Shown here piece by piece: positions 1 through 44,452 of a stretch of DNA of 44,452 nucleotides. Under the pieces are notes generated by a model that worked only from the letters and a program-made list of their open reading frames with translations, was not told where the DNA came from and searched no databases. The stretch spans positions 31,394 to 75,845 of the forward strand of contig MU619386.1 of assembly GCA_025201805.1 (NCBI GenBank), given 5' to 3'. The position numbers and the translations under genes are program-made. Each line of letters begins with the position of its first letter. Position 1 is the stretch's first letter. The stretch is from Parasitella parasitica NRRL 2501 (lineage: Eukaryota > Fungi > Mucoromycota).

Positions 1-568
1 CTGTTGTATCCATAGAATACCATGGTTACCACTATTTCAACTCAGTTGTCATGGCAAACGTTCCTAATCGGATCTAAGGTTAAATGGCATCGATTATTCT
101 ATTATCTAGTAAATAGAAGTATTCAATAAAATGTCTTGTATAAGAAACCATCTATTTGGGTTCTACTTATTCTAAATTGCGAAGCTCAACTTATCGATGA
201 ATGATTCACATTCATAACGATTAGCTGATTAAATATACTACTGTGTTATAATCTTGTTTGACAATTAAATGTCAAACATGACCTGATTGTATTTTATAGA
301 TTGATTTAGATAGATTTATTCCAATATAAATAGACAGCTTCTTGTCAATCAATAAATCAATAGTTTTGTATCTGGTAAACGAAGTCTTTATTACATTCTT
401 ATATTGTTATATCATATACAATCACCTGCTGTGCTCAATTTCAAGACCTAGCACAACAGTCTCCTCTTTTAATGTAGAGAAGCAAACCATTAATTTGGTT
501 GTAGAGAATGCAATAAAAAAAACTTCAATGTAAAATCTTTATTTGGAAATAAAGTTATATATTATTTT

Positions 569-1631
569 CTAGTTTTTTTCACGCTTTTTACTATGATGGT
601 ATGAACTTTTGAGGGAATTTGATGAGGTATAAGAAATAAAGAGTCCTTTAGCTTTTCCTTCATCATAGATTTTCTTCCATTTTTTTCGTTTGCCTGGTTC
701 AGAACTGCTTTCAATGAATTTATAGTCTTCTGCAATATATTTTTTCTGTTGCTTTTGTGATGCTTCTGCGTTCAATTCGTACATCTCAACTAGCTTTCTC
801 TTCTGTACTTCAATAGTTTCCAATAGATTTTCAGCGAAACCTTTGCACTTTTCAGCCGTCAAGATAGGATCTTCACCTAACCCGATTGCTTTCCTTATTT
901 GTTCTGTGCTTTGGTCGATAATTTCAACTAATTCACCATCTCCCTTTTTCTTCATGTTAGCCTTGCATATTGAGTATAAAAAGCGTACGGTTGAATCACC
1001 AGCATATTCTAATAAACTTAAGCTTGCAGATTGACAGGTGGTAAAGTAAGCCAGTGCCACAAGCTGATTCATGCCCACTTTGATATGATTTTCAATTGAT
1101 TTTGCAGAAATAAAGTTCACCTCCTGAGCCCAAAATTCGCATGCTGTTTCTAGCAAATATGGTGTGTTGACTTTTGGCACAAATTTTTGTTCAAATTCCT
1201 TGCTAGAGAACTTTACAACTACGAATACAAGAACCACAGGCAAAACTTGGAAACGTTCATACACACGAGTACAATACTGGATTAATCTTATCATAAATGC
1301 TTGATCGACGCTGTTTTGGATTTCTATCAAGATTGGAGGTTGATCATTATTCACTTCAGCGGGTACATATAAAACATCTGATTTCGTTCCATCTGACCAT
1401 TCTGTTGATGCCGAATGATATAGATTATTTGAAATGTTTGATCCTAAAAGAATTAACATCTGTAAGTAAAATTAGTTTGCTTTATGCGCAAAAAATGACA
1501 AAATTACCAAGCAGTTCGTGAATGATAATATTCTTTACAGTCTTATCGTTCATTATGAATTTACTAGTGCCATCTGTGTCTGGCCGTAGTTCAAAGGGCA
1601 GGTATAAATTGTTTTCATTGTTGTCTACCAT
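569..1631 (-). CDS. PD-(D/E)XK nuclease-family protein (Rpn/YhgA-like putative transposase), 2 exons
   Basis: Exon 1 1631-1508 (MVDNNENNLYLPFELRPDTDGTSKFIMNDK..), GT-AG intron 1507-1444, then in frame with the 569..1459 ORF. Motif SDVLY..PPILIEIQ..F..RLIQYC fits the D..E.Q core of Rpn-type PD-(D/E)XK nucleases. Confidence 0.65.
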
Positions 1632-1670
1632 GGTAATTTGTTATTGTGAAAAAATAAAACCGTTGATAAC

Positions 1671-1863
1671 GACATTGACATCGACACCGACATCGACACC
1701 GACACCAACAAAATGAATGACGACACCGACATCGACATCGACACCGACATCGACATCGACACCGACACCAACAAAATGAATGACGACACCGACATCGACA
1801 TCGACAACGACAACGACACCGACATCGACACCGACACCGACACCGACACCGACATTGACACCA
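1671..1863 (+). repeat. Hexamer tandem repeat (GACACC/GACATC)n with a higher-order ~66-nt unit
   Basis: Directly visible gacaccgacatc... runs, punctuated twice by aacaaaatgaatgac. Confidence 0.95.
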
Positions 1864-2139
1864 AAAAAATGAGTGAGGACACCGATCCGTTAAGATTGTC
1901 ATACACTATTTCCTGAAATTATTGGTGCACTGCCAGAAACGTTTTGGCGCACGACCAAAATAAATTTGGTGCAAAACTAAAATGTGTTTGGTGCCTATTA
2001 TTTTAAAGTAGTTAGTTATCAATGTGTTATGCGCAGAGGATATATAAATATGATTTGCTCAAAAAAATGTATAACTTTATAGAAATAAAATCAGACACAA
2101 AAAACTAATGACTTTATTGATAAGAAAATGCCATCTTTT

Positions 2140-2149
2140 NNNNNNNNNN
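2140..2149. other. Assembly gap (10 N)
   Basis: Run of n in the sequence. Confidence 0.99.
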
Positions 2150-2555
2150 TTATATCATATACAATCACCTGCTGTGCTCAATTTCAAGACCTGGCACAAC
2201 AATAATTACAGAGATGTCAATTTTGGCAGCTCGTCATTCTATGAGTTTTGCCGTCATTTCTAGATACGAATATCTTTATCACAATAACTAGAGTATGACG
2301 ATAGCCATCCTAACGGGGCCAACTAATGTTATGCAAATCTCCATCAATGGTTAAAGCATTTCAGCATGATTCGCTTCTCCTTAAAACCTAAAATTAAACA
2401 ACGACAAATTAACGCACTGACTCTTGGATCAATGTGCTTCATCCATGAGAACTGATATACAACAATTCAAATCCTATAAATATGATCTGCCATAATGTAG
2501 AATAGGAGATCATGATATAATGTACTTCAATTAAAGATTGGAGATTGTCTAATGA

Positions 2556-3607
2556 TGTGTTGTTATACTTGTCGAAACAGGGGAATAAAGTCTTTTTTGT
2601 TTCAAATCAGGAAGGTTATCTGTAACACAGATCTGTATGATTGACAAACAATAAGGTACTGTCAGATCAAAGATCAATAGCCTTGTAGTATAATATAATA
2701 CATCGTACCCTGTTAAGGATATGATGTTGCTTGCAAATTATTTTTATCGATTAGTATCGATTAGTATTTTAAATAAGTCACCAAAAATTTATGTGGTTGT
2801 AAAAAGTATAAATAGCAGATGCAAAGTTGAATCTTTAATAAAGTAATCTCAAGTTTTTGTATCTCGTTAATTCAAAGTTTTATTTTATGCTTTTCTTATT
2901 TTCGATCTTGCAGACCTCAACAAAATACTAAGATGTTTTCTCTAGATAAAACCTCAGTATACTTCTATAATAAAGAAGCCCAAACTTGATTATAATTATA
3001 CTTGCATAACGCTTTTATTTTTTATATTTTTTTGATTTTTGTAAATCTTTCAAATTTACTGCAGCCAGAATCAGACTTAAGAGCACTTTACTTCCGTCGA
3101 TATATGCGCGCGCAATATAAATTAGAGTGAAGCTCACAATCTTGAATAAATCGAACTTTCTTTTGAAAATTTTGTCCTGCACTATATATACTTGCTATTC
3201 TATCGCTAAGATACCATATTATAAACAATTGATAATTATTCGAAACCTCTATAACAACGAACGGATCGGACTTCATCCTGGGACAGGATCAATATTGAGA
3301 TCTGCAAGGTTGAAAATAAAATAATTGTATTTACCGAGAAATAAAAACTTGAGCTTTGCATCTGCTATTTATGCTTTTTGCAACTACATAAATTTTGGGT
3401 GAATTATTAAAAATACTAATCGATAAAAGTAATTTGCAAGTAAAATTCTTCTTGACAGGGTAAGATGTATTATTATATTACAACGCCATTCATCTTTAAT
3501 CTGACAGTACCTTAATCTTTGTCAATAACACAGATCTTTGATACAGATAACCTTCTTGATTTGAAACAAAGACTTTACTCTCCTGTTTCGACAAGTTTAG
3601 CAACACA
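2556..3607. mobile_element. Decayed foldback/MITE-like element with long diverged inverted repeats
   Basis: Left arm ~2556-2920 (cttgtcgaaacagggga..aaggtactgtcagat..cttgcagacctcaa) is the diverged reverse complement of right arm ~3295-3607 (ttgagatctgcaag..atctgacagtacctt..cctgtttcgacaag). No convincing ORF. Confidence 0.75.
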
Positions 3608-4622
3608 AAAGTTTTCAGTCGCTATATATTATTTTAGGTTATTAAGCAACGAAGCCATTATTTGAGAAAAACAAGCTTCTTCCTTTTACATATACAAATA
3701 TTTTAGTACAGTGCTTTTATTTAGTTGTCATTTGAGTTGCTGAGATCTCATATAAGCAAGTAATTAATCAACAACAATATTACTTCAATCATTATGGCAA
3801 CGTCAAATAAATATAGCCATTCCTCATACACCGTAAGAGAATATCTGACATCCGGCTAAGTATTTTACGAACAATGTGATAATTTATTATCTAGTGGTAT
3901 AAATGGCCAAAATGAGATGCACTATAGTTGGCATTTCTAATTGCTAACATTGTTATCTGAGCCATTACTGACCATAAAATATACATGGATATTGCTGAAC
4001 AAGTAGTAATTGACAGCAATCTATGTGCAGCAGGTTTATGGTAGCAAACTCCTTTTTGATGACCAGTAGTGATAGATCAATTTGTGGTGGTAAAATCTAA
4101 TTAATAGGATTTGCTGAATATAGTAATAATTAAGATAAGAGCAAGAACCAGATATTTTCACCCAGGTCCCAATATCTGGTAGGAACTAGACTCATTTGTA
4201 TTAACCTGGATACATGTAAAGTGAGACATCCGTTAATGTAAATTATTACATCAACCTCAAGCACCACAGCATATCAGATTGCTTAAACTTTTAAACTATC
4301 TTCAACGATATTAATCTTACTGGGCTTTGCATCGCTGCTAGTAGTAGCTATCAGAGAGCCAGATAGCTTTGTCAAAAGTCTCAGCCCATATCTTTATGTA
4401 GTGAGTTCCACGTATTATTGTATTATTAAGATTACTTAATTGGGTTCACTAGTGTTCAAGCAGTCTTAACAAGCTCTACAGCATCGAATAGATTCCCAAA
4501 AATACCTTTCTTCCAAATTATTGCAGTCTCAGAATGGTCCTGATCCTCAAATAATGTATTCTAGAGGTTCTTTATTACTAAATTGTGAAAATGTCATTTA
4601 TTTACAACAAATTGGAAGAAAA

Positions 4623-5624
4623 TCAGCGAAACGATCCTTCTTTAAAAGACATCTTCAGTCTATCCCAAATACCAGTTGGAGAAACAGCAGGACGAACATC
4701 TAAATAAAAACTCAGGGACATTGGTCTATTAGGATCCTGCTTTCCAGAATAAAAATCAATAACATATGTCACTTTTTTGCCACATCTATCCACAACCCAA
4801 TCATGACGATCAAATGGAAGAGCATAGCTATGAAGTGTTCCATTAAAAAATAAGCTCCAAATCATCTCTTATAAAACACTTACCCAAACCACGATCTAAT
4901 CCTCGCCTTGGGTGTAATATCTTTTGGACGGCCTTCAAATTTAGCCAACATTGGCTGTTGACACTCGCTGAATGAAGATCCGTGCTTTTTAATACCCCTT
5001 CTATTTAAACCAGTCTTGTTCATTAGCTACTTACGTCTCATGCATCTTTTCCCATTCCAAAATTTTTAGCCAAGCCATTTCGTTAACTGCATTATGAATA
5101 GGAACAACCACAGACATGTCTTTTTCATCCGGATTCCAGTTTTTACGTCTCATAGCATTAAAAAACATCTGCTCCGAAGGGTAAATCCAGAGTTTATCGT
5201 CAGAATTTGCTCTAGGGATAGTCGAAATCTCTCTTTCTTTACCCAACAGCATTTTCTGATCAGGTTGAGGTGTTTGTTGTGAAATTTTTGGCATGTTATT
5301 ACTACTGTCAATGGCATCCGAAACACATCCTTCCTTAGGAGGAGGTAAAAAGTTTGTGTATGTTGCAGGGTCTACAGGACAGCTTTGTGATACTTTGTTA
5401 GATGCTGAGGTGGGTGGTATAAAGTGTTTATACGAATTGTGATCAACAGGGCACTTTGGCTCTTCTTTTTTTTGGCTATGATCAACAGGACATGCTGGTT
5501 CTTTTTTTTTATCATGGTTAACAGGACATTTTGATTCATCCTTTTTTTGACAATCATCAACAGTATATGATGCTATTCTTGCCTGCTCGTGGCCAACAGA
5601 GTAATTTTTGACAGGTTCTGACAT
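4623..5624 (-). CDS. CYC3: Cytochrome c heme lyase (holocytochrome c synthase), 3 exons
   Basis: N-terminal CPV heme motifs, [69 protein letters not shown] introns keep frame. CYC3 vs CYT2 assignment is uncertain. Confidence 0.92.
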
Positions 5625-5745
5625 GGTTTTTGGAAAAAGAAGAATAAAAAGAAAGCTGGGGAGGGGAGGGGGGTTTGATAGGGATGAAGTCGGTACATTA
5701 AATTCATGTTTCAATCCAGGGTAAAAAATAAAGAAACACGCTTGT

Positions 5746-7609
5746 TTATTCTTTATATGAAGCTGCCCATTCATGAGGAGGTAACGCAGCATCAAATTCT
5801 TCATCATCACTATCATCTTTGGAATCTGATCTGTTTGTTTTGTTGCTCAAAAGACCTCGGGTATCCAATGATTTACCAATCAAGCTTTCCAATTGAGGTC
5901 GAATCAAGGCTGAAGATGCCTGGCCTTTTCTTCCGTTACGAGGTGGAGCAACTCGAGGAAATTGATCAGATAGCATTCTATCAGAAAACGACGAATCATA
6001 GTTTGCAAAACTAGATGCCAAGATGTCTGATTTCTTGTTCTCGCCATCATTACTATCCATGTTACCCTCATTTTTCTCTGAGAGATAATGTATAGTGATG
6101 GGCATAGAGGTAGCCAACTTCGAAATGTCTATATCATTATCAATTACACTTTTCTGTATAACACAAATCAGCGACTTACTCATACCCCCCTCATCGTTAC
6201 CGTTCGAAAGAGTCCTCTTTAATTCACTCTTAATGTCAAAATCTTGAGCAAGATATTTTCCTGTGTTCCTCTTTTTCTTGATCCAAGCCAACCGATGGTC
6301 TATATTCGAAACTTGCTTTTTCAATGAGGCAGATAGTGGCATCTCTTTAGAAGAACCTTGTGCATTTTCTTGATCTATACGTTGATTTTTATCTAATTTA
6401 TCATCGTCATCATTAGCTTCTTGGGCTACTGGAGTCCTTTCTTCATCTGAAAACTCTTCATCCAAATTGAACAAATCCTCTTCCTCCTCAGCTCCAACCT
6501 CATCCCTTTCGCCTATTTGTACAAGTTAATAAAAATTGTTTGCACATATGAAGCACCTTACTTGAGTAGTCATACTGTTGTTGTTCCATACGTCGCTTTA
6601 GATCTTCACTGTCAAGATCTTTATTCCGTAAATTACAAATAGCTGCTTCGTCCAAAAAGAAACTGAGTCTTTTCACCGGTGGCAATGTTGATAAATTTCG
6701 ATTATTAGTTGAATTTGCCAGTTGTGGACGCTCTTCTCCTACTGTTTCTTTCGACTGCTGTGGTAATGAAGGTGCCTGTGGGGTAGGAACCGTTGTTTCT
6801 TCTTTTTCTTTACCGGAAATATTCGTTACTTTTACCAGTCTGGACCATAGTTGATTGTTCTCAAGCTTGACTTGCGCCATAGCGTCTTGGGTATGCTTTT
6901 CTTCTTGCTTTTTGAACTTCTCAATTCGCACTTTGGATTCTATACGCAATTGTTCCAAATATTGATCTAAAATAGACTGCATCTTCTTTTGAGTCGATGC
7001 GAGTAGTTCAGAGACATCTGCTGTTTGTTAGAGACAATGGCTCAAGCCAAATCAACCGCTTAAATTAATCATACCTTCTTTAGGGCCAGGCATTGGTATC
7101 AAATTATCTTGTATATTGTCCAAAATGATGTTGAATGCCTTTGAAAAGTTTGGTTGCCGCTTCAAGTCTTCAAAAGCTCGTCCGTACTAACATAACTGAT
7201 GAATATGCTCGATCATAGCAGCAAAAACATGTCTTAACATACTACAGTATTTTCATGTATAATCACACGATCATTTTTGGTACCATTGTTATTCTCAATA
7301 GAATAAACATGACCCGTATTACAATTCAAACAATCAACAGTATTCCAGTTTGGAACAGTAGATGAGCAGCGAGTAAATGTATTGAATTCCTATGAAGAAA
7401 AGCTGTCAATTTTCCGTCCGAATATCTGTAACCTGGATACAAATTACAATAACGATGCCACCCATCCCCAGTTCGTATTCCCAACCAGGTAAAGGTTCTT
7501 TTACAAACAGATCTTGCTTATACTTGGAGATATTATCCAACGAATACTTTGTTGAAGTATGAATTCTTATATTTGAGCAATTACATGCGTAAACAACTAG
7601 CTCTGACAT
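5746..7609 (-). CDS. Hypothetical protein, 5 exons, with PRAS40/Lobe-like motifs
   Basis: Splices in frame from MSELVVYACNCSNIRIH through CLNC, a coiled coil, EEEDLFNLDEE, LATSMPITI, DILASSF to PPHEWAASYKE*. Gene model is solid; product is inference. Confidence 0.75.
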
Positions 7610-10041
7610 GATTTTCCTAACTTTGCAAGTAAATAACAAAGAAAGAAAAGGAGAAACAAGTTTATTAGTTTTAATACTTTTACAACAACTGCAGGTGTGA
7701 GTGTATGCGGTTATTTAAAGTCAACGTGTGTGCAGCACCAGTCTGTGTTGCTTCCATGATGACAAGAAACATCAATTGTTTTTGAACAAGTATACCAAAT
7801 TATTGAAAGAGCATAGCCCCGGATTTTGCTCTAGCAGACCTTACCAATTATAAAAAAGTTATTTGTTAGAATGAACACCTTGTTAGCATCAAGCATTGCT
7901 CGCTATAGTGATTGTGTATCTTTTTAAGCAAAAGAGTCGATAAGAATTTAAGAAATTCTCTAAATATGCATATTTTATATATGCTAATATCCTGGTGTAC
8001 AAACATTGTTTATAAAAGACTTTTATTTGGGCTTATTAGCTAGACTTGAGTTTCTCAAAACATGTCAAATCTCGATCAAATTGTTTGAAGATGGAAATTA
8101 CTTCTTTTAATTTCGTCGTCGATCCAAATAATTTCATTTTAACAAGTCAGTGAAAGTACAGTACCCAAAGACTCACAAAAGAGAAATTACAAGAAACACA
8201 TAATGAACCACTTTAGTTTGATATTTGGCATTTAAAGTAGCAACCAATAGCTTTAAAAATTCAATGAACGCAACTCTCCGGTTGTAGATCTAGAACAACT
8301 AACCACGTCTTTATACTAACATGCCTTCTCATCTGCCCAAAACAAGGTGGGCAGTTAGAAATGTAATGGAAAATGCCCATTTTGAAACTTTTTCTAATAT
8401 ATAATTATCAATTGCTACGCCAGAAATTAATCATCATAGAGGTTTGCTAGAAAAAACTACTGCGAAACACACCAAAGAATGAAAATCACATGTTGTGATC
8501 ATCAATGCGCTTGTTTTTTTTCATTTTATTTTGATAGAGCTTTCACTCTATCGAATTTGAGAGCTTTTCGCTATGATGTTAATTAGTCGAAAGTATCACG
8601 TTTTACTCCAATCTTGATGCAAGATTCCCGTTTTAGGTATTATTATGCAAAATATAGACTTTTTAACAGAAAATACATTTCCTGCAATCTCATATTTTTT
8701 TCCGATAATAAAGGTGCAATCGCACATTGACCAAAATTTTGATAAAAGCTCTTTTGACATTTAACATAAATATTGCAAGTTGCCTGAGTATATTTTATAG
8801 ATTGGTGACAAAGCGTCAGACAAACTCAACATCCTTTTTTTTTGTGGTGTTCGAAAAAACAACAAGAGAATCCTGCAAAATAAAAGATCAAAATAACGAA
8901 AGGTATGATGGAATCAAGAGAACAAGACATTAAATTTTCAAAGTAACTCCAAGTATTAAAAATAGCTGAGTACATCTGCGAATCGTATAGTTTTTGCTTT
9001 GGCCCAAATTCTGCAAATAAAAGCTCTGCATGCAGTAATTTCCCATTCAACGAACAATAGGTATTTGTATATTGTATATGTATATTAAACACTAAAATAG
9101 GAGATAATTATTGAAATTACCTCGTGTTTCCTGACTTTTTACATTGTATTTAATGGCGATTATGATTTTTATGGCTGTCCACGTTGTACTCCCTCATCGC
9201 CCATTTGAAAAGTGTAGATACTAAGAAGGCTCTTTAGTAACATCCAGATTGAATAGATGTGTGAGCATACAACCTTTATGCTCGGTGGAGACAATCCTCT
9301 AACCTCCTCAATATGTGAGTCATATTGCGGATTTTATTGAACTGTTTCAAAAAAGGCAAATGACTAAAGTCTGAATGCCTTACATAAGAATACAAATCGT
9401 TTTGGGCTATAAATCCTAAAAATAATACGATTACACAAGTGGAGATGATTTATGGAAGTATATAAATCATATACGTGTGAAGAGATAATATTATACATGC
9501 AAATCGGTTTTATTAATAGTTTCATGGATATGACATGTCTTACAAAGGAGCCTGACAAATCTAATCATTATACCAACTAAAATGATCCACAACACATGTG
9601 CTAAATTACATGATAATCTCTCTATTTACAGCCACTTTCTTACTTATTGCTCGTATGTCTTAAAGAACTCACAATGTTGAGAAAACATCTTTTTTATAGA
9701 TGAGTTTTTTGGCTTCTGATTTCCAGGAAAATGCATTATACGAGAAGCGGTACCTTCTTTTTTTATTTTATTTTAGTTCATATGCCTTTTAAAGCATCCT
9801 TTGGTTGAATCTTTCGAATGAAATCACTTGTTTCATGTTGTGGTGAATCCTTATTAAACTGAGATACCACAATTCATAATGGCATCGAGTTCTCGAGGCT
9901 GATACATCTGAGGAATGCTTTTGTAGTCCGCTGTACGGCTTCCATTTTAGAAAGGGGAAACGTTCAAGGTGTGTTCACTGGACATTTGAACAAGTGTTAC
10001 ACTTTAATTGGTCAAGTATCAGATGGATCTAGTGGAAGCAA

Positions 10042-10048
10042 TATAAAA
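10042..10048 (+). promoter_or_regulatory. Putative TATA box of HAC1
   Basis: tataaaa ~160 nt upstream of the ATG, followed by a pyrimidine-rich tract. Confidence 0.45.
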
Positions 10049-10203
10049 TCCTTGCAAACCATCCAAATTTATTTCTTTTTCTCTTTAGTCGACTTTTTTC
10101 TACATTACTTATTTTGATTACTTGTGATTTCCATTGGGTGGTATTTCAGTAACCAAAAGAAATTTATCTCAAATTCATTCAGTCCAATTCAGTTCCAATA
10201 ATT

Positions 10204-11243
10204 ATGAACAACAACAGCAACACCAGCAGCGGCGTTAATGATTCTCTCACAGAGTTATTATCTTTACCTGTTAACTTTACTGTGGATCCTTTATTAGCTA
10301 CAACTCCAAACGGTGCGCCTCAAAAGAGACAAGCCTCATTTTCCTCTGCTTCTTCTGTTACATCTGAAAACGAGCAATCGTCTTCAGAATCTATCGTTTC
10401 TATCAAGAAGTCAAGATTATCTTTGGATGGTAAAGATCAAAAGACTAAAGAAAGGTAATATAAGGCACCCTGTTATATTCTCTAACATTTGCACTAAACG
10501 AACATCTTTTTAGAATTCTTCGTAATCGTGCAGCTGCTCAGGAATCTCGTGATAAAAAACGTAGATATGTCTCTGACCTTGAAGCGTCCAACAAAAAGCT
10601 CGCTCAAGAAAACGAAGAAGTGAATAAACGCGTAAAAACATTGGAACAGCAGAATGCTATATTGAATTCACAACTGGAAGCATTTACTAGACAACTAGCA
10701 AACTTGCAAGCGCAAATTAAATTCAATGCTGCTACTCCCATCTTGTTTAATGACTTTTGCGATTCAGCACGGATCGCGAAGAAAGAATGTTTGATTAACG
10801 AAAAGAAAAATAGTATAGAATTCATCTCTACAACCTCAAAAAGAAGCATCAAATCAGTATGTTGAATTGCCCATCAAGTCCTCTCACGAAAAAATCCACC
10901 CAATGGAAACCCCACTTGTAGAGCCCTGTTTTTTTTGAACTATATGATTTTTATATTTATTTCACCTCTTTGATATTATGAACAACTATTTTTTTTCCCT
11001 GCAGCGGAGGTTGTTAAGCAAGATGAGAATTGCCAGTATGGAAGAGGTTTATTAGTACCAGCTGCCACAGGCACAACTGCAAAACTGACATCACCCATGT
11101 TATCACCTTCGTTCTCATCGGACGAAGATTCTGTGTATTCGCCAAACACAATCGTCAATCAGGATTTCCACTTGGACGATTTATTTGACTGGGATGGTCA
11201 GCAGCAAGTTGTCAACACTATTGGCGGCAATGATACGTTCTAA
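10204..11243 (+). CDS. HAC1: Hac1/Xbp1-type UPR bZIP transcription factor (spliced 248 aa, unspliced 200 aa)
   Basis: bZIP KTKERILRNRAAAQESRDKKRRYVSDLE across spliceosomal intron 10455-10513. Removing 10768-11001 fuses it in frame to an acidic tail (..DFHLDDLFDWD..) ending TAA 11241-11243. Confidence 0.9.
10768..11001 (+). promoter_or_regulatory. Unconventional Ire1-cleaved intron (234 nt)
   Basis: 5' hairpin tttgcgatt-CAG|CACG-gatcgcgaa and 3' hairpin ttcc-CTG|CAGC-ggag, both with 7-nt loops. Flanking exons pair (10739-10756 with 11008-11025). Excision opens a long reading frame. Confidence 0.85.
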
Positions 11244-11374
11244 ATAATAGGTCACTATTTCTGCTTTTTTCCCCATCATTCTCTATACATTTCATGCATT
11301 TTACTCCAGTTCTATTTAATTCACAATTCTTTTTCATATCTTTATTAATAAAGCTCTTGTCACAAAAATATCAT

Positions 11375-12298
11375 TCAGCTATCTAGCAACTGTCTAACGT
11401 TGTTGAAATAAGCGTGTTTCAATGCATCTTGGGCGCTGATTCTTAATTGAGGTTGGTATTGCAGCATTCGAGTTAACAAATCCAAACCTTCTGGATCGAT
11501 GTTTGGCACGAATTGGGATAGGGGCTGTGGCGGATGAACGACTTCTAGAGGTTTGTGTTTATATTCAGGAAGTTGCGAGATGCCTGGCCATGTTTGTTCG
11601 TTTGGTGTCCCCAATAAACGGAAAATCTTTTGCAATTGGTCTTCGTTAGTGGTGCCAGGAAACAGAGGTCTACTGGTATACATTTCAGCCATAATACAGC
11701 CGGCCGACCAGATATCAATGGACGTTGAATACATACGCGAGCCCAGCAACACATCAGGTGCACGGTACCAAAGCGTGACCACCTCATTCGAGAATGTGTT
11801 TACTGGGATACCAAATGCACGAGCTAAGCCGAAATCTCCCAGTTTTAGATGAAGTTGATTATTGATTAGTAGATTCTGCGGCTTCAAATCTCTATGCAGC
11901 ACACGGTGTTCGTGGCAGTAAGCTATTCCTCGAAGCAATTGATACATGAACGATGTGATTGTTTGCGGTCTCAGCGATCCATGAGGACGCGGATTTGAAT
12001 CCATGTACTTTTTCAAATCTTGGTCCATAAATTCAAAAACCAGAGTCAGTGTGTTTTCTGTGTGGATCACATCCTGAAGGCGCACAATATTGGGATGCTT
12101 GAGTTCTTTCATAAGAGAGATTTCTCGGATAGCTGTAGAAGGTGTTCCTTCCTCTGGGTCCAAGTAGATTTCCTTCAAAGCGACAATTTCTCCTGTTTGT
12201 GTGTGTTTGCCTTTGAAGACCGTTGCGTATGTTCCTTCACCAAGTTTTTCTAAACGTGCGTATCTTTGTTGAGGCAGACGGTTCGTGTTGGCTTCCAT
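11375..12298 (-). CDS. PHO85: Cyclin-dependent kinase Pho85/CDK5 type, intronless
   Basis: [70 protein letters not shown]. Confidence 0.93.
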
Positions 12299-12925
12299 AC
12301 TGTTAAAATTTAGAGAGAGAGAAAAGCAAAGAAAGAGAAAAAGATGAGCTTCTTGTGCATTTTGTGTGCATGTGTTAACAAGCAGCTCGTTGGCATTCAA
12401 AGTCAGTTTTGTCTTTCATTTCTTATTACAAGATATGCATTATCGTTCAAACGACATGTATGTATTGTATATATATATAAATATCATTATATTATCAATT
12501 AAATGGTAATACACGACAATAACACAAAGAATAAGACAATCATTTACATGGTATATTTTATAGAAATGTGTATAGTTGTTGAATTGGGGAAATCCTAATC
12601 TATGCTCTTGATTTCTTAGTTTCTACGAATGCTCTTTTCTTGCACAGAAAAAAGGTTACTTCCGTCCATTGCTGCGGTTGAAGATTGCGAACAGGGTATT
12701 CATAGTAACCACTGTAGTATAGTAATAGTTTCCTATACAAAAGTGCTTTTTTTTTTCCGACATGTGTTTGTTATTATTGTTGTCGTGTGTTGGTAATTCA
12801 TTGTTTTGTACCACTTGCCTAATGAAGGAGAATGTTTATACAAATGTATTTTTATATTCAACCCCTCTCTCTTTCTCTGGAAATTAGGCTTCATCTTTCT
12901 TCTTTCAAATTATTTACGCATTCGC

Positions 12926-15900
12926 ATGCCAAAATACAATATTCCGATGAATAGCCTATCCGTTCGTTTTCAGAAAGAGCAGCGAGTAATCAAGCAGTTA
13001 ACACATAAAGATGCACTAGCAGACGCATTGGTATCGCTATATAACAATGCCATGAATCAACATTCAAATCAAGATTGTAATAACAAATTTATTGAATTAT
13101 GTGAGTATCAATCAGTATTGGCAACAGTTTTTAAGCACTGACAAAAATTTAGACAAGCCCGTTTATCAGGAATTAAGTAAATCTAAACTGTCGCTAAAAG
13201 ACTTTCAGATGCTGCATAAAGATTCGTTTGCGGAAGGCGCCTTTGGAAAAGTGACAATAGTCAAAAGCACTCGCAACAACCAAATCTACGCCATGAAGAC
13301 ATCCAATAAATCAAAATTAATCGACCAAATAGACAGATCATCTCCAATGGAAGAGCGTCTGATATTAACTAACGAAAATGAGGAATGGCTGCCTAGTTTA
13401 TATGCTTCTTTTCAGGACGAAAAGAACTTGTATCTAGTTATGGAATATGCTACTGGCGGCGATCTGCAAGGCCTGATAGAAAGACGATCTTTCCAGCCAT
13501 TCAGTGAGCAAGAAGCAAGGTTTTATTGTGCTGAACTAATTTTGGCGGTTGAGCGTGTACATCAGTTGGGATATATGCATCGTGATATCAAACCTGGAAA
13601 CATACTTATTGATAACAAAGGCCACATTAAGCTGGGCGATTTGGGATCGTGTATTTCGTTGGATGCAAAAGAGTACCTTCTTATGGTCGGGACAATGCCC
13701 TATGTCTCACCAGAAATGTGCAATTCAGAAGGATTTGATTCAAGTAATGGCGCAGTTGCTTATGGTTCAGAAGTTGATTGGTGGTCTATGGGTATTATTT
13801 TGTACGAGCTTCTGTATGGTGAACGTCCGTTTACAGGCTCTGATATAAAGATCCAAATGAGTCTTTTGAACCCAAAGGTAAAACAGCATACCGTGCTATG
13901 TTGTGGTGGATGTATTGACAGTTTCCCTAATTAGGTTTCGGTTCAATTTGACGCAAATATTAAAGTTTCCGATGAGGCAAAAGACCTACTATCAAAGTAA
14001 GCTTACATTTCCAGTAATGTGTAATCTTACATTAACGCTTTGACAAATCAGGCTTTTGTGTAAATCAAAAGACAAGAGATTAGGTTGCCATGGTGCCGCT
14101 GAGATCAAATCACACCCCTTTTTCAAAGGAATCAATTGGAGTTTGTTGCGCACAACTGCAGTTCCACCGTTTATTCCTTCCATTGTATCACCAGATGACG
14201 TTACATTCTTCTCTGCTACCAGCAATGAGAACGGGAATCACGAGCAAGACGTAGATGATGACGAGCACTCGTTTGTAATTACTGAACATGACGAGCAAAC
14301 AGATGCCCTCGTTAAAGAATACCCTTTTATCGGTTATACCTATTCCAGTTTCAACAACACAGCATCGACGATCGCAAAGCCTGCAAGATCGAGCAGTAAC
14401 CAAGAGTTTATTGCACAGTACAGACAGAGGCTAAGCAGCCCTGAACCTAGACAATGGGAAGAGGAGAAGCTTAAGCTCAAAGTGGCACACGAAAAGGATT
14501 TAGAACAACTTAAATTAGAGCAGGCTGAAGAAATCAAGGCACTACAGCAGACACTAGCCGAATTACAGGATAGAAATACGCGATCGGAACAGTTGATACA
14601 ATCACTCAAAGACGAAAATGGCCAACTGAAATCTTCTTTGGTTGATATACGAGATTCAAAAGCCCAGCAGGCTCAAACACTGTCCATTGTACAAACTTTA
14701 CAAGACCAATCGAGCGAAATGCAAAAAGAACATGACAAACTAAACTCTACGATTAAATCACAAGAACACGAATTAGAACAGCTACAAGCAACTATACAGG
14801 AACTGCGCACTGAAAATAAGCAGCTCGTCAAATTCAAACAAGAAAATAGCGACAGCGCGCAGTTACGAGAGGATTCGAGCCAACAACAAGCTAAGCTCCT
14901 TGGCCTGAGAAAAGAGTTGGATTTGCTGACAGACAAGCTTAGCACTTGTGAGAAACAGGCTGTAGAATATCGAAACCACATTAGTAAATTAGAAACCTGC
15001 CAACAATCCAACGACAAATACCAGTTGACAATACAAGAGTTTCAGCTGGAAATCAAGGAGCTGGAAGACAAGGCACAGAAAGAAGCAAACTATAGTCAGA
15101 AGATAGAACAACAGTACAGCCAAAAATTGATTGATCAAGCGAGTGGTTATGATAATTTGATAGAGCAACTCAAGAAAGAATGCGATCATCTTAAACAGGA
15201 GCTATCAGAGAAAAGATCAGCAGAGTCTGCCGCAGCTGCCGAGATGAAAATGAATAGATCATCCAAATCCTTACCTGCTATACCCATTACGGCGACATCT
15301 GAGCCAGCATCAGCTATGGATTCGCCAGGGGAAGGTCGTTCAATCTTGGCCTCCATGTGGCAACGGGAGAGAGATTCATTGAAAAGTGTACAACAGGCCT
15401 TAGAGCATTCCGAGAGTCAACTTGCTTACGCCAAAATGGAAGTAGTGCGATTGAAGAGAGAGGTCAAATGTTTCCAAAAGTATACGTTTCAGCAGCAGCA
15501 ACAGCATGGCTTCACTTCAGTAGATCTTGATGACCGAAATAATGATACTTCGCTGCCAAAAAACCAATCCGATAATAGCAAGCTATATAACCATCAACGA
15601 AAGACATTGCCCTCAAATCACAACAATATTGATTGGACGCCGTCAGACTTTTCTGAAAAACCTGATGATGGATATTCTTTACGGATTTCAGGAAAGATGA
15701 AAAAGACCAATAGGTAAATATTCTCAATCAGAAATACCTGTGTTTTCATATACTAATTGCGCATAATAGCTCTATTGAAAACAACCAAAAGCAAGATCAA
15801 GCCTTACTGCGCAAGATCGAACAAGAAAAGAGTTTTATCAAGAGCACAGAAAGAACCATTGCTGCTCGTGCTCGACTGTCTCGAAATGAAGGAGCCATTG

Positions 15901-16115
15901 GGAAAGAATTAGAGGCCTCGCTGAAACGTGCTCGATTCACTCTTGCCTCACTTGAAAGCTCATTAAGCCCCAATGTAAGTTTTCAAACATAATCAGTAAA
16001 ATTAACCATGCCTGACTGAAATTTCACGGAATAATAGAGGTACTACTCTCCATCTGACTTTTTTGCATCCCAAAAACCTTTCTCATCGACCGTTGATGGG
16101 CTATCAAATGATTGA
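12926..16115 (+). CDS. AGC Ser/Thr kinase of DMPK/ROCK/MRCK/citron type with long coiled coil, 6 exons
   Basis: Exons 12926-13100, 13153-13877, 13935-13996, 14052-15713, 15770-15974, 16038-16115. Motifs GAFGKV, YAMK, LYASFQDEKNLYLVMEY, HRDIKPGN, KLGDLGSC, VGTMPYVSPE, AGC tail PPFIP..PFIGYTY, then heptad-rich region. Confidence 0.85.
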
Positions 16116-16555
16116 ACCATCTTGCACTGTTTTCTAAAATAACTTGGTATATGTATACTCCCACGAACAAAACCTTGCATTTAAATCTTTTGTACATATT
16201 CCTGTAAATATACTACTATCTTATCAAACTCTATAAACTCGATGGCACAATATATCCTTTCGATCCCGTTCTAGAATGAGTGTATAAGCTTCAAATATTG
16301 TGAAAAACTAGAGACTACTGTAAACCAAAAGCCTATCGCTAATGAATAGGAGTACTTTCAGGATTCTTTTTACTATTTTTTTTCTGTGAATTGCGCTAAA
16401 GTTTATTCAGAAGTATGTTGAATACAATTCCAACAATCCTTTACGCATTTACCCCATATCACTCATGTAGATTGATCCCAAATTGTATATGATCAACTGG
16501 CTATTTCGAAAAAAAAATACACGACAACAATAGCAATGATTTTTTCAAACAAAGC

Positions 16556-16851
16556 AAAAAGAGTTAGTTCCCATCTGTGATGGTAGTGTACTTCAATACT
16601 TCTCCAACGTGCGATCTCACAGCCGAACCAGTGCTCTAGGTTTTCCCTGCTGTATTGCTACCCTCGGGCGTTTCCCCAGTATTGAACAACCTCCCAGCCC
16701 AAGCCTACGCTCGAGCTCGAATGTTGACACTAGACTCTCTAAGACACTGTTTTCGACAAAGCACAAAGCAGACCATTAGCCCACCTACGAATGAATTCAT
16801 CTCTTTATAGACCGCAACTCTGCTTACAGAAAGCTGTGAAACTTTCCGGTC
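16556..16851 (-). ncRNA. SCR1: Signal recognition particle (7SL/SRP) RNA
   Basis: Minus strand: helix 8 CCC-GAGG-GUA-GCAA-UAC-AGCA-GGG (SRP54 site); helix 6 agctcgagc-GUAG-gcttgggct with GNAR loop; Alu-like 5' GACC..GAAAGU/GCUUUC-UGUAA..GGUC; terminal aaagag/ctcttt pairing; TATTTAAA at about -30 (16874-16881); T5 Pol III terminator; ~295 nt. Confidence 0.88.
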
Positions 16852-17121
16852 GACCAGAGTTTGAGGCGCGATCTTTAAATAGCCATACTTTTTCTGAGCT
16901 TTGCAAGTTGTGGGATGATTAAAAATCGTGTCAACCAACACGGCCCTTTGATTAGTTACATTTTTCAGTTTACAGTTTAGACAAGATGGATAATCCAGTC
17001 GTAATTTACAACATAAAAACGATTTAAAGACGGAACACGATTGCTAATGCTTTACCGCTTTATTATCAAAACAGGGAGAGTAAAGTAATCAGCTCAAAGG
17101 TCATCAAAGACTATGAAAACC

Positions 17122-20100
17122 TCAACGACGTAAAGATCTGAATCTTCCAGAAAGTGATGTCCAGAACGACTCTCTGCGAGGATGACCATATTCATCGTAT
17201 TCATCCGACATGGATTCTAATTGTGGACCAGGACCAGCAGTATATGTATTTTGGTGCCTAGGGATCGGAGGAGCAGCCTCCCTTCCAGCAGCAGGAACAC
17301 CCCCAGCATCCAAATAATCACCATTCTGTTGATAAGGGTCGGCATAAAAGTCTTCATTATCTAGTTCATTTTGCTGTTGGCGCATCTGTATTCCTCGTTT
17401 GTATCTTCTTCGCGCAAACAAAATAGCTCCTACAAGTAAACCAGCGCCTGCTACAGAGCCAACAACAGCGCCTGCTATAGTACCACCTGATACCTGTCCA
17501 TTATGGCTTGACTTTATGTCTGAGGTATCTGCAGCTAATGATGGAATCAAAGTTCTATATTTCGAATTTGGTTCAATGTATGCAGATTACTCATAAAAAT
17601 TTATCGTATTTACGTGGTAGGGATAACTGTAGTAATTGTGGTGGTTATGCCATCTACTACAATCTCGGTTTCTGTATGGATTTCAGTCTGTGCTGTCACC
17701 ATGACTATAGTTGACCCAGATCCAGGTGCAATCATTGCCGAAGAAAATACTAAATCACTTGAAGTGGAGCTAGTAGGTGAAATAGTCGTAGAAAAGGACT
17801 CCATCTGTCACCATTATTATTAGAGATATGCATCCATTTAAAGTCTATACACTTACGCTACTAGAAGCAAGAGAAGCAACGCCACCGCTGCCTGTAACTG
17901 TTGGTTGAAAGAAAGAAGAATAATCCATTACAGACGAAGGTAATATCAAAGCTGAAGCAGTTATTGAAGGCGAAGCAGCAAAAGTACTAGAAGTAATGCT
18001 AGATAAAATTGATGGAGAGTCAGTTGATTTCGTAGCAGAAAACATCAGAGAAGGTGTATCTAATGAATTCAATGAAGAGCTTGAACCGATTGCATTCGAG
18101 AGACTTGAAGAAACTGCAACAGAAGGTGGTAAGCCAGTAACAGATTGGGAGGCTGCATTGCTTGATATTGCAGTATCTGTAATGGTTGCACTGAGTGTTG
18201 GCGACAGATCAGTTACAACCGTGGAAGATGTAGAAAACAGAGTTGCAGTTGTATATGACCCTGGCTGCGATATTGTAGTTAGAGTAGAAGAGACAAAGGT
18301 AGTTGCTGTAGTGGTTGAATCAGATAACACAGTGGCACTCGTCGAACTCAGAGATACAACTAAAGCAGTTGATTCTGTTGAAGACGCAGCTATGCTCTCT
18401 GATGTTGATTCAACTGTTGGAACAGAGGCGCTATCTGTAGTAGATACAATAACGCTTCCTGTTGTAAACGTAGATATGCTTTCAGAACCAGCAGTAGAGC
18501 TGCTCTCCGCGGTTGAATCAGTAACAGTACTGCCTGTCGTAGATGTGCTATCACTCACTGTCGCAGAAGTAGTTATACTAGAAACCACACTACTTTGAGT
18601 AGTTGAAGCAATTATACTGGTTGAGGAAGGAATTGCGCTGTCTTCCGCTGTTGCTGAAGCTATAGTACTAGTTGGATTGCTACTGTCAATGTTTGATGTG
18701 GTTATTGAAACTCGGTTACTAGTTAAAGCTTCTGATGTAATTGATTCAGTTGCGGATTCTGAAGCAATGGGCACTGTCGTTGATGTTTCTGGGTTTGCTG
18801 GTGTTCGAATATCTGTTGATGTACTTGAAGGAAGTACTAGAATGGAATCCGAAGCTGTCGTGGTGACGGATAAAGGTGAATCAGTAATAGAGGCAGCAGC
18901 AGATGCCTACAAGATTTGTGGATTAGGAGTTATATTATATATAGGAATCCGTCTATTATGTATATATTTACCCTGGTGTCAGATGAAGAAGCCATGGAAA
19001 CTGTAGATGATTCAACAGTCGCAGAGGTTGTGGCTTCAGCCATAGAAGTAGCCATTGTTTTCGTACTCTTAATAGTTGTTGTAGATCCATCAGATGTGGC
19101 TTCAGCGGCAGTGGATGTGGTAAACTGGTTTGACTTGGTAATAGGTTCGATTGATTCAGATGGCTCGTTTAAATAAGTGGTAGTCATGGCAACATTGCTA
19201 CTTGATGTTGTAGCATCTGCGCTACTGGTGGGCTCTCTAGATGTCGTAATTGCTTCCGTAAATGTAGTTTTCGAATCACTAGCTTTTGTGATTGTTGTTA
19301 CTTCCTCAGTTCCCAAAGCCGTAGTAGCTTTTTGTGTTTCCTTTGTTGTACTACTCGGCTCGATGAATGTTGTACTAGTTTGATCATCTTCAGTGGTCTG
19401 AGCGGTGGTTGAGGGACGATCAGATGTGGTACTACTAGTAGCAGTATCTTTTTCTTTTCCTGTTGTTGTTTCTGGTATAGTAGTAGTAACAGCCGTCTCT
19501 GAGCTACTAGCTTCCTTTTCAGAAGTCGATGTGGCTTCATCACTATTATTGTCAGAGGTTTTACCGTCATTAGCAGCAGTTTTTGAGTTATCATCAATGT
19601 CATTATCGCCAGACGAGTTGTCAACAGCAGTGTTGTTTTCGTCAGATTTGGCCATTTTTTTTCAAAATGGTAGGTCAAGAAGAAGAGGAAAGAGAAAGGT
19701 CATCCCGCATGTCAATTTACATCATAATATATGTATTCAGGACGTCGGGGAGAGTATCCCAAAAAAGAAGTGAGACCAAAGGATTGTAGCACAATGGCAG
19801 AATCAATCAAAATGTCGGAAGACAAAGCATTTACCGGTATCAGACAAAAAGCCAAGAATAGCACCAAAAAGATTTGGTGTGGAAAAAAGAAAGAGCACGA
19901 CAACGATGAGTATATATTATAATCATAAATATTCTTCATATTTAGGAAATCTTACGTTTTTGATGTTGGTTCTTCATTTGAAGTGGGGGTTGCTTTATCG
20001 GCAATACTGCTGTTAGTAGATTCATTTTCTATCGTCGAGGCTTGAGCTTTTACTAATGTGCTACTAGCTGATAGTGTACCCTCTGAGTTTTTTGACGAGG

Positions 20101-21234
20101 ATTCTAGAGTTGCGGTGGTTAATTCAGGCATATCATTAGATGCAGTAGTGCTACTGCTCTCATCACTAGTCATAGTAGTTTCAGTACTTGTTGTAGTGGG
20201 TTTCTCAATCAAAGTGGTCTGCACAGTTTTGTTGCTTGTTTTGCTAGTTTTTTCAAGGGCTGTTGCTGAAAGGTATTCAGTCGTTGTATTATCATATTCA
20301 AGCGAATTAGTATAAGAGTCTTTCGATGTTGTTCTTGTCTGCTCTTTTTTGATAGATTTGTCCTGTTGTAAAAATGCATTAGAAAATGAGGCATAAATTC
20401 TTGATCAAGCGTATCATTTACCTCAAGGTCAGTATAAGTGCCGATTGTATCATAATCTTTGGATATCTCTTGTCTTCCAGTTTTGCTCGTTTTTTTTATG
20501 GTTGTCGATTGATGAACAACATCAGTCGAGGTAGTGGTTTTATCCTTATCAACAGTTGTTTCCCTCTCACTAACTGCAGATACAGTGCTTTTATCGTCTT
20601 CATTTGTGGTTGTTGCTTCGATGCCTTTGTTTTTGCGTGTTGAAGTTTGGTCTATGGTTGATAATCTCTCAGTTTCTTCATGGTCAGTCGTAGTGTCCTC
20701 TGACCCTTTAGTAGTTGATGTCTCGGCATCTTCTTCTTGAGATAACGTTGTCGCCCCTCTATCTCTGCTACTTTTCAAAGTTTGTGTGGCTTCTTGATCA
20801 TTTTTATTATCAGATGGTATTGTTTTTTGATTGGCAGAAGTAGATGTCTCCTTAGCATCTGTACTGGTAGCCTTCTCATCTTTACCATCGGTTCTATCGG
20901 ATTCGACGGGTTCTTTATCTTTATTCTTACTACTGGAGTTGTCATTATCGTCTTGATCTTGTTCAGCACTGGAAGTTGAGGTTTTTTCATCTTTATCTTT
21001 GCCTGCCGATGTAGTTTTGTCTGTATCTTTAGTTGAAGGGGCCTTATCTAATTCATTCTTGTCAGAGTTCTATTTCAATTATATATAAATAGGTATTTAA
21101 TGATTTTACAAGTAGCAACATACGTTTGATTCAGAACCATCATCAATGCCTTTTCCATTTACAGACTTTAAATACACTAGATCTTGTGGCAATTGTGAAG
21201 AAATTGTAGCTTTACTTGATCTCCCTTCAACCAT
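17122..21234 (-). CDS. Very large Ser/Thr-rich, mucin-like single-pass membrane protein (Mid2/Wsc/Msb2-like surface sensor); 5' end uncertain
   Basis: Chain of S/T/acidic exons joined in frame by GT-AG introns. TM helix GGTIAGAVVGSVAGAGLLVGAILFA followed by RRR and a Tyr/acidic cytoplasmic tail. No clear signal peptide found; could be two genes split at ~19655-19952. Confidence 0.7.
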
Positions 21235-21502
21235 ACTGCTGTAATATGTATAGTAAATCAGTAATCAAGTGTAAAAACAAAAGAAAGACGAAACATAACT
21301 ACAGATGCTATGTAATTTACTATTTATACACATTTATAGTTCTTTATTGCTTTAGCCGGAGCCGAGATTAATCGCATCTTTTTGCCAACAAAAAAAAGAA
21401 ATGTCTTGAAATAATTTGCAGGCATTTTTTTTTCTCTATAAATACATATAATTATGCTTTTGTTCATAACGAATGAAATCGCCTGCAATCATCATTATTC
21501 TA

Positions 21503-22705
21503 TCAGTCTAGATCAGCAATAAAGCAGTTTGTAGATTTAACAAATGTATCAACGGGAATGCCTAACTTCCAATCAATATGGCCAGCACCAAGGTAAATAA
21601 CCGATGGCTACATTTTGCATGTCAGATTCTGGGAAATTTATAGCCGATTCAACCTATATAACTCACCTTCAGTTCTGTAATTGACTCAGCAAGTATGATG
21701 GGAATGGGTTGTTTCATACCTAAAATTGATTACAATTGTTATAAATAATTTATCGTCGTATAGCGAAAATTGAATGCTAACCGATTGGACAAACTCCTCC
21801 TTTTTGGTAGCCTGTCAATTCAAGTGACACCTGTCAGAAACAAAAGAAGATTAATAAACACTTTTTTTTGGGCACTATGTGCGTATGTCGGCAAGAAATT
21901 ATATGCATACCTCGGGATCAGCTAGACGATAATTGTAATACTTTTTGCTAATTTCCTTATTTTTCAAACCTCGGCAAAAATTCAACATCTTTTGTGTGTT
22001 GACTGGTTTGACATACTATTGCAAATGTATTACTACAATGACGTGCGCATACATTGCCTAATATCAATTTACCTGCGTGATGACACAGTAGTATCTTGAA
22101 TAATTTGGATCTAATGTTTCGATAAAGTTAAATCGAATCCATCATAATATGATTAAATAAAAAATGGTACCTGAAATATCTTGATGAGTACAACGAGTGT
22201 TTTCTAATACAACACTCTTGCACATGTGCTCTTTTGAAGGAGCATTGACTCTAAAACTTAAATTTCGAGAGTATTCTCAGTCTTCGAATCAATGTACAGA
22301 GCTGTTACTTACGCTCTCTGTTGGAGTTCCCAGTCATAATAGTCAGATTCGACAGGGATAAGTTGACATTCGTCCAAAATCCCTAAATCTTTGCAACCTT
22401 GTTCAACCTATTTTCAATCAACACCAGGCAAAGAAAGAATCTAGACAAGCTGTATAATTGGATATTATTTACCTGAGTGACAACGTCAGGAATATCAGCG
22501 CATTCAGTGTAAGCCTTGTTTGCACATTCCTTTTTCCAATCTGCTTTGTAATCTTCAGAAACTATAGTGTAAAGTGAACTAATATCACCCTGTAGTTTCT
22601 TTATTTCAATTGTGAGTGCTATACATAAATAAGAAAGTAACGCTATAATTAAATCTTTACTCTGGTGGCTTCACGCTCCTCTGCTGGTAACTCATCCACA
22701 ATCAT
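21503..22705 (-). CDS. YbaK/ProX-like aminoacyl-tRNA deacylase domain protein, ~9 short exons (absent from ORF track)
   Basis: Exons splice in frame to ..VESDYYDWELQQRAVNAPSKEHMCKSVVLENTRC..DPNYSRYYCVITQY..ISKKYYNYRLADPEVSLELTGYQKGGVCPIGMKQPIPIILAESITELKPSVIYLGAGHIDWKLGIP..ADLD*. First splice junction uncertain. Confidence 0.85.
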
Positions 22706-23552
22706 TCTTTTTTGTCAGGAGGAACAAGGAAAATAGTGCGTTCTCAACAATCGTTGACGAGGGGTAAATATTTGATCACCGTCAACTGAGATCTATCATC
22801 GTAAAGTAGCCAGTATTTTACAGAATGAGTCTAGTAGATGTAAACACAAAAGCATAACCATATGTGAAAACAATTAATCTAGTTTTGCTTCTTTCTTTGC
22901 TGGATCAAATTGTTTCTCTCAATTGGGGCCCGTGTTTCCATAGGTACCAGGAACGGAAAAAAAAACATAGCCATGGCAACAAAATAATCACACGTTCCAG
23001 AGAGTAGCATAATCTGACATGATATGTATCCAGGGCAAAATTGTTACGCTGTTATTCTCAAACGTAAAGCTTAACACCCATATTTGTATACAACTATACA
23101 TCTGCAAACCAATTTCGTTACAATACCCGGATATAGTATGGTAGGAATAAACGTTTAACCAGGACTTTGGTGCCAGAAAAACTTGGGAATTCTGTCAGAG
23201 CAAATAGCAGCCTTTCAAAACGATGTGAATGATGTACACTCTATTGATGCAGCATAGGTGTTCTTTATGTAGTATAAGTTATCATTTTCCACTCACAGTA
23301 CGTTGATAGATATGATATGCTTCCCTTATCATTGACTTGGAGATCACTCGAAATCGCATGTTATCGTCTTTGAGACTGTTGTTCATGTCAATTATATGCA
23401 TTTTTTTATGGGTAGGATAAGCTCACTCTAAATCTTATTAAACCTTACATCCTATTCATTTCTCTCTAGCTCGATGGGGACATTAATAACACACTTTTGC
23501 TATTAGGTTTCGAAGGTTTTGAAGGCATTGCAAGCTTGATATCTTTACTTGA

Positions 23553-24545
<993 letters not shown>

Positions 24546-25899
24546 ATACATATATATATATACATGATGAGGTCAATGTATAGAGACTTTTTTTTTTGGG
24601 TTTGGACGGTATACGCATAATAAATGCATTTTTTCATGTATTTTTGTAATTTTCTTTTCTACTTTGGATGACGATATAATTAGAAAAAGAATCGATAGCC
24701 AAGAAGGGAATGCGAAAACCTGAGTGATTTAGGTGCACATAATTTGATGGTTTGTTCGTTGTACCTCAAGTACCATTCGATTTGAGGATTGACAAGAGAT
24801 CAGCAAAAAAAAAATTTGTGTAATCTATAATTAAAATTTTCTCTAATTTTCGCATATTTGACATTTTGAATTCTGGTCCCCTTTATTTCTCAAGAAATTA
24901 AGTATGAAAGTAAGATTTTTAAAATTCCAGACGATGTATATTTTGATGTTTTTATAAATGGTGCAAAAAGCATATAGGTATCATGTGGAGAAAAGTAAAC
25001 AATAAAATTGATTTTCTCAAAGTCGGATTCATGAACCTGAAGTCATAATTTCATTCCCTAAAAAGGAAATAAAATTGCTGTATGCGACATAGCATACGCT
25101 TGAGGACAATTATGAAATTTCATTGATTTACCCTAATGGAACCTAATGAAAAAACGTCAAATCCAATTGTTATTAAACTTCCAATACATCAGGTAGTAAT
25201 TAAGACATAAATCAGGTCTTCAAAAATTGTGAAAAGCGCCAGAATACTAGATTACAAAAGCCCAGAAGTCCAGAGTCCATCAGCGATCACAATGTTTGAT
25301 AACCACCTTTAGTGTTTAGTTTATGGTAATACTTGGTTATTGCACGGAGCAAGAGAAAGAGTTGAGAATGTAAAACGCTTTTTTCATCAGTTATTTGGTA
25401 TTTGTTATTAGCAAAACATGCGGGATGACTTTTAGTTTATGTGACAGAAACATTTCAGTGAATGTGCAAATCGTGAATTCTTTATGAGCTAGGCTGGATC
25501 CCTCTTAGCAATAAGGCATATGGATGCGATAATTCACAATCAGTATGGCATGATGAGAAATTCTATTCACCTACAATTATCGGATTTGCCAGGTTGATTT
25601 TGTCATTCATCCTACACAAGTTCCATCTCTGTGTACGTTGACTTCCATCATCTGGAGTAGTCGAGCATATAGTGATTAAATTCATCTTGGGAGCGCAAAG
25701 AAAAAGAAGAGCAATGCTGGATGGAGTTAACAGTGACGTGCATGAAACAAATCAACCTGCAACTTTCCCAATTGGCGGATGAACATGAAGGGACAAAGCA
25801 AAAAGGGGAAACGAAAAAGTTAGAGCGACGGAGACGTGTAATTTTTTTTGTATCTTTTTCATCACTCGCTTATATATATAAAAAAACAAGAGCGAAAAA

Positions 25900-28800
25900 A
25901 TGTCGCTTCTAGACGACTTTATTGAATCCTCAGAAGCAGCACATGGAACATCGACGGTTCAATACGGAGCCGATACGTTTACTTCAGGCAACGGGTTCGA
26001 TGGACAAGATAGCGTTCGAGTAAGGACGAAATTCACAATTGTCACATAACTTGAAACACATTAATCCTCACTCGTAAAATATAGCTGGAAACAGGCTACG
26101 TTTCCACAGGTTTTGGTCAAGTGGAAGAGCCCATTTTCGGTATTGACTATGTACAATTTCAGATGCCTGCAAAGCTTGTGGATATGGCCGTCTCCAATAA
26201 TATCCTTATTGTTGCGCTGGATACATATCGATTGCTGAGGATTGATTTGGATAATCCTTTAGAAGTTGAAGGTTTTTTACATATGCTCTTTTTTGGGGGG
26301 GGGGTTTATTTAAAACTAGTTGTACTAAAAAAAACCCATATTGCAGAAATTGAAATTGTTCGCAAACCAAGTGATGGCAAAGTCAAGCAAATCTTTTTTG
26401 ATCCAACTGGAAGGCATTTACTCATCACAACAGATCATGGCGAAAACTATTATCTGTACGAGAGATGGAGAAAGACAAAGCCATTGCCCAAGTTCAAGGT
26501 AAAAAAGACAATATGATGGACAAAACGAATAAACTAACTCATTTTAAGGGGGTTATCATTACTTCTATTGCCTGGAATAAACAAGCAACATTAACAGATC
26601 CATGCACACGAGAAATTTTGATAGGCACAAAAAATGGCCTTATTTACGAGACATGCTTGGAGCCAGCAGATGAATACTTTAAAAAGGAGGAAAAGTACTT
26701 TAAACAAGTCTACTCGATTCATGAATCAACAATGCCAATCACTGGTCTTTATTTTGAGCAATTTCCTGTCAATAATCGAAAGTATTTTGTCATGGCCACC
26801 ACAACGACCCGCATTTATCAGTTTATAGGCTTTGTTGGGCCTAATGCTACAAATGGAACCCATTCACCAAGTCTTGGAAACGGCGATGTGGTGGAAGAAC
26901 GAGGAGAAAAAGCCATGTTTGAAAAACTGTTCTCTAAATATGATGTGAATCCGGGGTACCAGGAGTTGCCTGGTGAATTGCCTCATAGCGAATTGCATTT
27001 TTTCAGTCGGTTCCATGAGTTGCAACAGCAAGGCGTCGCAGAGTCGTTTGCCTGGCTTACTGGCCCTGGCATTTATCATGGTGCACTCGTATACGGATCT
27101 CAAAATGTAGGCGATAGTGTGGTGGATGATGTCCAATTGTTACAGTAAGTGAATTCAGTGAGACAGGGGAAGAGGCAGTGTTACTTAACAAGCCTCAGAT
27201 ATCCTGCTACACCTTCAGACGATGAATCTGGCAGATTAGTCACTGACATTCCCATCTCGGTTGCATTGACTGAATTCCATTTTGTATTGCTTTACAAGGA
27301 TCGTGTGCGAGCTATTTGTCAATTGAACGACCAAATTGTGTATGAAGAGATGATACCAGTTGTAAGGCTATTATTTTCGCTTCAAACATTATTGATGCTA
27401 AATGATATCCATCCAGGGACAAGGCGAAAGTGTGATTAGCATGACAGTCGACGACATCAAAAAGACTTTTTGGGTGTATACTACATTGGCTATGTACGAG
27501 CTCACCATCAACAATGAGGAGCGCGATGTCTGGAAACTTTATTTGGAAAAGAAGAGATATAATTCAGCTCTGCGTTACTGCAAAGACCCTGCGCAGAAAG
27601 ATAAAGTGTTGACCGCCCAAGCCAAAGATTACTTTAGCCAACGAAGATTTAAAATGAGTGCCGAGATATTTGCTGATAGCACGGTTCCGTTCGAAGAAGT
27701 GACGCTCATGTTTGTAGAGAAAGAGGAGGTGGATGCATTGCGAGTTTACCTATCTAGTAAGCTGAGCCGATTGCAAAAGAATGACCAAACACAGAAGACC
27801 ATGTTGGCTACATGGCTAGTTGAAATATACCTCTCCAAATTAAATGAGCTGGAAGATTTAGCGTCTTCGGCGCACTGCTCTCCTATACCAAACGAGGCCA
27901 CTAGTCTGACACCAAATACAGAGGCTTATTTCCTGGAACAGCTGGATGAAGTGCGAGATGAATTCAAGACGTTCCTGGAAAGTTATAGCGGTAACTTGCA
28001 TCGTCCTACTACCTACAAATTGATTACAAGCCACGGGCGAAACGAAGAGTTTCTGTTTTTTGCTTCCTTGATTGGAGACTATGATAAAGTAATCAGCCAT
28101 TGGATTACCGAGAAGAACTGGACCAAAGCATTGGCCGTGCTTTCTAAAGAAGCTGATCCTGATGTGTTTTACAAATTCTCCCCTGTCTTGATGGAAAACG
28201 ATCCCTATGAAACAGTGAATGTCTGGATGAGACAAAGCAACCTCAATCCCAGGCAACTAATTCCAGCTTTATTAAGATATGACCATAAAAGACTAATGGA
28301 AAAGTCAACCCAAGTAAATGTTTTCAAAATCGGGTGTCAGCTTTTAAGAATGACCTAACAATATTGTCATAGAATCAAGCTATCCGTTATTTATCACACG
28401 TTGTAACATCGTTGAACAACACCGATCCTGCCATCCACAACTTTCTCCTGACACTGTATGCCACTCAAAAAACGACAGATGAAACCGCATTATTGACTTT
28501 TTTGAAAAATGAGGTAATTTTCCTGAATTACATGTGTACTGGAAAAAAAAAAAAAAAATCTAATCCTCAACAGGGCCGAGAAATGCATTACAATCTGGAT
28601 TATGCCCTCAGATTATGCACACAAAATGGACGAACACAGAGTTGCGTACACATTTACAGCCAAATGGGGCTGTACGAAGAAGCAGTTAATTTAGCACTAA
28701 AGGTATTAGAAAAAGAACTGGTCTTGTTCAAGTAAGATTTGAATTTTATTTATCCATATTAATTAGAATCATGACGTTGAACTTGCACGTATCAACGCGG

Positions 28801-29762
28801 ATAAACCGGAAGACGATGAAGCCCTCCGAAAGAAACTCTGGCTTACCGTTGCGAAACATGTTGTGCAGGACACTAGGGATATTAAGTCTGCGCTAGAATT
28901 CTTAAAACAAAGTAATCTGCTTAAGATCGAAGATATACTGCCATTTTTCCCTGATTTTGTGCTGATTGACGACTTTAAGGTATACCTCAAAAAAAAAAAA
29001 AAAAGAAAAACACTATTATTGTCATGATGAGCTCATACTATAAATAGGAGGAAATCTGCGATGCCTTGGAGAAATACAATGATACAATCGATGATATTAA
29101 AATAGAAATGGACGAAGCTACCAAGAGTGGAGACAGCATCCGATTAGATATTCGAGAATTACGAAGCAGGTAGCACGTGCAACAGTCTCAGTGATTTACG
29201 TCTTCTAACAAAAAACTAGATTTTCTCTGGTCAATGCTGCAGATCAATGCTACTGCTGCCATTACCCTCTGTACAGTCGTTCATTTTACATGTTTCCATG
29301 CCAACATGGTTTCCATGGGGATTGTCTCTTGGACAAGGTAATGTAACATGTGGTAAAACAAAAAAAAAAAAAAAAAAGAGGTTTACTCAACAAAACAAAA
29401 ACCCATAGATGTACAAGGTTTTACCTGCTCGACACATGAAGCGTGTCAGAATAATCCAGGATTCAATCGCCAAGGAAACTAATAGCAATAATTCACCTCG
29501 CAGTAGTTCCAGATTGCCTTTTGGTACTACAACACGATTTATGAACACTGCCAAAAACGTAATATTCCCATCAGATGCAGTTCATGAAGAAAACAAGATT
29601 GATCCCGACTTGACAATGGGAAAATCCGAACAATTGCGCGAGGAACTAGACGATATTATAGCTAGTGAGTGCGTTTTATGTGGTGATATCATGATCAAAT
29701 CGATTGATCAGCCATTTATTGGTGATGAGGAAATAGATGTCGCTTCGAGTTGGGCCATTTAA
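25900..29762 (+). CDS. VPS18: HOPS/CORVET subunit Vps18 (Pep3), multi-exon
   Basis: FFDPTGRHLLI, ALTEFHFVLLY, EERDVWKLYL, clathrin-repeat region, LKIEDILPFFPDFVLIDDFK, RING CYCC..FPCQHGFHGDCL..ECVLCG. Confidence 0.94.
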
Positions 29763-30003
29763 AATAAACTTGTAGTAGTATTAGCTTTCTTGAATTACGT
29801 TTATTATTTGTTGTTTATATGATGCTCGTTGGGTGTTCTAAAAACCTGCTACCCGCATTTGAGTCCACATAACATATCTCATCCCGACGTCAGTTAGCTA
29901 TAAAAAAGGTTAATGAGATGTATATAAATACCCTCAATCAAATTATACAAAAGCATTTTTCTCTTTACAATTAACTCTTATTTTACACAATTCATCTGTT
30001 TAA

Positions 30004-30582
30004 ATGACTGCAGCTATTCCCCAAGGCCCATTCTTCATTGTATCAAAGGTTTGCTCAGCATGTGTGCCTCTAATTCGCCATGTCTCATTTTTTATTTTAT
30101 TTTTATGCAAGTTTAACAAGCGTGTGCTTGATGTCGAAGGTGCTTCTACCAAAGATAATGCCAAGATCTGCGTATGGAGGAGGAAGGAGAACAATGATAA
30201 CGAAAACCAATTATGGGAATACAGAAACGGTAACTTTGTAAACCTTCACAGTGGTAAGGTGCTTGATATCAAGGGAAGCAAGACCAAGTCTGAAGGTAAG
30301 TTTTGAACACATTACGGTAGTTACTATGAGCAACTAGAATTGACCATTTATTTTACAAAAGCTCGTCTCATCCAACACGAAAAGGCTACTTCCAAGGATG
30401 AAGACATTGCAAAGCAGCAATGGACGCTCGATCACGAAGGCTACATCCACATTTCTTCCGATCCTAAATTTGTTCTAGATATCAAGGGCTCCGAGGACGA
30501 AGATGGTGCTGAAGTCATCTTGTATGAAAAGCGCAGTGGTGCCGTCGCTGCTAACCAACAGTGGGAGCTCATTCGTCGCTAA
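30004..30582 (+). CDS. Ricin-B (beta-trefoil) lectin, mucoricin-like, 149 aa, 3 exons
   Basis: Exons 30004-30048, 30112-30295, 30362-30582. Three VLD(V/I)..QxW repeats (NQLW, QQW, NQQW). No signal peptide. Confidence 0.88.
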
Positions 30583-30859
30583 ATATTCACATTTGCAGGA
30601 ACATGTTTTAAACAAGGTGAATAAAATATTATTGTTATTACGTCTTTTTCAAAACATATGAAATGTAATGGCTACAGTTATACATGTATCGTGCTATTAA
30701 AAAACATAACAACATCAGTGTATAACCCTTGCCTAATCTTGTTTCATCAAATGTGTCAGTAAAACCCATGGCAGCAAATGAACCGAGAAAGCATATAAAA
30801 GGGCAATTGAGATGTTTGAATGTAAAGGCATTATCATTCAATTAATTTATTAACCCACA

Positions 30860-31720
30860 ATGAGACTCTCCGTTATTGCTTCTCTCGTCGCTTTGTCTGC
30901 TTCTGCCGTTTCTGCCACTGCTGACAAAATTGTCGTCTTTGCTGATAGTTATACCGACGATGGTAATGACTATAGCAACAGCCAGTTCCCTCCTTCTCCT
31001 CCTTATTATGAAGGCAGATTCTCCAACGGCCCTACTTGGCTTGAACATGTTGCTAAGAGTGTCTCTGTCCCTGTTGAAAACCACGGTTACGGCGGTGCGA
31101 CCACCGATAACGCAGATGTCTACAGCGAATTCAATGGTTGGACAGTTCCCGGCCTGAAACAGCAAGTTTCTACATTGAAATCCAATGGTACTGCTGATAG
31201 TTTGTATGTCATTGAAATTGCCTACAATGATTTGAACTCCATCATCAATCCTGATCAATACAAGGTCGTCAACAAGAACCTCACTTACGAAAAGGTCGGC
31301 CAAAATGTGGTCAGTGCCGTCAAGGATATTGTCACCAAATATCATGCAAAGGAATTCGCCTTCTTCAATGTGGCTCCATTCGATAAGTGGCCCGTTATCA
31401 AGGATGCTGACAAGCCCAAGGCCAAGAAGCTGATTGACGACTACAATGAGTACATTGAGTCAGAGATCAAGAAAATCAGCACTATCAACGCAAAGTTTTA
31501 CGATCTCCATGGATGGTTTTTGGAAAAAATCGCCAACCCTGCCCCCTTGGGTTTGTCTGTCACTAATGGTCCTTGCGTCTGGGGTATCGGTAACACCACT
31601 GCTTGTTCTGATACTGATAAGCACTTCTTCTGGGATTCTTACCACCCTGAGGCCAAGGTCCACAAAGCTTGGGGTGAATGGGCCATTGACTTATTCAAAA
31701 ATGATTATCAAATCAACTAA
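30860..31720 (+). CDS. Secreted SGNH/GDSL esterase (CE16/lipase-like)
   Basis: Signal peptide; block I FADSYTDDGN, GRFSNGPTW, GYGGAT, ND, FWDSYHP. Confidence 0.9.
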   Translation: MRLSVIASLVALSASAVSATADKIVVFADSYTDDGNDYSNSQFPPSPPYYEGRFSNGPTWLEHVAKSVSVPVENHGYGGATTDNADVYSEFNGWTVPGLKQQVSTLKSNGTADSLYVIEIAYNDLNSIINPDQYKVVNKNLTYEKVGQNVVSAVKDIVTKYHAKEFAFFNVAPFDKWPVIKDADKPKAKKLIDDYNEYIESEIKKISTINAKFYDLHGWFLEKIANPAPLGLSVTNGPCVWGIGNTTACSDTDKHFFWDSYHPEAKVHKAWGEWAIDLFKNDYQIN

Positions 31721-32071
31721 TTCATTTCTGTCTTGCATCCATAGCGTTTGCTTGAAACACGAATAAATAATAAACAATTTTGCATATAATACCGTATACA
31801 TTATTGAGATTCAAGCACCATTTGTATGTGTACATTAATAACACACAGATACCTTGGTAACCAGGAACATTTCGTATTTGCCTTGAAAGTAAACTGGCGC
31901 TATATTCTGGGTACATATAGTTACATCATTAAAAACCAATTTTGATAATATAGAATAGAACATAGCCCATTGAAACAAAATTGCCAATTGAATCGATGAT
32001 AAATTCCCTTTCAAGAAGAAATCTATTTTTTTTTCTCTTTTTATATTTACAATAATAGTAGTCCGTAAATA

Positions 32072-32598
32072 ATGCCTCCCAAGAAACGACAGAGTCAATC
32101 GACGCTTAATTTACATAAAACCCGCCGAAACACTATACAACAGCAACAGCAACAACACCATAAATCAATTGATGACAATGTCATCCAAATTGGCAAGCAG
32201 AAGCAGCATAAGCAACCAGAAACTAATGCGCAAGTAGAAACTAAAAAACTTGAAAGTAAGTCTTTATGAATCAATAATTACATCATTTGCAGTACATTCA
32301 CGAAACTATATTATTAGTTCATCAAGAACATTTAAACGAGACAGACAAGCTGCTGAGGGCATTTGATTTAAACTACGATTTTGGCCCTTGTGTCGGCATG
32401 AAAAGATTGGATAGATGGGGTATAATAATGTTGCATAAATTTAATGCCCAATGCAGATATGATTGACGGAAATGTATTTACGTAGAGCGTGCTCAGAAGT
32501 TGGGACTGAATCCACCAGTTAATGTAAGGGAGATATTGATAAAGGATAAGGCTCAAACGTATGCAGAATCTGTCTTTCATCAATTCCGAATGATTTAG
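32072..32598 (+). CDS. POLD4: DNA polymerase delta subunit 4 (p12/Cdm1), 3 exons
   Basis: LLRAFDLNYDFGPCVGMKRLDRWERAQKLGLNPP assembled across two GT-AG introns. Confidence 0.9.
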
Positions 32599-32810
32599 AC
32601 TAAATATCATATATATATATTATATATGTATATGTATATACCATTTAAATAAACCCATGGCATCAACAAAGGTCCATGATGTATTATCATCGCAATCGTT
32701 TAAACTCCATTTAAATGGTTTAGTCCCTCACATATCATATAAAAACCCATCCATATCATGGTGTGTCGTATCTTCCCTTCCCCTAACATCATATTCGTAA
32801 TATAACCAAA

Positions 32811-33092
32811 ATGTCTCATAACGGAAAGCAACAAATCGCCCACGCTGAAGCTGCGTTAAATGCTGGTCGTGTCGATGAAAAATCTAACAGGGGTCATAAC
32901 CAAATGTTTGATACTCTCAAGGAATTAGAAGATCATCATAGAAAGGAATTTGCTCATGGTGCTACCAAGAAATCTCGCGGCGAACTGATGGATGAACAAT
33001 TAGCTGAAGAAGATAGAGAAACTGTCCAGAAAATGGAGCAAGCTCATATGCAAAGAGAGCAGGCTCACCAACACAAGCACAAGTCTGATTAA
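32811..33092 (+). CDS. Small charged hydrophilic protein (hydrophilin/LEA-like), function unknown
   Basis: 93-aa intronless ORF with good Kozak context (caaaATG) and upstream tataaaaa; rich in E/K/H/Q. Confidence 0.7.
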   Translation: MSHNGKQQIAHAEAALNAGRVDEKSNRGHNQMFDTLKELEDHHRKEFAHGATKKSRGELMDEQLAEEDRETVQKMEQAHMQREQAHQHKHKSD

Positions 33093-33254
33093 ACGTATTG
33101 AGTACTCTTTTGATCATTTGTAAATATAATAATTGGAAATAAACAAGACATTTTTCAATTAGGAGGAATCTATACAAAGCTACATTTCAATTCACAGTAT
33201 TTATATGTCATATACACATTTTTTTTTTACAGTTATAATGAGCAATCGAAAAAT

Positions 33255-34773
33255 TCAAGATGCACCTGTCGCCCACTTTTTGATCATTTGCGAACAGTTA
33301 TACTTTAAAACTGCCTCGGTAACTTGGGCCTGTTCCAACATGAGCTTTGTCATACGAAATTCTTTAGGACATTTTCCAGGAGCGTCAACCGGGCAAACCA
33401 ATTCAAACATCTGTAAATTCTCAAAAGCCTAGGAGTTTAGGATGCACTTGTGTCAGCCAATTACATTATAAAAAAAATAATAGGGCGGCAAACAGTTACC
33501 TTTAACGCAACTGGTTGTTTGTATAATTTCATACCAAATCCCATGCCGTTTATTTGGGTTCTGTTCATGAAATCCTTGTATTCATCATAAACCATTTGAA
33601 AGTTGAACGTTGTCACATCTTTCTCCAGTAGCTTCTTCATGCTAATGATCAGGATCAATTCCAATAATGCAATGCCCTTTAACAATTCTGTTTTTGAATC
33701 CGCTCGCTGTATAAGACTTGACTCTGTGAATTCTTCAGCCGATAAAAATGGCGCTGTTTCTTGTAGCTTGCAAATGGGTGGAAACTAGACATTGTCAGTG
33801 AAATGAGTTCCTCTTTTTTTTTTCTTGACACTAGTTGAAACTTACACATATCTTTTGAAACATTCGAATGTCCTTGGAAATGTCGAAAATACGTCTCAAA
33901 ATGCCATTGACCGTAGGATTCTGAAATAGTTCTTCAAGGCCGAGATTAAACGCTTCACTTCCTCTGTAGTCATCAGGCAATGCCAGTATTCCTTTTGCAA
34001 TGTTGAGGAATTCGCCGAAATTAGGCGACGGAAACAGATAAATTTGTCTATGCGAGAATCTAGATTTGACTCTTTTTTCAAGTAAATCGAGCGCATCTAA
34101 GCGACAAGTTAGCCCAATGACAGCCATGGGATTCTGAGCACTCTGTGCAGCGTCAAACAGGTTATACAAGAGAGCTTGCTTGGGATGCTGAGCAAATAGA
34201 TCGAACTCATCCAACACAAATATCACTGGCAGCGAGGATTTGTCGCCTGATTTCAGGAGGGATAGCAGATAATCAAAAGAATCTGCAAATGAGGCCTAGA
34301 AAAATATAAATGGTCAGCTCAAGTGCACATCTTTGCTGCTTCTGTTTTGTGATTCTTACAAAGCTGCGTTCAGGACGGTCTTGTTGTTCGCTGACTAGTT
34401 GCCGGGAAATCTCATTCAAAGCAAGTCGATCGTTGATTTCAGTTAGCCCATTGAGCTTGACAAGACAGAATTCATTCTCCAGATCTTGAAGATCGCGTAG
34501 TACAGTTCGTACCAAGGTGGATTTTCCAGTGCCTCGGTTGCCTACGATCAGACAAGAGTTGCTTTCTCCTGATGTCACTGTCTGCTTCAGGATTCTGTAT
34601 AACGTGTTGTATTCTTTGTCAATTCCGCACAGTTCATTGGGGAGCTCAATGCCATTCAATCGCCCAAGTAATAAGGATTGTGCTTTCGAAATGTCAATGT
34701 CTGATGATGCGGTTTTCAAATTTTTGGGCGATTTGCTTTGGTGCTTGTCGTCTTGAAAAGAACGTTTCGACAT
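33255..34773 (-). CDS. ORC4: Origin recognition complex subunit 4, 4 exons
   Basis: GESNSCLIVGNRGTGKS (Walker A), VIFVLDEFDLFAQHPKQALLYNLFD, LEKRVKSRFSHRQI. Confidence 0.94.
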
Positions 34774-35147
34774 GATTTGGCGAGTATCCAAATGAAAGGG
34801 TTTTTGAGAGTATGCCAAATCCCTTGGATGTGACTTATTTGAAGTAAACGCAGCTTTTGGCAGTCGCTCACTACGGTACCGTATTCGTGACAAACCGGTA
34901 GACATCGATAGTGCGATACAGTACTTCGATTTGCTTCATACAAGAAAGCAGGCTAGCTGAAAATGAATGGTATCATGTGTATCCAAATCTAGGTAATCTG
35001 TCAAATAGACGACAGACAGTAGCAGCAACTCATTAAAGATGTTGAGAGAAAAGTGCAAGTGGTTTATTTGTTTGGGTTGTGAGGGAGTGAGAGTATATGA
35101 GAGGTAGTAAAAGTACACGTTATGATATTAAAGAATGTAAAGTCTAC

Positions 35148-36272
35148 TTAGAATAGCTCTTGCAGATCTTTTAGTGTAATAACGCCCATCCAGTTCATGT
35201 CGCTGCTATTTAGCACTGGTAACAGAGGAATGCTCTTTTCTTTCATGAGTGCAACTGCGTCTGAAGCCAGTCCTTCGTCATGAAAGATAACTGGATTTGC
35301 AGACATGATATCCACTGCGCGGATTTGAAAAATGCCTTCCTTGGTGGCGGATTTTAACACTCTGTGTATATCGCCATGAGTGATAACGCCCACAATCCGA
35401 GTGCATTTAGAAGACGAAATGTCGTAATCTTCGACCGAGGACGTTTCTGAAATGGGTGGCGATGGAAATAGACAGCTATTGCTGACAGCTTCTTCTGAAT
35501 TATGATGGCTCTCCGAAAAGTCGTCCTCCAGCACAATTACACCGCAGCCTTTAGGATGTTGAGTCATTTCCATGATAACAATGTCCAATGATGTATTTCT
35601 CTTCACTGTGGCGACTTTGGACGAATCAATAACAATGTCTTTGACTTTTAATAGTAATCTTCTGCCTAAAGAGCCGCCTGGATGATTCAGCGCAAAGCCA
35701 TCGGTAGTAAATGTCCGTAGTTTTGCTAGAGTCAAAGCCAAGGCATCGCCCAAAGCTAATGTCAGCGTAGTTGATGAGGTTGGAGCAGGAATGTCACCGG
35801 CTTCGCGCTGTACGTATCCATCAATCCAAGCAGCACATTCTCTGGCCAGCTTGCTCTTTGCATTGCCACCTAAGCCAATGACTGGGATTTGACGATGCTT
35901 TAAGCTAGGCAGCAGTGTGAGCAGTTCTTCAGTATTCCCAGAAAATGATAAAGCCAAGACAACATCATGGGACTGCACTGTACCAAGATCGCCATGCAAT
36001 GCCTCCACAGGGTGCAAAAACGTAGCACATGTGCCAGTTGACAGCATGGTAGCCACAATTTTCTCGCCAATCTTTCCAGACTTCCCCACACCAGTAACAA
36101 TGACCTTTCCTCCCGCATCCAGCGACTTGAACATGAGGTAAATTGCTTGATGGAATCCATCTCTTGAGTCTGTATTGCTCTTCAATCGCTGTGCAGCTTC
36201 ATTTATACTCAAAGCTTCTTCAATTAAGATGTTTGAAGCATTGTCAATGATATCCCGGGTTGTTTCAAGCAT
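35148..36272 (-). CDS. KpsF/GutQ/KdsD-family sugar-phosphate isomerase (SIS plus CBS pair), intronless
   Basis: GKVIVTGVGKSGKIGEK, FLHPVEALHGDLG, SFSGNTEE, APTSSTT..LALGDALA, FALNHPGGSLG, then CBS motifs (VGVITHGDI, LPVL..MGVIT). Confidence 0.9.
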   Translation of the reverse strand: MLETTRDIIDNASNILIEEALSINEAAQRLKSNTDSRDGFHQAIYLMFKSLDAGGKVIVTGVGKSGKIGEKIVATMLSTGTCATFLHPVEALHGDLGTVQSHDVVLALSFSGNTEELLTLLPSLKHRQIPVIGLGGNAKSKLARECAAWIDGYVQREAGDIPAPTSSTTLTLALGDALALTLAKLRTFTTDGFALNHPGGSLGRRLLLKVKDIVIDSSKVATVKRNTSLDIVIMEMTQHPKGCGVIVLEDDFSESHHNSEEAVSNSCLFPSPPISETSSVEDYDISSSKCTRIVGVITHGDIHRVLKSATKEGIFQIRAVDIMSANPVIFHDEGLASDAVALMKEKSIPLLPVLNSSDMNWMGVITLKDLQELF

Positions 36273-37041
36273 ATTATATAGGGAAAATAAAAATTAAAAA
36301 TTAAAGAACAAGCGAGATGCTGGGAGGTGCACAAGTCTAATTATATATAAGACTTTTTGAACGAACCCCTTTCACCTCCTGCTCCGATACAGAGGGTGTA
36401 ACAATAACAAGCCACTGATGTTGCTATATACGTATCTATTTGACAGAAGACATGATGTCCCAGTGGGTTCCGAGTGGTCTGTTAGATGGAGAGTTGCGGC
36501 TGATTTTCTTGGTTGTTCCATGCGCAGACACACCTACTAGTCACCCAACACAACGGCAATCGTTGTGCGCGATGGATCGAAATGTCCAAGTAGATTAGAT
36601 CGGGTAAATAGTTCGTTAAACCTCGATCCCGATAAACCAGTTGTATCATCCTTATCAAGCACTACTAGAACAAAAATATGGCATTATCTCTCCTGAAATA
36701 CTGTAACTCCCAGAAACATATCCGCAACAAATCACATGGATTTCAGAGATAGTGACTCTTACGCTGACAGATGGCCAAACAAAATCAGGCATCGTTTGTC
36801 ATGTACCGTATCGACATTGGTTTGAAAGTCTGTCACTATGGTGCAATTTCACAGATATAACCCTCATATATTCAACTGTGAGAAAAAACCAAGGCAAACA
36901 TGTGCAACCGCATCTTGTTTTTTTTTGTATTTATACACGTCAAACATAATAGCCTATACCGTATGCTTATCGCTTGTTGCGCACTGCCAATTGAAGTGCA
37001 ATAATCTCATTTCATCTTTCAAAATACTTTTGCCGCGTCAT

Positions 37042-38162
37042 ATGCTCTACATAATACTATTCGCCTTTTTGTTTGCGCTAGCCGGCACAAGAAATGGCAG
37101 GAAACTAGGTAGAGGTATTTGCCACGATTCCCAACGCTTGCTGACTGTATATTTTCAGTGTTTCAAACACTCTGCTCGCCTATATCTCAAACGCCGTTCT
37201 TTGTACGCCGCACACTCGCCAGACGTTCTTATCTAGTGCCGCTATTCATCCGTCGTCGTATGATATTCATAGGCACATGTCCCGTCAGTCAAGAAAAGAA
37301 AAGCTGGATCCATAAAGTAGCAAAGGAAACGTGGAAAGGTGTGTGGATTGCACCCGGGCTGAAAGATATCAAGCACGCAGAAGAGATTGCTCCAGAGCAA
37401 GATCTGGTTCTTTTCTACGCACACGGGGGTGGGTTTACAGAAGGCTATTCGTACATGTACATGGAAACATTCCAAGCAGTCATCAACAAGCTAAAGAGAG
37501 AGCACAACATCCGAGCAAGCATCATGTCGTTAGAGTACAGACTTAGCCCAGAGCACAAATGGCCCACCGCCTGCAGGGAGGCCGTCGAATGCTACAGATA
37601 TTTAATTCATGACTTGGGCATAAGTCCCTCCAAGGTCATCCTGGCAGGCGACAGTGCTGGCGGAAATCTGGTTGCTACAACGCTATTGCAGCTGAAAAAT
37701 ATGAAACTCAAGAAAGAGGATGATCTACCACCGTTGCCTTTTCCGGCGGGAGCGGCATTGCTGTCGCCATGGGTTGACCTCACAGTTCAAGAATACCCCA
37801 ATACGGGGGATACATTGACAGGGAGCCTACTAGACGTTTTCAAAGCTGCCTATGTGACGGACAGCAGACAGCTGCATCATCCACTTGTATCACCTGTTTA
37901 TGGAGACTTTTCTAGAATCCAATGCCCATTCTTTGTGGCATACGGAAGCCAAGAGATTCTAAAACCTAGCATAGAGATGTTTATATCCAGCCTCGAGAAG
38001 AGCAAATGCAGCGTAACTGTATTGAAGGGAGATCAACACACAACACATATCTGGCTAGTATGTAGTTTAATGGCTTCGTCAAGAGCTGTCTACGAGAGAG
38101 ATCGCCATGCCTTTGTATCATGGATAGCAACATCAGCAGTAGCAGCAGCAGCAGCCCAATAA
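37042..38162 (+). CDS. HSL-family alpha/beta hydrolase (Say1-like lipase/steryl acetyl hydrolase), 2 exons
   Basis: Hydrophobic N-terminal exon MLYIILFAFLFALAG, then HGGG, YRLSPE, GDSAGG, LLSPWVDL. Confidence 0.88.
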
Positions 38163-38310
38163 TAAAATACTCCGCATAGGCAGTGTGTGTGTGTGTGCCA
38201 CAGCGTTTGATGATCTTTGTAGCTTTTTTTTTGTTTTTCCTTTTTTTTCTCTTTTCTTTCTCTTGTAGCAAGCCAAAAAGGATTTCCAATGATATTGGAG
38301 AAAACACAGG

Positions 38311-40965
38311 ATGTCGTCCCCTTCTTCTCCAACGATAGGTCTTGTATCCGCAAACATCAGACTATTCAACAGTAAATCTGACAATGAGCCAACAGTAAAA
38401 ACCTCGAATTCGGCAACAACAACAATCAATAACACACCTAATAATAACAATACTAATAATTACTTGCCTCCATTACCACCGAAACCAAGCAAAAAAGTCG
38501 AAAAACAATCTCCCTCACCACCACTTGCATTGGCCCCGTCTGTAGCTTCTGTAGCTTCTGTACCGCCACCTTTGCCAGCAACCCCACCGAGACCGATCAA
38601 AAACGGCACACTAAAAGCAGGATATAACAATCATAATCAGACAATAACTGTGAGCTCACCATCTACGCCCTCGCTGAGCTCTACTATACCATCGCCAATC
38701 ATTGCCCAAAAAAGTGGGTCTACTTTGAAAGGCATGCTCGGGAAAGTAGTCGGCAGCGTAAGCGGTAAGTTGGGTGACATTACATTACATACAACGAGGT
38801 TGGGAGGGGGGAGTTTTTTTTTTTTATATATATATATATATATTAACAGCGGGAAAATACAGATTTATGGGCTATACAAGGAAATTCATCTGCATCATCC
38901 GTGAATGGTCCTAATGCCAAATTGCAACACAATGGCAGTGGGAAAGCCAAGATATCCTCTCCGTACAACATGGTGCATGTAACGCATGTCGGCTTCAATC
39001 CACAGACTGGCGAGTTTACAGGTATGCCGAGAGAATGGCATATCCTTCTTCAGCAAAGTGGCATCACCAAGAAAGAGCAACAGCAGAATCCACAGGTACG
39101 TTTTTATGAATTATCTTGCGGCATGGAGGATTTAGGGTTGCATTTGTTAGGCTGTTTTGGATGTATTGGGGTTTTATAAAGATTCTAAAGACCAGTGTTT
39201 GGACACAGTTTGGGATAAGTTTGACAATGTGCATCCCAGAAATTACACTTCTCGAACAACTCCTCCGCCATTGCCGCAGCGAACAAGGCCTCAATTGGTT
39301 GTCGTTTCTAATAATAATCGACCCAATAATGATACCAAGCCCCCTGTACCCACTCGTCCGCCCACAAAGATTGCAGTATGTTACATGTGTAGTGCTTGAC
39401 AGCTTGATACTAACTCCTTTTTCATAGCACAAGAGCAATGTAAAAAATCAGTCTAGTCGGTTTGATAACTCTTCCCCACCACCACCACCACCGCAAAACG
39501 CTTTAGTGACGCCTCCGACTCCTCCATTGACCGTGTCATCCGCACCGCCTATACCAGCTCGCCCAGAGAAACCACCGCAATTTCAAAAGGTGCCACCGCC
39601 CAAACCCCCATTATCAACTAAACCTGTGGTGTCACCCAAAAAGAAATTGCCTATTCAAGTAGCAAAACCAACGGCACCGCTATCAACAGCAGTAATAGCG
39701 GATGATATGGCAGCGGTACTGACAGAGACCCCAAAACCCCCGCCAAGATCGAACAAACCACCACGTGTGTCATCATCATCAGTATACATAGCACCCTCGG
39801 CAGCTCCACTTGATCCGGCTCTAGACACGAGTCATCAAGACAAGGCACGACAGCACCGCAGAGAACAGAGACAGCAGAAAGAGGCTCTCAAAGATGCTCA
39901 AGTGATTGCAGACCTTCAAGCCATTTGCACAGATGCTGATCCGACAAAACTTTACCGAAATATGATCAAAATTGGCCAAGGGTAAGTGTCTGCCATGTTG
40001 GATGGAAATGTGGATGTCACGAGGGCTAACATGCAACTCAGTGCTTCTGGAGGTGTCTATACTGCTCAATCAGTAGACACCAACATGTCGGTTGCAATCA
40101 AGCAGATGAACCTCGCGCAGCAATCACGAAAGGAGGTGATCATCAACGAAATACTGGTCATGCGAGAAGCTCAGCACAAGAACATTGTAAATTTCATTGA
40201 TTCGTTTTTGGTGTCCAATGAATTGTGGGTTGTAATGGAGTACATGGAGGGCGGTAGTTTGACCGACGTTGTCACTACGAGTATGATGACAGAAAGCCAG
40301 ATTGCCACCGTCTGCAGAGAGACGCTGGAGGGTATTGACCATTTACATTCGTTGGGCATTATCCATCGAGACATCAAATCTGATAACGTGCTTCTGGGGC
40401 TGAATGGTCATGTTAAATTGAGTATGTAATGTTTACTGAAAGTGGCTGTCAGAGATGCTAACTGATAACTGCTATAGCCGATTTTGGTTTTTGCGCAAGA
40501 CTGAATGATTCGGAAACAAGAACAACCATGGTTGGTACACCATATTGGGTAAAGTAGACTCTCTTTTTTTTTTCGGCCCGTTTAGAACAGTGTTGTTAAT
40601 AAGTGAGGAAATAGATGGCGCCAGAAGTTGTAACCAGAAAGCAATACGGGCCCAAGATTGATATATGGTCATTAGGTATTATGGCAATCGAAATGATCGA
40701 AGGCGAGCCTCCATATTTGCACGAGAATCCTTTGAGGGCTCTTTATCTGATTGCAACAAACGGAACACCATCTTTACAGCATCCCGACGAGCTATCCGAT
40801 AAACTAAAGAACTTTTTGATGCAAGCGTTGACTGTAGATAGTATTGAAAGACCCAGCGCCAAGGCATTGTTAGAACACCCCTTTTTGAAAAGAGGAGAAG
40901 ATGTCAAATCTTTGGTTCCTCTGATTAAGGCAAGCCGAGATCTACGAAAAGCGCATGAATTATAA
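38311..40965 (+). CDS. STE20: STE20/PAK-family kinase, multi-exon
   Basis: [30 protein letters not shown], Pro-rich linker, [41 protein letters not shown]-beta binding tail SLVPLI. Confidence 0.93.
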
Positions 40966-41205
40966 AAATAAAAAAAAATAAAAAGTAATATATTTAATAA
41001 CAATCCGCACTATGAATAAACACATTGGGACCTTATAACTGGTATGGCATTACAATTCTTCAAAACACGTAAAGCGGTTCCCCTGAAACGCTTCATAATT
41101 CGCCAACCGCAAATGTTGCCAACTGTATTTTGATGTTTCTTCAGCAAGCTTGTATATCATTTTCTCTTTCTTTTTTTTCTTTTTTTTTTTTTCCAAGATA
41201 ATTCA

Positions 41206-42488
41206 ATGGCGAGTTCCTCAAAACAAGTGATCAATAACGAACTCTTTCGACTTTACACTGAATATCTAGTATGTCAAGTCAGGAAAAGCGCACCATCGTT
41301 TTGGAAGAGTGACGAAGCAGAGAAGAATGCTTTGATTGAAATTCTAACACAATTTCAACATGTAGATGCAAGTGAGTCCTGCTCAAAGTCTTTTTTTTTT
41401 AATGCGGCTGATTTGTCAACAATAGATGTCTTGCGTATGGTTGTGGATGAAATTTTCGAGAATTCTGTTGAAAAATTTAGTCAGACCATCATGGGCAACA
41501 TTGTAAACGATAAAGTCAGCGAGATTGCGGCAGAAAAAGCCAAAGAACCTGCCACCGATTATCGAGACAGAGCTCCAAAAGTCATTGCAAACACGTCAAA
41601 CAATGATTCAGACTCATCTCTGGAAGAGGACAATAATGTGCCAAGTCCAGTGCATACAACAATGGCTGTAGCCGATGCGAGTGACAAAGCTGCCATCAGT
41701 AAAAGAAACATAATTCACTCGAGTACTGCGATACAAACTAGATCTAGAAAGAGGAAACACTCCATCTCTGAAAACCCCAATGGGTGCTCTTTGTCCCGCC
41801 CAGCCAAGAAAGGTTTGTCATAGAAAAAGTCTTCCATTCGATGTCTTACCATGCGTGCGCTTGGTTCTAGAAATTGAAAAGCTCGTATCTGATGTAGAAA
41901 ACACAAAAGTTATGCTCAGACAAAGAATGAAATCCGTAGGCGAAAGCTTCTCCGTAAACCCCACTTCCGCAAATATCATACAAAACGCTACACCCAGCGT
42001 TTTTACCATATCCAACTGGCCAAAAGAATCGAGCAACACTAAAATTTTCCACAAATGCCAGGAGAATTTCATTGCCTTTCGGTTTGGTAAATTGGTTGAA
42101 AGATTAAGACGAAAATACCCAGCACCAGCAGCAATCCAGAGAGAACGACAATACCAAGAGGAACTACAGAGTATGTAAATTCGCTTAATGATTCTTGGTG
42201 CTGTCGTTTTTACTTTTTCTTTTTTTTTTTTTTTTTTTTTTTTCTGCAGGGGAATTAATAAGACGAGATAAAACCTTCCGCGTCGTGTACTTTTACGCAT
42301 ACGAAAGCTTCTGTCGAAGAGTAGTTCACATTGTGAACGAAAATGGGCTTTACTGCCTGTTTATACCAGAAATTCTTTCGCCATCCACGTTGAGAAAGGT
42401 AAATGTTGAGACAACCTTGAAAAGACGTAAACCTAAAGGTTCGCTTAGGGGGGTTTGGAAGAATTTGCGCAACTTTCACGCTACATGA
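41206..42488 (+). CDS. Hypothetical protein, probably 3 exons
   Basis: Three consecutive plus-strand ORFs joinable in frame by GT-AG introns (~41813-41870, ~42172-42249). NLS-like RSRKRK. No recognised domain. Confidence 0.6.
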
Positions 42489-44452
42489 ATGAGAAATGCT
42501 CTGTTTTCAATAACGTTGGTAAAACAGACTCTTACGGAAAGTTTGTCACAGTATCAGATGTGGACCCGTCAACGAGCATTTGAAATGTAATAACCACATC
42601 TTACCAGCATTCTACATATTGAATATTATTTGCAATATACATTATATCACCCGTTGCCACACTTTTAGCTTATCATGAGAAGACTGACCAGGCGATTGCG
42701 CAAGTCTAGATAACCATTTGAATGTCAAAAACTAGCATAAATAAGCGCCTAATGTACAGAGAATGAAATTCTTTACACGTGCTGATTAATGAAATGTATA
42801 AAATTTCACGAAATTTGATGTCTCCCTTTGTTCTCCCTTTGTTCATTATATAAATGCATTAGACTATATTGCAGGCTGTACTTTAACCAAGCTTTACTCT
42901 ATAGTAGATATTTGATATTGTTGTGAGCGGAGACATCCGTAACAAATCGAAAATCAGTTATAGCAGCCAAATAAAACAAAGTCAAAGGCATATTAATGTC
43001 CTAAATATCATATCAATAGACATTAGTTAATCCCTGAAGTTATATTTTATTTTTTTACTTTTCTGTTGGCTTTCTATTCCTCCCGATATAGAGAGTATTT
43101 TACTAATAGCTATCTGAAGTGCTGGAAGAGAATTATCGTTGAATAAGCGTATAATAATGAAAGTACAGATAATTTTTACATCCCGTATCCGTGCCCTCTC
43201 AACAATATACTATAGTACATCAGCTCATATTTCTTAGATTAATCTCGACAATGAAACAATATCAGACTAATAGATATCAGGCCGTTCTATCTATAGGTTA
43301 TTTCAGTCGTCTGTAGATTGGATTTTTACATAACCAAGTTCGGTCTTCTAATATTGGTGTTTCTGGCACATTTGTAAAACGATTATATGCATGGATCAGC
43401 CCTTGCATTGGTTTATGTGTTCCAAATGTGGTTTGTGGTTCGATTTGTTTTCGTTGGTTCTTAATTTATTATGAATGCTTCGTGGTTTTACGGTTATATA
43501 TATAGGTAAATTGTTCGTTAGCTTGATTTGGGATCTCTATGGAGGTTCCATAACGAACGATATTCACATTACTTTTTGTGTTAAGTTATTTCGCTTCAAC
43601 ACAAATACTCTATATTTATATTTGTAATAGACCAGATACCTCTTTTCTTGTTCGGATAATACTACAATGGAAAGCTGTGAATTATTATTACAAGTCTCAG
43701 CTCTTTTTATTATTGTATTGGAATACCAGAAATATACATCAATATAAAACCTGATTAACTTGTATCCATGGAGTGATTCGTGCGGATTTATATAGTCTCT
43801 ACTTTCTATAAAATCGTTTGTATTTTTGCAACTGGTTAACTAATATAGTAGTAATAGCTGTGTTGTATCATAGAATATCATGGTCACTTTTGTATCTACA
43901 TATAAAAAGTTACATATGTCATATCTAACATAGTTATAATGATGTTAATTGTTGGTTGTGCTTGAACCTCTTGCAAGGTTCTAGGCTTATTTAAAGGTTA
44001 CATCAAGATCAGATCGCGGGATGTCGGGGAGACATCATATCCAATCTTTTCTTTGATGTAAAATAGAACAATAGGTCTGTCCTGGAAATGCTGTGATTTA
44101 ATATTGTTTGGCACTTCTTGTCAAACATCAGATGGTATGTAAATAAACATTGATTAAGATAGATTTTAATATAAATAGACGTTATATCTTATGCCAATAA
44201 AAGTCTTCAGTTTTGTACTGTATCTGGTTTTATTTAGGAAAAGTATTTATTACTTCTTTCAAACACAACATTTCGCTGCGCCCTTTGATACTGGCACCGT
44301 ATATTATGTCGAATAACTAGAATGGTATAGTATCTCAGCCATAGAATAGCAAATGATTATATATGACAGAATTTTAAACGTAAGAAAGTTCGATTTATTT
44401 CAAATATAAAGCATAATTAGAGATTATCCATGTTGGAATAAGCTGAGTCGCC

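What the first reader, a model, noticed from the sequence alone, without database searches (positions are those of the whole stretch)
10128..10909. HAC1 intron is perfectly complementary to its own 5' UTR: a yeast-style translational lock in an early-diverging fungus
Seen: TTTCCATTGGGTGG (10128-10141) lies downstream of the TATA-like box and 63-76 nt before the ATG. It is the exact reverse complement of CCACCCAATGGAAA (10896-10909) inside the Ire1-type intron, just after the unspliced stop codon. Pairing extends 4 bp with one bulge (attt/aaat), plus gtg/cac on the other side. A chance 14-mer match between a ~130-nt UTR and a 234-nt intron is roughly 1e-4. Known: in S. cerevisiae the long HAC1 intron pairs with the 5' UTR and blocks translation until Ire1 excises it, whereas filamentous ascomycetes, plants and animals use short frameshifting introns. 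Inference: this Mucorales-type fungus has the same RNA switch, by convergence or ancient retention. I am not aware of it being described outside budding yeasts.
Basis: partly seen in the sequence, partly recalled or inferred. Interest (0 to 1): 0.92.

Follow-up and report, generated by a model that had tools for sequence, protein, structure and literature searches.

The report
HAC1 5'UTR–intron RNA lock in Mucorales
The stress-response gene HAC1 of the mould Parasitella parasitica has a long, Ire1-removed intron that base-pairs with the start of its own mRNA, and because this pairing is kept by matching changes on both sides in all 12 Mucorales and Umbelopsis sequences examined, it is very probably a yeast-like "translation lock" that arose separately in this old fungal lineage.

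Summary
TTTCCATTGGGTGG (10128-10141) and its reverse complement (10896-10909) are the only two copies in the window.

The window is Parasitella parasitica (Mucorales). The gene at 10204-11243 is the HAC1/HacA orthologue, with a 59-nt spliceosomal intron and a 234-nt Ire1-type intron (10768-11001).

RNA contigs from two public runs start at 10108, so the 14-mer lies in the 5'UTR about 20 nt from the RNA end. The mRNA keeps the 234-nt intron after the ordinary intron has been removed.

The same UTR-intron duplex (10-21 contiguous Watson-Crick bp, mostly -32 to -36 kcal/mol) is present in all 12 Mucorales and Umbelopsis sequences examined. Its core, CCAUUGGGUG, is invariant, but the flanks differ between lineages and stay complementary (own partner 17.4 bp versus other species' partner 12.2 bp; permutation p about 1e-5). 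Apart from the two splice hairpins, this core is the only conserved island in the intron.

Endogone, Rhizophagus and a Mortierella-like sequence also have longish introns (107, 182 and 62 nt) but no such pairing.

Selected RNA pairing is therefore well supported. Translational repression is inferred from S. cerevisiae and not shown. No description of it was found in the searchable literature.

The parts
10043..10048 (+). TATAAA box
   Evidence: Read directly from the sequence. A TATAAA at a similar distance upstream is seen in Mucor, Benjaminiella and Phycomyces.
10084..10094 (+). Conserved promoter-proximal motif CTTTAGTCGAC (possible initiator element; function unknown)
   Evidence: Conserved just upstream of the UTR arm in Mucor, Benjaminiella, Cokeromyces, Gilbertella, R. 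arrhizus, Phycomyces and Umbelopsis. It lies upstream of the mapped RNA 5' end.
10108..10203 (+). 5' UTR (96 nt from the mapped RNA 5' end to the ATG); contains no upstream AUG
   Evidence: Contigs of runs X1 and X2 both start at 10108, X1 with an Illumina adapter directly before that base. There is no depth over 9900-10103. Sequence.
10128..10141 (+). 5'UTR arm of the duplex (perfect 14 nt; extended imperfect arm 10123-10146)
10204..10454 (+). Coding exon 1
   Evidence: ORF. The exon end is set by the RNA joint.
10455..10513 (+). Spliceosomal GT-AG intron (59 nt)
   Evidence: An RNA contig in X1 (depth about 10,760) and one in X4 skip exactly 59 nt with GT..AG ends.
10514..10767 (+). Coding exon 2: bZIP domain, up to the Ire1 5' cut
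   Evidence: Pfam bZIP_1 and bZIP_2 above their cut-offs. 100% identical to the Parasitella protein P0001.
10755..10781 (+). 5' splice-site hairpin: 10-bp stem, loop CAG|CACG
   Evidence: Folding z-score -4.05. The sequence is almost invariant in all Mucorales and Umbelopsis.
10768..11001 (+). Ire1-type (unconventional) intron, 234 nt
   Evidence: Boundaries from the conserved hairpins. The spliced frame gives the conserved acidic C-terminus and matches the annotated spliced Mucor protein P0055 (DS|AAEV). The intron is retained in the RNA contig 10512-10966.
10863..10865 (+). Stop codon of the unspliced reading frame (Hac1u, 200 aa)
   Evidence: P0001 is 200 aa.
10896..10909 (+). Intron arm of the duplex (extended imperfect arm 10891-10914); the only conserved island inside the intron
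10994..11010 (+). 3' splice-site hairpin uuuccCUG|CAGCggagg
   Evidence: Identical in every Mucorales sequence and near-identical in Umbelopsis. Thermodynamically weak on its own.
11002..11243 (+). Exon 3: C-terminal acidic region, read only after Ire1 splicing; stop TAA at 11241-11243

Best explanation
This locus is the HAC1/HacA gene of Parasitella parasitica.

Its mature cytoplasmic mRNA keeps a 234-nt intron that only Ire1 can remove. A segment of that intron (10896-10909, extendable to 10891-10914) base-pairs with a cap-proximal segment of the 5'UTR (10128-10141, extendable to 10123-10146).

The duplex lies about 20 nt from the mapped RNA 5' end and is worth about -32 kcal/mol. I propose that it hinders loading or scanning of the 43S pre-initiation complex, so the unspliced mRNA is stored untranslated. 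On ER stress, Ire1 cuts at the two conserved hairpins and the sealing-only Trl1 ligase (with separate healing enzymes) joins the exons. The intron arm is lost, the UTR is freed, and the reading frame now runs into the acidic activation domain.

- **Shown here:** the gene model, the RNA 5' end, retention of the intron in RNA, the complementarity, and its conservation with covariation across Mucorales and Umbelopsidales.
- **Inferred:** that the duplex forms in vivo, that it blocks translation, and that splicing is induced by stress in this species.

The lock most likely arose in the common ancestor of Mucorales and Umbelopsidales, independently of budding yeasts.
For: **Exact complementarity.** The 14-nt match is unique in the window and no shuffle reached it (0 of 2000).

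**Both arms are transcribed.** RNA contigs from two runs start at 10108. A contig with the 59-nt spliceosomal intron removed still carries the Ire1 intron through to 10966.

**Orthology.** Neighbouring genes are conserved (a convergent kinase gene). A profile of these proteins also hits proteins named HacA in Rhizophagus, Aspergillus and Talaromyces. The genome has an Ire1 KEN domain.

**The duplex is present in all 12 ingroup sequences.** Contiguous Watson-Crick lengths are:
- Parasitella 14, Mucor 20, L014 21, L016 20
- Benjaminiella 21, Cokeromyces 16, Gilbertella 18, Choanephora 18
- R. arrhizus 10 (17 with one G-U), Phycomyces 16, Syncephalastrum 18, Umbelopsis 17

. The repeat finder recovers it independently as the top UTR-to-intron inverted repeat in nine of the ten ingroup loci scanned; in R. 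arrhizus, A/T-run pairs fill the five listed.

**Covariation.** Flanking columns carry 2-3 different Watson-Crick pair types. Each UTR pairs further with its own intron than with other species' introns (mean 17.4 versus 12.2 bp; 0 of 100,000 permutations reach the observed sum).

**Conservation pattern.** The intron is otherwise unalignable. Only the two splice hairpins and the CACCCA(AUGG) core are conserved.

**Placement relative to the stop codon.** In all 12 sequences the unspliced stop lies 34-89 nt upstream of the CACCCA core of the intron arm, so ribosomes terminating on the unspliced frame would not unwind it. Yeast has the same layout.

**Duplex energies.** They cluster at -32 to -36 kcal/mol in most species. 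This is stronger than the 11-bp, roughly -22 kcal/mol duplex that suffices in yeast (PMC8881652).

**Splicing evidence in relatives.** R. arrhizus RNA-seq shows a non-canonical intron in the orthologue G6F37_009984, which is P0021 (PMC10946435). A Mucor lusitanicus annotation (P0055) has exactly the predicted junction.
Against: There is no direct evidence on translation: no ribosome, polysome or protein data.

The minimum-free-energy fold of the whole unspliced transcript does not contain the long-range duplex, and the computed pair probability is about 0.001. Forcing the duplex costs only +3.2 kcal/mol out of -263.

Contigs cannot strictly prove a transcription start. The true TSS could be up to about 20 nt further upstream, near the conserved motif at 10084-10094.

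Two Mucor-like transcript contigs extend 46 and 58 nt upstream of the duplex. In yeast, adding 24 nt between the cap and the duplex derepresses translation, so the cap-proximal version of the mechanism may not hold in every species.

No Ire1-spliced form was seen in the Parasitella RNA contigs, although contigs drop rare variants.

The 5' splice loop (CAG|CACG) departs from the canonical CNG|CNGN at position +3.
Confidence: 0.72

Rival explanations
1. The UTR-intron duplex is real and under selection, but its main job is not to block translation. It might instead present or compact the long intron for Ire1, help bring the mRNA to the ER or to Ire1, or protect the stored unspliced mRNA from decay.
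For: Covariation shows pairing, not its consequence. In yeast, translational repression and targeting to Ire1 are themselves linked, according to the reviews read. In some relatives the duplex may lie more than 45 nt from the 5' end, where a hairpin of about -33 kcal/mol is a weaker barrier to scanning (cites the position dependence).
Against: One arm sits in the 5'UTR close to the RNA 5' end, and in Syncephalastrum the extended helix includes the annotated AUG. That is the natural place for control of initiation. Outgroups with comparably long introns (Rhizophagus 182 nt, Endogone 107 nt) manage without the pairing, so it is not needed for Ire1 to process a long intron.
Confidence: 0.17
2. 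The two elements are DNA-level sites: the same protein-binding motif in opposite orientations. The intron strand reads CCAAT, so this could be a CCAAT-box or promoter element. On this view the complementarity is a by-product.
For: The core is invariant over a very long time and contains CCAAT/ATTGG. Endogone has the same 11-mer about 690 nt upstream of its HAC1 ATG, with no partner in its intron.
Against: A shared binding motif explains an identical core. It does not explain why lineage-specific flanks of up to 10 or more nt on either side are complementary only to the flank in the same species. The UTR copy lies downstream of the RNA 5' end, and the other copy sits 750 bp away inside the intron.
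Confidence: 0.04
3. It is a chance inverted repeat, or a mutational by-product (for example template-switch inverted duplication) with no function.
For: None beyond the general AT-richness of the region.
Against: Chance expectation is about 1e-4 in this species alone. The repeat recurs in 12 of 12 ingroup sequences spanning two orders, with covariation, inside an intron that is otherwise unconserved.
Confidence: 0.01

Closest known systems
S. cerevisiae HAC1 5'UTR-intron long-range base pairing (Ruegsegger et al. 2001; Sathe et al. 2015; Uppala et al. 2022, PMC8881652)
   Same: - It is the orthologous gene (an Ire1-spliced bZIP).
- The intron is long (252 nt in yeast from my own knowledge; 234 nt here).
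- A perfect duplex of 11 bp or more joins the 5'UTR to the middle of the intron.
- The duplex is close to the 5' end (about 30 nt in yeast, about 20 nt here).
- A short unspliced C-terminal tail ends before the intron arm.
- The unspliced mRNA accumulates.
   Different: - The pairing sequences are unrelated and the polarity is opposite: G/U-rich arm in the UTR here, C-rich UTR arm in yeast.
- It occurs in Mucoromycota, separated from budding yeasts by many lineages with short 20-29-nt introns.
- The 5' splice loop is CAG|CACG.
[quoted passage not shown]
- Translational repression is untested here.
Rhizopus arrhizus HAC1 (G6F37_009984) with an unannotated non-canonical intron (PMC10946435, RNA 2024)
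   Same: It is the direct orthologue (P0021, locus L008) and has the same splice hairpins. Its intron is 172 nt by my boundaries.
   Different: That paper reports the intron from RNA-seq only. Its main text has no occurrence of 'UTR' or 'base-pair'. The duplex (17 bp with one G-U) is shown here.
Aspergillus and Trichoderma hacA/hac1: 20-nt intron plus stress-induced 5'UTR truncation
   Same: Translation of the HAC1-family mRNA is held back by its 5'UTR until stress (review PMC13703316).
   Different: There the block is a long 5'UTR with uORFs and local pairing, relieved by a shift in TSS. The intron takes no part.
Metazoan XBP1 and plant bZIP60 (26-nt and 23-nt introns)
   Same: Ire1 cleaves at twin hairpins and the C-terminus is switched by splicing.
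   Different: The unspliced mRNA is translated, and the nascent peptide is used for ER targeting. There is no UTR-intron pairing.

Membership tests
Ire1-spliced HAC1/HacA/XBP1-type bZIP mRNA | bZIP protein orthologous to Hac1/HacA | tested here: met
   Pfam bZIP_1 and bZIP_2 above their cut-offs. A profile of the Mucorales proteins reaches proteins named HacA in Rhizophagus, Aspergillus, Talaromyces and Penicillium. The R. arrhizus orthologue is the one called Hac1 in PMC10946435.
Ire1-spliced HAC1/HacA/XBP1-type bZIP mRNA | Two stem-loops with 7-nt loops of type CNG|CNGN at the intron borders | tested here: inconclusive
   The 3' site, CUG|CAGC in a 5-bp stem, is canonical and invariant. The 5' site has a strong 10-bp stem (z -4.05), but its loop is CAG|CACG, with C rather than G at +3, in all Mucorales and Umbelopsis. 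The canonical consensus is taken from my own knowledge of Gonzalez et al. 1999 and Hooks & Griffiths-Jones 2011, which I could not read here.
Ire1-spliced HAC1/HacA/XBP1-type bZIP mRNA | Splicing replaces the C-terminus with an activation domain | tested here: met
   The joint DS|AAEV continues into a conserved acidic tail (..DDLFDWDG..). The same junction appears in the annotated Mucor protein P0055. Intron lengths are not constrained to multiples of 3 across species.
Ire1-spliced HAC1/HacA/XBP1-type bZIP mRNA | Ire1 kinase/RNase encoded in the same genome | tested here: met
   PF06479 (KEN/Ribonuc_2-5A) matches of 86 and 51 bits on G000 contig C3.
Ire1-spliced HAC1/HacA/XBP1-type bZIP mRNA | Intron removed in the cytoplasm on ER stress, in an Ire1-dependent way | not testable with these tools
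   Only unspliced RNA contigs were seen. Splicing in relatives is supported by the literature and by annotation.
Yeast-type HAC1 5'UTR-intron translational lock | Complementarity of 11 bp or more between the 5'UTR and the unconventional intron | tested here: met
   14 perfect bp plus extensions, -31.9 kcal/mol.
Yeast-type HAC1 5'UTR-intron translational lock | Both arms present on the mature unspliced mRNA, with the UTR arm near the 5' end | tested here: met
   RNA contigs start at 10108, 20 nt before the arm. A contig lacking the spliceosomal intron retains the Ire1 intron. Caveat: these are contigs, not 5'-end mapping.
Yeast-type HAC1 5'UTR-intron translational lock | Pairing maintained in evolution (conservation with compensatory change) | tested here: met
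   Present in 12 of 12 ingroup sequences. Own-partner versus other-species helices average 17.4 versus 12.2 bp, permutation p about 1e-5, with several pair types per flank column.
Yeast-type HAC1 5'UTR-intron translational lock | Intron arm lies downstream of the unspliced stop codon | tested here: met
   True in all 12 sequences.
Yeast-type HAC1 5'UTR-intron translational lock | Unspliced mRNA translationally repressed; repression relieved by splicing or by arm mutations and restored by compensatory mutations | not testable with these tools
   Needs reporters, polysome or ribosome profiling, or western blots.
Yeast-type HAC1 5'UTR-intron translational lock | Common descent with the budding-yeast element | tested here: not met
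   Absent from Endogone, Rhizophagus and a Mortierella-like lineage. The arm sequences are unrelated and of opposite polarity. So it works like the yeast lock but is probably not homologous to it.

The most novel reading that the evidence does not exclude
A 5'UTR-intron translational lock on HAC1 mRNA evolved independently of budding yeast. It arose in the common ancestor of Mucorales and Umbelopsidales, a split dated to about 390 My in PMC10946435, which cites timetree.org. Since then it has been universal there, held at a nearly constant duplex strength while the helix slides and re-grows around an invariant 10-nt core. If so, long Ire1 introns repeatedly recruit UTR pairing. Storing HAC1 mRNA untranslated would then be a convergent solution, not a peculiarity of Saccharomyces.
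Probability: 0.55. Interest if true: 0.8.

Novelty: new member of a known kind. Interest (0 to 1): 0.72.

Why it matters
The HAC1 UTR-intron lock is a textbook example of long-range RNA pairing controlling translation. It has so far been treated as a speciality of Saccharomyces and its close relatives. A 2026 review extends it only tentatively to Kluyveromyces marxianus and contrasts it with the short introns of other fungi.

A second, apparently independent instance gives three things:
- a natural comparative data set of compensatory changes;
- a test of which features of the lock are essential (cap proximity, duplex strength of about -33 kcal/mol, arm placed after the unspliced stop);
- a handle on UPR control in Mucorales, the agents of mucormycosis.

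The last point matters because the UPR is a virulence pathway in other fungi and because the RNA-repair machinery of Mucorales is already known to be unusual (sealing-only Trl1; PMC10946435).

It also corrects annotation. Most Mucorales HAC1 gene models in the databases are the truncated unspliced form (140-200 aa).

Tried and rejected
- **Rfam.** A scan of 9900-11500 at E up to 1 found no family.
- **Earlier notes.** There were none for this place.
- **Whole-transcript folding.** The MFE structure pairs the UTR arm weakly and locally (10133-10146 with 10171-10183, with several G-U pairs) and does not show the long-range helix. Forcing the helix costs 3.2 kcal/mol. I treat this as uninformative, not as evidence against, because MFE prediction over 1.2 kb is unreliable for long-range pairs.
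- **ERSE reading.** I considered that CCAAT in the intron arm might be part of an ERSE (CCAAT-N9-CCACG). There is no CCACG at the right spacing, so I rejected it.
- **A second helix.** I considered pairing between the conserved CTTTAGTCGAC motif and the intron motif GTCGTCTCA. They are only partly complementary, the pairing would cross the main helix as a pseudoknot, and the first motif may not be transcribed. This is left unexplained.
- **Hooks & Griffiths-Jones 2011.** This survey of HAC1/XBP1 introns is not held in the library. I cannot exclude that it lists long introns for some zygomycete.
- **The count of structure pairs.** I did not use it. It would have needed a very long typed structure line, so the pair counts were made in a script instead.
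- **Joined exons.** Exons were searched by reference and folding used the contiguous genomic stretch. The one exception is the script, which concatenated two exon stretches in memory to find the reading phase of the 59-nt intron. Nothing joined was saved or searched.
- The single metagenome scan gave only 8 loci.
Full report
**1. The observation**

The 14-mer TTTCCATTGGGTGG is at 10128-10141, and its exact reverse complement is at 10896-10909. No other copy exists in the window, even with one mismatch allowed.

The repeat finder extends the pair to 24 nt at 83% complementarity (10123-10146 / 10891-10914).

The composition-based expectation for any run of 14 or more between the 96-nt UTR and the 234-nt intron is about 4e-4. 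None of 2000 shuffles exceeded 12.

**2. The gene**

The exon-2 translation, taken by reference, is 100% identical to a 200-aa protein of Parasitella parasitica on a 75,845-base contig. That length matches the contig that holds the window.

The gene model on the + strand is:

| Feature | Coordinates | Note |
|---|---|---|
| Exon 1 | 10204-10454 | |
| GT-AG intron | 10455-10513 | 59 nt |
| Exon 2 (bZIP) | 10514-10767 | |
| Unconventional intron | 10768-11001 | 234 nt |
| Exon 3 | 11002-11243 | |

.

The unconventional intron is bounded by two hairpins. The 5' one is UUUUGCGAUU-CAG|CACG-GAUCGCGAAG, with a folding z-score of -4.05. The 3' one is uuucc-CUG|CAGC-ggagg.

Without Ire1 splicing the frame stops at 10863-10865. 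With splicing it continues (DS|AAEV...) into an acidic C-terminus. The same junction is annotated in a 252-aa Mucor lusitanicus protein.

The protein family is Hac1/HacA. Pfam finds bZIP_1 and bZIP_2. A profile of the Mucorales proteins reaches proteins named HacA in Rhizophagus and in Aspergillus, Talaromyces and Penicillium. The R. arrhizus orthologue (P0021 = G6F37_009984) is the one identified as Hac1, with a non-canonical intron seen by RNA-seq, in PMC10946435. The genome also encodes an Ire1 KEN domain.

**3. RNA evidence**

Two public runs hold this locus at 99% identity or more. In X1, a contig skips exactly the 59-nt GT-AG intron, so the material is RNA. That same contig runs uninterrupted from 10512 to 10966, so the processed mRNA retains the 234-nt intron.

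Contigs of X1 and X2 both begin at 10108, in X1 with an Illumina adapter directly in front. There is no depth over 9900-10103.

Contigs cannot strictly define a start. Even so, two runs agree, and the position is plausible relative to the TATAAA at 10043-10048. The 14-mer is therefore transcribed and lies about 20 nt from the RNA 5' end. The UTR has no upstream AUG.

No Ire1-spliced contig was seen. That is expected for unstressed cultures, and contigs drop minor forms in any case.

**4. Comparative test**

I fetched the orthologous loci of Mucor lusitanicus, Gilbertella, a "Rhizopus stolonifer" assembly (identical to Gilbertella here), Benjaminiella, Cokeromyces, Choanephora, R. arrhizus, Phycomyces, Syncephalastrum, Umbelopsis vinacea, Endogone and Rhizophagus. 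A metagenome scan added eight contigs, of which three are Mucor-like intron-less transcripts and two are Mortierella-like.

Synteny with a convergent CDK-like kinase gene supports orthology within Mucorales.

*Splice sites and intron lengths.* Both splice hairpins are nearly invariant in Mucorales and Umbelopsis, and the introns are 110-302 nt long.

*The duplex.* In every one of the 12 non-redundant ingroup sequences, the strongest UTR-intron complementarity runs through the same core: UTR CCAUUGGGUG(G) against intron (C)CACCCAAUGG. It has 10-21 contiguous Watson-Crick pairs and duplex energies mostly between -32 and -36 kcal/mol. One Mucor-like contig (L015) starts inside the UTR arm and was left out.

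*The flanks differ by lineage but remain complementary:*

| Lineage | How the helix extends |
|---|---|
| Mucor | 5' extension UUGUUAUUUCC |
| L014 | 3' extension GGUAUUUGG |
| Benjaminiella, Cokeromyces | AAUAUCUCC, with a U-A to C-G exchange |
| Gilbertella, Choanephora | GGUAAACUUGG |
| Rhizopus, Phycomyces, Umbelopsis | GGUGG(AA) |
| Syncephalastrum | GGUGAC, plus a second block that includes the annotated AUG |

.

*Statistics.* Pairing each UTR with its own intron gives a mean helix of 17.4 bp. Pairing it with another species' intron gives 12.2 bp. None of 100,000 permutations reached the observed sum. Flank columns carry two or three different Watson-Crick pair types. This test ignores relatedness between species, but at least seven lineages show distinct solutions.

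*Other supporting patterns.*
- An alignment of the introns shows only three conserved islands: the two splice hairpins and the CACCCA(AUGG) core.
- In all 12 sequences the unspliced stop codon lies upstream of the intron arm.
- The repeat finder, run blind on the stretch from UTR to intron end, returns this pair as its top hit in nine of the ten ingroup loci scanned. In R. arrhizus, A/T-run pairs fill the five it lists.

**5. Outgroups**

| Outgroup | Intron length | Splice loops | UTR-intron complementarity |
|---|---|---|---|
| Endogone | 107 nt | canonical CUG|CAG | not above shuffles |
| Rhizophagus | 182 nt (by my boundaries) | canonical CUG|CAG | not above shuffles |
| Mortierella-like transcript | 62 nt | canonical CUG|CAG | not above shuffles |

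The z-scores for the outgroups range from -0.5 to 1.1, against 3.5 to 18 in the ingroup. The longest runs are 7-8 nt.

The TSS is unknown in these outgroups, so an arm lying further upstream cannot be excluded. Up to 750 nt upstream were scanned for Endogone and 600 nt for Rhizophagus.

The simplest reading is a gain in the ancestor of Mucorales and Umbelopsidales, on a background of already long introns in Mucoromycota.

**6. Mechanism**

In S. cerevisiae the 5'UTR is 68 nt long and the duplex lies about 30 nt from the cap. Eleven base pairs (about -22 kcal/mol) suffice to repress translation. Single arm mutations, or 24 extra nt between cap and duplex, derepress it (PMC8881652).

The Parasitella arrangement fits this logic: 96-nt UTR, duplex about 20 nt from the RNA end, -32 kcal/mol, arm placed after the unspliced stop. 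I therefore take translational repression of the stored unspliced mRNA, relieved when Ire1 removes the intron arm, as the most likely function (confidence about 0.7).

What weighs against it:
- There are no translation data.
- MFE folding of the 1.2-kb transcript does not choose the long-range helix, although forcing it costs only 3.2 kcal/mol.
- Two Mucor-like transcripts carry 46-58 nt or more upstream of the helix. In those species the block, if present, would have to act on scanning and not on cap access.

The rival explanations are a non-translational role for the same duplex, a DNA-level motif, and chance. They are weighed in their own section.

**7. Comparison with what is known, and novelty**

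The lock works like the budding-yeast HAC1 lock but is probably not homologous to it. The arm sequences are unrelated. The G/U-rich strand is in the UTR here, whereas the yeast UTR arm is C-rich. Intervening fungal lineages have 20-29-nt introns, and the nearest outgroups lack the pairing.

Full-text searches found no description of UTR-intron pairing in Mucorales or Mucoromycota:
- HAC1 + intron + Mucor;
- HAC1 + Rhizopus;
- HAC1 + UTR + intron + base-pairing + translational + Mucorales, which returned 0 papers;
- UPR + Mucorales + Ire1 + Hac1.

The one paper that identifies a Mucorales HAC1 intron does not mention the UTR. A 2026 review covers Ascomycota only and extends the yeast structure tentatively to Kluyveromyces marxianus.

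The 2011 survey by Hooks and Griffiths-Jones could not be read. That is the main gap in the novelty claim.

**8. Procedure notes**

- The script concatenated two exon stretches in memory only, to find the intron phase.

**Verdict**

What remains is an experimental test of translation.

Noticed in passing
window 10084-10094 (and L001, L003, L005, L006, L008, L009, L010 just upstream of their UTR arms): A conserved motif CTTTAG(T/A)CGAC follows a T-rich tract, about 36-40 nt downstream of TATAAA and 14 nt upstream of the mapped RNA 5' end. It may be an initiator-like core-promoter element, or the true TSS region if RNA-seq contigs lose the first roughly 20 nt.
   Followed up: partly
window about 10876-10887 (AAGTCCTCTCAC); equivalent places in the other introns (alignment A2): A second, semi-conserved intron motif GTC(G/C/U)UCUCA(C) lies 10-25 nt 5' of the intron arm in most species. 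It is partly complementary to the CTTTAGTCGAC motif (inverted repeat I2 in L005), but that pairing would cross the main helix. Function unknown.
   Followed up: partly
window 10765-10771 and the orthologous sites: The 5' Ire1 loop is CAG|CACG (C at +3, and C1 could pair with G7) in all Mucorales and Umbelopsis. Endogone, Rhizophagus and the Mortierella-like sequence have CUG|CAG(C/U). This derived loop co-occurs with the clade that has the UTR-intron duplex and the sealing-only Trl1.
   Followed up: partly
L012:1807-1817 (Endogone): The exact 11-mer CCATTGGGTGG lies about 690 nt upstream of the annotated HAC1 ATG, with no complement in the 107-nt intron. It could be chance (about 0.003), or a hint that the UTR motif predates the intron arm.
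   Followed up: partly
L013:3444-3625 (Rhizophagus), L012:3057-3163 (Endogone), L017:617-678 (Mortierella-like): The predicted Ire1 introns of 182, 107 and 62 nt are all much longer than the 20-26 nt typical of Pezizomycotina, animals and plants. Long HAC1 introns may be ancestral in Mucoromycota. The database protein models for these genes do not use these junctions.
   Followed up: partly
window 11241-11377 and 11375-12400 (minus strand): HAC1 and a PHO85/CDK-like kinase gene are convergent, with only 131 nt between their stop codons. An X1 RNA contig runs across both, so their 3'UTRs probably overlap. The gene pair is syntenic in the eight Mucorales loci that show it; Phycomyces L009 has other neighbours.
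   Followed up: no
L003 versus L004: The assembly labelled Rhizopus stolonifer (GCA_003325415.1) is identical to Gilbertella persicaria across the duplex arm segments compared, with the same intron length and N-terminal coding stretch. It differs from the other R. stolonifer protein, P0026. This may be a mislabelled or contaminated assembly.
   Followed up: no
L006:2431-2500 / 3018-3087 (Cokeromyces): Here the UTR-intron complementarity is extended to about 70 nt (79%) by GU/AC- and AU-rich microsatellite-like tracts on both sides, giving -57 kcal/mol. This is by far the strongest duplex of the set.
   Followed up: no
Database proteins P0001, P0003, P0011, P0012, P0018-P0023, P0045 and others: Most Mucorales HAC1 gene models in public annotation are the unspliced, truncated form (136-200 aa). 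Some JGI names for them are clearly wrong ("septal ring factor EnvC", "YdcH", "mechanosensitive channel").
   Followed up: no

What the first reader, a model, noticed from the sequence alone, without database searches (positions are those of the whole stretch)
10755..11243. Long (234-nt) non-spliceosomal Ire1-type intron that swaps the C-terminus of Hac1
Seen: two hairpins with 7-nt loops, CAG|CACG (cut after 10767, ~10-bp stem) and CTG|CAGC (cut after 11001). Joining them gives DSA-AEVVKQDE...DFHLDDLFDWDGQQQVVNTIGGNDTF*, an otherwise ATG-orphaned acidic/hydrophobic activation-like tail. The intron length is a multiple of 3 and it contains a stop, like the 252-nt yeast intron and unlike the 20-26-nt introns of Aspergillus hacA or XBP1. 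Standard gene callers would miss it.
Basis: partly seen in the sequence, partly recalled or inferred. Interest (0 to 1): 0.8.

Follow-up and report, generated by a model that had tools for sequence, protein, structure and literature searches.

The report
Yeast-style locked HAC1 intron in Mucorales
This mould's master ER-stress gene carries a long intron of the kind cut out by the stress enzyme Ire1 (already reported in a relative), and that intron can base-pair with the start of its own mRNA, a translation lock so far described only in budding yeasts, apparently reinvented here but untested.

Summary
Observation confirmed. The gene is the Hac1 bZIP of Parasitella parasitica (Mucorales). Removing 10768-11001 (234 nt) swaps a 32-aa tail for a conserved 80-aa acidic tail. 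Both loops, the junction frame, a 22-bp exon-exon helix and a covarying intron-closing helix hold in 15 Mucorales/Umbelopsis loci (intron 121-302 nt; multiple of 3 is coincidence). Two public gene models and a Mortierella RNA-type contig show the same non-GT-AG junction; no GT donor is conserved. A non-canonical intron was already reported in the Rhizopus arrhizus ortholog (PMC10946435). Own-species RNA contigs show only the unspliced form, so this junction and Ire1 dependence are unshown here. What is new: intron 10896-10909 is perfectly complementary to 5'UTR 10128-10141, 20 nt from the transcript start; 14/14 orthologs keep 14-21 pairs with species-matched flanks (p 2e-4). Mortierella (47-62 nt) and a chytrid (26 nt, predicted) have short introns and no such element. 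This mirrors the S. cerevisiae translation lock, with unrelated sequence; I found no paper on it.

The parts
10108..10203 (+). 5' UTR; RNA contigs of two runs begin at 10108
   Evidence: X1, X2 pieces start at 10108; next to no coverage 9914-10084. Contigs only approximate a start.
10128..10141 (+). 5'UTR strand of the UTR-intron duplex (G-rich, about 20 nt from the 5' end, -76 to -63 from ATG)
   Evidence: element present in 14/14 orthologs with upstream DNA; 11-68 nt from the 5' end of four mRNA-type contigs
10204..10454 (+). hac1 coding exon 1
   Evidence: P0001
10455..10513 (+). ordinary 59-nt GT-AG intron, removed in RNA
   Evidence: joint in run X1 at contig depth 10,760
10514..10767 (+). 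exon 2: bZIP domain up to the predicted 5' Ire1 cut
   Evidence: PF00170 E 6e-8, above cut-off
10739..10760 (+). 5' strand of 22-bp exon-exon helix (S1/ES1-like zipper), partner 11004-11025
   Evidence: -28.2 kcal/mol, 3/500 synonymous recodings as stable; cognate vs non-cognate p 2.5e-5 over 8 lineages
10755..10781 (+). 5' splice hairpin, loop 10765-10771, cut after 10767; loop lacks the +3 G
   Evidence: loop invariant 15/15, one both-side change in the stem (3 Umbelopsis-type loci)
10768..11001 (+). 234-nt unconventional intron
   Evidence: retained in the dominant own-species RNA contig
10768..10865 (+). intron-encoded tail (32 aa) and stop of the unspliced 200-aa protein
10780..10789 (+). 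5' strand of intron-closing helix (pairs with the U-rich stretch up to 10996); weak in this species, strong in others
   Evidence: cognate -14.5 vs non-cognate -7.0, p 2.5e-5 over 8 lineages; this species only -7.2
10896..10909 (+). intron strand of the UTR-intron duplex (exact reverse complement of 10128-10141)
   Evidence: 14-nt match reached in 2/5000 shuffles, 0/370 real tiles of the window exceed 10 nt
10994..11010 (+). 3' splice hairpin, loop 10999-11005 (same as XBP1 consensus), cut after 11001
   Evidence: PMC4687415 consensus
11002..11243 (+). 3' exon: 80-aa Ser/Pro-rich, acidic tail ending near a conserved L-D-D-L-F-D-W motif
   Evidence: open and conserved in 15/15 loci; homologous motif in Mortierella

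Best explanation
This is the UPR switch of a Mucorales fungus. In resting cells the hac1 mRNA has its GT-AG intron removed but keeps the 234-nt intron (shown). Intron bases 10896-10909 pair with 5'UTR bases 10128-10141 about 20 nt from the cap (pairing supported by conservation; formation in vivo inferred) and block 43S loading, as in S. cerevisiae (inferred by analogy); leak-through gives a 200-aa bZIP with a short tail and no activation-like domain. On ER stress Ire1 cuts after G3 of both loops (10767, 11001; inferred), the exons zip into a 22-bp helix (covariation shown), the sealing-only Trl1 plus separate healing enzymes join them (inferred from PMC10946435), the intron leaves with its UTR-binding strand, and a 248-aa Hac1 with the acidic tail is made. 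Odds: Ire1-type excision at these sites about 0.9; duplex acts as a translation block about 0.75 given that. Short introns without the element in Mortierella and a chytrid, and opposite G/C polarity to yeast, point to an origin independent of budding yeasts (inferred, thin sampling).
For: Loops, frame and tail conserved in 15/15 loci while intron length varies 121-302 nt. Exon-exon helix 16/16 paired at 10 positions with both-side changes at two, cognate beats non-cognate p 2.5e-5. Intron-closing helix covaries. Public models P0066 (Hesseltinella, 257-nt CA..TG intron) and P0051 (M. lusitanicus) equal the predicted product exactly. Logan contig L029 lacks exactly the predicted 62 nt relative to unspliced L015 in Mortierella. 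R. arrhizus ortholog P0021 has an RNA-seq non-canonical intron (PMC10946435). Ire1 KEN domain and Trl1 ligase present, RtcB not found. Duplex: 14-21 contiguous pairs in 14/14; species-specific flanks match their own partner, exact p 2.2e-4 over 8 lineages; A-to-G in the intron strand twice, leaving U-G; net -13.8 to -28.5 kcal/mol after local opening; cap distance like yeast's 30 nt (PMC8881652).
Against: No 10767^11002 joint in own-species RNA contigs (contigs drop rare forms, stress state unknown). 5' loop lacks the +3 G of the consensus and can close to 5 nt. The nine core duplex pairs are nearly invariant, so they give no covariation; the signal is in the flanks, and related species inflate such tests. 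Whole-mRNA folding gives the duplex as MFE in only 3 of 12 species and about 0 probability here, though the duplex crosses the intron-closing and exon helices (a pseudoknot the program cannot draw). An unconstrained duplex-energy shuffle of full UTR against intron was not significant (93/1000). No ribosome or protein data.
Confidence: 0.7

Rival explanations
1. Ire1-type splicing is real, but the UTR-intron complementarity does not block translation: it serves another RNA job (holding the ends together for ER targeting, decay or splicing, or making a protein-binding site), or both copies are DNA elements (they contain a CCAAT box).
For: Core sequence is invariant over Mucorales and Umbelopsis, more than pairing alone demands; both strands can form small self-hairpins in global folds.
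Against: Always opposite orientation and complementary flanks; the intron copy loses CCAAT in two lineages while keeping a U-G pair; the upstream copy lies inside the transcript; the 12-mer occurs only 4 times in 32.8 Mb, two of them this pair. Position near the cap matches the yeast block.
Confidence: 0.2
2. The tail is joined by ordinary spliceosomal splicing: a GT donor at 10789, 10813 or 10861 to the AG at 11003-11004 behind a U-rich tract.
For: The 3' site looks like an acceptor; several ab initio models use it (P0053, P0052, P0050, P0072, P0029).
Against: No in-frame donor at all in Phycomyces, Hesseltinella, Syncephalastrum, Dichotomocladium; elsewhere the donors differ in place and are weak; branch-like motif in 4 of 14. 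The U-rich tract is the covarying partner of the intron's 5' strand. Own RNA removes the 59-nt intron but shows no joint into 11004.
Confidence: 0.05
3. Only the consensus 3' loop is an Ire1 site (decay or release of the lock by one cut), or the off-consensus 5' loop is cut by another nuclease.
For: 5' loop lacks +3 G in 15/15 loci; Trl1 here lacks healing domains (PMC10946435).
Against: Joined products exist in public models and in the R. arrhizus report; the exon zipper and open conserved tail only make sense after ligation; the homologous Mortierella 5' loop fits the consensus.
Confidence: 0.05

Closest known systems
Rhizopus arrhizus HAC1 (G6F37_009984) non-canonical intron, Ahammed and van Hoof 2024, PMC10946435 Fig. 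4A
   Same: Direct ortholog (P0021; same neighbour kinase); by my mapping the same two loops and junction, intron 172 nt.
   Different: The text gives no length, structure, conservation or 5'UTR pairing (figure not held); Ire1 dependence was not tested in Mucorales.
Saccharomyces cerevisiae HAC1 252-nt intron with cap-proximal 5'UTR-intron duplex (Ruegsegger 2001; PMC8881652)
   Same: Long intron with in-frame stop, short unspliced tail, C-terminal swap, duplex 20-30 nt from the cap.
   Different: Unrelated sequence and opposite polarity (yeast UTR strand C-rich per the mutated bases listed in PMC8881652; here G-rich); longer perfect helix (14-21 vs 11-bp core); much longer new tail (45-96 aa vs 18 aa); no yeast-type 3' bipartite element looked for; ligase is sealing-only.
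Metazoan XBP1 bifurcated stem-loop and RNA zipper (PMC4687415)
   Same: 3' loop equals the XBP1 consensus; long exon-exon stem that extends after cutting.
   Different: XBP1 intron is 26 nt and frameshifting, ligated by RTCB; here ten times longer, with a stop, and RtcB was not found.
Long HAC1 introns of CTG-clade yeasts (C. parapsilosis 626 nt; PMC6222058)
   Same: Long introns arise repeatedly by expansion; long intron alone is not unusual.
   Different: That paper reports no UTR pairing (term absent); Ascomycota, not Mucoromycota.

Membership tests
Ire1-spliced HAC1/XBP1/bZIP60 intron | bZIP gene with the intron just downstream of the zipper | tested here: met
   PF00170 above cut-off; single close copy in the genome
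Ire1-spliced HAC1/XBP1/bZIP60 intron | Two stem-loops with 7-nt loops at the splice sites | tested here: met
   10-bp and 5-bp stems; kept 15/15; the 5' loop can also close to 5 nt
Ire1-spliced HAC1/XBP1/bZIP60 intron | Loop consensus CxG|CxGx at the 3' site | tested here: met
   15/15 loci; consensus from PMC8881652
Ire1-spliced HAC1/XBP1/bZIP60 intron | Loop consensus CxG|CxGx at the 5' site | tested here: not met
   C at +3, G at +4 in 15/15 loci; hence filed as a variant that works like the family, not as a textbook member
Ire1-spliced HAC1/XBP1/bZIP60 intron | Non GT-AG ends; removal replaces the C-terminus with a conserved tail | tested here: met
   CA..TG ends in all equivalent registers; tail open and conserved; two public models match
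Ire1-spliced HAC1/XBP1/bZIP60 intron | Exon-exon stem (S1/ES1 zipper) | tested here: met
Ire1-spliced HAC1/XBP1/bZIP60 intron | Spliced RNA with this junction in this species | tested here: inconclusive
   Not seen in Logan contigs of four runs; seen for the Mortierella homolog and reported for R. arrhizus
Ire1-spliced HAC1/XBP1/bZIP60 intron | Cleavage by Ire1, induced by ER stress | not testable with these tools
   Only presence of Ire1 RNase domain and Trl1 ligase shown
S. cerevisiae-type 5'UTR-intron translation block | At least 11 contiguous pairs between 5'UTR and intron | tested here: met
   14 here, 14-21 in 14/14
S. cerevisiae-type 5'UTR-intron translation block | UTR strand within about 30 nt of the cap | tested here: met
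   20 nt from the contig-defined start 10108; approximate, no cap mapping; up to 68 nt in one relative's contig
S. cerevisiae-type 5'UTR-intron translation block | Sequence homology to the yeast duplex | tested here: inconclusive
   No yeast sequence was fetched; base identities listed in PMC8881652 imply a C-rich UTR strand, opposite to this one
S. cerevisiae-type 5'UTR-intron translation block | Unspliced mRNA is translationally repressed, relieved by breaking the pairs | not testable with these tools
   needs reporter or ribosome profiling

The most novel reading that the evidence does not exclude
Mucorales and Umbelopsidales independently rebuilt the whole budding-yeast HAC1 control package from a short-intron ancestor: a long intron with a stop, a cap-proximal 5'UTR-intron lock of unrelated sequence kept for roughly 400 million years (divergence figure from PMC10946435), possibly nucleated by two complementary hairpin loops or bound by a protein (which would explain the invariant core), a hydrophobic-ended unspliced tail that may be a degron, and an Ire1 that accepts a loop without the +3 G.
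Probability: 0.5. Interest if true: 0.65.

Novelty: new variant of a known kind. Interest (0 to 1): 0.5.

Why it matters
A 2026 review (PMC13703316) and PMC8002603 describe 5'UTR-intron pairing as limited to S. cerevisiae and close yeasts. Finding it conserved, with matching flank changes, across a whole early-diverging fungal lineage would be a clean case of convergent RNA regulation, and gives a second natural system to ask why long Ire1 introns need a lock. It also corrects Hac1 gene models across Mucorales (most are unspliced or forced into GT-AG), defines the natural mRNA substrate for the unusual sealing-only Trl1, and offers an off-consensus loop to probe Ire1 specificity. The long intron taken alone is ordinary and was already reported in Rhizopus.

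Tried and rejected
Rfam scan: no family for these introns at E up to 10. Intron length multiple of 3 as a yeast-like trait: rejected. Spliceosomal GT-AG route: rejected. U-rich tract as a polypyrimidine tract: better explained as a helix strand. CCAAT-box reading of the duplex strands: disfavoured. Whole-UTR duplex energy against shuffles: uninformative, long loose duplexes swamp it. Global mRNA folding: not supportive, but blind to the pseudoknot. Own-species junction: not found in contigs. Trl1 kinase-domain search: blank but its control rang nowhere, so weak. Hooks and Griffiths-Jones 2011 could not be read; it may already list Mucorales introns, though secondary citations say it found UTR pairing only in Saccharomyces-like yeasts. 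The large protein search was not used.

Full report
Identity. The unspliced reading 10204-10865 (with a 59-nt GT-AG intron at 10455-10513) is identical to a public Parasitella parasitica protein (P0001) and carries a bZIP domain. It is the only close copy in the genome. Its orthologs span Mucorales and Umbelopsis; one of them, R. arrhizus G6F37_009984 (P0021), was named the likely Hac1 by Ahammed and van Hoof, who saw an unannotated non-canonical intron in RNA-seq (PMC10946435). So the class of intron is already on record for this order; length, structure and conservation are not given in the text.

Observation. Four cut registers give the same product, none with GT-AG ends; the consensus 3' loop fixes the register. 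The spliced model was only translated in scripts; searches were made exon by exon by reference, and the joined step was left out.

Conservation. In 15 loci (10 genomes including the window, 5 metagenome-collection contigs) the 5' loop is invariant, the 3' loop fits CxG|CAGy, the junction always reads S-A-A/V-E, and the 3' exon is open for 45-96 aa and ends near an L-D-D-L-F-D-W-type motif. Codons around the 5' loop are frozen at synonymous sites. The 5' loop has C at +3, where the published consensus has G (PMC8881652).

Splicing architecture. The two exons form a long helix across the junction: 22 contiguous pairs here (10739-10760 with 11004-11025), matched by only 3 of 500 synonymous recodings; ten core positions are paired in 16/16 sequences with both-side changes at two positions; own-species pairs beat mixed pairs (p 2.5e-5 over 8 lineages). 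This is the zipper described for XBP1 (PMC4687415). The intron's ends also pair with species-specific sequences (p 2.5e-5; weak in this species), which explains the U-rich tract before the 3' loop without invoking a spliceosomal acceptor.

Transcript evidence. Run X1 (own species by 99% identity, RNA by its spliced joint) shows the transcript starting near 10108, the 59-nt intron removed, and the long intron retained in the dominant contig; neither the 234-nt joint nor any GT-AG joint into 11004 is listed. Contigs drop rare forms, so this shows the resting form only. Indirect support: public models for Hesseltinella (P0066) and M. lusitanicus (P0051) equal the non-canonical product letter for letter, which a GT-AG gene caller cannot produce (that they came from transcripts is my inference); and a Logan contig (L029) lacks exactly the 62 nt predicted for the Mortierella homolog. 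Other public models force GT donors at varying places, and four genera have no in-frame donor. The genome encodes an Ire1 RNase domain and a Trl1 ligase whose frame ends after the ligase domain; RtcB was not found.

The 5'UTR-intron duplex. Reading the orthologous introns showed one conserved island. It is the reverse complement of a conserved island upstream of the ATG: 10896-10909 with 10128-10141, 14 Watson-Crick pairs (2/5000 shuffles; no real tile of the window above 10). All 14 loci with upstream sequence keep 14-21 contiguous pairs. The core of nine pairs is almost invariant, with an A-to-G change in the intron strand in R. arrhizus and Dichotomocladium that leaves a U-G pair; the flanks differ by species and match their own partner (for example a CT repeat in the UTR against an AG repeat in the intron in Dichotomocladium), exact permutation p 2.2e-4 over 8 lineages. 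Relatedness can inflate this number. The UTR strand is inside the mRNA: 20 nt from the contig start here, 11-68 nt in four intron-less contigs. The 12-mer occurs four times in 32.8 Mb, two being this pair, so it is no common promoter motif. Net stability after local opening is -13.8 kcal/mol here and down to -28.5 elsewhere. Against: nested whole-mRNA folding picks it in only 3 of 12 species, but it crosses the intron-closing and exon helices and cannot be drawn together with them.

Origin. Four Mortierellaceae-type loci have 47-62-nt frameshifting introns with a long unspliced frame and lack both elements; a chytrid locus has two hairpins 26 nt apart (prediction only) and lacks them too. The yeast duplex has a C-rich UTR strand, this one a G-rich strand. 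Independent origin in the Mucorales-Umbelopsis ancestor is the simplest reading; Endogonales and Glomeromycotina were not sampled.

Mechanism. Resting: unspliced mRNA held silent by the cap-proximal duplex (inferred from S. cerevisiae, where a duplex about 30 nt from the cap blocks initiation; PMC8881652). Stress: Ire1 cuts both loops, exons zip, sealing-only Trl1 with separate healing enzymes ligates, the lock leaves with the intron, and the acidic-tailed Hac1 is made. Shown: sequence, conservation, covariation, intron retention, enzyme genes. Inferred: cleavage, stress control, repression, activation by the tail.

Novelty. The intron is a known kind and was reported in a relative. The duplex was not found in four literature searches on Mucorales/Mucor/Mucoromycota with Hac1 (also 71); a 2026 review calls such pairing not widespread (PMC13703316) and PMC8002603 cites the 2011 survey as limiting it to Saccharomyces-type long introns. 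That survey itself could not be read. Verdict: new variant of a known kind, interest 0.5; no function is yet tested.

Noticed in passing
L016:278-391, L018, L033 (Mortierellaceae hac1): A GT-AG intron sits inside the 5' Ire1 hairpin stem, so that hairpin can form only after nuclear splicing; the Ire1-type intron there is 47-62 nt and a spliced contig exists (L029, SRR33245415).
   Followed up: partly
L034:1838-1870 (chytrid Gaertneriomyces): Two hairpins with CTG|AAGy loops 26 nt apart, the XBP1 intron size; removal opens an acidic tail. Prediction only.
   Followed up: partly
window 10768-10865 and orthologs: Unspliced tails vary in length but tend to end in hydrophobic residues, often Cys at -2 (24%); last-two enrichment p 0.004 in 28 long tails, not phylogenetically independent. 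Possible C-terminal degron as in yeast Hac1u.
   Followed up: partly
window 10128-10141 and 10896-10909: Each duplex strand can fold a small hairpin whose loops are complementary (seen in global folds), suggesting loop-loop nucleation; speculative.
   Followed up: no
G000:C12:139677-140348 (L032): Trl1 reading frame ends shortly after the ligase domain, fitting the sealing-only type; kinase-domain search blank but uncontrolled.
   Followed up: partly
public proteins P0053, P0052, P0050, P0072, P0029: Gene models that force a GT-AG intron into the 3' Ire1 loop, with different donors per species; likely mis-annotations.
   Followed up: yes
window 11375-12295 (-): Intron-less Pho85/CDK5-like kinase, tail to tail with hac1 and syntenic in Rhizopus, Mucor, Syncephalastrum and Cunninghamella.
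   Followed up: partly
G000:C40:104087 and G000:C119:9626: Two other copies of the 12-nt UTR element in the genome; context not examined.
   Followed up: no
window 569-1459 (-): 296-aa ORF that by eye resembles Rpn/PD-(D/E)XK nuclease-type proteins; from memory, not scanned.
   Followed up: no
window 35148-36272 (-): 374-aa ORF that by eye resembles a KdsD/GutQ sugar isomerase with CBS domains, bacterial-like; from memory, not scanned.
   Followed up: no
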